A DNA stretch of 64,000 nucleotides from NCBI GenBank assembly GCA_963674595.2, contig CAXXFV010000015.1, positions 160,001 through 224,000 on the forward strand, written 5' to 3'. Position numbers and translations under genes: made by a program. The stretch comes from a bacterium (GTDB taxonomy: Bacteria > Zhuqueibacterota > Zhuqueibacteria > Residuimicrobiales > Krinioviventaceae). How positions within the stretch are numbered: position 1 is the stretch's first letter; each line of letters opens with the position of its first letter. Positions 1 through 64,000 of this stretch are shown here, in pieces. The notes beneath the pieces are model-generated. The model saw nothing but the letters and a program-made list of their open reading frames with translations. It was not told where the DNA came from and made no database searches.

Positions 1-213
1 GATGCTATTGCAGCAGCAAATGACATCTCTCCGACCATCGTAGCAAGTGGTATCTCTGTCGCTCTTTTAACCACTATGTTTGGTTTGATCGTAGCTGCAA
101 TTATTCAGATTCTTCATAATTTTTTCGTTTCAAGAATTGATAAGTTAATCATCGATATGGAAGAAAGCTCAAATGAACTCGTCGATGCTTTGATCGCGGT
201 GGAAAAAAAGTAA
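1..213 (+). CDS. exbB: MotA/TolQ/ExbB proton channel, C-terminal part (truncated by window edge)
   Basis: Frame 1 reads DAIAAANDISPTIVASGISVALLTTMFGLIVA...EKK*, containing the G-I-S-x-A-L-x-T-T-x-x-G-L signature; directly upstream of two exbD genes and tonB. Confidence 0.9.
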   Translation, partial: DAIAAANDISPTIVASGISVALLTTMFGLIVAAIIQILHNFFVSRIDKLIIDMEESSNELVDALIAVEKK

Positions 214-233
214 TCGAAACGGAGTGCTTTTAA

Positions 234-638
234 ATGTTTGTAGACAAAAAGAAAAAAGATTCTGTTGAAATTCCAACTTCTTCGTTAGCAGATATTGCTT
301 TTTTGCTATTGGTTTTTTTCCTGGTAACAACAACAATTGCTACCGATAAAGGAATTTCTTTGGCCTTGCCGCCAAAAAGCGATACCCAACTTGAAGTTAA
401 CAAAGATATTTTAACAAATATCTCGATCAATGCAAGTGGTATGGTTATGATGGATGAAGAAGTAATCGATGTCAATTTGATTGCTGAAAGAGTTCGTCAA
501 ATGTTACAACAGAAACCGAATATGATTTTTTCTGTTAAAACATTACGCGATACCAAATACGATGTATATATCGACGTGCTTGATCAATTAAAACAGGCAA
601 ATGCAAAGAAAATATCTATTGCTGAACCTGAATATTAA
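234..638 (+). CDS. exbD: ExbD/TolR biopolymer transport protein
   Basis: IPTSSLADIAFLLLVFFLVTT transmembrane motif with the conserved Asp; operon context. Confidence 0.92.
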   Translation: MFVDKKKKDSVEIPTSSLADIAFLLLVFFLVTTTIATDKGISLALPPKSDTQLEVNKDILTNISINASGMVMMDEEVIDVNLIAERVRQMLQQKPNMIFSVKTLRDTKYDVYIDVLDQLKQANAKKISIAEPEY

Positions 639-678
639 TCAAATAAAATAGTTAAACTAATTATTAGGAGTAAGGACT

Positions 679-1101
679 TTGAAATTTCAAACAAAGTCTA
701 AGGTTGCTAGCGGCATCCCAACTGCTTCTCTTCCAGATATCGTTTTTATGTTACTCATTTTCTTTATGGTAACCACTGTTTTTAAGCAATCGGATGGTCT
801 TACTATTATACTTCCTGACGCAAAAAAAATAGAAAAGCTACCGACAAAACGTGACGTAGCTGTTATATGGGCAGATCGTGAAGGTCAAATAAGTATTGAT
901 GATAGAATGCTGAATGTCAGTGACATTAGAAATGTTGTCTATCAAAAAGCTATTGATCCACTTGTTCCGATCCGATTGGTATCTTTAAGAATCGATAAAG
1001 ATGTTGAAATGGGTAGAGTAACCGAAATACACGAAGAGTTGCGTTCAGTTGGTGAAGCTGCACTTAATGTAAATTATTCTTCACGAACACAAGCAGATTG
1101 A
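679..1101 (+). CDS. exbD: ExbD/TolR biopolymer transport protein (second paralog)
   Basis: IPTASLPDIVFMLLIFFMVTT motif; TTG start with an upstream AGGAG/AAGGA RBS. Confidence 0.92.
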   Translation: MKFQTKSKVASGIPTASLPDIVFMLLIFFMVTTVFKQSDGLTIILPDAKKIEKLPTKRDVAVIWADREGQISIDDRMLNVSDIRNVVYQKAIDPLVPIRLVSLRIDKDVEMGRVTEIHEELRSVGEAALNVNYSSRTQAD

Positions 1102-1102
1102 G

Positions 1103-1759
1103 GTGATGAACATGTTGAGAAAAAATCCAAAAATCAGCCTCAAACTAAAATATAAAAAAAATATCGAACTTGCTCTTGTTCTAACCTTGGCATTATCTGT
1201 TTTTATTTTCCAAGCATGGAAAAGAGTTGAAAAACAGCAAGTTGCGGAACAAAAAGTAGAATTCAAGTTCGAGATTGACGAAATTCCACAAACAGAACAA
1301 ACTAAACGCCCTCCTGCACCCTCAAGACCTTCTATTCCAATTGAGAGTGAAGATGAGGATATACCTGATGATGTTACAATTGATGATACTGAAATAGATT
1401 TTTCGGAATTACCGCCACCTCCACCACCACCGGAGGAAGAGGTTGATGAATCTGCAACAATTTTTGTTGCTTATGATGAACCGCCTCAGCCTATTGGTGG
1501 ATTTGCTTCTATCCAAAAGAATCTGGTTTACCCGGAAATTGCGAGAAAAGCAGGTGTTGAAGGGCGCGTATTTGTAAACGTCCTTATCGATCAAAAGGGT
1601 AATGTAGTTGACACAAAAATCGTTAAATCGCTAGGTAATAACGGTTGTGATGAGGCTGCCGTTGCTGCTATTAAAGCGGTTAAATGGAAACCTGCTAAAC
1701 AACGAGATAAACCCGTTAAGGTATGGGTTGCCATCCCGGTTGTTTTCAAATTGAGATAA
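1103..1759 (+). CDS. tonB: Energy transducer TonB
   Basis: N-terminal TM anchor, Pro-rich linker (PPPPPPP), C-terminal YPEIARKAGVEGRV...WKPAKQRDKPV TonB_C domain. Confidence 0.95.
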   Translation: MMNMLRKNPKISLKLKYKKNIELALVLTLALSVFIFQAWKRVEKQQVAEQKVEFKFEIDEIPQTEQTKRPPAPSRPSIPIESEDEDIPDDVTIDDTEIDFSELPPPPPPPEEEVDESATIFVAYDEPPQPIGGFASIQKNLVYPEIARKAGVEGRVFVNVLIDQKGNVVDTKIVKSLGNNGCDEAAVAAIKAVKWKPAKQRDKPVKVWVAIPVVFKLR

Positions 1760-1764
1760 TTTTT

Positions 1765-1792
1765 AAAGCGGTGTTTTCACCGCTTTTTTTTT
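1765..1792 (+). terminator. Intrinsic terminator after tonB
   Basis: AAAGCGGTG-tttt-CACCGCTTT followed by a T run. Confidence 0.9.
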
Positions 1793-1814
1793 ATTCCAAG
1801 GATCGAGGTTCTCC

Positions 1815-2315
1815 TTGAAAAAGTTTTTTTATTTTTCATTAATTTTTGTGGGTTGTTTTAATCCCTTTGCACCTAAAATAGAAGACATAGGTGAGAGCTC
1901 TCTGGTCATTACCGATCAACAATCCCCTGAACAGGTCCTGGAAAATTTTTTATATGCCTATACATTTAAAGATTCTCTTGTTTATGCTGAATTATTAGAT
2001 AGTTCTTTTGTTTTTGTTTATTTTGATCCAAACCTGGGAAGCTCAGGAAGGTTTGTTTCCTGGGGACGTGATATTGACCTGAAAACAACCGGACGACTTT
2101 TTAGAAGTTTTGATACAATTACATTAACCTGGAACTCGACAATTTACGAAGAAATTGATGATAATATAGGAGAAATGTCAAAAACCCTCAGACTTAATCT
2201 TTTTGGTTCTGCAGGAGATTTTAGTTTGTCCGGCAATGCTATTTTTAATTTTAAAAAATGTTCCTATGATAAAAAATGGCGAATTACTCGCTGGAAAGAC
2301 GAATCCCAGATGTAA
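1815..2315 (+). CDS. Hypothetical lipoprotein
   Basis: Signal peptide ending in lipobox-like FVGC; 166-aa ORF; function unknown. Confidence 0.7.
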   Translation: MKKFFYFSLIFVGCFNPFAPKIEDIGESSLVITDQQSPEQVLENFLYAYTFKDSLVYAELLDSSFVFVYFDPNLGSSGRFVSWGRDIDLKTTGRLFRSFDTITLTWNSTIYEEIDDNIGEMSKTLRLNLFGSAGDFSLSGNAIFNFKKCSYDKKWRITRWKDESQM

Positions 2316-2379
2316 TTTCTTGCAATCCTTGGAAATATATATTATTTTAAATTATAGATAATAGTATGAATTAAAAATT

Positions 2380-2958
2380 GTGTGTGAAATCGTGAATAGT
2401 CCTGAAAAGAAAAAACTGTTTGAAGATATTGCCTTTGAGTATATGGATTCGCTTTATAGTACGGCCTTGAGATTAACAAGGAATACGGAGGAAGCTGAAG
2501 ACCTGATTCAGGATACCTATTTACGTGCCTATCGCTTTTTTGATAAATTTGAAGAAGGTACTAATTTTAAGGCCTGGATTTTCAAGATATTAACCAATAC
2601 GTTTATTAACAAATACAGGAAAAAGGTTCGTACTCCTCAACAGGTTCAGCTTGAAAAAGTTGAATTTGGCCTGGAAAATAAGGATGATTATCAGGAAGAA
2701 ACCGAATGGGAAGGATTTGAGGAGGAAAAATATAATGAACTTTTTGACGATGATATAAAGAGCGCTTTAGCACAATTATCCACAGAATTTCGGATGGTTA
2801 TTTTGTTGGCTGATGTTGAACAATTTTCATACAAGGAAATTGCTCAAATGATTGACAGACCGATTGGAACGGTCATGTCACGACTCTTTCGGGGGAGAAG
2901 AATGCTGCAAAAAATTTTAGAAAACTATGCTAAAGATGAGGGATATATTAAAGAATAA
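2380..2958 (+). CDS. ECF sigma-70 family RNA polymerase sigma factor (SigR/SigH-like)
   Basis: Region 2 (AEDLIQDTYLRAY...TNFKAWIFKILTNTFIN) and region 4 (FSYKEIA...PIGTVMSRLFRGR). Confidence 0.93.
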   Translation: MCEIVNSPEKKKLFEDIAFEYMDSLYSTALRLTRNTEEAEDLIQDTYLRAYRFFDKFEEGTNFKAWIFKILTNTFINKYRKKVRTPQQVQLEKVEFGLENKDDYQEETEWEGFEEEKYNELFDDDIKSALAQLSTEFRMVILLADVEQFSYKEIAQMIDRPIGTVMSRLFRGRRMLQKILENYAKDEGYIKE

Positions 2959-3065
2959 ATTTTGAGACAAAATCAAACTTGATGCATCTAAACATTATTA
3001 AATTGAAAGAATTTCAAAAAGAAATTCTTTTTTCTTTAATGGTTATATTCACAAAGATGAGGTTA

Positions 3066-4872
3066 ATGATGAGACGAGTAATCGTTATTTTATTTGTATC
3101 AGTTTTATTGATTACAAACCTGTTTGCACAATTCCAGTCGCCTAATGTACTAGATGCAGAAATTTTTTCGTCGCAGGACAAATTGGCCCGTGGTAAAGTT
3201 TTAAAAATTGCTGTTGTTTTAGATATTACGGATGGGTTGCATATAAATTCCAACGCTCCCAGGAGTGAATTTGCAATTCCTACAGTTATTAAACTCACCC
3301 CCATTGAACATATCACTTTTTCTGAATTTGACTATCCGGAACCCCTTTTAAAATCTTTTTCTTTTTCAGAAGAAAAACTATCTGTATTTGAAGGCAAAGT
3401 TATTGCCTATGCAAATATTCATGCTTTACCTGAATTGACTCCGGGTAATCTCAAAATTAAAGCAACTGTTTCATATCAGGGGTGCGATGATCAGGTCTGT
3501 TTTGCTCCTGAAGAGAAAAATTTAGAGTTATTAATAACCGTTGTTGACAGTACCTCTGAGATTAAAGAAATAAATCAAGGTATCTTTGCCTCTCTTGATG
3601 TTCCTAATAAGCAAGCAGGTGCTGATGATTCAATTTTTACGTCCGATGAGTTAAAGGCCAAACAAATAATTGATAAAGGATTTCTTTACGCTGTTTTTGC
3701 GTTTTTTATTGTCGGCCTGGCTTTAAATTTGACTCCCTGCGTTTATCCGGTTATTCCTTTAACCGTGACCTATTTTGGCGGACAAAGTGCTACTAGTAAA
3801 AGTTCAGCCTTTTTTAAAGCGCTTTTTTACGTGGTTGGTATTGCCATCGCTTTTGCTGTTTTGGGGCTTTTGTCCGGGCTTGCGGGAAAGCAATGGGGAT
3901 TTTTATTTCAAAGTCCGTGGTTTATTGTTTTTATAACGTTAATAATTTTGTCAATGGCGGCCAGTCTTTTTGGTGTTTTTGAAATAACAGTGCCACAGGC
4001 TTTGATGTCTAAAATCGGCAGCGGACGTGAAGGTGTTGCAGGCTCTTTAATTATGGGATTAACTGTTGGGGTTGTAATCGCTCCATGTGCTGCCGGAATA
4101 ATTATCGGCTTGGTTGGTCTTGTTGCAAAACTGGGACTTGTGGTTAAAGGTACCTTTTTGTTTTTTCTCATGGGTTTAGGTCTCGGACTTCCTTATTTGT
4201 TCCTGGCCATGTTTTCCGGCCTGCTTGAAAAATTACCGCAATCCGGCATGTGGATGGTTTGGATTAGAAAATTTTTTGGTATGATTTTAATCGGCGTTGC
4301 CGTCTATTTCTTTTTACCGCAGCTTGAGCGTGTTTATGATAAATTAGGTTTTCTGTTGGGTTTAATTACTGTTTTTAGCGGTTTGTTATTAGGTTTTCTC
4401 GATCACGAAGCCGGATATACAAAAGCCTTTAAAATTGGCAAAAGTGTTTTTGGTATTTTGCTAATTGTTTTTGGAATTTTCCTTGTCAATAATGCAATCC
4501 ATGCCAAAGGCTCTGATATCGACTGGAACCATTATAACGGACAACGTATCGAACAGTTGGTTGAAAATGACAAGCCGGTATTTATCGATTTTTATGCTGA
4601 CTGGTGTGCGCCGTGTAAACAGTTGGACCGTGAAACTTTTACGGATAAAAATGTTGTGGAAATTTCCAAAAATTTTAATATGATTAAAGTAGACTGTACG
4701 GCGCCCGATGCCATCACCAAATCTTTTATGGATAAATTTAAGGTGAGTGGTATGCCGACACTGGTTTTTTTTATCAAAAGATGGTAAAGAAGACCCGGCA
4801 TTACGTGAGATAGGATTTGTCGGGCCGGAAGAATTTGTAAAAAGTATGAACAAGGTTTTAGACAGCCAATAG
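3066..4872 (+). CDS. dsbD: Thiol:disulfide interchange protein DsbD (alpha, TM and thioredoxin domains), with a 1-nt frameshift in the T8 run at 4765-4772
   Basis: QGCDDQVC (alpha), LTPCVYP and IAPC (TM Cys pair), WCAPCK and GMPT (thioredoxin). Removing one T gives the C-terminus LVFLSKDGKEDPALREIGFVGPEEFVKSMNKVLDSQ* ending at 4872. Start placed at ATG 3066/3069 after GAGG. Confidence 0.9.
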
Positions 4873-4893
4873 ATAATTTGTACAGGAGAAAAA

Positions 4894-5895
4894 ATGTTTT
4901 TCCCGGAATCTCTGGATAACAAATCATTTCGCTTGTTTGTTCAACGGACTGTTTTGCTTTACAGAGAAAAGAAATCTCTTTCAAAAACCGAACAGGACAT
5001 TGCTTATCTAATTGCAGAGCACCCAAATATCGGCAGATATTTTAATCAAAAATTTGATGTTTATGAAAATTTTAAAGATGATAATAATCCCTATAAAATA
5101 TTGGGTGCTCTTTATCAGATTTATAAACAGATGTCGGATGATAAGCCACAAGGTCTTCGCCTGCTGGTTAAAGAAAATTTTCCCTCCACCTATCCGGAAA
5201 AACAAATTCGTCAACTACTTGCCGATGGTTACCTGGAATTGTTAAAAAAAGAAAAATTAGGTAAACACTTTAACAATGAAATTTATTTACAGGAGATGAA
5301 TTTTTACATAAAGGAAAATTTTGCACAGTCAAAAGAAGATTTGAAAGGAAAAAGGAGCCAGTCCGAACTTGCTGAAACCGATAGTTATTATAACAGATCT
5401 GCTATAAATAATTCATTTAACTCTTTAAACCGTTCATTTTATAAACAAATGAATGAAAAAGATATTGTCCTGCCTTTAAGCCTTGTTGCCGCTTTTAAGA
5501 ATCTGTCTTCTGAGTGGATTGAAGCAATTTCAAATTTTTGGAAAAGGCCATCCTTCCCGGCAAAATACGACCGGATTATGGACCTGGAAAAAGTTTTTAA
5601 AAGTCCGGAATTTATTAATAACGTAACAAAATGTTTGACCTCAAAAGAAAAGCAAGCCCTGCAAATGCTGCTTGATAATGAGGGGTATATAAAATATGGT
5701 AAAATGATTAAGGTTTTTGGTGATGAAGAATCTGATAATTACTGGTGGACACAACAGGCCCCCAAATCTATCCTGGGTCAGCTAAGATATAAAGGCCTTG
5801 TATTCGCGGGCAGAGCAAAGTTAACAACTAATAAATACAAGATAATACTCATACCCTACGATTTAATTCCGATAATAAAAAACACTCTAGTTTAA
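4894..5895 (+). CDS. Hypothetical protein: DUF1841-like N-terminus plus a possible winged-helix-like C-terminus
   Basis: LSKTEQDIAYLIAEHP and NPYKILGALYQIYKQMSDDKPQGLR resemble the DUF1841 pattern as recalled; AGGAG RBS. Confidence 0.55.
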   Translation: MFFPESLDNKSFRLFVQRTVLLYREKKSLSKTEQDIAYLIAEHPNIGRYFNQKFDVYENFKDDNNPYKILGALYQIYKQMSDDKPQGLRLLVKENFPSTYPEKQIRQLLADGYLELLKKEKLGKHFNNEIYLQEMNFYIKENFAQSKEDLKGKRSQSELAETDSYYNRSAINNSFNSLNRSFYKQMNEKDIVLPLSLVAAFKNLSSEWIEAISNFWKRPSFPAKYDRIMDLEKVFKSPEFINNVTKCLTSKEKQALQMLLDNEGYIKYGKMIKVFGDEESDNYWWTQQAPKSILGQLRYKGLVFAGRAKLTTNKYKIILIPYDLIPIIKNTLV

Positions 5896-5909
5896 AAAGG
5901 TTATTAAAA

Positions 5910-7655
5910 ATGCGTTTTTTTCTATTTTTTGCAGCATTTTTTTATGCCGGATTTTCTTATTCAACACCCACAGATTCACTATGGATTAATGTTACTTTTC
6001 CTGCGACGGGGGATACATTTGCTGTAGATTATTTACGAGTTTCCGGAAACACAAATCCGTTGGCCCGTGTTTTTGTCAATGATTCTAGCGTAAAGGTTTA
6101 TCCTCACGGCGCTTTTGTGAGCAGAGTAAAGTTAAAACCCTTTATGAACAAGGTCGATGTTCGTGTCGAAAAAGATGGAATTGTTAAAGACAATAATATA
6201 TTTGTTTTTCGAGATCCCCCTTTGGAATCCTATCCAAAAGTGCCGACCCGTTTTGATTTTAGAATGATGCAGCCTGAGAATGATGTTTGGATTATGCCGG
6301 GCGATTATTTAACCTGCCGGGTTAAGGCAAGTCCACAGGCTGATGTCTTTTTTTCCATAAACCAGGTTATTAAAAGAGCACAAATGGTTGAAATTAAAGA
6401 AAACAACCTTGAAGGTATTTATGTTGGACAGATTAAAATACCGAATGGAGATTATGATCAGCCATTAAAAATTTTATATGAAATGCGGGGAATAGACGGA
6501 CGTAAAGTGAAAGCTGAAAATTCAGGCAAAATTTATATTATGCAGCAAAAAATACCTGTTATCGGCATGACGAATTCTGAAACAATGTTGCATAGTATCA
6601 GCGAGGGATATGATCCTGTCGGCAGAATTCCCGATTCCGTCAAAGTCCATATTGTCGGTAAATCGTCGGAGCGTATCAAAATAAAGCTGGGTGAAAATAC
6701 CGTCTTTGTCGATGTGAATGATATATCGCTTTTACCTCTTGGAACGCCTCTGCCGGAAACGAATGTTTCTGCTCCGTATATACAGGTAAAGCCGCGCGAA
6801 TATCAGCTAATTATGAACGTTGACGAATACGTCCCCTTTCTATTGGATAAAAAAGATAATACAGTTGTATTGACCCTGTTTGGCGGAAAAGTCGCCTCGC
6901 ATTGGATTACTTATCCAAATTATGATACCGGTATAGAACATATCTCTATTTCGAACAAAAGTCCGGATATAACGGTGGTTAAAGTAACGCTGCCGCAGGA
7001 ACCGGCCTGGGGCTACAGCGCTCAATATGATAATGGCAAGCTGGTGCTGAAAATTCGGCGTCCTTTCCAGGGTACAAGTCAGGATATTAATTCGTTAAAA
7101 GGGCTTACAATTGCTATCGATCCCGGACATGGCGGAGAATATACAGGAGCAATAAGCCCGACAGGATTACTGGAAAAAAATGTAAACCTGGACTGGGCAA
7201 AGTATCTGGAGCTTTTTTGTGAAAATGCCGGCGCCAGGGTTATTTTAACCCGCTATTCGGATGAGCATGTTTCCTTGTTGGATCGTATGAATATTGCCCG
7301 AAATGAAAGCGCAGATATATTTATCTCTCTGCATAATAATGCCACAAGTCCGGGTGGAAATCCGTTAAGGGCCCGTGGGACAAGCGTGTATTTTAGCTTG
7401 CCTCAAAATATGGATTTGGCTTGGAACGTTTATCCTTATTTGGTTAAATTGGGGCTTATACCCTATGGCCGCGTGCAAAACAGTTACTTTTTAACGACTT
7501 TTCCGGATATGCCGGTTTTGTTGGTTGAGGGCGCTTTTTTAACAAGCCCGGATGACGAACAATTATTTCTAAATGAACGGTTTTTATATAATCTTGCCCA
7601 GGCGGTTTTTAATGGTATAATGGATTTTGTTTTTTCTCAAGCCGCCAAAAAATAA
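5910..7655 (+). CDS. N-acetylmuramoyl-L-alanine amidase (Amidase_3) with N-terminal accessory domains
   Basis: Zn-amidase motifs IAIDPGHGG, EKNVNL, ISLHNNA, LLVEGAF; signal peptide. Confidence 0.92.
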   Translation: MRFFLFFAAFFYAGFSYSTPTDSLWINVTFPATGDTFAVDYLRVSGNTNPLARVFVNDSSVKVYPHGAFVSRVKLKPFMNKVDVRVEKDGIVKDNNIFVFRDPPLESYPKVPTRFDFRMMQPENDVWIMPGDYLTCRVKASPQADVFFSINQVIKRAQMVEIKENNLEGIYVGQIKIPNGDYDQPLKILYEMRGIDGRKVKAENSGKIYIMQQKIPVIGMTNSETMLHSISEGYDPVGRIPDSVKVHIVGKSSERIKIKLGENTVFVDVNDISLLPLGTPLPETNVSAPYIQVKPREYQLIMNVDEYVPFLLDKKDNTVVLTLFGGKVASHWITYPNYDTGIEHISISNKSPDITVVKVTLPQEPAWGYSAQYDNGKLVLKIRRPFQGTSQDINSLKGLTIAIDPGHGGEYTGAISPTGLLEKNVNLDWAKYLELFCENAGARVILTRYSDEHVSLLDRMNIARNESADIFISLHNNATSPGGNPLRARGTSVYFSLPQNMDLAWNVYPYLVKLGLIPYGRVQNSYFLTTFPDMPVLLVEGAFLTSPDDEQLFLNERFLYNLAQAVFNGIMDFVFSQAAKK

Positions 7656-7672
7656 CCTAGTCTGGAGGTTTT

Positions 7673-9004
7673 ATGCGTGTTTTATTATTGAGCTTACTGG
7701 TTGTCTTTTTTGCATGCATGAAAGTTGATAATGGCTTTTATGATACGCAAAAGGAAATTAACATATTTCAATCAGATAACCATGTTGCGTTTCCGAGTAT
7801 TGAAAAGTTGAATGAACGTGAATTTGTGTGTGTTTTCCGTACCGGTAGTGGTCATGCTTCTCCTGATGGGAAAATTTTATTGGCCCGTTCTTTAAACAAG
7901 GGTCAATCCTGGGCGGCTCCGGACACTATTATTACAACAAAGCTGGATTGCCGTGATCCTTCTATTGCCATGCTTGAAGACGGTTCGTTGATTCTTAATT
8001 TTTTTCAGACAAAGTACGATAATAAAGGAAAATTATTACACGTTGTTGGTGTTTTTGTGTCAAAGTCTTTTGACGATGGGCAAACTTGGACTAGTCCAAG
8101 AATGGTTTTGACCGAAGACTATGAATGGATGGCCTGTTCATCAAAGATTTTAGAGGATGATGACGGACGGTTATTGTTGCCGCTGTATGGCAAAAAAATC
8201 GGAGAGAGCGAACAGGCAGTGTTATATTTTTCGGAAAACAGCGGAAAGACCTGGAATTTTCTATCAACCATTGCTTATGATTCAACCCATCAGTTAAGCT
8301 ATCAGGAACCGGTTTTGCTTAAAATGTCTGATGACCGTCTTTTGTGTGTTTTGCGGACAACGGACGAAAACCATTTTCAGTATCAATGTATTTCCGGGGA
8401 TGGAGGAAAAACGTGGAGTTTACCGCAGAATACACACCTTCAGGGGCAGGCTGCCGGGCTTTTAATGACCTCCGGCAACTTGTTGTATTGCGCCTACCGG
8501 GATTTTTCTCCCAACGGTACAAGTATGGCTGTTAGTTATAATAACGGACTTTTCTATGAAAATGAGGTTATCATAAAAACCGGTACCAAAGATCGAGGTT
8601 ACCCGGAGCTCATAAAAGTGGATGAGAATTATATTTACTGCTGTTACTATAATACTACGGGAAAATACGGTATTTATGGACGGTTTTTCAGGATATGCAG
8701 CCCGGAGGCACCTGATGGTTTTAGTGCTTCCATACAAAAGGATTCGACCATATTAATGCGTTGGAACAGGGTCGAGAACGCCCATTATTATAATGTATAT
8801 CGAACGGAACGTGTTGGTAATAGTGAAGGCCCAGAAAAAGATTGGAATTTAATAGCATCGGTTGCCGAGAATTTTTATTTGGATAACAGGGTAGAGAAAG
8901 GAAAAGAATACAAATATGCTGTTAAAAGTGTGGCAAGCAGTGCCGAACTTTTACAGGATAGCGGTGCAGTGAGCGAGTTTTCTAAAAGAGTGACTGTAAA
9001 TTAA
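7673..9004 (+). CDS. BNR/Asp-box (sialidase-like) beta-propeller lipoprotein with C-terminal fibronectin type III domain
   Basis: Asp boxes SLNKGQSW, SFDDGQTW, SENSGKTW, SGDGGKTW, SYNNG; lipobox FFAC; FN3 pattern LMRWNRV..YNVYR...YKYAVKSV. Confidence 0.85.
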   Translation: MRVLLLSLLVVFFACMKVDNGFYDTQKEINIFQSDNHVAFPSIEKLNEREFVCVFRTGSGHASPDGKILLARSLNKGQSWAAPDTIITTKLDCRDPSIAMLEDGSLILNFFQTKYDNKGKLLHVVGVFVSKSFDDGQTWTSPRMVLTEDYEWMACSSKILEDDDGRLLLPLYGKKIGESEQAVLYFSENSGKTWNFLSTIAYDSTHQLSYQEPVLLKMSDDRLLCVLRTTDENHFQYQCISGDGGKTWSLPQNTHLQGQAAGLLMTSGNLLYCAYRDFSPNGTSMAVSYNNGLFYENEVIIKTGTKDRGYPELIKVDENYIYCCYYNTTGKYGIYGRFFRICSPEAPDGFSASIQKDSTILMRWNRVENAHYYNVYRTERVGNSEGPEKDWNLIASVAENFYLDNRVEKGKEYKYAVKSVASSAELLQDSGAVSEFSKRVTVN

Positions 9005-9031
9005 CGAGTCATTTTTATAAAAAGAAAGGGC

Positions 9032-9436
9032 TTGAGTATGAATGCCATAGCACCTCAAATTATTGATCTTGAAGAAGCACAGGTGACTGCTTTTAACAAT
9101 GATCATATCGAAGAGATTATAACTTTTTTCCATCCGGAATTTGTTGGATTTTCATCAACCAAACATGAGCGTATTGCCGGGTTGCAGGCTTTGTATGAAA
9201 CTTTTGAGTTTTATAGCAATGAAGCTGATAAAATAGAGTATGAAATCGATCAACCCACTGTTCAGGTTGCGGGCGATTCAGCGGTTATTACTTTTTATTG
9301 GGCCGTTACAATTCATAAGAATCAAAAAACACAGACAGTTAAAGGCCGTGGAAGCCATGTGTATATACAAACAGATGGTGACTGGAAAATTATTCACGAA
9401 CACTTTTCACGCGCCCATCATCACATTGACAATTAA
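9032..9436 (+). CDS. SnoaL/NTF2-like (DUF4440-type) protein
   Basis: C-terminal GRGSHVY...DGDWKIIHEHFS pattern typical of the NTF2-like fold. Confidence 0.8.
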   Translation: MSMNAIAPQIIDLEEAQVTAFNNDHIEEIITFFHPEFVGFSSTKHERIAGLQALYETFEFYSNEADKIEYEIDQPTVQVAGDSAVITFYWAVTIHKNQKTQTVKGRGSHVYIQTDGDWKIIHEHFSRAHHHIDN

Positions 9437-9440
9437 ACGA

Positions 9441-10202
9441 TTAAACCTGTAAAATTTTTTCCGTATATGTGTTGAGGGTTTCTGAAATCGGCTTTTCAAG
9501 TTTCTCATCCAGAGCTGCGATAATTGTTTTTGCCGTTTTATATGGTGTGGTTTCACTGGAGTTGATAACCATATCATAATTCAGTGGATCATTGGGATCT
9601 TTACGGAAAAAGCGTTTAATATAATCCATTCGTTCCTTATCAACACGCATTACCAATTTTTTTGCCTCTTTAAGCGAGAGCTTTTTTGTCAATGCAATTT
9701 TGTCTATGCGACATTCCAATGGCGCTGTAATAAATACACGCATACTGAAATCGTTATGCAAAACAAAATTAGCTCCCCGGCCAAAAATAATGGCCTGACC
9801 ATGTTCTGCAATAGCGACTAAAACAGCTATCAAGTGTTGAAAATATTTATCGTTTCCCAGGGCCTCTCTGTCTAAAATTGTCTGCATCCAGTTCGACATA
9901 TCGTTTTGCCGTTTTTCGTCCAGTGATTCAACGATTCTGCTGCGTACATTGGTTGTTTCGGCGATGTATTGGACCAGTTCACGATCATAAACCTGCCAAT
10001 TTAAAATATTTCCCAGCTCGTTTGCGGTATCAATACCACCTGCCCCAAATGTACGGGAAATTGTTATAAATGCCTGCTGCCAGGGATTGTCAGATTTGTG
10101 AGTTTGGTTTTCCAGGGCCAGCTTTTTTTTAACTTCCCACAAAGCTATTTGACTTGAAACCAATTTTTCCCATTTTAATTGGTCTCCTTTTTCCATTTTC
10201 AT
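9441..10202 (-). CDS. Cytidylate kinase-like family protein
   Basis: ITISRTFGAGG P-loop variant, IIFGRGANFVL, D..R..Y...F....DPLNYDMVINS. Confidence 0.88.
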   Translation of the reverse strand: MKMEKGDQLKWEKLVSSQIALWEVKKKLALENQTHKSDNPWQQAFITISRTFGAGGIDTANELGNILNWQVYDRELVQYIAETTNVRSRIVESLDEKRQNDMSNWMQTILDREALGNDKYFQHLIAVLVAIAEHGQAIIFGRGANFVLHNDFSMRVFITAPLECRIDKIALTKKLSLKEAKKLVMRVDKERMDYIKRFFRKDPNDPLNYDMVINSSETTPYKTAKTIIAALDEKLEKPISETLNTYTEKILQV

Positions 10203-10292
10203 TTTACTCTCCTTTCAATTGGATAAAAATCAAAGAGAGGTCAGAATAACGGTCCAAGTTATGAATAGCGGAGTAGAATAAGCCTCTATTTC

Positions 10293-10321
10293 AGTATATG
10301 AAAAGTATTTTGAAATGTCAA
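10293..10321 (-). promoter_or_regulatory. Sigma70-type promoter of the cytidylate kinase-like gene
   Basis: Minus strand TTGACA-N17-TATACT. Confidence 0.75.
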
Positions 10322-10378
10322 TAGCGCCGCAATATTTGTAAAGGGGTGTGTTGAATATTCTACTCTTTTGCCTGAAAT

Positions 10379-11458
10379 TTAGTCACGTTCGAGTAAAAAG
10401 GATTTCGCTGCTTTTCTTTCGCCGTTTACGATAACTGCAAGAGAATGTTCTCCCGGATAATGTTTGCGTGTTGTCATATTTTGAAATGAGTGTTTACGGG
10501 CATATTTATAGTTTCCCGGATTGAATTCTTTTTCGATGATCTGGAATACTTTGCTTGATTTTTTACCTGTAGATGTTAAAAATGTGATTTCGTATTCCAG
10601 TCGAATTTTTTGGGATTCTTTTTTGAGTTCCATATTGAAAGAGAAATTCAGGTTCTGACCAATTTTAATATCAGAATTTAATTGTATATCGTTTATGTTA
10701 ATATTTTCAGGATCTGCAAAACCAAATAATTGTAACGCTTTTGGGTGCCCTGATTTTAAAAGTGTTCGACAGGCATGTTTAACAAGACTGTCTGTTTCTG
10801 AATTTTTTCCGTACCACGCTGTACATATTTCCAAAGCTATTTCCGGATGGTCTTTGGAAATATCATTCAAGTTATTGGCAACACTTCTTCTTACATCTTC
10901 GGAACTGTCGTTTTTTAATTTTTCTAAAATCGGAATAACAAGCTGAGGAGTCTGTTTTAGTACCGGAACCCCGGCAGCCCAGGGCAGCCTGGGGCGGCAT
11001 CCTTCACTGGCCAGCCTGCGCACTCGAGCATCCGGATCATCAGCCCATGTTTCCATGGTTTTTAATGTTTTAATATGGTCAATCCGTAAAAATTCACGTA
11101 TGGCGAATTCTCCGCTGGCATAAACAGTAAAATACTTTAGTGCTTCAAGAGAGGTTTCCCAATTGTCAAGCCCGTAGAGCTGCACATAATCGGGCATTGA
11201 CATGGCCTCAAAACCTTTAATATTCGGAGCGGCCTGTTTTAAAAGATTCAATGCGTTATGATAATCCCTGGGCAGGAATTCATAAAAACATTCCGTCAGG
11301 TGCCGCATTTTCTGTTTTAATTCAAGTGAAGGGGATTTTTCGAAAAAGAGATCGTAAAATTTTTGTGCCTCAAAGTCCGGATAGATTTTTAAAAAAGTTT
11401 CAGCAATAGATTTAATAGAACTGCTGCTGTAAAACATATCTTTAAGACGTTCCGCCAT
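10379..11458 (-). CDS. alkC: HEAT-like repeat DNA alkylation repair glycosylase (AlkC-type with C-terminal Ig-like domain)
   Basis: SGEFAIREF, VRRLASEGCRPRLPW, VRRSVANNLNDISKDHP and the C-terminal TTRKHYPGEH motif. Confidence 0.88.
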   Translation of the reverse strand: MAERLKDMFYSSSSIKSIAETFLKIYPDFEAQKFYDLFFEKSPSLELKQKMRHLTECFYEFLPRDYHNALNLLKQAAPNIKGFEAMSMPDYVQLYGLDNWETSLEALKYFTVYASGEFAIREFLRIDHIKTLKTMETWADDPDARVRRLASEGCRPRLPWAAGVPVLKQTPQLVIPILEKLKNDSSEDVRRSVANNLNDISKDHPEIALEICTAWYGKNSETDSLVKHACRTLLKSGHPKALQLFGFADPENININDIQLNSDIKIGQNLNFSFNMELKKESQKIRLEYEITFLTSTGKKSSKVFQIIEKEFNPGNYKYARKHSFQNMTTRKHYPGEHSLAVIVNGERKAAKSFLLERD

Positions 11459-11585
11459 GACAGGTTCCCATTGAGTTTTTAGTTGTATGATTATGATAAA
11501 ATATAATCATTACTAATGTATTAAATCAAACAAAATAATTTTTTAGTATAGTTGAAATTTAAGATTTATTTAAATTAATATAAAT

Positions 11586-11637
11586 AAAAAATCGTCAATC
11601 AGAGTTTGAGAATAAAAGCGATTACTCTGATTGACGA
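11586..11637 (-). terminator. Intrinsic terminator of the amt-glnK operon
   Basis: 14-bp inverted repeat TCGTCAATCAGAGT/ACTCTGATTGACGA with an 18-nt loop, followed by T6 on the minus strand. Confidence 0.8.
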
Positions 11638-11664
11638 ATTAATATGGAAGGGATAAATTAAAAT

Positions 11665-12009
11665 TTATATAGCGATTCCGCCGCTTTCTTCTGTACGAAT
11701 TCGGATACATTTTTCTAATGGCGTTACAAAAATTTTTCCATCACCCACCTTGCCACCGTTATCAGATTTTGCCGCCTTGATAATTGTGTTGACAGTAATA
11801 TCCACAAATTCTTCATTAACAGCGATATCCAGTTTTATTTTGGGAATTAAATTAGGGATAATTTTTTTCCCTCGGTAAACTTCAATTGCTTCCTGGCGCC
11901 CATGTCCTGAAACTCTGCTAACAGTGATTCGAGTGATTTCTGCCTCAATCAAGGCTTCACGAACCTCATCGAGTTTTTCTTCCCGAATAATTGCTGTAAT
12001 TAATCTCAT
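11665..12009 (-). CDS. glnK: PII nitrogen regulatory protein (GlnK-like, copy 2)
   Basis: GHGRQ, YRG T-loop, GKVGDGKIFV, IRIRT motifs; directly downstream of amt. Confidence 0.95.
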   Translation of the reverse strand: MRLITAIIREEKLDEVREALIEAEITRITVSRVSGHGRQEAIEVYRGKKIIPNLIPKIKLDIAVNEEFVDITVNTIIKAAKSDNGGKVGDGKIFVTPLEKCIRIRTEESGGIAI

Positions 12010-12022
12010 AACAAATCTCCTG

Positions 12023-13354
12023 CTAGTTTGCGTTTAACATTCCATAACCATGTTCACCATGATAACTACTATCAAGACCGGCCATTTCTTGAGCTTCAGA
12101 GGATTTTAGTCCAATAAATTTTTCAACAAATAATATTATTAGCAATGTTAATAAAGATGCATAAACAATTGCTATCAATACGGCTAAAACCTGTACTCCA
12201 AGCTGCTGGAAAACGGTCCAGGTACCGCCGGCAGATGATGCTGCGTCCAGCATCCAACTTTTTCTGATGAAAAAACTGAGAAAAATAGCTCCTACGATTC
12301 CTCCAACACCATGGACTCCAAATGCATCAAGACTGTCATCATAACCTAATTTGTTTTTTAATAATAGTGCACAATAACACAGAATAGCTGCCAGTATTCC
12401 CAATACCATTGCTCCGGCGGGTTGCACAACTCCTGCTGCCGGTGTGACGGCAACCAGACCTGCCAGAATACCACTGGCAAAACCGAGTGCTGTCGCTTTC
12501 TTTTGATGAATGTTTTCTATTATCATCCACGTTAGCGCCCCGGCAGCCGCAGCCGTTTGGGTTGCTGTAAGTGCCTGGGCCGTACTAAGGCCGGATGAAA
12601 TAGAACTGCCGGCATTAAATCCGAACCAGCCAACCCATAAAAGTCCTGCTCCAATCATCGTCATTGTCAGATTGCTGGGCGGCATGGCCGTTTTGGGATA
12701 TCCTCTTCGGGCACCCAGGTAAAGAGCGGCGACAAGCCCGCTTACACCGGCAGATATATGTACAACCGTTCCTCCGGCAAAATCAATAGCGCCATTGGCT
12801 CCCATATTATAAAGGAAGCCATCTGCTGCCCATACCCAATGGCATAATGGATTATAAACTAAAATTCCCCAAAGTGCAATAAAAATTGTATACCCTTTAA
12901 ACGTGACTCGTTCTGCAAACGCTCCGGCAATGAGTGCAGGCGTAATGATGGCAAACTTGCCCTGAAACATTGTAAAGACATATTCCGGAATTCCGGCGCT
13001 TAGTATCGATTCGTCAATACCTTTTAAAAAAAAGTATTTCGGATCCCAGCCAAACCAACCTCCCAGCACATTCGGTCCGAATGACATGCTGTATCCCAAA
13101 ATAACCCATAATACGGTCATAATTCCCATTGCTGCAAAACTATGCATCATGGTGCCTAGTACATTTTTAGTTCGAACCAGACCTCCGTAAAACATTGCCA
13201 GACCGGGGATCATTAAAAGTACCAGGGCCGTAGATGTCAGCATCCATGCTGTCGCTCCGGTATCTATACCATTCCCGTCTGACGCCAACAAGTTATTATT
13301 GGATATTATTAATAAAACCGAGAACAAAACAAAAAGCATCCATTTTTTCTTCAC
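12023..13354 (-). CDS. amtB: Ammonium transporter (AmtB-like, copy 2)
   Basis: PGLAMFYGG, FQGKFA, DFAGGTVVH, WVGWFGFNAGS, DDSLDAFGVHG; twin-His intact; N-terminal signal peptide. Confidence 0.97.
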   Translation of the reverse strand: MKKKWMLFVLFSVLLIISNNNLLASDGNGIDTGATAWMLTSTALVLLMIPGLAMFYGGLVRTKNVLGTMMHSFAAMGIMTVLWVILGYSMSFGPNVLGGWFGWDPKYFFLKGIDESILSAGIPEYVFTMFQGKFAIITPALIAGAFAERVTFKGYTIFIALWGILVYNPLCHWVWAADGFLYNMGANGAIDFAGGTVVHISAGVSGLVAALYLGARRGYPKTAMPPSNLTMTMIGAGLLWVGWFGFNAGSSISSGLSTAQALTATQTAAAAGALTWMIIENIHQKKATALGFASGILAGLVAVTPAAGVVQPAGAMVLGILAAILCYCALLLKNKLGYDDSLDAFGVHGVGGIVGAIFLSFFIRKSWMLDAASSAGGTWTVFQQLGVQVLAVLIAIVYASLLTLLIILFVEKFIGLKSSEAQEMAGLDSSYHGEHGYGMLNAN

Positions 13355-13420
13355 GTTAATTTCCTTGTTTTATAATAGATTTGATTTTTTGGTTAATGAA
13401 AGGTATTGGGTATTTTCCGG

Positions 13421-13436
13421 TCAAATAATATGCCAA
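13421..13436 (-). promoter_or_regulatory. Sigma54 -24/-12 promoter of amt-glnK (copy 2)
   Basis: Minus strand TTGGCAT-ATTAT-TTGA (consensus TGGCAC-N5-TTGC; A instead of C at -12), about 70 nt upstream of the start. Confidence 0.75.
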
Positions 13437-13544
13437 TCTGAACCAATACATTTTTAAGGAGTGGATAGTTTGTTATTTTATTGTTTGTTCGAAGGTTAAG
13501 TGATTTTTTCGGTAAGTAATTTAGAAGGAGGGTGGGGGTATTTC

Positions 13545-13588
13545 TTTCAATTTTGTAGGAAGTTCAATAATAACCTACAAATATGTTG
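13545..13588. promoter_or_regulatory. Paired palindromic boxes (putative activator UAS, pair 1)
   Basis: tttCAatttTGTAG at 13545 and CTACAaataTGTtG at 13575; starts 30 bp apart. Confidence 0.7.
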
Positions 13589-13761
13589 TTTTTGTTCGTT
13601 TTGAGCCTTTTTTATTTCATGTTTTAACCGAAATTTGGTCATTTACCTTGGCCCGGTTCGACCTGTTTATAATTTTTTTTGTAAAACAGCTCTGTTTTTG
13701 CCAAAAATAGGAATGATTTTAGATGAAAAAGTTGGTTAAAAGTAATTTGGTGCCAATAATA

Positions 13762-13805
13762 ATACGATTTTGTCGTTTTTTGAATTGAATTTTACAATAA
13801 TGTAG
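13762..13805. promoter_or_regulatory. Paired palindromic boxes (putative activator UAS, pair 2)
   Basis: aTACgatttTGTCG at 13762 and tTACAataaTGTAG at 13792; starts 30 bp apart. Confidence 0.7.
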
Positions 13806-13812
13806 CTTATTT

Positions 13813-13850
13813 AATGATTTGGCTCTACTTGACAGGTAGAGCCAATCATT
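13813..13850 (-). terminator. Strong hairpin after the porin-like gene (terminator or 3' stabiliser)
   Basis: AATGATT(T)GGCTCTAC / GTAGAGCCAATCATT inverted repeat; U-tract weak. Confidence 0.6.
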
Positions 13851-13886
13851 CTTTTCGAGTGGAGATGTGTGAAAAAAATCAGTAGC

Positions 13887-14549
13887 TTAAAAACCATAGC
13901 TTGCTGAGAGGAAAAAACCATTGTCCATGCCATCACTCAGGCCGGCTATCCAATTCCAACTGACGTCTACATTGTCAGAGACGGATTTTCCGGCTGATAG
14001 TAAAAGAGTTGCTACTTTATCGTCTTCCGGAGACGTAAACGCTGAATAGGAACCGTATCCAAGAGTGGCGCTCAGGTCTGCACCGTATTTCGTTGTTCCA
14101 AGGCCAAGTTCAAGCCAATATACACTTTCAATGTCACCATCCTGTTGTTCAGGTGTGTAATAAAAGCTCGCACTTGCCGGACCGAAAGCTGCTGAACCAA
14201 AGATTTCATATACTGTATATTCTTCTTTGGCGAAAAAATCATAAGTATAAATTGTACCACCAATTGAACTTTCTACAGAGCCGGTTGGTAATGAAATGCT
14301 AAAATATGGATCTGTTTCCACGGCAATACCGTCTGCCATACTGGAGACCCAAAAACCAACTGCAACTGATGATTTTGAAAATTCTGCTGTTCCCTGCATT
14401 GCTGATCCGTCAAACTGTTTTACGCCGCGCCAAAAGTATGTTGAAACAACTGTAGCGTCACCTGAAAAACCGATTTCGGCATAGGCGCTTGAAAATAGTG
14501 TAAGAGAAAGAAAAATTATTGCCAGACCTGTAGTAAACTTTTTCATCAA
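13887..14549 (-). CDS. Outer-membrane beta-barrel, TorF/Gcw_chp-like putative porin
   Basis: Signal peptide (SAYA-E), VSTYFWRGVKQ...AMQG...VGFWVS N-terminal pattern, alternating beta strands, C-terminal SASYGF ending in Phe; co-oriented with glnK-amt. Confidence 0.75.
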   Translation of the reverse strand: MMKKFTTGLAIIFLSLTLFSSAYAEIGFSGDATVVSTYFWRGVKQFDGSAMQGTAEFSKSSVAVGFWVSSMADGIAVETDPYFSISLPTGSVESSIGGTIYTYDFFAKEEYTVYEIFGSAAFGPASASFYYTPEQQDGDIESVYWLELGLGTTKYGADLSATLGYGSYSAFTSPEDDKVATLLLSAGKSVSDNVDVSWNWIAGLSDGMDNGFFLSASYGF

Positions 14550-14580
14550 ATATTTCTCCTGATAATCAATTTTATTAAGG

Positions 14581-14612
14581 ACGGCGTTAAATTTTATGAG
14601 CTTTAACGCCGT
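14581..14612. other. Intercistronic hairpin between amt and the porin-like gene
   Basis: Perfect 11-bp inverted repeat ACGGCGTTAAA / TTTAACGCCGT with a 10-nt loop. Confidence 0.7.
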
Positions 14613-14637
14613 ATATTTTGTACTATTTATTAATTAA

Positions 14638-15978
14638 TTACTGTGTAACAAAGATTTGAAATCCACTATAAGCTTCCATACCATGTTCGCCGATGTCCAA
14701 GCCTTGCAGTTCTTCTTCTTCCGTAACACGCAGGCCAACAGTCTTTTTAATTATGTAGAACAAGATCAAACCAAGGCCGAATGCCCAAACAAAAGCTGTG
14801 ACTACGCCAAGTGCCTGAATGCCAAGGAGTTTAAATCCGCCGCCATAAAAGAGGCCGCCGTCTACGTTAAATAGGCCAACTGCTAAAGTACCAAAAGCAC
14901 CGTTAACACCATGAACGCTGACTGCACCAACCGGATCGTCAATTTTAAGTACGCGATCGATAAAAAGAACACTAAAAACAACGAGAACGCCGGCAATCAA
15001 GCCAATAATAAGTGAACCAAAAGGTGATACTGTTGCGCATGGAGCTGTGATTGCTACCAGTCCTGCCAAGGCACCGTTTAATGCCATTGAACCGTCCGGT
15101 TTTTTTAGGATAATCCAGGCTGCGAACATTGCGGAAATAGCACCTGCGGCAGCAGCCATGTTTGTTGTTACGGCAATTCTTCCAATGTTTCCATCGCCAA
15201 ATGTTGTTGATCCTGGGTTGAATCCAAACCAACCAAACCAAAGAATGAATACACCAAGTGCGGCAATTGCAATATTATGGCCCGGAATAGCTTTGGGTTT
15301 ACCGTCTGGTGAGTATTTACCAATACGTGGTCCAAGAATTAAGGCACCGGCCAATGCAAGCCATCCGCCTATAGAGTGAACAACTGTTGAGCCTGCAAAA
15401 TCCTGGAAACCAAGCCCTTCCAGCCAACCGCCTCCGTCGAGCAATCCACCCCATGCCCATGAACCAAAAACAGGATAAATAATAGCACAGATAAAGACAC
15501 TATAAGTAAGATATCCTACGAATTTTGTACGTTCTGCCATGGCACCGGATACGATTGTAGCGGCTGTACCGGCAAAAACAGTCTGGAAAATGAGAAATGT
15601 CCAGTTCCAGTCGGCGCCCATTACATCGGTTCCAATCAGTGCAAAATGTGTTGTGCCAAAGAGACCGTTAGACGCGCCGAACATAAGTCCAAAACCAATT
15701 AGAAAAAATGAAACGGTGCCTACTGAAAAGTCCATTAAATTTTTCATCATTATATTTACTGTGTTTTTTGCACGTGTAAAACCTGCTTCAACCATTGCAA
15801 AGCCCGCCTGCATAAAAAATACTAAAAAGGCGGCAACGCATGTCCAAACGATATTGATATTATCCTGCAATGTTTCCAGGGCTTTTGTTGTATCTGTAGC
15901 TTCTTGCGCTAATGACAAACCGTTAAAAAGCAATATTAAGAAAATAGCGCCAATAATTATTTTTTTAACCTTAAACAT
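14638..15978 (-). CDS. amt: Ammonium transporter (copy 1)
   Basis: FMQAGFAMVEAG, FQTVFA, SGAMAER, DFAGSTVVH, WFGWFGFNPGS, DDPVGAVSVHG; twin-His intact; signal peptide. Confidence 0.97.
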   Translation of the reverse strand: MFKVKKIIIGAIFLILLFNGLSLAQEATDTTKALETLQDNINIVWTCVAAFLVFFMQAGFAMVEAGFTRAKNTVNIMMKNLMDFSVGTVSFFLIGFGLMFGASNGLFGTTHFALIGTDVMGADWNWTFLIFQTVFAGTAATIVSGAMAERTKFVGYLTYSVFICAIIYPVFGSWAWGGLLDGGGWLEGLGFQDFAGSTVVHSIGGWLALAGALILGPRIGKYSPDGKPKAIPGHNIAIAALGVFILWFGWFGFNPGSTTFGDGNIGRIAVTTNMAAAAGAISAMFAAWIILKKPDGSMALNGALAGLVAITAPCATVSPFGSLIIGLIAGVLVVFSVLFIDRVLKIDDPVGAVSVHGVNGAFGTLAVGLFNVDGGLFYGGGFKLLGIQALGVVTAFVWAFGLGLILFYIIKKTVGLRVTEEEELQGLDIGEHGMEAYSGFQIFVTQ

Positions 15979-16015
15979 TCATAACTCCTGAAATTATATT
16001 AAATTAATTTTATTA

Positions 16016-16357
16016 TCAACCAATTGCATCACTGCCGGTCTCACCGGTTCGAATTCTAATACATTCCGTCAAGTCCTGGACAAAAATCTTTCCATCTCCG
16101 ATTTTTCCGCTTCTTGCACCCGCGATAATACCATCAATTGTTGGCTGGACATATTCTGCATTAACGGCGATTTCCAGGCGAATTTTTTTGAGTAAATTCA
16201 CTTCAATGTCGGCACCACGATATGTTTCATGGTATCCCATTTGCTGTCCACATCCCAGAGCATTTGTTATTGAGAGTTTATAAATTTCTCTTTCAAATAA
16301 TGCCTGTTTAACGGCGTTTAGTTTTTCTGGTTGGATATAAGCGATTACGAGTTTCAT
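16016..16357 (-). CDS. glnK: PII nitrogen regulatory protein (copy 1)
   Basis: [25 protein letters not shown]. Start moved to ATG 16357, which has an AGGAGA RBS; the longer ORF would overlap the sigma54 promoter. Confidence 0.95.
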
Positions 16358-16400
16358 GCAATTTTCTCCTTTTTTTGCTAAATTGAATTTTTTTTGTTTT

Positions 16401-16418
16401 AAGCAATTCACGGGCCAC
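16401..16418 (-). promoter_or_regulatory. Sigma54 -24/-12 promoter of glnK-amt-porin
   Basis: Minus strand GTGGCCC-GTGAA-TTGCTT, with correct GG/GC spacing, about 45 nt upstream of the glnK ATG. Confidence 0.85.
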
Positions 16419-16432
16419 TTTTTATTTTTCAG

Positions 16433-16445
16433 TAAGTTGTTGTTT
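16433..16445 (-). promoter_or_regulatory. IHF-like site between UAS and sigma54 promoter
   Basis: AAACAACAACTTA versus WATCAANNNNTTR (1 mismatch), in the expected position. Confidence 0.5.
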
Positions 16446-16483
16446 TTATTGATCCGATCTATGATCTACATACAATCCTATAG

Positions 16484-16526
16484 ATTCATTTTTGTAGGTT
16501 TAAATTATCAGACGACAAAAATGTAG
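16484..16526. promoter_or_regulatory. Paired palindromic boxes (putative UAS, pair 3)
   Basis: attCAttttTGTAG at 16484 and CGACAaaaaTGTAG at 16513; starts 29 bp apart. Confidence 0.72.
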
Positions 16527-16619
16527 GATTTTGTGTGATAGAGTTGTGTGTATGCCTGTTTGCTTGTTTTTGCTGTTGCAAAATGCATTATATGGCAATT
16601 TTAGGTCTTGCTATATTTC

Positions 16620-16662
16620 CGACATTTTTGTACCTTAATTTTTCCATATAACGAAATTGTAG
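16620..16662. promoter_or_regulatory. Paired palindromic boxes (pair 4), overlapping the regulator's own promoter
   Basis: CGACAttttTGTAc at 16620 and taACgaaatTGTAG at 16649; starts 29 bp apart; overlaps TTGCTA-N17-TACCTT at 16608-16636. Confidence 0.7.
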
Positions 16663-16683
16663 TTTTAATGAAAGAATTAAATT

Positions 16684-18246
16684 ATGGCAGCCCCCAAACA
16701 ATCAAAAAACAAGTCAGAAAATATGCCTTTAATGAAAAAATTATCAATTTTAATTGAAATTAATCAGGCTGTCAGCAGGGGTTTAAATTTACAAGAGTCT
16801 TTAAATGCGGCACTTAAAATTTTGGCAAAGTCATATAATATAAAATCAGGCGCTATTTTTTTAACCAATGAAAATGAAAATACTCTTACAATGATGACTT
16901 CAATTGGTTATCGTTCAGAAATTGCAAAAACAACCTATGAAATGGGTGAAGGTCTAACAGGAAAAATTGCAGAAACGGGTAAACCCATTATATCTCCCCA
17001 AGTCAGCAAAGAACCACTGTTTTTAAATCGTATGAGTTCTTTTGACCCGCAAAGTGACCGGGAGCAATCTTTTATTGGCGTTCCAATTATTTTTGATTAT
17101 AAAACAATAGGGGTTTTGATTGGTAATTTACCTTTTAATTCAAGACGAGATTATGATGGCGCTTTGAAATTTTTGACTCTTGTGGCTTCTGCATTGGTCC
17201 AACCAATTCGTTTACAACATGTGATTCAAATGGAACGGCAACGCCTTTTGGATGAGAATGTTATGTTAAAGCAGAAACTTCAGGATGAATATCGGTTTCA
17301 TAACATTATCGGAAACAGCCATGAAATGCGTGATGTATATGAAAAAGTAACACAGGTGGCCAGGGCAAATACTAACGTATTGATAAGGGGAGAGTCGGGA
17401 ACCGGAAAAGAGCTGATTGCCCAGGCAATCCATTATAACTCTTTACGTCAGGACAAACCCTATATAAGAGTCAATTGTGCCGCTATTCCGGAAAATTTAA
17501 TAGAGTCAGAATTTTTTGGCTATGAAAAAGGTGCTTTTACAGGGGCTGTTGCACGTCGAAAAGGTCGGTTTGAACTGGCAAATAGTGGAACCATTTTTCT
17601 TGATGAAATTGGTGATTTGAGTCCTATGACGCAGGTGAAATTACTTAGAGTCATTCAGGAGCAGGAATTTGAACGAATCGGTGGCACTGAAACACTTCAA
17701 GTTGATGTGCGTATTGTAGCGGCGACAAATGCCGAACTGGAATATAAAATTGAAGATGGTACTTTTAGAGAAGATTTATATTATCGGTTAAATGTTTTTT
17801 CCATATACCTGCCTCCTTTACGCGAAAGAAAGTCTGATATTCTTTTACTGGCAGACCATTTTATGTTAAAATATGGAAGAAAACATGGCAAGGCTATTAA
17901 AAGAATTTCCACCCCGGCTATTGATATGCTCATGAGATACCATTGGCCGGGTAATGTCCGTGAGCTGGAAAACTGTATAGAGCGCGCTGTGCTTGTTTGT
18001 GAAGATCAGGTTATACATAGTTACCATTTACCACCTACTTTACAAACAGCAGAGAGCAGCAATACCTTGCCTCAAAAATCTTTAGTTAAGGCTGTTGCTT
18101 CTTATGAACGGGACATGATTCAGGATGCACTCAAGTCAACGAACGGAAGTAAGGCCAAAGCTGCACGGTTGTTAAATGTTACGGAACGAATTATTGGATA
18201 TAAAATTGATAAATATAATATTGATGTAAAACGGTTTAAAAGCTAA
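16684..18246 (+). CDS. NifA-like sigma54-dependent transcriptional activator (GAF-AAA+-Fis HTH)
   Basis: N-terminal GAF ([14 protein letters not shown]...SFIGVPI), [14 protein letters not shown] loop, [17 protein letters not shown]-terminal HTH; no receiver domain. Confidence 0.93.
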
Positions 18247-18503
18247 ATTATTTTAAAATAGAATTATTATTTGTTTTGTTATAGATTTAAAAGATTATGA
18301 ATCTGATTTAAAATCATCTATTCTTTAGTTAATATTTATGTGTATATTTGTATGAAAAGATTAAGTGTTAAAATCGACAAATTTGTTGCATCACAGACAA
18401 CTTTTTTTTATCTTGAGATAGATGTTTGTTTAAATAAATGGCAATGTTAAAGAAACCAGGTTAAATTCCTGGATGGGATCAACTCAAATAAAGGTATCCA
18501 AAA

Positions 18504-19710
18504 ATGAAACGACTTTATTTTATTTTTACTTGTGTCATTTCATTGACCTGTTGGATTTCGTTGAGTCATGCAATTGAGTTTGGATTGGGAACTTTGCATG
18601 TCGGCTCTGCAGCAACAATTGCTAAAAAGGGATTGAATATCGGAACACATTCTCATGCATTTTTTAAAGATGAGATGAATCAACTTTCAGACGGCACCTC
18701 TAAAGGTGAAACCTACTGGGATGTTCAAGGGCGATTGGGGTTAGTCTATGGCTTTACGGAAAAACTGGAACTAGGATTGTCCTACATTATGTATCAGGAC
18801 AACCATAAGGGCGGTGACGGATATAACTTTCCGGATAATTTATTATTACGTGTGAAACTGGGGTCCCTGGGACCGCAAACAAGTTCCATGCGTTTTGGTT
18901 TGCAGGGTAATTTTCGGTTTCCAACGACAAACAAGTACAATTTACCGCTGGAACCCTATTCTGCTGATCGAATTGGCGTTGGTCTGACGGGTTTGTTTTC
19001 CATTTTATCTGATCCGTTATACCCGGAATATGGATTTAATTTACACGCTAATTTGGGATTTTTTAATCATAATGATTTTGGACTCACCATGACCGATGTT
19101 CCAACTGATACGATAACGGCAACTGAAAATACCAAAGAACTTTTATATGGTATTTCTGCGGCCAAAAAAATTCAACATTTTAATCTTTATGCAGAAATTT
19201 ATGGAAGCACATTTCTGACAGAACCTCCTATAACAGCCTATACCAGGGAAAGCAGTTTGTATTTTTCTCCCGGCATCACCTATCAATCCAGCCGGACGAT
19301 GAGTTTTAATGTTGCCCTGGATTTGCGACTTATTGGAAATGATGATAAAACTGTCTACTCTGGCTCCCAGGGAAGTATTTTTGAAAAAACCCTGGAAAGA
19401 TGTACCCAATTTACCAAGTTGGCGTATTAATATAGGTGCAACGTTTGCGATACGAAGAGGGCTGGATAATAAATATTCGATAAATGAATACCAGCAAAAT
19501 ATTCCGCAAGCCGAATCTTCCCAGGTAGATCAGGATATTTATATGAACCTGGCAAAGGAGCGTGAAAAAACTGAAAATGCCGAAGCAGAGTTGGAACGAA
19601 TTCGTTCCGAACGGCAGAGGATGGAAGATTTATTAAAGCGTTTACGTGGTTTGCTGGATCCTGAAAAAACAGCTCCCCAAAGCAAGAAAATAATCAAGAA
19701 TAAAATATAA
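18504..19710 (+). CDS. Putative outer-membrane beta-barrel protein with C-terminal coiled coil, split by a 1-nt frameshift in the A6 run at 19384-19389
   Basis: Signal peptide and amphipathic beta strands; removing one A joins ORFs 18504-19430 and 19309-19710 as GSIFEKPWKDVPNLPSWRINIGATF...ENAEAELERIRSERQRMEDLLKRLR. Confidence 0.65.
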
Positions 19711-19721
19711 AAAAGGAGACA

Positions 19722-21041
19722 CTAGTCTCCTTTTTCTATTTTCTGAAATAAAAAGTTTTGAATTTCATCGATTTTAATTCGGCTCTGTTGCATTGTGTCG
19801 CGATCTCGAACTGTCACAGTGTTGTTTTCGAGGGTTTCTGTGTCAACTGTAAAGCAGAAGGGCGTACCTGCTTCGTCCATTCTTCGATAACGACGACCAA
19901 CCGCACCGCTTTCATCATAAAATACATTGTAATATACTTTGAGATCATTATAGATTTTTTTAGCAACTTCCGGCATATTGTCTCTTTTGACAAGCGGGAA
20001 AATAGCTGCTTTGATCGGTGCCACAGCCGGTGAAAAATGTAATACTGTTCGGGTGTCTTTTTCCAATTGTTGTTCTTCAAATGCGTCAGCAAGAACTGTC
20101 AGCAATGTTCGATCACAACCGGCGGAAGTTTCAACTATGTAAGGTATATATCGTTCACGAGTCAGGTCGTCAAAATAGGTCATGTCCTTACCGGAAAATT
20201 CCTGATGGCGATTTAAATCATAATCGGTTCGGTTGTGTATACCTTCAAGTTCTTTCCAGCCAAAAGGAAATTCATATTGAATGTCATAGGCATCAGATGC
20301 ATAATGTGCCAGTTCATCAGGGCCGTGTTGGTGGTAGCGCAATTTTTCCGGTGTTAATCCCAGGGCCTTGTAATACTCCATACGGTCGGCTTTCCAGGTG
20401 TTAAACCATTCCACATCACTACCGGGTTTGACAAAAAACTGCATTTCCATTTGTTCAAATTCGCGGGTACGGAAAATAAAGTTTTCTGTTGTAATTTCAT
20501 TTCGAAAGGCCTTGCCGATTTGTGCTATTCCAAAAGGAACTCTTTGACGTGAGGATTGATGTACGTTAAAGAAATTAACATAAATTCCCTGGGCTGTTTC
20601 CGGTCTAAGGTAAACTACATTAGCCTCTTCTTCTACCGGTCCCATGTATGTTTTAAACATGAGATTGAACTGTCTGGATTCGGTTAGTTCTCCGCCACAA
20701 TCCGGGCATTTACTTGTATCTTCCAGTAAATCTTCACGAAATCTGTGTTTACATTTTTTACAATCAACTAATGGGTCCGTAAAACTTTCAACATGGCCGG
20801 AGGCAATCCAGACACGCGGGGCCATGAGTATGGATGCATCAAGTCCCACGATATTATCATGCTTTTGGACCATCCATTTCCACCAAAAATTTTTAATATT
20901 TTTTTTCAGCTCTGCACCAAGCGGACCATAGTCATAACAACTGGCTAAGCCGCCATAGATTTCGCTGGATTGAAATATAAATCCACGCCGTTTACATAAC
21001 GAAACAATCTTGTCCATTGTTGTTTCAACTTTTTTTGCCAT
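19722..21041 (-). CDS. glyQS: Glycine--tRNA ligase, alpha2 (homodimeric) type
   Basis: CKRRGFIFQSSEIYGG, YLRPETAQG, AFRNEIT..NFIFRTREFEQME, GWKELEG, anticodon-binding domain. Confidence 0.97.
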   Translation of the reverse strand: MAKKVETTMDKIVSLCKRRGFIFQSSEIYGGLASCYDYGPLGAELKKNIKNFWWKWMVQKHDNIVGLDASILMAPRVWIASGHVESFTDPLVDCKKCKHRFREDLLEDTSKCPDCGGELTESRQFNLMFKTYMGPVEEEANVVYLRPETAQGIYVNFFNVHQSSRQRVPFGIAQIGKAFRNEITTENFIFRTREFEQMEMQFFVKPGSDVEWFNTWKADRMEYYKALGLTPEKLRYHQHGPDELAHYASDAYDIQYEFPFGWKELEGIHNRTDYDLNRHQEFSGKDMTYFDDLTRERYIPYIVETSAGCDRTLLTVLADAFEEQQLEKDTRTVLHFSPAVAPIKAAIFPLVKRDNMPEVAKKIYNDLKVYYNVFYDESGAVGRRYRRMDEAGTPFCFTVDTETLENNTVTVRDRDTMQQSRIKIDEIQNFLFQKIEKGD

Positions 21042-21052
21042 GATATTCCTTT

Positions 21053-21838
21053 CTATGTATCGCTTTGTTTATTTTTTTCAAAATCATTTGATAACTGGTT
21101 TAAATATTTTATTGATTTTAAATCGTTTAAATTATCTATATGAACGTTTAAATAGTTTGACAGGAACATATCCATTTCCTTACCAATTGCAGATGTTACT
21201 TTAATTTTATCAGACCTGGAGACAGCGTTTTTCTGAAGCCAGCGAAGAAATTCCAATGCTTTAAATGATAAAGCAAATTCTCGTTGGCTGCTGCAGTTTT
21301 CACAGCAGTAATTTCCATTTTCCATGTTAATAAATATAGGACCCTGATGGGTCTGTTCCGAACATATTGAGCAACTGTTTAATTTTGGTTCAAATCCGGA
21401 AATTGATAAAAAAGTCAGGTAAAAATTTCGCAAGATATTTTTCTGGCCTTTTTGTGATTTTTCCAGAGTATTTAAAAATTCAATCAATAAATTAAACACT
21501 GCTGTATTACAATGATCATCTTCTTCTGTTTTATCAATCAGCTCACAGGGAATAGCAGCCAGGGCCATTTTCCCCAATTGGGCGTGAATGTCAGGAAAAG
21601 AATGAATAATATCCGCTTCACGCAGATACTGCAGGCTGCGTTGTTCTTTTCGGTATATTATAATTGAAATATAATTTAAAGTCTCTAATGCACCAAGATA
21701 TTTTGATTTAATACTTCTGGCGCCTTTGGCAATAACACTTATTTTACCAAAGTTTTTTGTATATAACGACAGTATTTTACTTGTTTCGCCCTGTTTCCGG
21801 GTTCGAAGAACAACAGCTTCTGTCTTAATTATGGCCAT
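21053..21838 (-). CDS. recO: DNA repair protein RecO
   Basis: KTEAVVLR...ETSKILSLYT..FGKISVIAKGAR OB fold; CSIC...CENC zinc finger. Confidence 0.93.
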   Translation of the reverse strand: MAIIKTEAVVLRTRKQGETSKILSLYTKNFGKISVIAKGARSIKSKYLGALETLNYISIIIYRKEQRSLQYLREADIIHSFPDIHAQLGKMALAAIPCELIDKTEEDDHCNTAVFNLLIEFLNTLEKSQKGQKNILRNFYLTFLSISGFEPKLNSCSICSEQTHQGPIFINMENGNYCCENCSSQREFALSFKALEFLRWLQKNAVSRSDKIKVTSAIGKEMDMFLSNYLNVHIDNLNDLKSIKYLNQLSNDFEKNKQSDT

Positions 21839-21845
21839 TTTATGT

Positions 21846-23204
21846 TTATTTTATCCAATTTATATATGTGGTAACGGAAATCAGATAAATGAACAAACCT
21901 AAAACATCATTACAGGTTGTTATAAACGGACCTGTAGCAATTGCAGGATCGATATTGATTTTATTGAGTAAAAAAGGTGCTGTTGCGCCGACAGTAGCGG
22001 CTATTAATATAACAAGCATCATGGCTACGGCAATAGCCAAACCAAAATCGGGTTGTTGGAACATAACCCACACAACAATAAAAATCATAGAACTCAGGAC
22101 AAAACTGTTGAGAAAAGCGACCTTGATCTCCCGGAAAAAACGTTCCCAAATTCTGGACGTACCGCCTTCTGACAGGGCAATGCTTCGGACGACAATTGTG
22201 CTGGATTGAATTCCGGCATTTCCGGCCATGGCCATTATTACCGGAATAAAAAAGGAAATAGAAATAATTTGCTGGATGGAAGCTTTAAAGTGGTTTAAAA
22301 CGGATATACCGCCAATTTCTCCGATAAACGCAATAATAAGCCAGGGAAGTCTGAAACGTGCGATACGAAAAGTTGATGTTTCCTGAAGGACTTCTTCTTC
22401 CGAAATACCTGCCATACGTTGCATATCTTCAGTTGCTTCTTCCTGTAAAACATCGACAATATCATCGATGGTAATACGGCCGACAAGGCGGTTATAAGCA
22501 TCGACAACAGGAACAGCAACAAGGTCGTATTTACGTACCAGGTTTGCCACTTCTTCCTGGTCTTTTTCGACTGTTACGGAAATAACATCCAGGTCCATAA
22601 TCTCGCGGATGAGGGTTTTGGCTTTACTGAGGATAATTTGTTGAAGCGAAACAATACCTACCAGGCGTCCGCCCCGGTCGATAGCATAAATATAGTAAAT
22701 ATCTTCAATTTCATCTGCTTTTTCACGGATTTGCTGAATGGCGTCGTCAACGGTTTCATCATCATAAACGGTAACAATTTCCAGCGCCATGATACCACCG
22801 GCTGATTCCTCATCGTGCAATAACAATTTTTGCACTTCAGCGCGGTCCTGAGTGTCAACAAGGGCCAATACTTCTTTTGCCCGTTGTTCCGGAAGTTCAG
22901 ACACAACATCTGTGGCATCATCAGAGTCCATTTCATCGACAATGGCTGACAGTCGTTCCGTTTCAACAGAGGTAACAATCAGCTCACGCGTAACTTCATC
23001 AAGTTCTAAAACAACATCTGATGCAATTTCTGGTTTAATAAGGCTGAACAGAAATATTTTTTCATCATCATCCAGGTCTTGAATAATGTCTGCCAGGTCC
23101 GCCGGATGTGTATCAATAATGATGTTTTTAAGCTTTGGTTCATCTCTGACATCTAAAAGATATCGGATGTTTTCCACGATTTCTTTTCGATCGTTTGTTT
23201 CCAT
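21846..23204 (-). CDS. mgtE: Magnesium transporter MgtE
   Basis: HPADLAD N-domain, CBS pair, RLPWL, GNAGIQS, IDPAIATGPFITTCND. Confidence 0.96.
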   Translation of the reverse strand: METNDRKEIVENIRYLLDVRDEPKLKNIIIDTHPADLADIIQDLDDDEKIFLFSLIKPEIASDVVLELDEVTRELIVTSVETERLSAIVDEMDSDDATDVVSELPEQRAKEVLALVDTQDRAEVQKLLLHDEESAGGIMALEIVTVYDDETVDDAIQQIREKADEIEDIYYIYAIDRGGRLVGIVSLQQIILSKAKTLIREIMDLDVISVTVEKDQEEVANLVRKYDLVAVPVVDAYNRLVGRITIDDIVDVLQEEATEDMQRMAGISEEEVLQETSTFRIARFRLPWLIIAFIGEIGGISVLNHFKASIQQIISISFFIPVIMAMAGNAGIQSSTIVVRSIALSEGGTSRIWERFFREIKVAFLNSFVLSSMIFIVVWVMFQQPDFGLAIAVAMMLVILIAATVGATAPFLLNKINIDPAIATGPFITTCNDVLGLFIYLISVTTYINWIK

Positions 23205-23213
23205 AATGACGTC

Positions 23214-23996
23214 CTATTTTGCAAAAGAATTTGCAAAATCAATCCATTCATCCGTAGTCAATTGTTCGGGGCGACGTGATAAATCAAAGTGAGCCTGATT
23301 ATCATCAATGAGAAAGTCTTTAAGAGATTTTCTAAGCATTTTACGTCGTTGTCCAAACGCTGTTTTAAGAATTGTTTTAAAAATTTGCAGATCATGAATT
23401 TTATTTATTCTCTTGTCGGTAAATTTCCAGGTAACCAGAGAAGAATCCACTTTAGGCTTTGGATAAAAAACCGTATTTGGAACGTGAAAATGAATGTCGA
23501 CATCTGCAAATATTTGGCTAATGATGGCCAAAATTCCATAATCTTTTGTATTCGGTTTTGCTACAGTACGAAGAGCAACCTCCTTTTGAATAAGCATTGT
23601 CAGGTCTATCGTTTTTCGGGTACGTTCAAAAACTTTGAACATGATTTGGCTGGTAATATGATAGGGAATATTACCATAAATACGAATTGTGCTGTCGGGC
23701 GCAATTTCTTCAAGATTTATTTTAAGAAAATCATCATGAATGATGATAAATTTTTCTAAAGAATCAAATTTAATTTTCAGTTGTTCATAAAGACGTTTGT
23801 CTATTTCAACTGCGTATAACTGTTTAACCAGAGGTAATACATGTTCCGTCAATACGCCGTATCCCGGCCCGATTTCCAGCACAATGTCTGATGATGTAAA
23901 ATTCAGTGCTTTAACAATATTTCGGGTTGTATTCTGGTCTTTTAAAAAATTTTGTCCTAAACTTTGTTTAGGCGCATAGGATACGGGTGTATTCAT
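23214..23996 (-). CDS. rsmA: 16S rRNA m6,2A1518/1519 dimethyltransferase
   Basis: KQSLGQNFL, EIGPGYG, GNIPYHIT, FYPKPKVDS, FGQRRKML. Confidence 0.96.
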   Translation of the reverse strand: MNTPVSYAPKQSLGQNFLKDQNTTRNIVKALNFTSSDIVLEIGPGYGVLTEHVLPLVKQLYAVEIDKRLYEQLKIKFDSLEKFIIIHDDFLKINLEEIAPDSTIRIYGNIPYHITSQIMFKVFERTRKTIDLTMLIQKEVALRTVAKPNTKDYGILAIISQIFADVDIHFHVPNTVFYPKPKVDSSLVTWKFTDKRINKIHDLQIFKTILKTAFGQRRKMLRKSLKDFLIDDNQAHFDLSRRPEQLTTDEWIDFANSFAK

Positions 23997-24781
23997 TCTT
24001 CATTAACAAGTTCAATGTTAAAAAGGTCAAGCGCGTTTGCTGTTGTTATTTTTTGGACCTCGGAAATCGGTATATTTTTTTCATGGGCAATTTTTTGCGC
24101 AATATAATTTACAAAAGCCGGCTCATTACGTTTTCCGCGTTGGGGAACAGGCGCCATAAAAGGACAATCTGTTTCTACAAGCAAACGTTCCAACGGAATG
24201 TTTTTCATAACCTGGGTTGAACGCGAATTTTTAAATGTAATAGTGCCTGTGAATGAAATATAAAATCCTAACTCCATGACTTTATCAGCCATTTTTTCAT
24301 CACCGGAAAAGCAATGAAAGACGCCGCGCCAGCCGGATTTCTGACGTTCTTTTAACAGAGTTATAATGTCATCGTCCGCATCACGTGTATGAATGATTAA
24401 AGGCTTTTCTGTTTCCAAAGACCAATTGAGAAATTTGCGCAACAGCTTTCGTTGAGTTTCTATTGGTGACAGATATCTGTAATAATCCAAACCAACTTCA
24501 CCGATAGCCACCACTTTGGGGTGGTTTATAAGTTCTTTCAACTCTTCCAGGTCCTGCTGCTCTGCTTTTCCCACGTCATGCGGGTGAACTCCAGCCGTTG
24601 CAAAAACATTGGTAAATTGTTCAGCAATTTGAATAGATTTTTGCGTAGTAGGTAAATCTATACCTACGTTTATAATGCCTGCTACTCCGGATTCTTTGGC
24701 GCGGTAAACAACATCCTGTCGGTCCGCATCATATTGCTGAAAATCAATGTGTGCATGTGTATCAATTAACACATTTGTCAT
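23993..24781 (-). CDS. tatD: TatD family DNase
   Basis: IDTHAH, GVHPH, IGEVGLDYY, IIHTR, GVFHCFSG, ETDCPF, RNEP. Confidence 0.95.
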   Translation of the reverse strand: MTNVLIDTHAHIDFQQYDADRQDVVYRAKESGVAGIINVGIDLPTTQKSIQIAEQFTNVFATAGVHPHDVGKAEQQDLEELKELINHPKVVAIGEVGLDYYRYLSPIETQRKLLRKFLNWSLETEKPLIIHTRDADDDIITLLKERQKSGWRGVFHCFSGDEKMADKVMELGFYISFTGTITFKNSRSTQVMKNIPLERLLVETDCPFMAPVPQRGKRNEPAFVNYIAQKIAHEKNIPISEVQKITTANALDLFNIELVNEE

Positions 24782-26838
24782 CGAATACCGGCTCCGGAGT
24801 CGATATCTCTGTCTACAGAAATAACACTGAATTTACCATTTTCATCTTCTGCTGCCAATAACATACCGTTTGATTCAACACCTCTGATAACGGCAGGTTC
24901 TAGGTTGGCAACTATGACTATTTTTTTACCGATAAGTTCTTCCGGTGGATAGAATTTGGCAATTCCGGCAACGATCTGTCTTTTTTCACTACCTATTTCT
25001 ATTTCCAAACGCAGCAGTTTATCTGCTTTTTCAATTTTTTCAGCCAAAAGTACTCGTGCAACTACAAGTTTTACTTTTTTAAAATCATCAAAACTTATTT
25101 TAGGTGTTTCGTCGGTCACAACAGGAGTCTCCGTTGTTTTATTGTTAGATATATTTTGTAAACGTTCAATTTCTGGTTGTATACGTTCATCCATAATTTT
25201 TTCAAATAAAATTTCCACTTTACCAAATGGTTGCCCTTGCGGAACATCCAAGTTACAATCATCCCATAATTGCTGCTGGATTTGCCCTGTAAACCCAAGC
25301 ATTTTCCAGATTTTTTCTGCTGAAAAGGGCATAAACGGTTGCATCAATACAGCAATTGTTTTGGCGGCCTGGATACACAAGTTTATTGTCGTTGCGCATT
25401 TGTCCGGGTTTTCTTTAATTGTTCGCCAGGGTTCCTGATCGTTAAAATATTTGTTGGCCGCTCTTCCAATGTCCATAAATGCGGCGGTTGCTTTACGAAA
25501 TTCAAATTTTTCGATAAAATCACCGATTGTTTCCGGTGCTTTGGATAATGTTTCCAGCAAACCTTTATCGAGGTCATCCAGTTCACCACGAGCCGGTATT
25601 TTACCATCAAATCGTTTACCCGCAAACGTTAACGTTCGATTCACAAAATTACCCAAAATGTCCGCTAATTCACTGTTGTGCCTTTGCTGAAATTCCTGCC
25701 ATGTGAAATCAGCGTCTTTGGTCTCCGGTGCATTGATCGACAGGTAATAACGTAAAGAGTCTGCGTCAAATTTTTCCATATAGTCATCCAGCCATACAGC
25801 ATAGTTTTTGCTGGTGCTGAGTTTATTACCTTCCAGGTTCAGAAATTCATTGGCCGGCACGTTTTCCGGTAAAACGTAATTTTTGTGGGCCATAAGCATG
25901 GCCGGGAACATGATACAATGAAAGACAATATTATCTTTGCCGATAAAATGCACAAGTTTTGTATCACTGCTTTGCCAGTAGTATTTCCAGCGGTCTTTGT
26001 CTCCTTTTAGTTCGGCCCATTCTTTTGTTGCGGAAATATAACCAATAGGCGCATCAAACCAGACATATAAAACCTTACCTTCGGCATTTTCTAGGGGGAC
26101 CGGAACACCCCAACTTAAATCACGAGTAACCGCCCGATCGGAAAGACCTTCGTTAAGCCAGCTATTGATTTGGCCGATGACGTTTGTTTTCCAATGTTTT
26201 TTGTCTTTCAGCCATATGGTTAATTGTTTTTGAAATTCACCCAGGGGTAAAAACCAATGTTCCGTTTCTTTATAAATTGGTGTTTCACCGCTTAACGTAC
26301 TTTTAGGATTGAGCAATTCTGCGGGAGAAAGCGTTGAACCACATTTTTCGCATTGGTCGCCATACGCTTCTTCATAGGAGCAACTCGGGCATGTTCCCTT
26401 GACATATCTGTCCGGCAGGAACATTTTTATTTTTGGATCGTAAAGTTGTTTTTCTTTTCTTTTTTTAAAAATGCCTTGTTTATATAGTTCAAGAAAAAAT
26501 TCTTTAGATGTTTCGTGGTGTGTTTTAGAGCTTGTTCTGCCATAATAATCAAACGACATTCCAAATTTTTCAAAGGCTTTTTTATTTCGAAAGTGAAATT
26601 CATCAACAATTTTTTGCGGGGAGATGCCTTTTTTTTCTGCTGCAATGGTTATGGGAACGCCGTGTTCATCGGATCCGCAAATATAAATAACATCTCTGTT
26701 TTTAAGCCGCTGAAAGCGAACATATATATCTGCCGGCAGATAAGCCCCGGCCAAATGCCCGAGATGAATCGGACCGTTAGCATAGGGCAAGGCGCTGGTC
26801 ACTAAAATTTGCTTGAATTGGTTGTTATCTTTATACAT
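24778..26838 (-). CDS. metG: Methionine--tRNA ligase with C-terminal tRNA-binding domain
   Basis: ALPYANGPIHLGH, Zn knuckles CPSC/CEKC, YVWFDA, KLSTS, C-terminal RQIVAGI...NLEP...SNGMLL. Confidence 0.98.
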   Translation of the reverse strand: MYKDNNQFKQILVTSALPYANGPIHLGHLAGAYLPADIYVRFQRLKNRDVIYICGSDEHGVPITIAAEKKGISPQKIVDEFHFRNKKAFEKFGMSFDYYGRTSSKTHHETSKEFFLELYKQGIFKKRKEKQLYDPKIKMFLPDRYVKGTCPSCSYEEAYGDQCEKCGSTLSPAELLNPKSTLSGETPIYKETEHWFLPLGEFQKQLTIWLKDKKHWKTNVIGQINSWLNEGLSDRAVTRDLSWGVPVPLENAEGKVLYVWFDAPIGYISATKEWAELKGDKDRWKYYWQSSDTKLVHFIGKDNIVFHCIMFPAMLMAHKNYVLPENVPANEFLNLEGNKLSTSKNYAVWLDDYMEKFDADSLRYYLSINAPETKDADFTWQEFQQRHNSELADILGNFVNRTLTFAGKRFDGKIPARGELDDLDKGLLETLSKAPETIGDFIEKFEFRKATAAFMDIGRAANKYFNDQEPWRTIKENPDKCATTINLCIQAAKTIAVLMQPFMPFSAEKIWKMLGFTGQIQQQLWDDCNLDVPQGQPFGKVEILFEKIMDERIQPEIERLQNISNNKTTETPVVTDETPKISFDDFKKVKLVVARVLLAEKIEKADKLLRLEIEIGSEKRQIVAGIAKFYPPEELIGKKIVIVANLEPAVIRGVESNGMLLAAEDENGKFSVISVDRDIDSGAGIR

Positions 26839-26848
26839 AAATAGCCTT

Positions 26849-27733
26849 TTACTTTTCCTGATTTTCGGACCTATCGTTTTTCTCAGAGTTTTCTGCTTGT
26901 TCCGGGATTTCTGTTTTTTCTGTGACTTCTGTTTCTATCATTTCAAAATCAGTCAACTCTTCCAATGTATATTCAACTCTTTTTTCGTTGTTTATTAAAA
27001 GCGTTACAGTTTCATTAAATACGTTCGTTTCTATAACTTTTCCAAGGCCGTCCTGTGTTTTAAATTGGGTTTCAAACTCGGGCATTTTTTCGTTTTGAGT
27101 TTTATAAAAATCTCTTTCATACATGAGACAGCATAAAAGGCGGCCACATAAACCCGAAAGCTTTTGCGGATTTAAAGGTAAATTTTGTTCTTTGGCGCAT
27201 TGGGTTGTAATCGGCTCGAATTCTTTCAAGAATGTGGTGCAACAGAGTTTACGACCACAACTGCCAAAACCACCGATTCTTTTAGCTTCATCGCGAACAC
27301 CAATCTGCCTGAGTTCGATACGAACTTTATAAACGCTTGCCAGTTCCTTAACCAGTTCACGAAAATCAACGCGTTTTTCTGCCGTAAAATAGAATGTAAT
27401 TTTATTGCCGTCAAACTGGTATTCGACATCTACCAGTTTCATTGTTAACTGGTGTTCAATTATTTTTTTTCGGCAAAACTGATAAGCGTCAAATTCTTTT
27501 TTCCTGTTGGCAAAATATTTTTCCAGGTCCTGGGATGTGGGCTTTCGAATAATATTTCGTATAACCTGGTCACTGTCCTTTTTTTCCAGTACTTCGGCGA
27601 TCTGGTTTACAACTCCCAAATCTTCGCCTTTTTCAGCTTCGGTAATGGCGTAACTGCCGATTTTAAACGGAAATTGCTGCGGATTATGATATATTTCCTT
27701 ACGTTCACCTTTAAATAAAATTTCTATCATCAT
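26849..27733 (-). CDS. ricT: PSP1/YaaT (RicT) Fe-S regulatory protein
   Basis: FYFTAEKRVDFRELVK, RIELRQIGVRDEAK, CGRKLCC, SGLCGRLLCCL. Confidence 0.92.
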   Translation of the reverse strand: MMIEILFKGERKEIYHNPQQFPFKIGSYAITEAEKGEDLGVVNQIAEVLEKKDSDQVIRNIIRKPTSQDLEKYFANRKKEFDAYQFCRKKIIEHQLTMKLVDVEYQFDGNKITFYFTAEKRVDFRELVKELASVYKVRIELRQIGVRDEAKRIGGFGSCGRKLCCTTFLKEFEPITTQCAKEQNLPLNPQKLSGLCGRLLCCLMYERDFYKTQNEKMPEFETQFKTQDGLGKVIETNVFNETVTLLINNEKRVEYTLEELTDFEMIETEVTEKTEIPEQAENSEKNDRSENQEK

Positions 27734-28839
27734 GCTGCTGCACCTTTAACTTTTAAGGCCTGTTTGATTTTTGCCATCAAAACGATTAATACAAGATTAA
27801 CCTGGACATTGTAATTTATTAATTCAATTGCACGTTCTATTTCATTAAAAATAAGATTAAATTCTATGTGTGAAAATGCATTAGTAAATTTACGTAATAC
27901 ATCGAATTTATCACGATTTATAATTTTATTATCCAAACTATTAGTATAGGAATTTTCATGAAATAAAACAAGCGAATCTCTAAACCATAATAAAATCAGG
28001 TTTAGAATGTCTTTAATTTCTGCTTTATCATATTTATCCAGTATTTTTTCAACCATTTCATGTCTGGAATAGTCATTTTTTAAACATGTTCTTAGAAATT
28101 CAACGGCATCATCCCGTCGTGTCGTTAAATCATTTTCAAGCCATTCAATAGCTCTGCGAAAATTTCCCTGGCAGATTTTAGAAACAAGCCGGGCCTGTTC
28201 TGTTTCAACCTGATATTGATCGACCAGGGCTTGTTCAACTAGTTCATCGGATAAAATCCCAAACCGCAGTTCCTGGCACCGTGAAATGATAGTCGGCAAT
28301 AACGAATTGTATTGAGAAGATGTTAAAATGATGTGAGTTGATTTTGGCGGTTCTTCCAAAATTTTTAACAAAGAGTTTGCCGCTTCTATCGTCATTTTAT
28401 CCGCTTCTGCAATGATGATGATTCGTTTGCCCTCCATCGGTTTTATCGTACAAGTCTTACGCAACTCACGAATACGGTCAATGCTGATAACCGGATTTGC
28501 CCAGGGTTTTAACCGTGCATAGGGTTGTTTGCTACAGCTATCTAAAATTTTCCGTTCTTCTTCAACAGTGGCTGCTTTTGGCGCCGGGAATATAAAAATA
28601 ATATCCGGATGGTTGAATTGGGAAATTCTTTTACAGGATGAACAGGTGCCGCAGGGATTTTCAAATGGGTCCGTACAATAAAGCACCTTGGCGAATTCAA
28701 AAGCCATAGCCTCTTTGCCGATACCTTCAGGCCCGGAAAACAGATAGGCGTGAGAAATACGGTTGTTTTCGATGGCTTTAATGAGTATGGATTTTGAACG
28801 CTGTTGTCCTAAAATTTTTTTAAATTGTATATTATTCAA
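27730..28839 (-). CDS. holB: DNA polymerase III delta' subunit
   Basis: HAYLFSGPEGIGK, CGTCSSC zinc site, HPD, AANSLLKILEEPP, LLPTIISRCQ. Confidence 0.94.
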   Translation of the reverse strand: MNNIQFKKILGQQRSKSILIKAIENNRISHAYLFSGPEGIGKEAMAFEFAKVLYCTDPFENPCGTCSSCKRISQFNHPDIIFIFPAPKAATVEEERKILDSCSKQPYARLKPWANPVISIDRIRELRKTCTIKPMEGKRIIIIAEADKMTIEAANSLLKILEEPPKSTHIILTSSQYNSLLPTIISRCQELRFGILSDELVEQALVDQYQVETEQARLVSKICQGNFRRAIEWLENDLTTRRDDAVEFLRTCLKNDYSRHEMVEKILDKYDKAEIKDILNLILLWFRDSLVLFHENSYTNSLDNKIINRDKFDVLRKFTNAFSHIEFNLIFNEIERAIELINYNVQVNLVLIVLMAKIKQALKVKGAAA

Positions 28840-30027
28840 TCAAGTGATCCAGTCTTCAGGATTGAGGTTTTTTGTGTTTTTCCAAATTTGAAAATTAAGT
28901 ATCGGGCCTTCCAGTGAACCCGAGTCGCCTACTGTTCCAATTATTTGATTTCTCTGAACATATTGTGATAGTTCAACATTTATTTCCGACAGATGTGTAT
29001 AGACGGTATAATAGCCATTATCATGGCTTATAATTATAATATTGCCGCGTCCTCGCTGCCAAGTAATGGTTTGCACTTGCCCGTCATCAACCGATACAAC
29101 CGGGGAGCCCAAGGGCGCTTTAATTTCAATACCAAGATTCTCTGTTATAGTGTTTAGCACAGGATGCTTTTGGCGGCCAAATCGGGTTACAATTTGTCCT
29201 TTGGTCGGCCATTCCAGACGGCCCTTTAATTGGGCAAATGTGTGGTCTCGCCTGACAATTGTATCGTCAGTTTTTTTGTCCGGCAGCCGTGATGGCTTTG
29301 TAAGCCGGTCCTGTTCATTTTGAACAATAAACTCCCGAATTTTGTTCTGGGTTTCCCGGACTTGCTCCAGATGCTGTTCCAAAAGTTTGGTGTTTTTTAT
29401 AATTTTTTTTAGATTATTTTGTCTTTTGGTTCTACTGGCCTGTAAATTATTATTTTCTCGTTTCGTAGCGATTAAATTTTGTTCTTTTTTCAGGGTTTCG
29501 GAATGAAGCCTGTTTCGATGTTGTGTTAAAAGCTGGTGTTTGTTTTTAAGAGATTCGTAATTCCGACGATCATTTTCAGTGGCAAGCTTTTGGTATTTTA
29601 ACCATACTTTAAATTTTTTTAGTGAGCCGTCGTTAAATAATAACTGATAGTCGTGTAAACGCGTATGCTTGTAATAACTGGTCAACCTTTTGGATATGAT
29701 TTTTTTCAGGGATTCCAGTTCCTGTGAAATTTGCGAAATCTCTTTTTGGTGATTTGATATTTTGGATTGACGGGTTTGCAGGTCCTTTTCAAGTTTGTTT
29801 AAATAGGACCGAGTAATATCAATTTCTTTATCAAGATCATTTATCAAATCAAGAGTTTTTGCTTCATTTTTTTTCGACTTTAAAAGTTCGGTTTCATATT
29901 TTGTGATCTCCTGGCGCAGAGATTCCAGGTCCTGCTTTTGCTGCTCTACTTTGGCGCTTTCTTTACCCTGCACTAAACAAGTAATAAAAAAAATGATATA
30001 AAGTATTTTATGTAAATGATGTATCAT
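28840..30027 (-). CDS. envC: EnvC-like coiled-coil/M23 murein hydrolase activator
   Basis: Signal peptide, long coiled coil, M23 domain with degenerate Zn ligands (NLGIEI; ILNFQI instead of HxH). Confidence 0.85.
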   Translation of the reverse strand: MIHHLHKILYIIFFITCLVQGKESAKVEQQKQDLESLRQEITKYETELLKSKKNEAKTLDLINDLDKEIDITRSYLNKLEKDLQTRQSKISNHQKEISQISQELESLKKIISKRLTSYYKHTRLHDYQLLFNDGSLKKFKVWLKYQKLATENDRRNYESLKNKHQLLTQHRNRLHSETLKKEQNLIATKRENNNLQASRTKRQNNLKKIIKNTKLLEQHLEQVRETQNKIREFIVQNEQDRLTKPSRLPDKKTDDTIVRRDHTFAQLKGRLEWPTKGQIVTRFGRQKHPVLNTITENLGIEIKAPLGSPVVSVDDGQVQTITWQRGRGNIIIISHDNGYYTVYTHLSEINVELSQYVQRNQIIGTVGDSGSLEGPILNFQIWKNTKNLNPEDWIT

Positions 30028-30192
30028 TGCAATTTCTTGGTTATCCTTAGTTAAAGATTATAAATATATTAGTTTGTGCCGACAAAAGCAATAGAATTAA
30101 ACCTTGAAAATGCACAATGTCATTATAATATTTCTTGATTGTGCCAACCTGTTTTCTTAAATTGAATTCAAATTGATTTTAATAAAGCGGGT

Positions 30193-30672
30193 TTGATTGT
30201 GAAAGTTAATTTAATTGACAATATTATTGTTTTTAATAAATTCAGCAAAAAAGATAAAACAATATTACAAAAATTTGTCTTTGCCCGTTCTTTTAAAACG
30301 GATGAAATTATTTACAAGATCGGAACACCGCCTGTAGCTATGTATTTTTTAACATCCGGTTCTGTTGGCCTTTATATGAAGGATGAAAAACAGACGGATC
30401 ACCGGGTACAGTATATCCCCCCTTATCAATTTTTTGGATATTCCGCACTGATTTCTGATGATTTACGTCGGGTGACGGCCAGGGCTTTGGAACCCTGTGA
30501 AACGATTTTGTTGTTACGTTCCGATTATTTACAAATAGTCAACGAATACCCCAAACTTGCTTTCAAGTTGTTACCGGAAATAACGGCATTTATACATCAA
30601 CATTTGGTGTCAAGTCAATCTGATTATATGAATTTGACAAACCAATTAGCACAATCCAATATATTGTTTTAG
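30193..30672 (+). CDS. Stand-alone cyclic nucleotide-binding domain protein
   Basis: EIIYKIGTP..AMYFLTSGSV...FFG..AL....RRVTARALE cNMP fold; no HTH. Confidence 0.8.
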   Translation: MIVKVNLIDNIIVFNKFSKKDKTILQKFVFARSFKTDEIIYKIGTPPVAMYFLTSGSVGLYMKDEKQTDHRVQYIPPYQFFGYSALISDDLRRVTARALEPCETILLLRSDYLQIVNEYPKLAFKLLPEITAFIHQHLVSSQSDYMNLTNQLAQSNILF

Positions 30673-30681
30673 ATCAACGCT

Positions 30682-31653
30682 ATGATTTGGAAAAACAAAA
30701 ACAGCCTGCTCATTGCTTTGGTCATTTCGACAATTCTACTCACCTTGACATTTTTCTTTTTTCCAATAATTAAAGTGCTGCTTTTTTGTGCTGTTGCATT
30801 GTCCGTCTTTTCTCCCTTGTACACAATTTTAAAACGAATTCGTTTGGAGTTGGTTTTTCCGGTAATTATTGTAAGCAGTATTATTGGATTGGTATTATTT
30901 GTTGATCCGTCTTTTTCATTAAAAAGTTTATTGAGAGATGTTACCCCGGATGCAGCATTCATAGACGGAAATTCAAATATTTTAATTTTATACGGCTATA
31001 ATATTCAAAATGCCTTTTTAAATTTTTGGAAAATAGCAGCGATAAAACTCATGCCGGATTATATTGATGTGTTGCTGGTATCCATTGTTTTGCTTTTACT
31101 GGTTGTTAAAAGAGGGATTAAAAAACTGGTTTTGATTTATTTACCTAATAAATGGTTTGAATGTTGTGCCCATCTTTTATATAAACTTGGTTATCAAGTT
31201 GGTTTTTTAATTCGATTTCAACTTTTAAAATCTGTTATTATTACAGGCTGCCTTGCCATTGCCTTGTATTTGTTACATATTAACCATCCTGTTGTCGTAT
31301 TATGTTTGATTTTTTTAGCTGCGCTTTCACCTGTATGGGGTTTGTGGCTGGCATTTATTGTTCCTTTATTTTTTATATTGCCTTCTGATAATTATTATTT
31401 TCAAATTGTCGGTTTAATTATCAGTTATGCTTCCATTTGGCTTGTTCAGCATGTTTTGTTTTATATGGTGCTGGAAGAAAAAATTCCAGGTGTTTGCCCG
31501 GTTTCCCTTTTGCTCCTTATTCCTGTTTTTGTTTTATTATTTGGCGCCTCAGGATATTTTATTGCCTTACCTTTACTTGTTTTCTTTTTATTGACATTGA
31601 AAACTCTCGCCGAATCATTTCCTTTGATACACAAAACATCCATAGATTCATAA
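30682..31653 (+). CDS. AI-2E/PerM-like membrane transporter (divergent)
   Basis: Multi-TM protein; LIYLPNKWFE...VGFLIRFQL and C-terminal LFGASGYFIALP resemble the AI-2E pattern. Confidence 0.6.
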   Translation: MIWKNKNSLLIALVISTILLTLTFFFFPIIKVLLFCAVALSVFSPLYTILKRIRLELVFPVIIVSSIIGLVLFVDPSFSLKSLLRDVTPDAAFIDGNSNILILYGYNIQNAFLNFWKIAAIKLMPDYIDVLLVSIVLLLLVVKRGIKKLVLIYLPNKWFECCAHLLYKLGYQVGFLIRFQLLKSVIITGCLAIALYLLHINHPVVVLCLIFLAALSPVWGLWLAFIVPLFFILPSDNYYFQIVGLIISYASIWLVQHVLFYMVLEEKIPGVCPVSLLLLIPVFVLLFGASGYFIALPLLVFFLLTLKTLAESFPLIHKTSIDS

Positions 31654-31736
31654 TATTAAAACAGACATTTCTTGATTATTTTATAATTTTTATTTAACTT
31701 ATACTTTTTAATTTTAACAGAGAAATGTGATTATAA

Positions 31737-32588
31737 ATGATAAATAAACCAAAGAATCCAACGGTTGCTTTTCAGGGTGCCCGATATGCATTTAGTGAAA
31801 TTGCTTCCAAGCAGTTTTTTGGAAACGATGTTTCCAGCATTCCCTGCCGAACTTTTGAAGATGTTTTTGAACAAGTGGAAAGTAAAAATGTAAATTACGG
31901 GGTTGTCCCTGTTGAAAATTCATTAACAGGCAGTATTCATCGTAATATTGATTTGATGCTGGAACATGATTTGAAAATTGTCGGAGAAGTGTTTTTACGT
32001 GTTGAGCAACAACTTATTGTCAATCCGGGAGTAACTCTGGAACAAATCGAGGAGGTCTATTCTCATCCGCAGGCCCTTGAACAGTGCCGCAAGTTTTTAT
32101 CCTCTTTAAATGCAAAGGCTGTTGCCAGTTATGATACGGCCGGCAGTGTAATGATGATTAAAGAGAAAAAACTTGTCAACGCTGCCGCAATAGCCAGTAA
32201 AAAAGCAGCAGATGATTATGGAATGGTGGTATTAAAAGACACTATTGAAGATATTCCTGAAAATTATACACGTTTCCAGGTTTTATCTTGTCAGGATGAA
32301 TATTTAGGTGAACCTACAAAAACCTCTGTGGTTTTTGCGATGAAAAATATTCCCGGCGCTTTATTTAAAGGTTTGAGTGTGTTTGCGCTTCGTGATATTG
32401 ATTTGTTAAAAATTGAATCACGACCCCTCAGAGGTAAGCCCTGGGCTTATATATTTTATCTGGATTTTGCTGGACACATGGGAGAAGAGCGATGTGTAAA
32501 CGCAATTCGTCATTTACAGGAAATTACTTCCATGTTAAAAGTTTTAGGATCATACCCTGCCGGTATGATGAACAATAATAAAAAGTGA
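31737..32588 (+). CDS. pheA: Prephenate dehydratase with ACT domain
   Basis: VAFQG, VPVENS, SHPQAL, NYTRF, IESRP, LGSYP. Confidence 0.95.
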   Translation: MINKPKNPTVAFQGARYAFSEIASKQFFGNDVSSIPCRTFEDVFEQVESKNVNYGVVPVENSLTGSIHRNIDLMLEHDLKIVGEVFLRVEQQLIVNPGVTLEQIEEVYSHPQALEQCRKFLSSLNAKAVASYDTAGSVMMIKEKKLVNAAAIASKKAADDYGMVVLKDTIEDIPENYTRFQVLSCQDEYLGEPTKTSVVFAMKNIPGALFKGLSVFALRDIDLLKIESRPLRGKPWAYIFYLDFAGHMGEERCVNAIRHLQEITSMLKVLGSYPAGMMNNNKK

Positions 32589-32628
32589 ATAAATGATACA
32601 AAAAAAAGTTGAAACTGAAGGAGTTAAA

Positions 32629-33921
32629 ATGAGTAATCAGAATCAGTATAATGGAAATATTGGAATTTTGGTCGGTGGTGGTCCGGCACCGGGTTTGAAT
32701 GGTGTTATTGCTGCCGTTACAATTGCCGCACGTAGTCATAATATTAAAGTGTATGGTATATATGATGGTTATAAATGGCTTGTGCAGGATGACGAAGAAA
32801 AACTGTTGCAGCATGTTAAAGAACTAAACATTTCTGATGTATCCAGAATTCATTTCAATGGCGGGTCCATTTTAAGGACCTCTCGAACAAATCCGGCTAC
32901 CATTGAAAACGGTGTAAAGAACAGTGTTGCTAATTTGAGAAAATTGGGTATTAAATATATGGTCACCATTGGTGGTGATGATACATCCTATGGGGCCAGT
33001 GAGATTGCTAAAGGCGCTGGTGGAGAAATCAAGTTTGCCCATGTTCCCAAAACAATTGATAATGATTTACCGCTGCCAAATAATCTGCCGACATTTGGTT
33101 ATCAAACGGCACGGGACCTGGGTTCAATGCTGGTCAAAAATTTGATGGAAGACGCAAAAACAACCGGAAGATGGTATACAACCGTCGCCATGGGCCGTCA
33201 TGCCGGTCATTTAGCTCTGGGAATTGCAAAATCATCAGGTGCAACATTAAGCATTATTGGTGAAGAGTTTGGTCAAAAGGGCCATATTAACCTGGAAAAT
33301 GTGATTGACATTTTTGAAACATCTATCATTAAACGCCGTGCAATGGGCAATGATCATGGTGTCCTCGTTATTGCTGAAGGTGTTGCCGAACGTTTACGTC
33401 CGCAGGAATTGGAGAAAATTCCTGGTGTTCATATCGAATATGACGGTTTTGGTCATTTGCGTTTGGCTGAAGTTGATTTGGGAAAAATTATTTCTCAAAA
33501 AATCCGGGAACGTTTTTCCGAACGCAACGGTAAAGTTACTCTTGTTGATATCAATTTGGGATACGTTTTGCGATGTACCGACCCGATTCCTTTTGATCAG
33601 GAATATACGAGAGATTTGGGTTATAACGCTGTTCAATATTTGTTAAGCAACAAGCCTGAAAACCAGAGAAACGCAATGATTTGCGTTGTTAACGGATCGT
33701 TAAAACCCCTCTATTTTGAAGATATGATAGATCCTGAAACCAAAAAGACAGCTGTTCGATTTGTCGATACCAGCAGTGATAACTATAAAGTTGCACGCAG
33801 CTATATGGTTCGTTTGGAAGCACGGGATTTTGAAAACAAGGAACTTTTGTCAAAAATGGCAAAAATCGCCAAAATGACAGAAGAAGAGTTTGTTAAACGT
33901 TTTGAATATTTGACAAAGTAA
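32629..33921 (+). CDS. pfp: PPi-dependent phosphofructokinase
   Basis: GGGPAPG, GGDD (Asp, PPi-type), PKTIDND, MGRHAGH; start ATG 32629 after GAAGGAG. Confidence 0.9.
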   Translation: MSNQNQYNGNIGILVGGGPAPGLNGVIAAVTIAARSHNIKVYGIYDGYKWLVQDDEEKLLQHVKELNISDVSRIHFNGGSILRTSRTNPATIENGVKNSVANLRKLGIKYMVTIGGDDTSYGASEIAKGAGGEIKFAHVPKTIDNDLPLPNNLPTFGYQTARDLGSMLVKNLMEDAKTTGRWYTTVAMGRHAGHLALGIAKSSGATLSIIGEEFGQKGHINLENVIDIFETSIIKRRAMGNDHGVLVIAEGVAERLRPQELEKIPGVHIEYDGFGHLRLAEVDLGKIISQKIRERFSERNGKVTLVDINLGYVLRCTDPIPFDQEYTRDLGYNAVQYLLSNKPENQRNAMICVVNGSLKPLYFEDMIDPETKKTAVRFVDTSSDNYKVARSYMVRLEARDFENKELLSKMAKIAKMTEEEFVKRFEYLTK

Positions 33922-33928
33922 TTCAATG

Positions 33929-33953
33929 GCCCGCTGATGCGGGCTTTTTTTTT
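33929..33953 (+). terminator. Intrinsic terminator after pfp
   Basis: GCCCGC-tgat-GCGGGC followed by T9. Confidence 0.9.
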
Positions 33954-34026
33954 GCCCTGCCTGAAATATTTTTCCCCCTGATTATGTTACAACTGTTAAC
34001 AATTTATCATAAACTTTGAGTTTGTT

Positions 34027-34584
34027 ATGGTTTTATTTTTAGTACTTTTTTTAAATGTAATAACTATGGAAGCACAGAATATGGCTCCTGAAAAGACATC
34101 GGTTTTATCATTTTCAGTGAATAATATCGAAAATGAACCTATAGATTTAAATATATATAATGGTAAAGTATTACTGGTTGTGAATGTGGCTAGTAAATGC
34201 GGTTTTACACCGCAATATAAAGCACTGGAGGACATATATAAAAAATACAATTCCCAGGGTTTTGAAATTTTGGCCTTTCCGGCCAATAATTTTTTAAACC
34301 AGGAACCCGGCACAAACGAGGAAATAAAATCGTTTTGTTCAATGGAATATGGTGTTACCTTTCCTCTTTTTGCAAAAATATCTGTTAAAGGTGATGACAT
34401 TCATCCCTTGTATCAATATCTCACGGAAGAACAAACAAATCCGGATTTTGCCGGTAAAATAAAATGGAATTTTACAAAGTTTCTTGTTGACCGGAACGGC
34501 TTTGTTGTAAATCGTTTTGGATCTCGAACCAAACCTGATGATCCTCAGGTTATAAAAGCAATAGAATTTGAATTAAAAAAATAA
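34027..34584 (+). CDS. Cys-type glutathione peroxidase family protein, possible N-terminal signal
   Basis: VNVASKCGFTPQY (Cys codon TGC), FPANNF..QEPG, WNFTKFLVDR. Confidence 0.93.
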   Translation: MVLFLVLFLNVITMEAQNMAPEKTSVLSFSVNNIENEPIDLNIYNGKVLLVVNVASKCGFTPQYKALEDIYKKYNSQGFEILAFPANNFLNQEPGTNEEIKSFCSMEYGVTFPLFAKISVKGDDIHPLYQYLTEEQTNPDFAGKIKWNFTKFLVDRNGFVVNRFGSRTKPDDPQVIKAIEFELKK

Positions 34585-34624
34585 CCCAATCCCTTGGTTT
34601 CCACCAAACTCCTCCGACCAAGAC

Positions 34625-34662
34625 AAGGGCTTTTAGTTAATGACTAAAAGCCCTTTGTTTTT
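34625..34662 (+). terminator. Intrinsic terminator after GPx
   Basis: AAGGGCTTTTAGT-taatg-ACTAAAAGCCCTT followed by TGTTTTT. Confidence 0.85.
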
Positions 34663-34738
34663 ATATATGTTTCTCTTGTGTTTTAAAAAAGAGATTTTTA
34701 TGTTCATATAAATAATTTAATGGAAGCAGGGATTTTAT

Positions 34739-35872
34739 ATGCGATACTTTATTATCATTTTATGTAGTCCGGTTATTTTGTTCTGTCAGGCATCACTTGA
34801 ACAAAAGTTATATCAGGATATATCGGATTATCGTTTACATGATTTTGAAAAGATCGAGGCAGCTTTTATCCTTTCCGGTGATACTACAAAAGCCGATTTG
34901 GAGGAGCACATCCGTTGGTTTAATGACCTGGTGGCCACGTTGCAGAATTATCAGTTTGACACGTTTGATCGTGTTGGTTCTGCGGCCAAGGTTTTTTCTT
35001 ATATCCACACACATTGGTTGATAACTTATCGGGAAAAAGCAACGACATTGGTAGATGTTGTTAATTCAAAAGAATTTAACTGTGTTGCCGGGACAATTTT
35101 ATATAATTTGATCTGCGAAGAAATGGGGTGGGAGACAGAGGCTTTTGAAACACCAACCCATACCTATACAATATTTACTGATTTTAATACCCGGGTTACT
35201 GTGGAAAATACAACGTCCTCCGGATTTAATATTATGAAAAACCTGAGGGCCTATTCACAATATTTATTACAATTTTATCCGGAACAAATGGCTGCGCAGA
35301 TAGGTTTGGACCGTATTTATGCTCATGAAAACTCGAAAGGACGGCAAATTACCAACACCGAATTGCTTGGATTGCTGGCTTATAACAGGGCTTATTTTGC
35401 CAGGGAAAAACAAAATTTTGAACGTGCCTACCATTACGTACAGTTTGCCCAGTTATTTAACCATGATTCCCGTTCTAATGTAAATTTTGAAATTGATTTG
35501 TATTTTAAATGGGGCAAACAACTTTTTGATAAACAAAAATTTAATGACGCATTTGAACTTTATGCGGATGCGTGCGACAGATATTGGGATATTGGTGAGT
35601 TTAAAAAAAATTGCAAGGCGGCATTTTTTAATGAATTAAAAATGGAATGGAACACAAAAAGATGGTCTTCTGTTGAAAAGATGATCCGGGAGATACTTGA
35701 TTTACAAATACTGGAAACGAATGATTATGCGTATCTCGAACGGATTTTATATCAATGGGGGCGTTTATTTTCCCGGGAGCAGGACAAGGAAAAGTTAAAC
35801 AAGGTTTTAATTTTATTAAAAGAAATTAATCCCGATGCCCCTCAGATAGAATCTCTAAAAAAATCAGAATAG
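34739..35872 (+). CDS. Exported transglutaminase-like protein with TPR-like C-terminus
   Basis: FNCVAGTILY / TPTHTY / VENT as a candidate Cys-His-Glu triad; helical repeats downstream; signal peptide. Confidence 0.55.
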   Translation: MRYFIIILCSPVILFCQASLEQKLYQDISDYRLHDFEKIEAAFILSGDTTKADLEEHIRWFNDLVATLQNYQFDTFDRVGSAAKVFSYIHTHWLITYREKATTLVDVVNSKEFNCVAGTILYNLICEEMGWETEAFETPTHTYTIFTDFNTRVTVENTTSSGFNIMKNLRAYSQYLLQFYPEQMAAQIGLDRIYAHENSKGRQITNTELLGLLAYNRAYFAREKQNFERAYHYVQFAQLFNHDSRSNVNFEIDLYFKWGKQLFDKQKFNDAFELYADACDRYWDIGEFKKNCKAAFFNELKMEWNTKRWSSVEKMIREILDLQILETNDYAYLERILYQWGRLFSREQDKEKLNKVLILLKEINPDAPQIESLKKSE

Positions 35873-35880
35873 TTTTAAAC

Positions 35881-37017
35881 TCAATTTTTCCTCATCCAGA
35901 ATCCGGAACCAAACTCGGGTTCTTTAATGTCCATTTCTATTTGAACCAGATTTTTTCCTTCTTTTAAGGGCAATGTTGTTTGAAACAGATCCGGAAGCAA
36001 CCGGCCGAATCCTTCCTGAAAATTTCTTCCCGGATCGTTCCAGCCGCGTGACGGCCCGTCAAATATAAGCTTTTCATTACAGAACAGTTTTAATTTATCC
36101 GTATAGGATAGAAATATTTTTTGTTTAACTGCAGAATCTGATAAAATAGTTGTCTGGCCGATAATTTTTCCTTTTATTAAACCGGGGAATTGTGCTGATA
36201 AATTAATCCGCCCCTGTTTATCAGGCTGAACCGCCTGCCATTTAATTTATATATCATTTTTCGGTGAAAAAGTGAAATCAGGGTCGGTAATAACGGAACT
36301 GATGTTCCATTGTTTTATGGATTTTTGCGGATCAATTTTTGACCATGTGTCTTTGAGAACAGGTTCAACACTGTGCTCAAGTTTTGTGATTTTTAAATTT
36401 TTTATATATGCTGCACCGTAATATTGCCAAAAGCGGATGCCGCCCGAAGAATAGGGAAGATTATAGCTGGTATAAACAGGAGTCGAGTCGTTATTAACGA
36501 ACACATTTATAACATCAGTTCCAATATCCAATCGCCATTTCATCCAATTATTATTGATCATAGAAATTGGCTTTTGAGAAAGGGGCCACAATTTCCAGCA
36601 CGTGTTTGTTTTTCCAAAATGTGCGGATGTTTCAAAATGACGGACTGTTGTTGAATCTCCTCCAACAAACAAACCCAGGTTACAACTGCTTATGCCGTCA
36701 GGCTGAATGTAATAATCAATTCCGACAAATCCGCTACGAATGCTGTCCGGATAAAGCATTTCCACCTCTATGCGGTAATTAGACCATGTAGAGTCGGCAA
36801 CCCAGGGGAGTATAAAATTAGAATCCGGCTGCATTGGTTTTAGGCTGTATACGGTACTGCTGTCCTGCAGCATGGTAAAATTGTTTGGCTTTGTTCGCCA
36901 GTTGTCATTTATTGATTTATCGTCCAAAGCGTCAGAGAACAAGGTGTGTGGGGCTTGTAAACGACAGGAAAAAAATATTATTAGCCAAAATAAAAGAAAA
37001 TATCTTTTTTTGTTCAT
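35881..37017 (-). pseudogene. Lipoprotein with LamG/DUF1080-like beta-sandwich, interrupted by in-frame TAA at 36247-36249
   Basis: MNKKRYFLLFWLIIFFSC lipobox; WSNYRIEVE...SGGIRFW...YIKNLKI. The frame stays open for 121 codons after the TAA (IKWQAVQPDKQGRINL...LPLKEGKN...GFWMRKN*). Confidence 0.7.
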
Positions 37018-37034
37018 TATATTTCCAGTTTTTT

Positions 37035-38702
37035 TTACCAAAAGATAATATAAAGCAAGGCTGTTAAGGCTATAACCGTTCCGCCCATCCAGTAAACTTT
37101 GGGTTCGGGTGTTGTATCAATTTTATGCGCTTCGGGCATTACTACGGGTTTTGCTAATGGTTCACGTTTGTTTATATAAAGCATATATAAAACGACCAGA
37201 ATAAATACAATAGCGACATGATGTAACAATGACCATGAGTTAAAAGAGGCAATGGTGTTTCGAATTCCTCGCGGAAGCAAATTTAAAAGCGGCAGATCAA
37301 ACAAAAACCGTCCAAAACGACAAAATGCATAAAGCGGTAAAGAATAAATCATGGCTCCTTTGGCTGCTTTTGGAGGTACGGTTTTTATTAAAAGTCCGAC
37401 CAGAAACGAAGCGACAATACCGGAGGAGATAAAACCCCAAAATTCCTGCATATACATAAAAACGCCCTGAAAATTGGAAATAATCGGTGCCCAGATACAT
37501 GCCAATACAACGAAAATGGCTGTTCCCAGTCGTCCGACAAACACAAGGTGTTTTTGTGATGCTTGTGGTTTTATAAATTTTTGATAAATATCAATTGTGA
37601 AAATCGTGGAAGCTGAATTTAAACCGGAATTAAACGTACTCATAACCGCACCACATAGCGCTGCAAACATAACTCCCCTTAAATGGGCTGGTAAAATTTT
37701 GCTGATGAGATATGGATAGGCTTTATCTGCGGATGTGATTTCATTACCAAACATTTGAAAAGCCATAATTCCGGGAATGACAATGATGAATGGGATAAAC
37801 AGTTTTATAAGAGCGGCAAACATAATTCCACGCTGACCTTCGGCAAGACTTTTAGCGCCAAGGGTCCGTTGTGTTATAAATTGGTTGCAGCCCCAGTAAT
37901 AAATATGACCGATCCACATACCACCGACAAAAACAGCCAGACTGGGGACATCCGGGTCGTTCCAGGGAAGAACTACGTGCAGTTTTTCTGTGTTTTCCAT
38001 ATAAAAAGATTGAACACCTGATAAAAGGTTCCCGTCACCCAGCAATTTGAAACCAAGAAAAGTTACAATAGCTCCGCCGATAATCAGAGCTGCTCCCTGA
38101 ATTAAATCCGACCATACAACTGCCTTAAGACCGCCATATATGGTATAAACACCGGCAATAATTCCGATTGACCAAATACCGATCATATTTGCCCAGAACT
38201 CGGCATCCTGTGGTGACATGCTCCATTTTCGCATTATAATACCGGGCAGATCAAAGATGGCATTGATGGCGATTGCACCGCTGTATAAAACTGTTGCCAG
38301 TAATGTAAATACATAGGCTATCATAACCAGAACGGACATAATCGTTCGTGTTGTGGCATCGTATCGAAATTCCAGATATTCAGGCATGGTATAAATACCG
38401 GCACGCAAAAACCGGGGCAAAAGCACCCAGGCCACAAAAACCAGCGTAATAGCGGCTGTCCATTCAAAACTTGCAATTGCCAATCCAATGCGTCCAAAAG
38501 CGGAACCGGTCATACCGACAAAATGTTCAGTGGAAATATTGGAAGCTATAAGAGATAAACCGATAAGATACCAGCTTAATTTTCGGCCGGCTAAAAAATA
38601 GTCTTCTGAGGTTTGTTCTTTACGTCCGGCATAAAGGGAAACGATAACAACAATTAACATGAAGCCAAGGAATACGGTCAAATCTATCCATGTGAGGTCC
38701 AT
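37035..38702 (-). CDS. Sodium:solute symporter (SSS, sugar-type)
   Basis: EDYFLAGR, ASNISTEHFVG, TMPEYLEFRY, YGGLKAVVWSD, YYWGCNQFITQR. Confidence 0.95.
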   Translation of the reverse strand: MDLTWIDLTVFLGFMLIVVIVSLYAGRKEQTSEDYFLAGRKLSWYLIGLSLIASNISTEHFVGMTGSAFGRIGLAIASFEWTAAITLVFVAWVLLPRFLRAGIYTMPEYLEFRYDATTRTIMSVLVMIAYVFTLLATVLYSGAIAINAIFDLPGIIMRKWSMSPQDAEFWANMIGIWSIGIIAGVYTIYGGLKAVVWSDLIQGAALIIGGAIVTFLGFKLLGDGNLLSGVQSFYMENTEKLHVVLPWNDPDVPSLAVFVGGMWIGHIYYWGCNQFITQRTLGAKSLAEGQRGIMFAALIKLFIPFIIVIPGIMAFQMFGNEITSADKAYPYLISKILPAHLRGVMFAALCGAVMSTFNSGLNSASTIFTIDIYQKFIKPQASQKHLVFVGRLGTAIFVVLACIWAPIISNFQGVFMYMQEFWGFISSGIVASFLVGLLIKTVPPKAAKGAMIYSLPLYAFCRFGRFLFDLPLLNLLPRGIRNTIASFNSWSLLHHVAIVFILVVLYMLYINKREPLAKPVVMPEAHKIDTTPEPKVYWMGGTVIALTALLYIIFW

Positions 38703-38821
38703 TTGTTTGTCTCCGGTTGGGTGTTCTGAGGATAGTTTTCAGATTGTTAATAATTATTATAAGCTAGAAAAAAAATACTAGTACGCAAGCAGAATTTTAT
38801 TAAGAGGATAGATGGATAGAA

Positions 38822-38859
38822 AAAAATCCCACAGAGAAAGAAATCTCTGTGGGATTTTT
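38822..38859 (-). terminator. Terminator after the large T9SS protein (bidirectional-looking)
   Basis: AAAAATCCCACAGAGA-aagaaa-TCTCTGTGGGATTTTT. Confidence 0.88.
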
Positions 38860-38864
38860 GGGTT

Positions 38865-41800
38865 TTACCGTAATAATAACATTTTTTTCAAATCCGTAAA
38901 AGACCCGGTTTTGAGTTGATAAAAATACATACCGCTTGACATGTTGCCGGCATCAAAAGAAATTTGATACTGTCCGGCTGATTGTTGTTTGCTGACCAGT
39001 GTTTTGACTTGTTCACCCAATGGATTATAAATTGTCAGTGTGACCCATCCGTCTTTGGCCAGACTATAGTTGATTGTTGTTGTCGGGTTAAAGGGATTGG
39101 GATAATTCTGACAAAGTTCAAATTTTTTCGGAACGTTATTTTCAATCGAAACGATTTGCGAATAGGTACAGGAACCATCAAAATCGATTTGTTTAAGCCG
39201 ATATTCCAGGTTTGGGGTGCTTGAGTTTATGTGGCAGTCAAATTGATAATGATGCGTTGAGGTGGTTGTGCTGTTACCCTCTACAAAGCCGATTTTTTGC
39301 CAGATGTCATCAATTTTTTGTTCAATATCAAATCCATAGTTGTTTGTTTCTGTTACAGTAGCCCAGGAGAGTTGTACCTGGCCTTTGACGAATTTCGCCT
39401 GAAAGTCGGTCAGTTCGACAGGCACTACCGAGTTGATGATAAAGGATTGTTCCGGGGCAAATTTAGAACCGGCATAAGCCGCGTCAACAGCCTGCACACT
39501 CCAGTAATAGGTGCCCGGGTCCAGATTGTGAATGGGCCATTGTATGTTATGGTTGACATTACCCATTTTGACTTTCCGTCGATAGCCGGTCACCATGTCT
39601 GATTCCGGAGCAACAATATTGCATGTTCCGGGTTTTGTGCCGACGTAAATGTTATAGGTCAATCCGGCAGCAGGTGTTTTATCGTCTGCTGCTCTGTTCC
39701 ACGAAAGCGTCACGGTGCTGTTTTTAGCATTTGCCGAAAGATTTGTCGGCGCTGAAGGTTTTTCATTGATGACCATACAGTTGTTTCTGTATATAAGGAA
39801 TGGGTATGTATCATATTCAGTTGGCAGGATATCCAACACACCGTTGTTATCAAAATCACCCCATGTCGCCTGGTAAATATGATAATGGGATGAAAAGAGT
39901 TTGAAAGAGTCATTTCCCAGATTTTGAAAGATGTTTTCATGTGTTAAAATATCCAAATCACCGTCATTATCAGCGTCTCCCCAGCAGACCGATCCTGTTT
40001 TGTATGTTTTAAATAGTTGTAAATTTATAGGATAGAATGTGCCGTTTGTTTGGTTTTTAAGGATTTTGGAATTATTAGTCTCTGGTCCTGATATTAGTAA
40101 ATCGAGGTATCCGTCAGAGTTATAGTCACCCCAACATGCCCGATTGGCTTCCGTAAGGTCTATGTTTGTTTTCGTAAATAGATCGTTACCATCATTTCTA
40201 TAGACAGCGTCATTTAACATGGCATAATCCATATCTCCATCATTATCATAATCCCCCCATACTTTAAGGTTATTCTTCTCTGGATAATCTGGGTCTTTAA
40301 AACAGGTGAACGTACCATCTCCATTGTTTAAATAGATAAGTGATGGTACATAATTATTATAATTTATAGCGATTAAATCCAGAAGACCATCTTTATTATC
40401 ATCAGCCCATGTTAGTCGATCACAATAACGATATCCCTCAAATGAGACATAATAGTCAGATCTTTTGAAAAAAATGTCATTAATATATAATGTATTAGAA
40501 GGTTCTCTTGCAGGCACATAAGTACCATTGTATTGTGTATAATCATTTGTAAAATTATCCAAATCACCATCGTTATCATAATCTCCCCATATACTATTAG
40601 AATGTACCCATGTGATATTATAATCTTCGGTGTTTGATTCACTAAATAGTTTATTTTCAAAGGCAATCAGGTACATACCATAGATATTATAGGCCCCTGG
40701 TGCTCTGGGTCCTCCTAAGGTCTGAAACCCCTTTTCGTAATATTTCTCATATATAGTGTAGGTGCCTTTATTGTTATTTAATCCGATATCCTGTATTGTG
40801 AGATAGGTTTTATTAAAAGACAGCCTTAACCAGTCCGGAACCTGGCCCGTGCCTTCCTGAAAGGCAATATAAACTTTTTGGCCCTGTTCCAGATAAAATT
40901 TTATACAGTCGTTACTGGTGTTTGTTTTATAATCCATGGCTGTTTTAATCCAGATCAGGTTTTCTAGTTCACTTGGCAGGTCTGATATGTAATACTCTCT
41001 GTCTATGAAATGGTGGTCTTTTTCATCCAGCTTGTAAAGGACAAAATCCGTTGGTTTTTCAATAACAATACCCGGATATTCCATGGTTGTGAATTGCTGT
41101 GGAGCAGACCATTCACTGGTATATGAGCTGTTCTTTGCTCGTACTCTCCAGTTGTAGGTATTATTTTCTTTTGTCAATTGGACCAAAAGCCTGTTACTGG
41201 TAATACCGGAACGGTCCAAAAGTGGACTGGAAAAATCCGCATCACTGTCCACCTGAAGCTGATAGGAGTCGGCGCCGTCAACTGCCTTCCAGTGTAACCA
41301 CGTTCTCATTCCGGTCCCGATTTTATTGGGAACAGGTTCTATCGGCTCAGGGGCAGATAGTTTTCCATCGATCAATGAGAATTTTACCAGCCATGCTTCT
41401 TCATCATTTATTGAACCGCAGGCAACGAACAGGTTGTCTTGTAAGGGTATTACATTATATATATTAGAACCTGAAAAATAATCAAAATGACACTCCCATA
41501 CCATATTCCAGTTTTTATCAACCTTGGCAAACCAGCCGCAAAAAGTCCCGTTAATCGTTTCAGCATTTCCATAAAGATACCAGCTTTGGTCCTCCAACTG
41601 AATCATGTCATTAATGTTATTAATATCAAAATTAAACATTTTTGTATATTCGAGTTGGTCTTGTTTGTCATATTTTTTTGCAAAATGGAGACCGGTTGCG
41701 TCAACTGTGCCCAATACAAGATAACCCTGATCAGTTGTTTTTTTTATGTAATAGAGCGTACTTTTATTTGCATCTTGTATTAATTCTTTTTTCCATATAG

Positions 41801-42491
41801 TACTCCCATCAGGGGCTATTTTAAACAGGTAATTATAACTGGTTGTTATATAATTGTTCTCAACTTCACATGCACGACTAGGATGAAAATTAGTATAAGA
41901 ATCATCAATAGTAATACATTTATTACATTTCATTTCAATATTAAATTCTGAAGATATTTTTATTACATCATTACTGTAGATCGTCATCCAATCGTCGCAA
42001 TCGTGATAACTTGTATGTGAAGAGACCAAATATCCATTATCTTTGGTTTTAACGATTGAATTTGTCCATCCATACGGATTAAAATAATCGACATTTTTTG
42101 TGCAGGTCAGGTCATTATTATTAAACGATGCTTTAAAGGCTTTTTCCAGGTCAAATATAGCATATTCATCTGTACTGTGTTTTATGATTTTATTTATTCC
42201 TTTTAGATCAGTCCACTTATCATTGGTTTCGTTATAAATTTTAGAATAGGTCTTTAGCACATTTCCATTTAGGTCATACTTTTTTACTAATCCTTTGCTG
42301 TACTGGTCTTTTCCGTCCTGAAAACCGACAAGTATATTCTCCCCATCCAGTAAAATCGTATTGAATTTTACATTGTTGTTTTGATCACCGATATCAATGT
42401 TCTGCCATTTAATTTGAACATCTTTGGCGAATGTCGTTGATACGATTAAAGATAGAAAAATGATAATCTGCGGGAGTCGGATCATTTTCAT
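38865..42491 (-). CDS. Large secreted multidomain protein: propeller-like N-terminus, FN3, unnamed domain, FG-GAP/VCBS repeats, FN3, T9SS C-terminal domain
   Basis: Signal peptide MKMIRL...TTFA; six W[GA]DxxxDGxxD-type repeats; PVELTDF...ETNNYGF and QNYPNPFNP...SGMYFY..KKMLLLR tail. Start placed at ATG 42491 after AAGGGG. Confidence 0.88.
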   Translation of the reverse strand: MKMIRLPQIIIFLSLIVSTTFAKDVQIKWQNIDIGDQNNNVKFNTILLDGENILVGFQDGKDQYSKGLVKKYDLNGNVLKTYSKIYNETNDKWTDLKGINKIIKHSTDEYAIFDLEKAFKASFNNNDLTCTKNVDYFNPYGWTNSIVKTKDNGYLVSSHTSYHDCDDWMTIYSNDVIKISSEFNIEMKCNKCITIDDSYTNFHPSRACEVENNYITTSYNYLFKIAPDGSTIWKKELIQDANKSTLYYIKKTTDQGYLVLGTVDATGLHFAKKYDKQDQLEYTKMFNFDINNINDMIQLEDQSWYLYGNAETINGTFCGWFAKVDKNWNMVWECHFDYFSGSNIYNVIPLQDNLFVACGSINDEEAWLVKFSLIDGKLSAPEPIEPVPNKIGTGMRTWLHWKAVDGADSYQLQVDSDADFSSPLLDRSGITSNRLLVQLTKENNTYNWRVRAKNSSYTSEWSAPQQFTTMEYPGIVIEKPTDFVLYKLDEKDHHFIDREYYISDLPSELENLIWIKTAMDYKTNTSNDCIKFYLEQGQKVYIAFQEGTGQVPDWLRLSFNKTYLTIQDIGLNNNKGTYTIYEKYYEKGFQTLGGPRAPGAYNIYGMYLIAFENKLFSESNTEDYNITWVHSNSIWGDYDNDGDLDNFTNDYTQYNGTYVPAREPSNTLYINDIFFKRSDYYVSFEGYRYCDRLTWADDNKDGLLDLIAINYNNYVPSLIYLNNGDGTFTCFKDPDYPEKNNLKVWGDYDNDGDMDYAMLNDAVYRNDGNDLFTKTNIDLTEANRACWGDYNSDGYLDLLISGPETNNSKILKNQTNGTFYPINLQLFKTYKTGSVCWGDADNDGDLDILTHENIFQNLGNDSFKLFSSHYHIYQATWGDFDNNGVLDILPTEYDTYPFLIYRNNCMVINEKPSAPTNLSANAKNSTVTLSWNRAADDKTPAAGLTYNIYVGTKPGTCNIVAPESDMVTGYRRKVKMGNVNHNIQWPIHNLDPGTYYWSVQAVDAAYAGSKFAPEQSFIINSVVPVELTDFQAKFVKGQVQLSWATVTETNNYGFDIEQKIDDIWQKIGFVEGNSTTTSTHHYQFDCHINSSTPNLEYRLKQIDFDGSCTYSQIVSIENNVPKKFELCQNYPNPFNPTTTINYSLAKDGWVTLTIYNPLGEQVKTLVSKQQSAGQYQISFDAGNMSSGMYFYQLKTGSFTDLKKMLLLR

Positions 42492-42841
42492 TTTTAACCC
42501 CTTTTTTTTGAGTTTGTTTTTTATAAAATAATGGAGCCAGATTTTTCCTGGGAGAATTTTTAGGTGAATTTTTTTCTGCAAACAAGTTTGTGCGCTCTAA
42601 AATACAGTCGTTATTAATGGCTTTAAACACAACTAACGTTGAGAGGAATAAAGTCAATGAAACATATTCCACTGGGTACCCTGTTTTGAAATGTAATATT
42701 AAAAGTTAATTTATTTAATTATAAATATTAAGCTTTTAGTATTTATAAATTACCCTGTTCAATTTAATCTGGAATTGATATTTTTAAACCCGTGAGCACA
42801 TTTCTGTGCCGATGCCTGTCCCAATTAAGATGCCCAGTTCA

Positions 42842-42870
42842 AGTATGTTAATTTTTTTTAAAAAAAGCAA
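42842..42870 (-). promoter_or_regulatory. Sigma70-type promoter about 350 nt upstream of the T9SS protein
   Basis: Minus strand TTGCTT-N17-CATACT. Confidence 0.5.
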
Positions 42871-43210
42871 GTGAAAAGTAGGTTTTGTGAGTTTTTTAAT
42901 TTTTGATTATAAAAATGTTGTTAAATTGTTAAAAATGATATTGTATTCTCAAATAATTTTAGTAAATTAATATTATATCAAGCAAAAGTGACCATATTTC
43001 TACAATGTTATTGGTTTACAAAACCCTCCTATAAAAACTTGGTTTGATATATATTTTTTTATTAAAGTAAAACATACTGTTTCCTGCAAGTATATATTCC
43101 GATTTATTATAACTCGGAACACCTGTTCCCGGCCTGTTTTATATTTACTTGAAATTTTTTACGGATACAATTAATTTCAATTTTGGTTTTACAAAAGATT
43201 CAAAGCTGAA

Positions 43211-44278
43211 ATGAAAAAACGTAACTTAATTATTGATGTGGCAAAAGGGATTAGCATCATTCTGGTTGCTTTTAATCATACGTAACTGGCATATCTGCTA
43301 CCCGGTGTCAGCTCTAAAATGGGTTTGTTTAGAATGCCGTTGTTTTTTTTCCTGTCTGGTGTTTTTTTTAATGCTTCCTTAAAACCTGGTAAATTCATCT
43401 TAAAAAAGACGGACCAATTATTAAAACCTTATTTTGTTACATTATTTTTGCTTTTATTTTTATCCATATTGGCCGGAGAGAGTAATATAAATCAACAGGC
43501 AATCGGTATATTATATGGAACCGGTCATACTATTCGGTGGACGCCCATGTGGTTTTTACCCCATTTGTGGTGTCTTTTTATTTTTTCTTATATTTTATAC
43601 CATACTTTAAAAACAGATGATTGGCCTGTTTTTTTTAAAATTATACTTGTTTTATTGCTTCTATTGGCAGGCTCTCTTTTTATAATCAAATTTTGGCATT
43701 ATCAGGGGGATATTGGCGGGAACAAATTTCGATTACATGGTTTACCGTTTAGTGTTGATTTCTTATTATTAAGTGCGGCTTATTTTTTAAGCGGTCATTT
43801 TCTTAAAATGAGAATTATTTCCTTTAAACCCCAATTTGTGATTTTATTATTATCTCTTTTAATATTTTTCCCCATAGCCTTGCTGACAGATACCAGAATA
43901 GATTTGAATTCAAGATTGTATGCTGGCCCTGTATTGGCGACATGTGCAGCGATTTGTGGTATTTATATTATCTTGTCGTTATCTTTTTTTATATGCAAAT
44001 ATGAATTGTTAAAAAAGGTGTTTGTTGCATTTGGCTCGGCGAGTTTGTTTATATTGATTTTTCATTATTATATCAGTGGAAAAGCGGATGACTTTTTTCG
44101 TCTGCTAATGCATGGCAGATACCCATTTTTATCTGCTGCCATTGAGTTTATTGCCTGCATTACGCTTCCGTTACTGGTAAGAAAGATTATATTAACAAAT
44201 GAATTTTTTAAACTTTTTTATTTCCCACTAAAGGATAATAAACTCATCCTTCGGATTCGTAAGGCAGGCAGCAAATAG
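43211..44278 (+). pseudogene. Acyltransferase-3 family membrane O-acyltransferase with in-frame TAA at 43283-43285
   Basis: ATG 43211 reads MKKRNLIIDVAKGISIILVAFNHT*LAYLLPGVSSKMGLFRMPLFFFLSG, the canonical AT3 N-terminus (R..ID..KG..I.LV...H), in frame with ORF 43319-44278. Confidence 0.8.
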
Positions 44279-44297
44279 TTTTTAAATGATCGGAAGA

Positions 44298-45647
44298 TTA
44301 GTTTTTAGGTCTTACGCGCCATGTAAACGCCAGTAAAATAATTGACATGAGCGTGCAACCCAAAATTGCAAATATCACCAAATTCCAGCTTGTTTCTTTT
44401 CCGTAGGTTTGTCCGTAATGTTCAGCTATCCATCCGAAACCTTTGGCCTGAACAGTACGTCCCATATATCCAAATAAACCGATAAAGCCTGCTGCTGTAC
44501 CGACAGCTTTTTTGGAGGTCAAATCCAGACCCGACACACCGAGCAGCATAACCGGCGGGTAAACAAAAAAACCGACAATCGCTAAAAAAGTCATATCCAG
44601 CCAAAGACGTCCTGGAGGATTTATATAAATTCCGAAAAAAGCGGCGAAAATCGGCAGCATACACAACAAACTGACCATCCCACGGCGGCCGCCGAATTTA
44701 TCTGAAATCCAGCCCATCAGTATTGTGGATGGAATTCCGCCAAATTCTATCATTAGAATAGCAATACCGCCGCCGGTTAAAGTGGCGCCTTTCATTTCAC
44801 GTAAATAGGTCGGGCCCCAGTCCAGCATGCTGTAACGAACAATATAAACAAAAAAGTTTGCTATGGCAAAAATCCATAAATATTTGTTTTTAAAAATATA
44901 CTCGACAAAAAGTTCCCGGGTGGACAGCTCTTTTTCAGGTTCTTCGATAGAAGAGTTTGCCGGATAGTCATTTTTATATTTTTCAATGGGCGGCAGACCA
45001 ACCGATTGGGGTGTATCTTTTAATCTCAGGAACAGGTAAACCGAACCGATTAAGGCAATAGTCCCGGGAAAATAAAATGCAGCCTGCCATCCAAAATGAG
45101 ACGCTGCATAGGCTGCTAAAATACCGGCAATGCCTCCGCCAATGTTATGCGCCACGTTCCATATTGCAAAAATAGAACCTCGTTCCTTGAGGCTGAACCA
45201 GTGACCGATGGACCTGCCGCATGGAGGCCAACCCATACCTTGAATAAAACCGTTTAATGCCCATAGAAAAAAGTGAATATTGTAATCAGCAACACCACCA
45301 AAAGCAAAGTTACAAAAAGCAGTCAGCGCCAGGCCGATAGCCATGAATTTTTTCGGATTACTTCGATCCGATAAGGAACCCATTAAAAATTTACCCAAAC
45401 CATAAGAGATGGCCGAAACAGCGAGAATGCTTCCGATCATGTTATGGTCATAGTGCAAGGCGCCTTCAATGTCTTTGGCTACGGTGGACAGATTGTTGCG
45501 AACCAGGTAAAAGGTTGCATAACCAATAAAAGTAGATTCCAGCGTACTCCACCGATATTTTTTGTAAAGTTTGTTTACTTTTGCTTCCGGGACCGGTTCA
45601 ATCGCCGGTGCCGGTTTGAAAAAATTGATAATTTTACGAAATACCAC
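44298..45647 (-). CDS. glpT: MFS organophosphate:Pi antiporter (GlpT/PgtP/UhpT family)
   Basis: YLVRNNL, YGLGKF, QGMGWPPC, WNVAHNIGG, YIVRY..LDWGP, KKAVGTAAG. Exact substrate (G3P versus phosphoglycerate) not resolvable by eye. Confidence 0.85.
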   Translation of the reverse strand: MVFRKIINFFKPAPAIEPVPEAKVNKLYKKYRWSTLESTFIGYATFYLVRNNLSTVAKDIEGALHYDHNMIGSILAVSAISYGLGKFLMGSLSDRSNPKKFMAIGLALTAFCNFAFGGVADYNIHFFLWALNGFIQGMGWPPCGRSIGHWFSLKERGSIFAIWNVAHNIGGGIAGILAAYAASHFGWQAAFYFPGTIALIGSVYLFLRLKDTPQSVGLPPIEKYKNDYPANSSIEEPEKELSTRELFVEYIFKNKYLWIFAIANFFVYIVRYSMLDWGPTYLREMKGATLTGGGIAILMIEFGGIPSTILMGWISDKFGGRRGMVSLLCMLPIFAAFFGIYINPPGRLWLDMTFLAIVGFFVYPPVMLLGVSGLDLTSKKAVGTAAGFIGLFGYMGRTVQAKGFGWIAEHYGQTYGKETSWNLVIFAILGCTLMSIILLAFTWRVRPKN

Positions 45648-45836
45648 GGACCAATTCCTCTAAATGTGTCATTTTATTTTTTATTTATCAAATACCATAT
45701 TTAAAAATATAATATATATTTTACATAAACCCAAAATATTAAATGATTTTTAATAACAGAATGTGAATGGTGAGTTAGGATTGATAAGGGTATTATAACG
45801 GGATGGGCAAAACCAAATTATATAGTTTGTACGCCG

Positions 45837-46049
45837 CTATCTGTTTCTCACAAACCAGATAAAAATCAAATACAAAAACCAGACAATGACAAAAAGTTTC
45901 ATGCCGGACCAGATTGTTTTTCCACTTTGCTGCATGGATTCTTTAAAAGCACCTTCTTTGAACAACTCACCTTGCATCAACAAAGACACAAGTTTAGATA
46001 CTATAATCAGGAAAAATAATAGAAAAAGCAGAAGAAAAAAAACGCGCAT
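45837..46049 (-). CDS. Small two-TM hypothetical protein
   Basis: 70 aa with two hydrophobic segments; start overlaps the stop of the upstream MFS gene. Confidence 0.6.
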   Translation of the reverse strand: MRVFFLLLFLLFFLIIVSKLVSLLMQGELFKEGAFKESMQQSGKTIWSGMKLFVIVWFLYLIFIWFVRNR

Positions 46050-47179
46050 TATCTTGATTTCATTTTTATAACAAAATGCTGGAAAACAATTAATATTAAT
46101 ACAAGAACCAGAGCATAAATATAGGAAAATTTCATATTATCCGCAAGAAAAGTAAGGTTGACGAGTTGCGGTCCTAGTAAAAACCCCGTACCAATGGCAG
46201 CTTCGTTGACGGCAATGTTCCTAACTGATTGTGAAGGATGTGACAAGCTGTGGAAAATAGAGCAAAAGAAAAAATAAGAACTATACAAACCCAGAAAAAC
46301 GGCAGCGATAAAAAGCCATGCCGGGCTAGACGCATAAAAAAGTAATAACAAACCGATGATTGCGGTTACATTTGATAACGGTAAAAGATAGGGATGATAC
46401 ATCCAGTTTTTACTTTTTTTCAGAAATAGTACAAAGAATGCCTGCACCGTACTGTGAGTAAAGATAACCATGCCTTTTAAGGCCGGCCGCATGGCAAATA
46501 ATTCTGACTGTTTGGGGTAAACGGTAAAAAACAGTGCCAGTACAATGCCTCCGAACAGGTTGCTTGCCCATCCGGCCAGTGCAAGGTCGGGTTTGTTTTC
46601 AAAATGTGTATCGGCTTTTGCTGTGGATTTTTCATCAGATTGGTGTAAGATAAAAATGGCTGCAATTGAGACCATAACAGAGAGTATTGCGGCACATAAA
46701 TAGGCGTTGTCCCATGTCAAATATTCCCGAATCCAACCGCTGACAAAGGGACCTAATGCAAATCCTATACTCCAGGAAAAAATATAGTAACTAACAGATG
46801 TTGTCAGGGGCTTGTTGCTGTTTTTATCCATGTTTTTCATAAATGCCTGAAAGGCGTTAAAAAACATGGATGTCCCCAAAGGAAAAATACAATAAATAAA
46901 AACACTCAGGTAGATATTGTTGTTTAGTGCCAAAATTGTACACAAAATAGCTAAATAAAATCCGGATAAAATTATTTCAAGTTTGGCAAGGTGGATTTTT
47001 ACAATTTTTCCCATTAAAAATGAAAAAATAATATATCCGAAACCATAAGCAGTGATAAGAAGGGATATTGTTTTAACACTTGCATTGTTTTCAACTGCCC
47101 GCATCGGTCCGATGAAAAGGGCCATTCCGAGAATAAGGTCAACGACTAATGGAAAAGAGTAAGCAAAGATTTGTCTCAA
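46049..47179 (-). CDS. MFS-like transporter
   Basis: About 12 TM segments; SWSIGFALGPFVSG and NEAAIGTGFLLGP symmetric MFS motifs. Confidence 0.75.
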   Translation of the reverse strand: MRQIFAYSFPLVVDLILGMALFIGPMRAVENNASVKTISLLITAYGFGYIIFSFLMGKIVKIHLAKLEIILSGFYLAILCTILALNNNIYLSVFIYCIFPLGTSMFFNAFQAFMKNMDKNSNKPLTTSVSYYIFSWSIGFALGPFVSGWIREYLTWDNAYLCAAILSVMVSIAAIFILHQSDEKSTAKADTHFENKPDLALAGWASNLFGGIVLALFFTVYPKQSELFAMRPALKGMVIFTHSTVQAFFVLFLKKSKNWMYHPYLLPLSNVTAIIGLLLLFYASSPAWLFIAAVFLGLYSSYFFFCSIFHSLSHPSQSVRNIAVNEAAIGTGFLLGPQLVNLTFLADNMKFSYIYALVLVLILIVFQHFVIKMKSR

Positions 47180-47242
47180 GATTTTACCTGGTATAGTATG
47201 GAAATAATTTCAGTTGTTAGTATTCCCCTGATCGATCTAAAT

Positions 47243-48226
47243 TTATGAATTTCGGTTTTGAATTGTAGTTAACAGATATTTTAAATAGTGGGATGATTCA
47301 TTTTCCGGCAACTGATTTACCATCTCTTCTGCTTCTTTTAATGATATATTTATTTCATCTTTTGCTTTGACAATGGTGCCGTTTTGTTGAAAGAGATCAA
47401 TAACAGTCTTTATATCATCTGTTGTTATGCCATCTTTAGTTAAAATATCAGACAAAATTTTTCTTGTCGGTTTGTCGGCTGTTTCCATAGCATGAACAAC
47501 CATAAATGTTTTTTTGTTTTCTTCCAGATCACTGCCGATATCTTTACCTAAAATGTTTTCATCGGCAATAATGTCCAGTAAATCATCCTGAATTTGAAAC
47601 GCCCGTCCTAATTTAAGGCCATAATTTTGCATAGCATTTATATGTTCCGGAGTACCGCCGCCGAGTCGTGCGCCCACTTCACAGGCAATGGAAAACAAAC
47701 AAGCGGTTTTTTTATCAATCATATCAAAGTATTCCTGTAAAGAAACCGAACCTCTCGTTTCAAACTCTTTGTCCAGTGTTTGGCCTTCACAAACTTTGAG
47801 AATGCTGTAAGAAAAGTCCTGAATTACTCTTGAAAGGTCATTCGTTGCAATTTTTGCCAATGAGGCATACGCAATAACCAACAAAGCATCGCCGGCTAAA
47901 ATGGCTACGTTTTCATCCCAATGTTTATACACTGTTTCTTTGCCTCTGCGTAACTCGTCGTGATCCATAATGTCGTCGTGAACGAGGGTAAAATTGTGGA
48001 CGATTTCGAGAGCGACCGCCGCATCCAACGCATCCTGAGGATTACCGCCGACTGCTTCGCAGGTAAGGAGCATCAAACAAGGCCTGATTTGTTTTCCACC
48101 GGCTGTAACGGCATAACGCATCGGTTCATATAATGTTTGCGGGTCTTTTTGGTTTAAAAGCCCCAGCATTTTTTCTGTGACCATTTGGCGATATGATGCC
48201 AGTCTTTTTTCAAATTCTGCTTTCAA
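47243..48226 (-). CDS. Polyprenyl diphosphate synthase (GGPPS-type)
   Basis: GGKQIRP, HNFTLVHDDIMD..LRRG (FARM), FQIQDDLLD (SARM), KKT; start placed at TTG 48226 after AAGGA. Confidence 0.93.
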   Translation of the reverse strand: MKAEFEKRLASYRQMVTEKMLGLLNQKDPQTLYEPMRYAVTAGGKQIRPCLMLLTCEAVGGNPQDALDAAVALEIVHNFTLVHDDIMDHDELRRGKETVYKHWDENVAILAGDALLVIAYASLAKIATNDLSRVIQDFSYSILKVCEGQTLDKEFETRGSVSLQEYFDMIDKKTACLFSIACEVGARLGGGTPEHINAMQNYGLKLGRAFQIQDDLLDIIADENILGKDIGSDLEENKKTFMVVHAMETADKPTRKILSDILTKDGITTDDIKTVIDLFQQNGTIVKAKDEINISLKEAEEMVNQLPENESSHYLKYLLTTIQNRNS

Positions 48227-48325
48227 ATAACTAGGTCCTTTACCAGATATTTTTATATAGATTGATAAAGTTTTGTAAAAAAATGTTTTGCGAAAAATAC
48301 AATAATAGGGGGAGAGAAGCAAGAT

Positions 48326-48362
48326 AAAAAAAGCCTTTATAATATTTTATAAAGGCCTTTTT
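48326..48362 (-). terminator. Intrinsic terminator after the pentapeptide-repeat gene
   Basis: GCCTTTATAA / TTATAAAGGC stem flanked by A7 and T runs. Confidence 0.8.
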
Positions 48363-48369
48363 GTGGTAA

Positions 48370-48948
48370 TTAATCAGGTAAGCCCACCGTACCTTCTGTG
48401 ATTATATTCTCAAATTCTGTTTTATAAATAATAGCGTTTCGAAAAACAGCTTCTGTTAGGTTTGCATTTTTAAAAATAGCACCGGTCAGGTCACTTCGTT
48501 CCAGGTGAGCACTTTCCAGGTTGGTGTTGTTAAAGAGAGCCCCTTTTAGATTGGCGCGTTTTAAACGGCCCCGGATAATTTCGGAATGGCTCAGGTCACA
48601 ATTTTCCATACTCGAACCTAATAATGCGATATGATACATGTCGGCATTTTTAATACTGCAATTATCCAGATTACTGTCCTGAAGATTCGTTTCTTTCAAT
48701 ATGGCATGGTCCAGATTGGCATTGCTTAGGTTGCTGCCGAATAAAAAGGCAGATTCCAGATTCGTGTGTGAAAGGTTAGCGTTTTGCAGGTTGGCGTTTT
48801 GCAGGTGAGCATTTTGCATGTTTGATCCGGAAAAGTTGACCCCTCTCAGGTCTTCGTAGGATAAATCAATTTCTGAAAGATCAAATCCTTCTAATGATTT
48901 CCCTTCATTGATTTTAGATAATACCTCGGCTCGTGATAATTGGGACAT
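48370..48948 (-). CDS. Pentapeptide repeat protein
   Basis: Continuous A(N/D)Lxx repeats (ANLQN ANLSH TNLES ...). Confidence 0.92.
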   Translation of the reverse strand: MSQLSRAEVLSKINEGKSLEGFDLSEIDLSYEDLRGVNFSGSNMQNAHLQNANLQNANLSHTNLESAFLFGSNLSNANLDHAILKETNLQDSNLDNCSIKNADMYHIALLGSSMENCDLSHSEIIRGRLKRANLKGALFNNTNLESAHLERSDLTGAIFKNANLTEAVFRNAIIYKTEFENIITEGTVGLPD

Positions 48949-49066
48949 AATTACTCCTTCTCGTCCGGCGGTTGAGATTATTCTAAAAAATCAAACTTTT
49001 TTTATATAAAGAATTTTTCAGGTAAAAACAAGATTAATTTGAAAAATTTTTTTCAAATTGAATTTT

Positions 49067-49408
49067 TTATACTGTATAACTTTTTATTGCCTCTTCAAGT
49101 GTATCAAAATCCTGAAAGACGGAATCCAGTTTTGTTATTTTAATCGGGCGACGCAGTCGTTCGGACAGGTTTGCCAAACGGAGGTCTCCGTCACTGCTTC
49201 GCAGTGTTGTTAAAGCACTGATCAGCATGCCAAGACCGGAACTGTTCATCCAGTTAACTTGTGTCATGTCTACAATTACATTAACCATTTGTTTATGGAT
49301 CGCCTGATCAATGACTTTGCGAAACTCTTCTGCTGCTGTTCCCCCCATTAAATCTCCTTCAAGTTCCAGCACAAGAGTGTTTTCTATGGGTTTTTCAGTT
49401 ATTTGCAT
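49067..49408 (-). CDS. STAS-domain anti-sigma factor antagonist
   Basis: LELEGDL...VNWMNSSGLGMLIS...LANLS; start ATG 49408 after GGAGGA. Confidence 0.92.
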   Translation of the reverse strand: MQITEKPIENTLVLELEGDLMGGTAAEEFRKVIDQAIHKQMVNVIVDMTQVNWMNSSGLGMLISALTTLRSSDGDLRLANLSERLRRPIKITKLDSVFQDFDTLEEAIKSYTV

Positions 49409-49421
49409 GTTTCCTCCGATA

Positions 49422-50642
49422 CTATTCATATCTCAGTGCAACGATAGGATCAAGTTTAGCCGCTTTTGTTGCCGGGTAAACACCAAAAATAAGGCCGACG
49501 GCTGAGCAAAAAATAAGGCCTAAAAAGACTGTCCAGACGGGTACGGCGGCTGGTATGGGCGTAACTAAATCGACAAGCTTGCCTATACCAAGCCCCAAAA
49601 GAATACCAATAACGCCTCCAAACTCACTTAACACAATAGCCTCGATAAGAAATTGCCATAAAATATCTCTTCTTTTGGCCCCGATTGATTTGCGGATGCC
49701 GATTTCTCTGGTACGTTCCGTAACGGAAACGAGCATAATATTCATAATTCCAACACCGGCAACAACCAGCGCAATGGACGCAATAGCAATGGCAACAATA
49801 CGTACATATTTTGTCATGTTGTCAAAGAAATCCATAAATTGGTCGTTTGTACGGATTTCAAAGTCGTTTTCTTTGCCGGGCGCAACCTTTCGCACAGCCC
49901 TTAATATACCGATCACCTGGTCCATCGCTGCCTGGTATTGTTCGGTGCTTGCGGCCCTTACGGTAATGTTAACGGACCGATGTTTTCCGTATAGTTTTTC
50001 AAATCGTGAAATGGGAATAACAACCCGGTTGTCACGGGTGTTTCCAAAAATACTGCCTGTTTTTGCTAAAATACCGACAACTTCAAAGCGTTCACCTTCA
50101 ATTTTAATATCTTTGCCTATTGGATCTTCATAAGGAAAAAGTCGTTCGACTATTTCCAAACCAATGACGGCTATTCGTCGGCTGAAATCAACGTCCTGAT
50201 TTGTTATAAAACGCCCCTCGCCAATTTCATAACTATTATGTTGTAAAAATTCCGGTGTGCCGCCTGCAACGGGAATAGTCGGCATAGTTTTTTTATCTTT
50301 ATAACGAATTTCCTGTCCAAAAGTCCACACTTCAGCACCAACCTCTGATGTTGCTGTTGCATTTTTTCTTACAGCGGAAGCTTCTTCAACAGTGAGGTCT
50401 TTTCGATTTCTGTATTTTGACCAGTCCCCTCCACCTACGGATGGGAATTTTTGTACCTGAAAAACATTGGCGGCCAGGATGTTGGATTGTTCTTTAATAC
50501 TGTTTCGTAATCCGGTAATGAGGGATTGCATAGCGATGATTGTCATGACGCCAATGATTATACCCAGCAGTGTCAATGCAGAACGCATTTTGTTGGTACG
50601 AATAGCATTTAAAGCAATGTCAAAACTTTCTATAATATACAC
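49422..50642 (-). CDS. ABC transporter permease, MacB/FtsX (YknZ-like)
   Basis: NKMRSALTLLGIIIGV, GVGIMNIMLVSVTERTREIGIRK, LDPIVALRYE. Confidence 0.95.
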   Translation of the reverse strand: MYIIESFDIALNAIRTNKMRSALTLLGIIIGVMTIIAMQSLITGLRNSIKEQSNILAANVFQVQKFPSVGGGDWSKYRNRKDLTVEEASAVRKNATATSEVGAEVWTFGQEIRYKDKKTMPTIPVAGGTPEFLQHNSYEIGEGRFITNQDVDFSRRIAVIGLEIVERLFPYEDPIGKDIKIEGERFEVVGILAKTGSIFGNTRDNRVVIPISRFEKLYGKHRSVNITVRAASTEQYQAAMDQVIGILRAVRKVAPGKENDFEIRTNDQFMDFFDNMTKYVRIVAIAIASIALVVAGVGIMNIMLVSVTERTREIGIRKSIGAKRRDILWQFLIEAIVLSEFGGVIGILLGLGIGKLVDLVTPIPAAVPVWTVFLGLIFCSAVGLIFGVYPATKAAKLDPIVALRYE

Positions 50643-50658
50643 TATTTATATCCTTTTG

Positions 50659-51894
50659 TTATTCATATCTTAAGGATTCAATGGGACTTAACCGCGCGGC
50701 TTTGCTTGCCGGGTAAATACCAAAAAACAAACCAATTGTTACAACAAATGCCAGACCGAGAAAAGCTACCCAGGCTGTTATAGCCGCAGGAATGGGAGTG
50801 CTGGTCTTGATAAAATATGCCAGTCCAACGGCAAGGCCTATTCCAATGGCAACACCAACAGCGCATATCATCATGGATTCAATTAAAAATTGAAAAAGAA
50901 TATCTGCTTTTTTGGCGCCTATAGCTTTTCGGATGCCTATTTCTCGGGTCCTTTCTGTAACAGAAACAAGCAATATGTTCATAATACCGATACCGCCTAC
51001 AAGCAGAGAGATGGCGCCAACGCCGATGGCAACAGCCCATAAAACGCGTGTCAGGTTTTTATAGGTATCCATCAACATACTTTGTTTGTTGATGGCAAAA
51101 TCGTTTTCTTTATCCGGTGTCAATCCTCTGATGCGGCGCATAACACCGACAAGTTCAATTTCAGCATCTTCCATAAGTTCCGGGGAAGCCACTTTAACTT
51201 CAATGTCTACTGAACGCCATCTGGCACCAAAGTATGATTGAAAAACATCAATGGGGAGGTAGAGTCGTTGGTCCATATTCATGTCAAACATGGAGCCTTT
51301 TTTTTCAACAACGCCAATGACCTTTAATTTATGGCCTTCTATTTTTACCCGTTTGCCGATTGGATCTGTGTTGGGAAACAGGGATTCGGCTACTTCTGAT
51401 CCCAGAACACAAACAGCCCTTCGATGTTTCACATCCGTAGTATTCAGAAAACGGCCATATTCAGGAAAAGCATTGGACGTGATAAGGTATTGGTCGTTTG
51501 TTCCAACAATAACAACCCGTTCCACATCTTTTTCCTGATATTTTACCGTGCGGCGTGTATATAATGTCGGTGCAACGGCTTTGGCGAGTGTGGCCATGGA
51601 TTTAATTTTTTCAGCATCATCTTCTGTCAGGTTTCGCCTGTTTCGATAGGTAAACCATTCCGTATCGCTGCTCATGATCCAGGGGTATTTTTCGACATAT
51701 ATTGTATCTGTTCCAATAGCTGAAATTTGATTTTCAAAAGCTTTATTAAGGCCCTGAACAAGAGAAACGATCGTGATAACGGTTGTTACTCCGATAACAA
51801 TTCCAAGGGTTGTTAAAATCGACCGCATCTTGTATGAACGAAGCGCTTCAAAGGCAATTTTAACGCCTTCTCCAATGTAAATAAAAAATCTCAT
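50659..51894 (-). CDS. ABC transporter permease, MacB/FtsX (YknZ-like), paralog
   Basis: MRSILTTLGIVIGV, GGIGIMNILLVSVTERTREIG, LSPIESLRYE. Confidence 0.95.
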   Translation of the reverse strand: MRFFIYIGEGVKIAFEALRSYKMRSILTTLGIVIGVTTVITIVSLVQGLNKAFENQISAIGTDTIYVEKYPWIMSSDTEWFTYRNRRNLTEDDAEKIKSMATLAKAVAPTLYTRRTVKYQEKDVERVVIVGTNDQYLITSNAFPEYGRFLNTTDVKHRRAVCVLGSEVAESLFPNTDPIGKRVKIEGHKLKVIGVVEKKGSMFDMNMDQRLYLPIDVFQSYFGARWRSVDIEVKVASPELMEDAEIELVGVMRRIRGLTPDKENDFAINKQSMLMDTYKNLTRVLWAVAIGVGAISLLVGGIGIMNILLVSVTERTREIGIRKAIGAKKADILFQFLIESMMICAVGVAIGIGLAVGLAYFIKTSTPIPAAITAWVAFLGLAFVVTIGLFFGIYPASKAARLSPIESLRYE

Positions 51895-51909
51895 TTTTCA
51901 TTAACCAGG

Positions 51910-52590
51910 TTAATTTATAGCCTCATCCCGTTCAACCAGTCCGTCTCGTAAACGTATAATACGGTCTGAATGTTCGGCAATATATTCTTCATGGGTTACC
52001 AATACAATAGTATTGCCGGCGTCGTGTAGTGTTTCAAATATTTCCATAATTTCTTCGCCGGTTTTACTGTCCAGGTTTCCGGTTGGTTCATCCGCCAAAA
52101 TAATGGACGGATTGTTAACAAGGGCTCGTGCAATAGCGACTCGCTGACGTTGCCCACCGGAAAGTTCGTTTGGTTTGTGATGCATTCTGTCTGCCAGTCC
52201 AACTTTTTCCAGTGCTTCGGTGGCCATTTTTTTACGTTGAGAGGCCGGTGAACCGTTATAAATCAGAGGAAGTTCCACGTTGTGAAGACTGTTTGCTCTG
52301 GGCAGCAGGTTAAATGTTTGAAAAACAAAACCAATTTCCCGGTTGCGAATTTCCGCCAGTTGGTCGTCTGTCATATCGCTTACATTATTGTTGTTTAATG
52401 TATAGGTTCCGCCGCTTGGTGTATCTAAACAACCGACAATATTCATCAATGTTGATTTACCCGATCCGGAAGGACCCATAATAGCAACATATTCGTTTTT
52501 TTCTATAGATACATTTATTTTTTTTAATGCAGGGACTTTGACGGTCCCTATTTCATAAATTTTTTCAATGTTTTCAAGATTAATCAGCAT
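51910..52590 (-). CDS. ABC transporter ATP-binding protein (MacB/LolD type)
   Basis: [29 protein letters not shown]. Confidence 0.96.
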
Positions 52591-52605
52591 CAGAGGCCCT
52601 CATTT

Positions 52606-53850
52606 CTAATCTTTCTTTTTATCGTTTTTTATATGTTCTTTGCCTTTTTTTTCCTCAACTTTGGAGCCGTCCTTTAATAATCGTGATAAGGCTTTATAAC
52701 TACCGGATACAACCTTGTCACCTTCTTCCACTCCGGACAAGATTTCTATGTTTGTATCATCAGAAATACCTGTTTTTACAGGTGTTATTTTTGCGATGCC
52801 GTCTTTAACAACAAAGACAACTTCCTGCAATTCTTTTTCCGAAGGATTGTCGGTCTTTTCTTCTTTTGTCGCTGTTGTATCTGGATTTTCTTCTTTATTT
52901 ATTTGATCTTTTAACTCGTCGGCTGAACGCGCTGTTACGCATTGAATGGGTACAAAAAGAATGTTTTCATGAGTTTCGGTTTTAATATCAACGGTTGCAG
53001 ACATACCGGGCCGTAATTTTTCAACCTTTGAGGTTACAGCTATTTTAACTTCAAAATTTGTCACTTGTTCCTGCGTACCGCGTCCGCGGGTTGTGGCTGT
53101 ATGAGCAATTTCAGATACTCTACCTTCAAATGTTGTATCCGGAATGGCATCGATTTCGATACTTGTTTCATCATTCAAATTTACCAAAACAACATCGTTT
53201 TCGTCAATTTCAGACAAAACTTCCATACGTGACAGATCGGACACTGTCATAATTGGGTCTGCCTGAAATTGGGAACCAACCGCCATTTCACCTTCTTCTT
53301 TTAACAGTTTTGTTACTGTTCCTGCAATCGGTGCTGTTAGGAGGGTTTTTGATAAATCATCATTGGTCTGTTTTAAATAGGCATTAGCCTGCTGGACCTG
53401 GCTTTGTGCTGAAAGTTTGGTTGCTTCAACAGCGTCGAGGTCTGCTTTTGTGGTCAGGTTTTTTGCAAACAGATCATTGGTTCTGGCAAAATCAGCTTCA
53501 GCTTTTTTAAGACCGGCTTTGGCTGACATAAGCCGTGATTCGGCTTCCTCAACCAGGGCTTCGTAACGTTGTTTGTCAAGTTCTGCCAGGACCTGTCCTT
53601 TTTGAACATATTCACCTTCAATGACGTGAATTTTCATAATTTCTGAGGAAATACGGGCAGCAATATCAACATCCACTTCCGGTTGTATATAACCACTTCC
53701 GGAAACGGTTTTTGTAATGTCACCTTTTTCAATAGTTGTTACAGATACTTCTATGGATGGACCGCTGCTCTTTTTTAAGATGTAAAATACATAGGCAGCA
53801 ATACTGACTAAAATGATAACAAGAATCGCAATTTTTGCTTTTTTTGACAT
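52606..53850 (-). CDS. Periplasmic adaptor / membrane fusion protein (MacA/YknX-like)
   Basis: N-terminal TM, lipoyl half-motifs (EGEYVQKGQVL; APIAGTV), LRPGMSA. Confidence 0.93.
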   Translation of the reverse strand: MSKKAKIAILVIILVSIAAYVFYILKKSSGPSIEVSVTTIEKGDITKTVSGSGYIQPEVDVDIAARISSEIMKIHVIEGEYVQKGQVLAELDKQRYEALVEEAESRLMSAKAGLKKAEADFARTNDLFAKNLTTKADLDAVEATKLSAQSQVQQANAYLKQTNDDLSKTLLTAPIAGTVTKLLKEEGEMAVGSQFQADPIMTVSDLSRMEVLSEIDENDVVLVNLNDETSIEIDAIPDTTFEGRVSEIAHTATTRGRGTQEQVTNFEVKIAVTSKVEKLRPGMSATVDIKTETHENILFVPIQCVTARSADELKDQINKEENPDTTATKEEKTDNPSEKELQEVVFVVKDGIAKITPVKTGISDDTNIEILSGVEEGDKVVSGSYKALSRLLKDGSKVEEKKGKEHIKNDKKKD

Positions 53851-53901
53851 TTATATTCTCCAAATATATGTTATATAAATAGTTGCGATTTATAACTCTG
53901 T

Positions 53902-55278
53902 TTATTGAATTATTCCCATTGCCACATCAAGATAGCTTTTGGCGATTTTGGCATCAAATTCGACATTAACCAGATCTTTTTGTGCAGTGATAAGCTGTAC
54001 CTGTGCGTTTGTCACTTCCAATTCCGTTCCTGACCCTACACGTCGTTTTTCCTGCTGCAAACGCAGGTTTTCTTGAGCTGATTCGATATTTTCCTGGTTA
54101 ATTTTTATTATATCTTTATATGCTTCCAATTCCAGATAATATTGTTTTACAGATGCAATAACCGTACGTTTTTTATCTGTCAGGTTTTCTTGGGCAATTT
54201 TATAACTCAGTGTTTTTTGTTGAATATTGGCTTTGTCTGCAAATCCGTTGAATATATTTAAATCAAGAGAAGCACCGATGCTGACGGTATAATCCTGGTC
54301 TAGTTTGTTGGTATAAACCCGTCCGACATCTTGATTATTTCGACTATACGAAGCACTAGCACCGATAGAGGGAAGATATTGTGCCTTGGCAGCACGAATG
54401 TTGAAAAGAGCGGTTTTAACTTCCATTTCATAGGATTTTATTTGCTGGTTATTTTCCAAAGCAATTTGCGCTGCTTCCTGAAAAGTGATCTCTGAAAACA
54501 CAGGCTGCCCGTCATCTTCTCTAATCAAAACAGGTGTTTCGGGATTACGTCCCAGGGCATTGTTTAAATCAGCTTTGGAAATTTCAACAACATTCTGCTG
54601 AGTTATCAATTGTTTTTGGTATGTACCCATACTTACCTTTTGTTGAAAAACATCAGCCTGGGATGCTAATCCTATTTCCATTTCGGTTTGAACTCTGTCG
54701 AGTTCACCCTGAGCTTGTTTTAATGCCTGTTCATAAACACTTTGTAATCGCATATCCTTTAATAATTGAAAATAGGCTTCTTTTACACTTAAAATAACCT
54801 GCTGTTTGGTGCTGAGTTTGAGGTATTCGTATGATTTTTGGCTGCTTTTGGCTGCTTTGTAATTATTGGTACTGCGACCAAAATCGTAAATTTGTTGTTG
54901 AAGGGATATACTCGCGCTGTGTCGGTTTGTTTCAATTTTATCATTATATAAAACTAGTTTTTCGGTATAGAGTGGTTGTTTTGTGATAGGATCTTCACCA
55001 ATTTTTTCTGGTTCAGAGACTAACCGAGGTCCTTGAATCGATTTACCGGAACTAAACGATGTAGATACCGTCGGTAAAAAAGCTGACCGCGCAGAAGTGA
55101 CGGTGGTTGCCGCTATTTGTTCGCGATAGGCGGCGTTTCGCAATGTAGAATTGTTTTCTAACGCTATTTTAATACATTCTTCCAAACTCAGTGGAGTGTT
55201 TTCCTGGCTAAAAACATTATTTATTGAAAAAATCATGAGTAAAAGAAAAAGTACCATATATTTATTTAGTCGTGTCAT
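53902..55278 (-). CDS. TolC-family outer membrane channel
   Basis: LSLEECIKIALENN, duplicated OEP repeats (FLPTVS / YLPSIG; VKEAYF / VKQYYL); start ATG 55278 after GGAG. Confidence 0.92.
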   Translation of the reverse strand: MTRLNKYMVLFLLLMIFSINNVFSQENTPLSLEECIKIALENNSTLRNAAYREQIAATTVTSARSAFLPTVSTSFSSGKSIQGPRLVSEPEKIGEDPITKQPLYTEKLVLYNDKIETNRHSASISLQQQIYDFGRSTNNYKAAKSSQKSYEYLKLSTKQQVILSVKEAYFQLLKDMRLQSVYEQALKQAQGELDRVQTEMEIGLASQADVFQQKVSMGTYQKQLITQQNVVEISKADLNNALGRNPETPVLIREDDGQPVFSEITFQEAAQIALENNQQIKSYEMEVKTALFNIRAAKAQYLPSIGASASYSRNNQDVGRVYTNKLDQDYTVSIGASLDLNIFNGFADKANIQQKTLSYKIAQENLTDKKRTVIASVKQYYLELEAYKDIIKINQENIESAQENLRLQQEKRRVGSGTELEVTNAQVQLITAQKDLVNVEFDAKIAKSYLDVAMGIIQ

Positions 55279-55311
55279 GTTGTTATACTCCGATTGTGTC
55301 ATGAAAATTAT

Positions 55312-56037
55312 TTAGCCAAAAAGTTTACCAATCCCTGCTGTGATCAGAAACCAAATTAAATATAATGCGGTAACCCAAGGCCATACACTTTTTACTTTTT
55401 TATTTGTAACAACGGCAATACCGATCGTTAAAACGGTGATTGACCAGATGTTGAACATTTCAATGTTTGCTAAAAAACGATATAAAAACGTATCTTTAAG
55501 AGCATCAGACATAAAAGTAGCAATGGAAAAATGGACGTTTAATGTTTCACGGGCCAATATAATGGGAAGTTTGATAAGCCCGCCAAGCGTTGGAATGAGC
55601 ATTCGGAAAGCATGAATACTTGCAAGCTGGGTGAATTTTGCCTGTCCTCCAAGTAAGACATTGCTGACAAATAACCAAAATGCGCCGCCAAGAAGGATGC
55701 TGACGATTGTTGCAACAACGACGGAAGGATACATTACATATTTTGTGATTTTTGCACCCTTTGTTAAAGCCTCGTCGATCTGTTCTTCTGACATGCCTCG
55801 CTTTTTAAATGCTTCAACCTGTTTTTGAGATTGTTCTTTCATAATGATCGGTTTTAAAAAAACTGTCATACCCAATGAAAACAGAATGATGATAAGTGTC
55901 GGTTGGAACCATTTGGGGTGAACGATTATTTTGGAAAAAGTTATTCCCGGAGCAGTAAAAACTCCATAAATTCTTTTCCATAAATTCAAATCTTTTTGTT
56001 GTTCATCTTCATGGGAGGTATAGCTTAAATCTGTCAT
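55312..56037 (-). CDS. Yip1-domain membrane protein (YknW-like)
   Basis: RIYGVFTAPGITF..I...PKW.P, IEMFNIW; about 5 TM segments; first gene of the exporter operon. Confidence 0.85.
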   Translation of the reverse strand: MTDLSYTSHEDEQQKDLNLWKRIYGVFTAPGITFSKIIVHPKWFQPTLIIILFSLGMTVFLKPIIMKEQSQKQVEAFKKRGMSEEQIDEALTKGAKITKYVMYPSVVVATIVSILLGGAFWLFVSNVLLGGQAKFTQLASIHAFRMLIPTLGGLIKLPIILARETLNVHFSIATFMSDALKDTFLYRFLANIEMFNIWSITVLTIGIAVVTNKKVKSVWPWVTALYLIWFLITAGIGKLFG

Positions 56038-56085
56038 TATTTGGTCCTCCTGCGTAAATGACGTGAAACTAAAAAAAAGACGTAT

Positions 56086-57501
56086 TTATCCCTGAAAAGT
56101 TTCGTTTAAATATTGATCTTTTATATCAAGTAAAAATTGGTAAGCAGATTCGTGGTCGTTGGAGATTTCTCCGTTTAAAATAGCCTCTTCAATAGCTGTT
56201 TTGATTTTTCCGACAAGTGGTCCGGGTTTAATACCGCATATTTTTATTATTTCATCACCACGGACAGGTGGTTGAAACTGGCGTAAGCGGTCTTTTTCTT
56301 CAACTTCTTGTACCCGCTGAACGACATGATCAAAATTTGCCAGATGTTGTGCAACCCGTTTTGGATTACCGGATGTAATGTCGGCACGGCATAATGTTAT
56401 CAAATCGTCGATGTCATCTCCGGCATTAAATATCAGGCGGCGAATAGCCGAGTCGGTAACGCCCTCTTCTGCCAGATGAATGGGGCGTAGGTGCAGGTAA
56501 ATCAGTTTTTTTATGTATCGAATTGTCTCATTGGAAAGACGTAAATGTTTGCCGATTCGATTCATCATCCTGGCACCCAGGTCTTCATGTCCATGAAATG
56601 ACCAGCCGGTATCCGGATTGAATTGTTTTGTTAACGGTTTAGCTACATCATGAAAAAGCGCGGCCAAACGCAGGTCGAGTTTTGTCGACACATCGGAAAT
56701 GTTGTTTAAAACTTGTAACGTATGTATAAACACATCTTTATGTTTAAAATGACCTCTTTCATCAACCCCTTTTAGATCGGAAATTTCAGGCAATACCAAT
56801 TCCAGCACGCCGGTTTGTTCCATTATATTAAGGCCGATGGAAGGCTTTTGCGAGGCTATTATTTTTAACAACTCTTCAGTAATACGTTCCTGTGAAATTA
56901 TTTTTAAACGCTCTTTCTCATTAAACAACGCTTCTTTCGTTTTTCTTGCGATTTGAAAATTAAGTTGAGTCGCAAATCTTATGGCGCGCATTATTCGAAG
57001 TGGGTCATCAAAAAAAGTTTTCATCGGTTCCAATGGTGTACGTATTATCTTTTTCTTTAGGTCTTTTTGACCGTTAAAAGGATCAATTACGTTTCCATAG
57101 GTATTTTTATTTAATGAAACGGCCATAGCATTAATGGTAAAATCTCTTCGTGATAAATCAGTCAAGAGGTCTGCCTGCTCTACTTCAGGATTCCTGGATT
57201 CTCCCCGATAGCTTTCTTTTCGGGCACCGACAAATTCCAGAATATTTTTTTCATGCTTTACCATGGCCGTTCCAAACTTTCGGTATGTCGTAATTTGGGT
57301 AGAATTTAGGGCCCTGGCGACTTTTTCTGCAAATTGCGGTCCGTCTCCAATGACGACAAAATCAATATCTTTAACATCTTTCCCCAATAAATGGTCTCTT
57401 ACATAACCACCGACCGTATAAACTTCAATATTGAAATTATCAGCTACATTTCCGATAGTCTTTAAAATTGGATTTTCAAACGATATATTATTCAGATACA
57501 T
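56086..57501 (-). CDS. cca: CCA-adding enzyme / tRNA nucleotidyltransferase with HD domain
   Basis: VGGYVRD..LG..KDIDF, DLSRRDFTINA, DDPLRIMRAIRF, LFHDVAK, GHE. Confidence 0.93.
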   Translation of the reverse strand: MYLNNISFENPILKTIGNVADNFNIEVYTVGGYVRDHLLGKDVKDIDFVVIGDGPQFAEKVARALNSTQITTYRKFGTAMVKHEKNILEFVGARKESYRGESRNPEVEQADLLTDLSRRDFTINAMAVSLNKNTYGNVIDPFNGQKDLKKKIIRTPLEPMKTFFDDPLRIMRAIRFATQLNFQIARKTKEALFNEKERLKIISQERITEELLKIIASQKPSIGLNIMEQTGVLELVLPEISDLKGVDERGHFKHKDVFIHTLQVLNNISDVSTKLDLRLAALFHDVAKPLTKQFNPDTGWSFHGHEDLGARMMNRIGKHLRLSNETIRYIKKLIYLHLRPIHLAEEGVTDSAIRRLIFNAGDDIDDLITLCRADITSGNPKRVAQHLANFDHVVQRVQEVEEKDRLRQFQPPVRGDEIIKICGIKPGPLVGKIKTAIEEAILNGEISNDHESAYQFLLDIKDQYLNETFQG

Positions 57502-57661
57502 TTGTTTTGTTTTATTGTTAAAAAGAAATTATTTAATTGAATATAGTGAATTGATTTATAAAAATAAAGTGCTCCATTTTGTCTTTTGGGCAAAATTTTT
57601 AAAATTTATGTATAAATATTGCCTAAAATTCAAAAAAAAACCATATTTTTAAAAATTTTAC

Positions 57662-57690
57662 TTGCTATTTATTATCTGTATATTTATAAT
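57662..57690 (+). promoter_or_regulatory. Sigma70-type promoter far upstream of the giant surface protein
   Basis: TTGCTA-N17-TATAAT. Confidence 0.6.
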
Positions 57691-57976
57691 ATACTGATTT
57701 TTAGTTTTCTTATTAATCCATATTGGATTAAAAGTTAGGCATCTTTGTTAGGCAGCAAAATAAGAAAAGCATTTCATGGGAAAATTTAACAAAACTACAT
57801 CCTTACATTATTGTATTTGCTTTGTTTCAGCAATATACATTGTTTCACACTTACACGAATTATATTCCCCCTTTTTTTTAAATTTTAAAGGATTAAATGC
57901 TTTCATCTTGGCTGGCCGAAAAGCTGTCTTTGTCTTATGTTGAATAATTTTAGTTGGTTATGTCTTGTTGTTTTAA

Positions 57977-58019
57977 TTGTAAGTAAATTGTGATGTTCGT
58001 AACATCATTTTATTTACAA
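57977..58019. repeat. Long imperfect inverted repeat
   Basis: TTGTAAGTAAA..TGATGTT-cgt-AACATCA.TTTATTTACAA. Confidence 0.7.
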
Positions 58020-58030
58020 AATTAATAACA

Positions 58031-58045
58031 TGGCATCTTATTTGC
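58031..58045 (+). promoter_or_regulatory. Sigma54 -24/-12 promoter
   Basis: TGGCAT-CTTAT-TTGC, exact spacing, about 150 nt upstream of ATG 58198. Confidence 0.7.
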
Positions 58046-58197
58046 CAAAAGTCAACTGACAAATTCAGACAAGAGTTCTATTAATTTAGAATTTTACTTT
58101 TCCTTTTTTATAGGAGGTGAGATTGGTTTATATGGCTATTATGAATAGAATGAAACGTAATTTTTCTTTTATAATTAATTGTAAAAGGGAGGAAAGA

Positions 58198-61100
58198 ATG
58201 AAAAACAGTAGCAAGCAAATGGTAATGTTTCTTGTTGCCTTTATGCTGATTTTGAGTTTTTCCCAAATTGTTATGGCTCAAAACGGTACAATTGCCAACA
58301 GGGAAACTGCAGACCCGCAACAAACCGGTTATGCAAAGTGGATTAAAATAACGGTGAAAGGTGGTCCGGGTGGAAACGACAACCTGGATGACAATTTTTT
58401 GGGTATGAAATTTCTTGTCGATTTAAATGTCGATTTGGATAACAACGAAAATACCCATACCGGAGACGTGTATGAATTACGCGGAAATATTGCGGGTGAA
58501 ATTGTCTCTACACCAACTGGAACCAATGATTACGATTCCTATTTTTACCTGCCGGTAAAACAGGGTACGGATACACCCTATCCCGTAGGTGAAACGGGTT
58601 ATCCAACATCATTACAGCCAAGGGTTTGGTTACAAACCTCCGGTCAGTTGCGTGTTGGTACCGCTCCGTTTTCATTTCCAATTGGGATTGACGCCCAATT
58701 TGAAATTTGTGATGACGGTATAAAACCTGTTATTCGAAAAGCATATTATTATGATGACGGAACCGGAAACACAATAGCTGTTGCTAATGTTCACAGTGGT
58801 AATATCACACCGTTTGACGGCAGAATAGACCGTGTGGACCTGATCTGGAGTGAACCGATGCAAACTCCGGCCACCCCTGCTGTGGTCAACGGCATGTTTA
58901 CCAATCTGGGATCAACGATTTATGGTATTGAACCTGTCGGTGAATGGAACGTGACACCTGCTGTTATTGCCAATCCGGAAACATATCTGGACCCGGCAGC
59001 AGTACAACAGGAACTCGGTCAATTCCGTTTTACTTTTTATCCTTTTTCATCACAGCCCAATTCCGGTATTCAACCGATTTTAAACTATAATCCTCCGGCA
59101 TCACCTGATGATCGTTTTCGTGAATTAAGAGATTCCGCGAATCCTTATGCTTATGCTCAAACAAGGGCATTAACGGATAAAGCAGGTCCTGCTATTGTCA
59201 GTGCAAAAACAAAAAGAGCCAACAGAAGACAGCCTTTGGCCAATGCGTTGACAAGCCGAAGAATTGAGGTTACATTTAGTGAACCTGTTTTATTGTCTAC
59301 CGTTACAGGATCAGATTTTGAAGTTTTTACAAATGGTACATTGAATCCTATTACTGGGATTATCTCTCCTGTCGCACCTACAACCAGCAGTTCAGTTTAC
59401 GAGTTTCAATTAACAAACAATTTTGCAACTGAAAATGAAACCGGAACGATACAATATACAGACGTTGAAACGAATGAAGTACGTGACATTCTTGGAAATG
59501 TAAACGGTCATTCAACTGCGCAAGAACCGCCTGTTCGTCCGGCAAATTCACGTGGATTAGTAATACCGATAACAGATGGTATTTTCCCAAATATTATTCA
59601 GGTAACCACAGTCGATGCTGACCCTGCCACACAAATGGCAACCGGTGGCACCTGGGGTTGGGGTTATTTGGATTATGTTGATGTTTTGTTTGATCATGCC
59701 ATGAATATTACCAGAACAAGCGTATCGGGATTTTCTGTTTCCGGTATGGGTATTCAGACAGTTGGCGGAACAGGTGTATGGCTTGAAGACGGCAGAACAT
59801 TTCGCGTTCCTCTTGTTGCCACAGATCCCAAGTTACCAAACACCGGTATTATTCCGACTGTGACATATACAAATCCGGCTGATCCTTATGGCTGTGAAGC
59901 AACAAATGGCGGAAACGCAGAAAATCTGTTATCAACAGATACTTATGTCTCTTCGAACAATTATTTAGCTGTTCAAATTTTGGATGGCGCCGGTCCTGCC
60001 ATTATTAAAGCTTACACAGCCGGTAGAAAACGAATTCGTGTATCTTTTAGTGAAAAAGTTAACACGAATGGTTGGCCGACATCTTTGGCCACTTCTCAGG
60101 CACCTACACGTTTTAAATGGTACGTTGGCGCGACACTTTCTGATCCTATTACAACCACGATTTTCTTTACCGGATTGTCTGGCGGTCGTCAGGACAGTGT
60201 TGTTTATTTAAATCATAATAGTTCTGAATGGGCTAAAACAGACAGCGGCGGCATCAACTTTTTTGCTCAAGGCGCTGTTTTCGATCTCAATGGCATTCAA
60301 AATATGCAATGGGATAATGACAATAGTCTGCTCATTAGAAATTTAACAAATCCGGACGTTAAAGTACGTCGCGATAATATCGCACCTATTTTACTTGTTT
60401 TGGAAACAGTAGATATTGATTTGGATGGTAAACTGGATCACTATCGCTTTTCATTTGATGACTTGTCACCGATCTTTCCAAGAAGCTCTTTTAATGTTGC
60501 AAATTGGTCGATCACAGGTTATGACGGTGTGAAAAATAATTTACAGGTTGATTTAAATGTCTATAATCCTTTCCATTCATTTTTTCAACCAACAGCAATA
60601 AATACTTTTGGTGATACTGTTGAAGTATTTGTCAAATTTGACGAAACAACCGGAGCAGGACCTGAAGTTACACCTTATGGTGGAGATACGGGTGATGTCC
60701 CGGATGTGGTTGTCGATGCAAATAACGGTTTTGCAGACTGGGCTGATAATGTGATGGCAGCACTTCCTGTCGGTTTAACCGTTGAAGCAGATAAAGCAGG
60801 CCCTGCAATTATGAGTGCACGGACTGTTAATACTTATCAGGTTGAAACATTCATTAGTGAAAATTTAAAAAGTTCTACAATCAATAAAGAAGACTTTGTT
60901 CTTGATATGGGTTTAAATGTGGGCATTGGCTGGTCATTTGACAATGTAACTCAGGTAAGCCCTGGAAAAGTTGTTATTACAGTCTATCAAAATCCGACAT
61001 TGTTCTGGTCTCCAACACAAAACGGAACCGTACAATTTTCTGAAGTTGGTGTTGTAACAGATAATATATCCGGTACGGATAATGGAAATATGCAGGTTGC

Positions 61101-62841
61101 CGAGATCAATGTAAACGATCATGCTGCCAGTAAATTTTTGATTGCTCCGGCATTGGATGATCCTGAAATACCAATGGATGATGCTCAAATTGTTGGTGTT
61201 CAGTTCTTTGTTGAAATTATCGCTCTTGACAGTCATGATAGTTTGGATACTAACTTTCCTTATTTAATTGAATTGTCCAGTAATCTTACCCAGGATGAAA
61301 TTGATCTTCCGGACGGACCGTCTCGTTTAACCAATGGTGTAGGTTATTTTCCGGTAACATGTTGGAAAGAAACAGACAATCTGTTAATTACCGTTTCAGT
61401 TCCTAATGTAGATCAATACACTCTCGTTTATAATACATCCGATCCGATTACTGTTGTTCCTCCGGTTATAGATACTCCGGACACTTTAATCGTCCGTGAT
61501 TATCGAGGCGCCGATGGATTGGGTGATCAGGGTGGTTATGTCCAGTTTGTTTTTGATTATTCCGCCAATCATCCGGGTATCGGTATCGATAATATCATCA
61601 GCTATTATCAGATATACCGAAAAACATTTAATGAAGGCATCCCTGAAATATCTCATTGGTGTACAATACCGGCAACAGATCCTGGTGACACCGGTGCAGA
61701 TTCGCTTATTACCGGGCCTGTTTATACCGGTGACAATGTATTGTCTCAATGGATGGTACGTGCCGTATATACAAAAGCTCTAAATTCTAAAAATGCCACG
61801 ATTACAACGGATCAAGCCGGCACAGAACCGCGGTTAATCCGCCGTGCGGGACGTGTTGTTCTGAGAACTGAAGACAACGGCATTTCAACGACGTATGCTG
61901 ATCAAATTCAGTATGTATCCGGTTATGCCATGGCAAATGGTCGTGCAATTGATAATATAGCACCAAAATCACCTGAATATCTGCTGGCAGATAAAGAAGG
62001 TGTTACTGTTAATTTGCATTGGCAAAAAGTAACAGTCGGTATTAACGGTATGCCTGAAATTACCCCGGTTAAATATGAATTATTCTCTAACAATTCCAAA
62101 GCATATTTTAATCCGGCAACCGAAGGAACGCTCATTGCCACATTATCTGACACAACCTATATGGTCAACAGTGAAGATTTGAGAGCTTTCTTCTGTGTAC
62201 GTGCTATAGACAGCGATAATCAATCAGAACTTTCTGATCGTGTTGGAAAATATGGTTTCCATTTGGATCGTGGAGAGAATTCTGTTTATAATTATATTTC
62301 ATTTCCATTGCACAATTCTTTTGAAAATGCAAAAGGATTGGCAAATAAATTTAAAGGTATTGAAGTTGCCTTGCAGCTTGAAGAACGAACCAACGGATTC
62401 AGTAAATATTATTTGCCTGATTTAAATTTTGGTCAAAATTTTGAGTTGCATGTTGGTATGCCTTTGTTGTTATCCTTGAAAAAATCAGCAGAAGCCTCCT
62501 GGTTCTATTCCGGCCGTGTACCTGCTGCAGAATCTGTACAGTTTGCATTGAATAGAAGTGCGGCTGGTTCCTACAATGAAATCACAGTACCTCTTGATAA
62601 AACGAATATCAAGACAGCCGATGATTTGGCCAAAGATATTGGCGGTGTTGAAGTTGTTTTGAAACTGAATCCGGAAACAAATGGTTTCAGTCAATTCTGG
62701 ATTCCGTCTATAAAATACGGTACTAATTTTGAAATTGCTCCAGGTGAGGCAGTTTTAATTAACGTCAATAATTCAGCACCTGCTGTATGGCCGACATATT
62801 CTACTTCTGTCGTTCAGGTAACTAACGTAGCGGAAGAATAA
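58198..62841 (+). CDS. Giant secreted repetitive (Ig-like/FN3) surface protein without a T9SS tail
   Basis: Signal peptide MKNSSKQ...VMA-Q after a GGAGG RBS; repeated D-x-x-x-P-x-I domain starts; duplicated C-terminal ~90-aa module. Confidence 0.85.
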   Translation: MKNSSKQMVMFLVAFMLILSFSQIVMAQNGTIANRETADPQQTGYAKWIKITVKGGPGGNDNLDDNFLGMKFLVDLNVDLDNNENTHTGDVYELRGNIAGEIVSTPTGTNDYDSYFYLPVKQGTDTPYPVGETGYPTSLQPRVWLQTSGQLRVGTAPFSFPIGIDAQFEICDDGIKPVIRKAYYYDDGTGNTIAVANVHSGNITPFDGRIDRVDLIWSEPMQTPATPAVVNGMFTNLGSTIYGIEPVGEWNVTPAVIANPETYLDPAAVQQELGQFRFTFYPFSSQPNSGIQPILNYNPPASPDDRFRELRDSANPYAYAQTRALTDKAGPAIVSAKTKRANRRQPLANALTSRRIEVTFSEPVLLSTVTGSDFEVFTNGTLNPITGIISPVAPTTSSSVYEFQLTNNFATENETGTIQYTDVETNEVRDILGNVNGHSTAQEPPVRPANSRGLVIPITDGIFPNIIQVTTVDADPATQMATGGTWGWGYLDYVDVLFDHAMNITRTSVSGFSVSGMGIQTVGGTGVWLEDGRTFRVPLVATDPKLPNTGIIPTVTYTNPADPYGCEATNGGNAENLLSTDTYVSSNNYLAVQILDGAGPAIIKAYTAGRKRIRVSFSEKVNTNGWPTSLATSQAPTRFKWYVGATLSDPITTTIFFTGLSGGRQDSVVYLNHNSSEWAKTDSGGINFFAQGAVFDLNGIQNMQWDNDNSLLIRNLTNPDVKVRRDNIAPILLVLETVDIDLDGKLDHYRFSFDDLSPIFPRSSFNVANWSITGYDGVKNNLQVDLNVYNPFHSFFQPTAINTFGDTVEVFVKFDETTGAGPEVTPYGGDTGDVPDVVVDANNGFADWADNVMAALPVGLTVEADKAGPAIMSARTVNTYQVETFISENLKSSTINKEDFVLDMGLNVGIGWSFDNVTQVSPGKVVITVYQNPTLFWSPTQNGTVQFSEVGVVTDNISGTDNGNMQVAEINVNDHAASKFLIAPALDDPEIPMDDAQIVGVQFFVEIIALDSHDSLDTNFPYLIELSSNLTQDEIDLPDGPSRLTNGVGYFPVTCWKETDNLLITVSVPNVDQYTLVYNTSDPITVVPPVIDTPDTLIVRDYRGADGLGDQGGYVQFVFDYSANHPGIGIDNIISYYQIYRKTFNEGIPEISHWCTIPATDPGDTGADSLITGPVYTGDNVLSQWMVRAVYTKALNSKNATITTDQAGTEPRLIRRAGRVVLRTEDNGISTTYADQIQYVSGYAMANGRAIDNIAPKSPEYLLADKEGVTVNLHWQKVTVGINGMPEITPVKYELFSNNSKAYFNPATEGTLIATLSDTTYMVNSEDLRAFFCVRAIDSDNQSELSDRVGKYGFHLDRGENSVYNYISFPLHNSFENAKGLANKFKGIEVALQLEERTNGFSKYYLPDLNFGQNFELHVGMPLLLSLKKSAEASWFYSGRVPAAESVQFALNRSAAGSYNEITVPLDKTNIKTADDLAKDIGGVEVVLKLNPETNGFSQFWIPSIKYGTNFEIAPGEAVLINVNNSAPAVWPTYSTSVVQVTNVAEE

Positions 62842-62851
62842 ATTAAAAGTT

Positions 62852-62887
62852 TTTTACTGTTGCAGGAATTTTCCTGCAACAGTAAAA
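62852..62887. other. Perfect 17-bp intercistronic inverted repeat
   Basis: TTTTACTGTTGCAGGAA-tt-TTCCTGCAACAGTAAAA; no U-tract on the plus strand. Confidence 0.85.
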
Positions 62888-62923
62888 TTAAGATAAAGAT
62901 TTTTTGATGAACTGGAGGTTAAA

Positions 62924-63874
62924 ATGAAAATTAGAGCTCTGAACATGCTGATGATTGGGCTGCTGTGCATGGCCACATTAGCTCAAGCTCAGTTGCTGCC
63001 TCATATAATTTCGGGAAAGGTTAAAAATCCCGATGGCAGTTATCCAAGTGAAAATGAAATAAAATTTCAGGGGTATTTAACAGAGTCCCCTGGTGATACC
63101 ACAACAACCGAAGCCTGTGCCGACAGTGGTGGTTGGGCTATTGAAGTTGTTTTTGGTGTACCAAACAGTAACTGGCAAGCAGGCGACACACTTGTTGTTG
63201 TTTTTGAAAACATCGGTGGCGGTGAGTTCCACGGTGCAAAACAAACACTTGTTTACGAAACAACCGGAATTGGGCTGAAAGAAGTAGTGCCTGATTTTGA
63301 ATTACCTGTAGAGTTGACAATGTTTACAGCAAGCGTTGAATATGGTACTTTTGCTGAAGAAGTTAAACTGGAATGGCGTACTGTTGGTGAAACCAATAAT
63401 CATGGCTTTGAGGTACAAAAAAGTCTTGATAACAAAAGCTATGAAAAAATCGGATTTATTAACGGCGCCGGTTCAACAAATAACGCACAATCATATCAAT
63501 TTTTTGATGAAAATGTTAAAACCGGAACATATTTTTATCGTTTAAGACAAATTGATTACGATGGTACGAGCACCACATCTGATGCTCAAAAAGTTAATGT
63601 TGCTCCTCCGCAAACATATGAATTGAGCCAGAATTTCCCAAATCCCTTTAATCCGACTACCGAAATTATTTTCCGGGTTAAAGAAGAGAACAAAGTTACC
63701 ATCGCCGTATATGATATTTTAGGACGCGAAGTTGCCATGCTTGTTAATAAAAATATGGAAGCCGGAACGCACCGGATTACTTTTGACGGTCGGAATTTAG
63801 CTTCCGGAATGTATTTGTATCGTATGAAATCAGGCGATTATAGTGCTGTTAAAAAGATGGCATTGATTAAGTAG
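62924..63874 (+). CDS. Small secreted protein with T9SS C-terminal domain
   Basis: Signal peptide (AQA-Q), ~105-aa N-terminal domain, PVELTMFTA...ETNNHGF, QNFPNPFNP...ASGMYLYR..KKMALIK. Confidence 0.9.
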   Translation: MKIRALNMLMIGLLCMATLAQAQLLPHIISGKVKNPDGSYPSENEIKFQGYLTESPGDTTTTEACADSGGWAIEVVFGVPNSNWQAGDTLVVVFENIGGGEFHGAKQTLVYETTGIGLKEVVPDFELPVELTMFTASVEYGTFAEEVKLEWRTVGETNNHGFEVQKSLDNKSYEKIGFINGAGSTNNAQSYQFFDENVKTGTYFYRLRQIDYDGTSTTSDAQKVNVAPPQTYELSQNFPNPFNPTTEIIFRVKEENKVTIAVYDILGREVAMLVNKNMEAGTHRITFDGRNLASGMYLYRMKSGDYSAVKKMALIK

Positions 63875-63925
63875 GTTCCATTGTTCGGAAAGCCGTCTTA
63901 AACCTCCCTTCGGTTTTCCAATATC

Positions 63926-63966
63926 AAAAAAAAGCTCGATCATTAATTTGATCGAGCTTTTTTTTT
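63926..63966 (+). terminator. Intrinsic terminator
   Basis: A8-GCTCGATCA-ttaatt-TGATCGAGC-T9. Confidence 0.92.
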
Positions 63967-64000
63967 ATTTTATTTTTCTAAAAAGTTTTCTTGAAATGTC

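Follow-up and report, generated by a model that had tools for sequence, protein, structure and literature searches.

The NifA homologues of Aquifex aeolicus (AQ_218; Nlh1/Nlh2) are GAF/AAA+/HTH sigma-54 activators in a host without nitrogenase, as is the activator analysed here. Studholme and colleagues reportedly found in 2000 that AQ_218 binds about 100 bp upstream of glnBA. According to one review, Aquifex Nlh1 is 'speculated' to govern the assimilation of nitrogen, not its fixation (PMC9866876). Aquifex belongs to another phylum and Nlh1 shares only ~35% GAF identity with our activator; our literature search found no description of an operator motif, a regulon, or amt/porin targets for the Aquifex homologues. 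A second described case is EbpA of the non-diazotroph Leptospira interrogans, a GAF-type sigma-54 activator that, according to a review, is needed for amtB transcription and low-nitrogen growth, and whose recombinant form binds upstream of its own targets (PMC12655853). Compared by this description, EbpA is FhlA-like with two GAF domains, whereas the activator has one.

The activator resembles NtrC (NR-I) in its apparent targets, which it would reach through sigma-54: glnA, amtB-glnK and also nifA in one relative that fixes nitrogen. Both also have multiple upstream enhancer sites (predicted ones for the activator) together with sites over the promoter region of their own gene. In contrast to enterobacterial NtrC/NtrB, the activator has a different operator and, because it lacks a receiver domain and a partner kinase, represents a one-component system; nor is there a GlnD here to feed a PII cascade. 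Proteobacterial NifA (TIGR01817; PDB 9qq6) shares the three-domain architecture of the activator. The NifA enhancer consensus is TGT-N10-ACA, whereas the predicted activator sites are paired TACA-N4-TGTA palindromes, and rhizobial NifA has a Cys-rich interdomain motif that was not seen in the activator sequence. Moreover, nif genes are absent here, and in diazotrophic relatives the nif linkage is held by a separate paralogue.

The amt-glnK locus, the adjacent activator and the genomic inventory

The 64-kb window of the source genome (Calditrichota/KSB1-type, 6.6 Mb, 97.6% complete) carries glnK1-amt1-porin and amt2-glnK2 on the minus strand and a 520-aa GAF/AAA+/HTH sigma-54 activator divergent from both. 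This layout, including the missing receiver domain, had been proposed in a first-pass annotation and was confirmed by Pfam searches and ORF reading. The activator gene (16684..18246, plus strand) encodes GAF, Sigma54_activat, AAA_lid_14, and HTH_8 domains, with the GAF sensor at approximately residues 20-190 and a GESGTGKE Walker A and a GAFTGA motif readable in the AAA+ part of the translation. Its best full-length PDB match is NifA (9qq6_C, 397.9 bits, residues 19-517), and the best solved match of its GAF domain is Aquifex Nlh1 (4g3k, E 3.8e-19), with the NifA GAF domain behind (8jrc, E 1.8e-10). The protein passes the nifA model TIGR01817 marginally (535.4 vs a cut-off of 528.85) and stays below the cut-off of the NtrC model TIGR01818 (344.6 vs 558.6 bits); JGI names its homologues 'Nif-specific regulatory protein'.

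On the minus strand, glnK1 (16016..16357) encodes a PII protein of 113 aa (Pfam P-II); the ORF as listed runs to 16411 because of a GTG start further upstream, and a ribosome-binding site accompanies the ATG at 16357. It is followed by the ammonium transporter gene amt1 (14638..15978; 446 aa; Pfam Ammonium_transp 415.8 bits, TIGR00836 439.8 bits) and the 'porin' gene (13887..14549), whose 220-aa product is a secreted outer-membrane beta-barrel protein with a signal peptide. A hairpin with a perfect stem lies 41 nt 3' of the porin stop codon (13819..13845), has a T-run on the plus strand only and is a possible operon boundary. The second operon comprises amt2 (12023..13354; 443 aa; Pfam 388.7 bits, TIGR00836 422.5 bits) and glnK2 (11665..12009), whose 114-aa PII product is 51% identical to GlnK1. 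Both PII proteins carry Ile instead of Tyr at T-loop position 51 (E. coli numbering), and Ile51 of GlnK1 is nearly invariant in the alignment examined.

The porin falls into the Gcw_chp family, though as a divergent member. Nine of 11 aligned homologues matched PF09694 (Gcw_chp; best E 4.5e-10), and the window's own copy gave no match to this model at E<=1. Its AlphaFold model (pLDDT 83.8) is an all-beta barrel whose Foldseek matches are outer-membrane channels, with TM scores of 0.5-0.6 to 12-stranded barrels. Gcw_chp-type genes adjoin amtB-glnK in some Proteobacteria, and the NCBI name of the family is 'TorF family putative porin' (TIGR02001). Membership in the operon suggests that the protein may serve in ammonium passage.

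Gene absences were judged against NCBIfam cut-offs in the 97.6%-complete genome. While rpoN is present, neither nifH (best score 34.5 bits vs a cut-off of 394) nor glnD (38.6 vs 519) was found in the genome, in line with the proposal of a module without nif genes. The accompanying statement that NtrBC is missing holds in part: no NtrC equivalog scored above cut-off in the genome (best 456 vs 558.6), but approximately 18 receiver-type sigma-54 activators are encoded, so that the statement is valid only at the level of NCBIfam equivalogs, and one of these activators could act as a divergent NtrC.

Paired palindromes and sigma-54 promoters

Sites were scored with a weight matrix for the palindrome, defined as TACA-N4-TGTA, which was trained without the source genome. 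Exactly two pairs precede each operon, as the first-pass annotation had noted for a shared palindrome, and all eight sites score between 11.6 and 15.9. Upstream of glnK1, a predicted proximal enhancer pair (16483-16498 and 16512-16527; spacing 29; scores 11.8 and 15.9) lies about 90 bp upstream of the -24 element, and an equivalent pair is present in orthologous intergenic regions. A second predicted pair beside the activator start codon (16619-16634 and 16648-16663; spacing 29; scores 12.8 and 11.6) would be the distal enhancer of glnK1 and is probably also an autoregulation site of the activator; the relatives listed similarly have a site pair 57-150 nt before the activator start. The predicted amt2-glnK2 enhancers comprise a proximal pair (13544-13559 and 13574-13589; spacing 30; scores 13.2 and 15.5) about 130 bp upstream of the promoter, arranged alike in the locus L056, and a distal pair (13761-13776 and 13791-13806; spacing 30; scores 12.2 and 14.4).

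The predicted sigma-54 promoters, both on the minus strand, are TGGCCCgtgaaTTGCT (16402..16417) for glnK1-amt1-porin and TGGCATattatTTGAC (13420..13435) for amt2-glnK2, the latter with TTGA rather than TTGC as its -12 element. A -24/-12 element upstream of glnK1 was found in all 14 orthologous intergenic regions read, and TGGCATattctTTGAC stands at the matching place before amt2 in L056, both amt2 promoters having the pattern TGGCAT-N5-TTGAC in common. Support for the promoters comes from this conservation; the loose promoter pattern occurs in the 64-kb window no more often than by chance (4 matches vs 2.3 expected). The core palindrome is likewise not significantly enriched there (8 vs 4 expected), so that the argument is built on how the sites pair and cluster and on their conservation, not on counts within the window. 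In the intergenic region downstream of the activator gene stands a single palindrome (18374..18389; score 13.1); the gene that follows (18504-19430) codes for 308 aa and matches Phenol_MetA_deg weakly (Pfam E 8.4e-6). Since no -24/-12 element was found near this site in the sequence read, regulon membership of the gene is doubtful.

Across the whole 6.6-Mb genome, 670 sites score >=10, and only six strong pairs are spaced 27-33 bp apart, four of them in this locus and two before a type III glutamine synthetase (GSIII) gene. Spacing is 29 in four of the six and 30 in two, and each lies upstream of glnK1, amt2 or GSIII with a -24/-12 element 90-350 bp downstream. Further strong pairs spaced 17 to 80 bp number only three genome-wide, one each at 41, 45, and 80. 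The GSIII gene lies ~60 kb from the locus, outside the window, with its double pair and -24/-12 element at 238.6-238.8 kb of the same contig (G000:C15). The -12 element of GSIII, TTGT, departs from TTGC, as does the TTGA of amt2.

The GSIII sites bear on the reading of the first-pass annotation, in which the activator is a self-contained ammonium-scavenging switch that acts on the porin gene and both Amt/PII pairs alone, with the induced PII possibly binding the GAF domain in a feedback loop. The genome indeed has no PII genes other than glnK1 and glnK2, both in the proposed regulon, and some NifA proteins of Proteobacteria are known to be under PII-GAF control (PMC3854208). However, the same double pair and sigma-54 promoter before GSIII indicate that the module is not self-contained.

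Conservation and linkage of the activator in relatives

An activator orthologue (67-78% identity) is present in 37/40 relatives across five families, three of these orthologues being incomplete or split at contig ends. In favour of a switch dedicated to ammonium uptake, activator and glnK-amt are divergent in the source genome and in the family closest to it (15/29 relatives' loci within 1.5 kb). Among relatives more broadly, which are not independent samples, the immediate upstream neighbour in 56 usable loci (out of 80 named) is GSIII in 20, GSI in nine, glnK/amt in 11, porin in two, and a TonB-type receptor in one. In 13 of the 56 there is another gene or none, and thus no recognised nitrogen gene immediately upstream. 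At least one nitrogen gene (glnK, amt, GS or porin) is nevertheless part of the locus in 51/56. Synteny with amt-glnK thus held only partly: the activator is linked to genes of nitrogen assimilation at large, with GS as neighbour in 29/56 loci vs 11/56 for amt-glnK. Two pairs lie between activator and glutamine synthetase in 8/10 relatives examined, a Fidelibacterota genome among them; of these ten intergenic regions, six had a -24/-12 element that matched the promoter pattern and four had no match. With glutamine synthetase as the divergent neighbour in most relatives, a switch dedicated to ammonium uptake is unlikely.

Diazotrophic relatives also argue against such a narrow role. nifH was above cut-off in two of 43 genomes of the order, and both carry a second activator paralogue (50% identity) adjoining nifH. 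In one of them, G008, this paralogue and nifH are followed by nifD and nifK in the annotated cluster, and upstream of the paralogue gene stand two paired sites (scores 11.8 and 11.5; spacing 29) together with the predicted sigma-54 promoter TGGCATggattCTGCA, suggesting a cascade of the NtrC-to-nifA type.

We also considered whether the palindromes are bound by a different protein, such as a nitrogen repressor, with the activator using unrecognised enhancers or responding to a non-nitrogen signal. Half-sites ~8 bp apart centre to centre are short for a Fis-type HTH dimer, and in G008 one exact pair lies before genes without an obvious nitrogen role or a clear -24/-12 element. On the other hand, the sites lie at enhancer-like distances from sigma-54 promoters, flank the activator's own start, and co-vary with a recognition helix that is conserved as TERIIGYKI across the activator family and reads TPRMVRYKI in the nif-linked paralogue. 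At 108 loci, the 650-nt stretches upstream of the activator gene together hold 260 copies of the ACA-N4-TGT core (shuffled mean 20.6, maximum 30), and the sites accompany the gene in loci with at least four different phylum labels. In a Spirochaetales locus (49% identity), amt/glnK has the motif and a sigma-54 promoter upstream, as does glnK-amt in a locus with the label Deltaproteobacteria (53% identity); a second Spirochaetales locus has site pairs, with the promoter pattern matched only beyond glnK. We regard a different binding protein as improbable.

That the activator is a true NifA that outlived a lost nif cluster as a relic and stands beside amt genes by chance, as its TIGR01817 score, PDB match, and JGI name might suggest, is highly improbable given its retention in nearly all relatives while nifH is rare in the order, the different paralogue beside nifH in both nifH-positive genomes, conserved sites other than TGT-N10-ACA, and a model that does not tell the activator from the nif-linked paralogue (525.2 for the orthologue vs 527.2 for the paralogue in G008).

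A candidate one-component regulator of nitrogen assimilation

The first proposal, that sigma-54 promoters and pairs of one common palindrome connect a NifA-type one-component GAF activator with the two Amt/PII operons and the porin gene, is thus upheld. Because GSIII carries the pairs, relatives link the activator to GS, and the nif-linked paralogue carries a pair, the activator is probably, judging from sequence comparisons, a general nitrogen-assimilation regulator and one-component functional analogue of NtrC from the NifA/Nlh1 branch of sigma-54 enhancer-binding proteins. In the mechanism that we infer, activator dimers would bind 12-16-bp palindromes (consensus C-n-TACA-W4-TGTA-n-G) paired 29-30 bp apart, with a proximal pair ~90-130 bp and a distal pair ~210-350 bp upstream of the -24/-12 promoter of each target. 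On sensing nitrogen limitation, the GAF domain would release the AAA+ domain, which would oligomerise on the enhancer and open the sigma-54 promoters. The signal would most likely be 2-oxoglutarate or another small metabolite, and PII may contribute to it. Predicted targets are glnK1-amt1-porin, amt2-glnK2, and the GSIII gene, possibly with the TonB-dependent-receptor-like gene behind GSIII, and the pair at the activator start codon makes autoregulation probable.

Our literature search found no published account of such a system for Calditrichota/KSB1, and it is not fully new, with precedents outside the lineage in the Aquifex NifA homologue at glnBA and in Leptospira EbpA-RpoN-amtB. Here, a protein labelled NifA in databases appears to activate genes of ammonium uptake and of glutamine synthesis in a bacterium without nitrogenase, and would thereby fill the role of the textbook NtrB/NtrC relay.

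The activator module and its promoter regions

Two operons on the minus strand, glnK1-amt1-porin and amt2-glnK2, lie divergent from the activator gene. The first comprises glnK1 (16016-16357), which encodes a PII protein, the ammonium transporter gene amt1 (14638-15978), and a gene for a secreted 220-aa product (13887-14549), and is separated by a 532-bp gap from amt2 (12023-13354) and the second PII gene, glnK2 (11665-12009). The activator gene (16684-18246, plus strand) encodes 520 aa with GAF, sigma-54 AAA+, AAA lid and HTH_8 domains in Pfam, and its translation contains GESGTGKE as Walker A motif together with a GAFTGA loop. Pfam identified a single GAF domain (residues 35-170) and no Response_reg match, i.e., no receiver domain. 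The first-pass annotation had drawn this gene map correctly, the sole amendment being the start of glnK1 at the ATG at 16357.

Predicted sigma-54 promoters with -24/-12 elements were located upstream of glnK1 (TGGCCCgtgaaTTGCT, 16402-16417, minus strand) and amt2 (TGGCATattatTTGAC, 13420-13435). Matches to the promoter pattern were not rarer than chance in the 64-kb window (four vs. 2.3 expected), and a sigma-70 promoter scan was uninformative (32 vs. 23 expected). Of the orthologous intergenic regions read, all 14 have the element ahead of glnK1, and that of amt2 has a near letter-for-letter copy at the locus of one relative (L056).

The palindrome TACA-N4-TGTA emerged as a recurring element when the orthologous intergenic regions were read. 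Across 108 loci, the 650 nt preceding the activator gene contain 260 copies of its core, ACA-N4-TGT, whereas shuffled sequences averaged 20.6 and never exceeded 30. A weight matrix trained without the genome under study placed exactly two site pairs upstream of each operon, with site starts at 16483 and 16512 and at 16619 and 16648 on the glnK1 side, and at 13544 and 13574 and at 13761 and 13791 on the amt2 side. All eight sites scored between 11.6 and 15.9, with a spacing of 29 or 30 bp within pairs. Matrix and promoter reading together bear out the earlier description of two palindrome pairs and a -24/-12 element at each operon.

The 220-aa protein alone had no Pfam or NCBIfam match; PF09694 (Gcw_chp) matched nine of 11 aligned homologues (best E 4.5e-10), the window copy itself being unmatched. 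In its AlphaFold model (pLDDT 83.8), a signal peptide is followed by an all-beta barrel, and a Foldseek search with this model placed outer-membrane channels on top, with TM scores of 0.5-0.6 to 12-stranded barrels (NanC, intimin beta-domain). Going by the model, 'porin' appears a fair reading of the fold. Downstream of the activator, the gene at 18504-19430 (plus strand) encodes a 308-aa protein with a weak match to Phenol_MetA_deg, the outer-membrane channel family of 4rl8; homologues of this protein also lie 3' of the activator at loci of seven relatives (L066, L067, L098, L100, L103, L110 and L127; 40-47% identity). With a single palindrome site and no -24/-12 element found upstream, this gene was left out of the regulon. 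Elsewhere in the window, a 1574-aa ORF without a Pfam match (58117-62841) has a good sigma-54-like element 70 nt ahead of it (TGGCATcttatTTGCC, 58031-58046, plus strand), with a single ACATTATTGT 226 nt further upstream.

Reach of the predicted regulon in the genome and among relatives

We scanned the whole genome (6.6 Mb, ~38% GC, 97.6% complete) for strong pairs, defined as two sites scoring at least 8 each and at least 21 in sum, with 27-33 bp between them. Going by the names given to close homologues, this genome falls among Calditrichota or candidate division KSB1. Only six strong pairs were found, four spaced at 29 bp and two at 30 bp; allowing any spacing from 17 to 80 bp at the same scores added only three more, one each at 41, 45 and 80 bp. 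Four of the six lie in the window and two on the same contig at C15:238564-238722, where they are followed by TGGCATgggatTTGTT, the gene for type III glutamine synthetase (GSIII) and a TonB-dependent-receptor-like gene. At all three targets, the proximal pair is located ~90-130 bp and the distal pair ~210-350 bp upstream of the promoter. The module had been described as self-contained, which does not hold: the GSIII gene outside the window carries the same two pairs and -24/-12 element, so that the predicted regulon takes in the main ammonium-assimilating enzyme. A scan at relaxed threshold returned 18 pairs, and the 12 outside the three targets resemble background. One weak palindrome pair (C21:15462), together with TGGTACaagagTTGCA, precedes a broken gene for a receiver-type sigma-54 activator (C21:12170-15492) with several stop codons. 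The GSIII gene itself (C15:238856-241059; L148:4857-7060) consists of two overlapping ORFs of 580 and 176 aa, compared with a single ORF of 732-761 aa in relatives; the split is due to a frameshift or else to an error in the assembly.

An exact-pair pattern was also run on five genomes, with no matches for the reversed controls. Matches at or near nitrogen genes were those at the GSIII gene in the genome under study and, in the relatives G009 and G013, beside amt, porin, a glutamine synthetase gene or the activator. In G013, a run of three sites lies between amt1 and the porin gene and is the porin's own (L162, G013:C56:36799-39838), and in G009, the place after the porin gene that amt2 takes in the window is occupied by a glutamine synthetase-like gene that has a site pair to itself (L165, G009:C5:1370764-1373802). 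A further relative, G008, has an exact pair of this type (L164, G008:C1:3797514-3800552) ahead of a 257-aa gene without assigned role and an H+-pyrophosphatase gene, where no clear -24/-12 element was found.

Orthologues of the activator (67-78% identity) are present in 37 of 40 relatives from five families within the order; three of these 37 orthologues are incomplete or split at contig ends. Among 80 named public-genome loci, four lacked a full activator and 20 had less than 1.5 kb of upstream sequence, leaving 56 usable loci. The gene directly upstream was GSIII in 20, type I glutamine synthetase in nine, glnK/amt in 11, porin in two, a TonB-type receptor in one, and another gene or none in 13; one or more of the nitrogen genes (glnK, amt, glutamine synthetase or porin) were contained in 51 of the 56 loci. 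In eight of ten relatives inspected, a Fidelibacterota genome included, two site pairs separate the activator from glutamine synthetase, and a -24/-12 element was found by pattern in six of these ten regions. More distant homologues (49-54% identity) in Spirochaetales and at one Deltaproteobacteria-labelled locus have amt-glnK as neighbours and carry the palindrome pairs too; ahead of amt-glnK, a sigma-54 promoter was found at one Spirochaetales locus and at the Deltaproteobacteria-labelled one. The DNA-reading helix TERIIGYKI and its close variants are kept together with the palindrome motif.

Relation to NifA, NtrC and other regulators

The combination of GAF, GAFTGA-containing AAA+ and HTH_8 domains is that expected for NifA. 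The NifA equivalog model TIGR01817 (NCBIfam) gave the activator 535.4 bits, a narrow pass of the cut-off at 528.85, and among solved structures the best match over its full length is NifA (9qq6_C, 397.9 bits). In G008, however, the activator orthologue (525.2 bits) and a nif-linked paralogue (527.2 bits) both fell just below the cut-off with nearly equal scores, and TIGR01817 therefore cannot separate the two. Whereas NifA is encoded with and controls nitrogenase genes, no nifH was found in the 97.6%-complete genome under study, in keeping with the 'without nif genes' of the first-pass annotation. Only 2 of the 43 genomes of the order have nifH above the cut-off, and in both the neighbour of nifH is a second paralogue (50% identity), the orthologue lying divergent from glnK-amt. 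This split between orthologue and nif-linked paralogue recurs in one Thermodesulfobacteriota genome. The presumed operator differs as well: the NifA enhancer has the consensus TGT-N10-ACA, in contrast to the conserved TACA-N4-TGTA sites found here in pairs 29-30 bp apart.

The nif cluster of G008 (L153, G008:C1:309000-327000) begins with the NifA paralogue and nifH, and ends with nifD and nifK; between nifH and nifD are two small ORFs (114 and 125 aa), possibly PII genes of the nifI type. Upstream of the paralogue's own gene we found a site pair (11.8 and 11.5; spacing 29), with TGGCATggattCTGCA ~100 bp on, and the region upstream of nifH has a different repeat, in three GACAATTATTTCCG-like copies, as well as TGGCACaaccgTTGCC. 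As predicted from the site pair and promoter, the paralogue gene is laid out as in an NtrC-to-nifA cascade, in which the studied activator would hold the NtrC position.

A quick, unrooted tree of 38 activators (in which row L157, a wrong-frame ORF, is meaningless) placed 25 Calditrichota, KSB1 and Fidelibacterota orthologues in one clade (SH-aLRT 97). The nif-linked paralogue of G008 grouped weakly (88-90) with Desulfobacterota and Spirochaete homologues, and the nif-linked protein of G044, another relative, came out close to the outgroups on a long branch; the tree does not resolve how the orthologues relate to the nif-linked proteins, nor can a root or a sequence of events be read from it. 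The genome under study encodes one more GAF-type sigma-54 activator (C35:20856-22139; 506 aa; NifA model 388.8 bits), which is far from the studied one and likewise on a long branch.

Assignment to NtrC itself is at odds with the domain content, since the NtrC model TIGR01818 (NCBIfam) needs a receiver domain and 558.6 bits, whereas the receiver-less activator reached 344.6 bits, with the match confined to its AAA+ region. The likeness to NtrC would be functional: as predicted from the sites, the regulon comprises a glnA-type gene and amtB-glnK under sigma-54 promoters. The claim that NtrBC is absent was upheld insofar as the genome has no NtrC equivalog, yet ~18 receiver-type sigma-54 activators are present.

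For the GAF domain (residues 16-190), the top PDB match was Aquifex Nlh1 (4g3k, E 3.8e-19), with a NifA GAF domain behind it (E 1.8e-10); Nlh1-type homologues have a single GAF domain, which a signalling helix connects to the AAA+ domain, and the activator likewise has a single GAF domain. Studholme et al. in 2000 reportedly found the Aquifex NifA homologue AQ_218 bound ~100 bp upstream of glnBA. A review describes Nlh1 as 'speculated' to control nitrogen assimilation, not fixation, and calls its ligand unknown (PMC9866876). In Leptospira, according to another review, the GAF-type EbpA activates amtB with RpoN and is FhlA-like with two N-terminal GAF domains (PMC12655853). The activator has one such domain, and although the FhlA model spans it, the score was 334.9 vs. 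a cut-off of 830. The NifA-like regulator of Nitrospira concerns nxr genes, not nitrogen assimilation, amtB and glnK are unmentioned in a D. vulgaris sigma-54 regulome paper, and Calditrichota are unmentioned in a sigma-54 comparative paper. Our literature search turned up no account of the regulator in either Calditrichota or KSB1 and, among the papers listed, no description of a TACA-N4-TGTA enhancer. The type of regulator thus has precedents in Aquifex Nlh1 and Leptospira EbpA and its phyletic reach is wide; the regulon, the operator and the position in the cascade are new details.

Signal input and meaning for nitrogen control

No glnD was found in the genome, and its only two PII genes both belong to this regulon. 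Both products contain the P-II domain PF00543 (91.5 and 77.5 bits vs. a cut-off of 25) and carry Ile at position 51, which is near-invariant among 16 sequences. This position we take to be that of the uridylylated T-loop Tyr51 in proteobacterial PII; Ile in its place in both proteins fits with the lack of glnD. Judged by their sequences, the two PII proteins probably act as reporters of 2-oxoglutarate and ATP/ADP that are not covalently modified. For the activator itself, we consider the chances about even that nitrogen is sensed by direct ligand binding to the GAF domain, and readout through PII rather doubtful. A complex prediction for the GlnK1 trimer and the GAF domain scored 0.02 vs. a mark of 0.32, which speaks neither for nor against an interaction.

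Overall, the observation made in the first-pass annotation was confirmed and its interpretation, a regulon dedicated to ammonium scavenging under a NifA-like activator, stands in part; we consider it quite likely that the activator instead regulates nitrogen assimilation in general, as an NtrC analogue from within the NifA/Nlh1 family. More tentatively, and with the odds rather against it, one undescribed group of orthologues, all one-component sigma-54 activators with a GAF domain, might be the ancestral master nitrogen regulator for much of the bacterial tree, across Calditrichota, KSB1, Fidelibacterota and parts of Desulfobacterota and Spirochaetota. Such a group would replace NtrB, NtrC and GlnD, read nitrogen status directly by the GAF domain and stand above NifA in diazotrophs, with paired TACA-N4-TGTA sites conserved across phyla and nif-specific NifA proteins as specialised offshoots, not the reverse.

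Nitrogen control is poorly mapped outside Proteobacteria, Firmicutes, Actinobacteria and Cyanobacteria, and the analysis offers a concrete predicted regulon, with operator, promoter positions and target genes, for abundant and mostly uncultured sediment phyla. Because 41 of the 43 genomes of the order are without nitrogenase, the label 'NifA / Nif-specific regulatory protein' is misleading on these proteins, which matters for inferring diazotrophy from metagenomes. The module also provides a natural system for seeking the ligand of Nlh1-type GAF domains and a route to asking how non-uridylylatable PII proteins feed into transcription.
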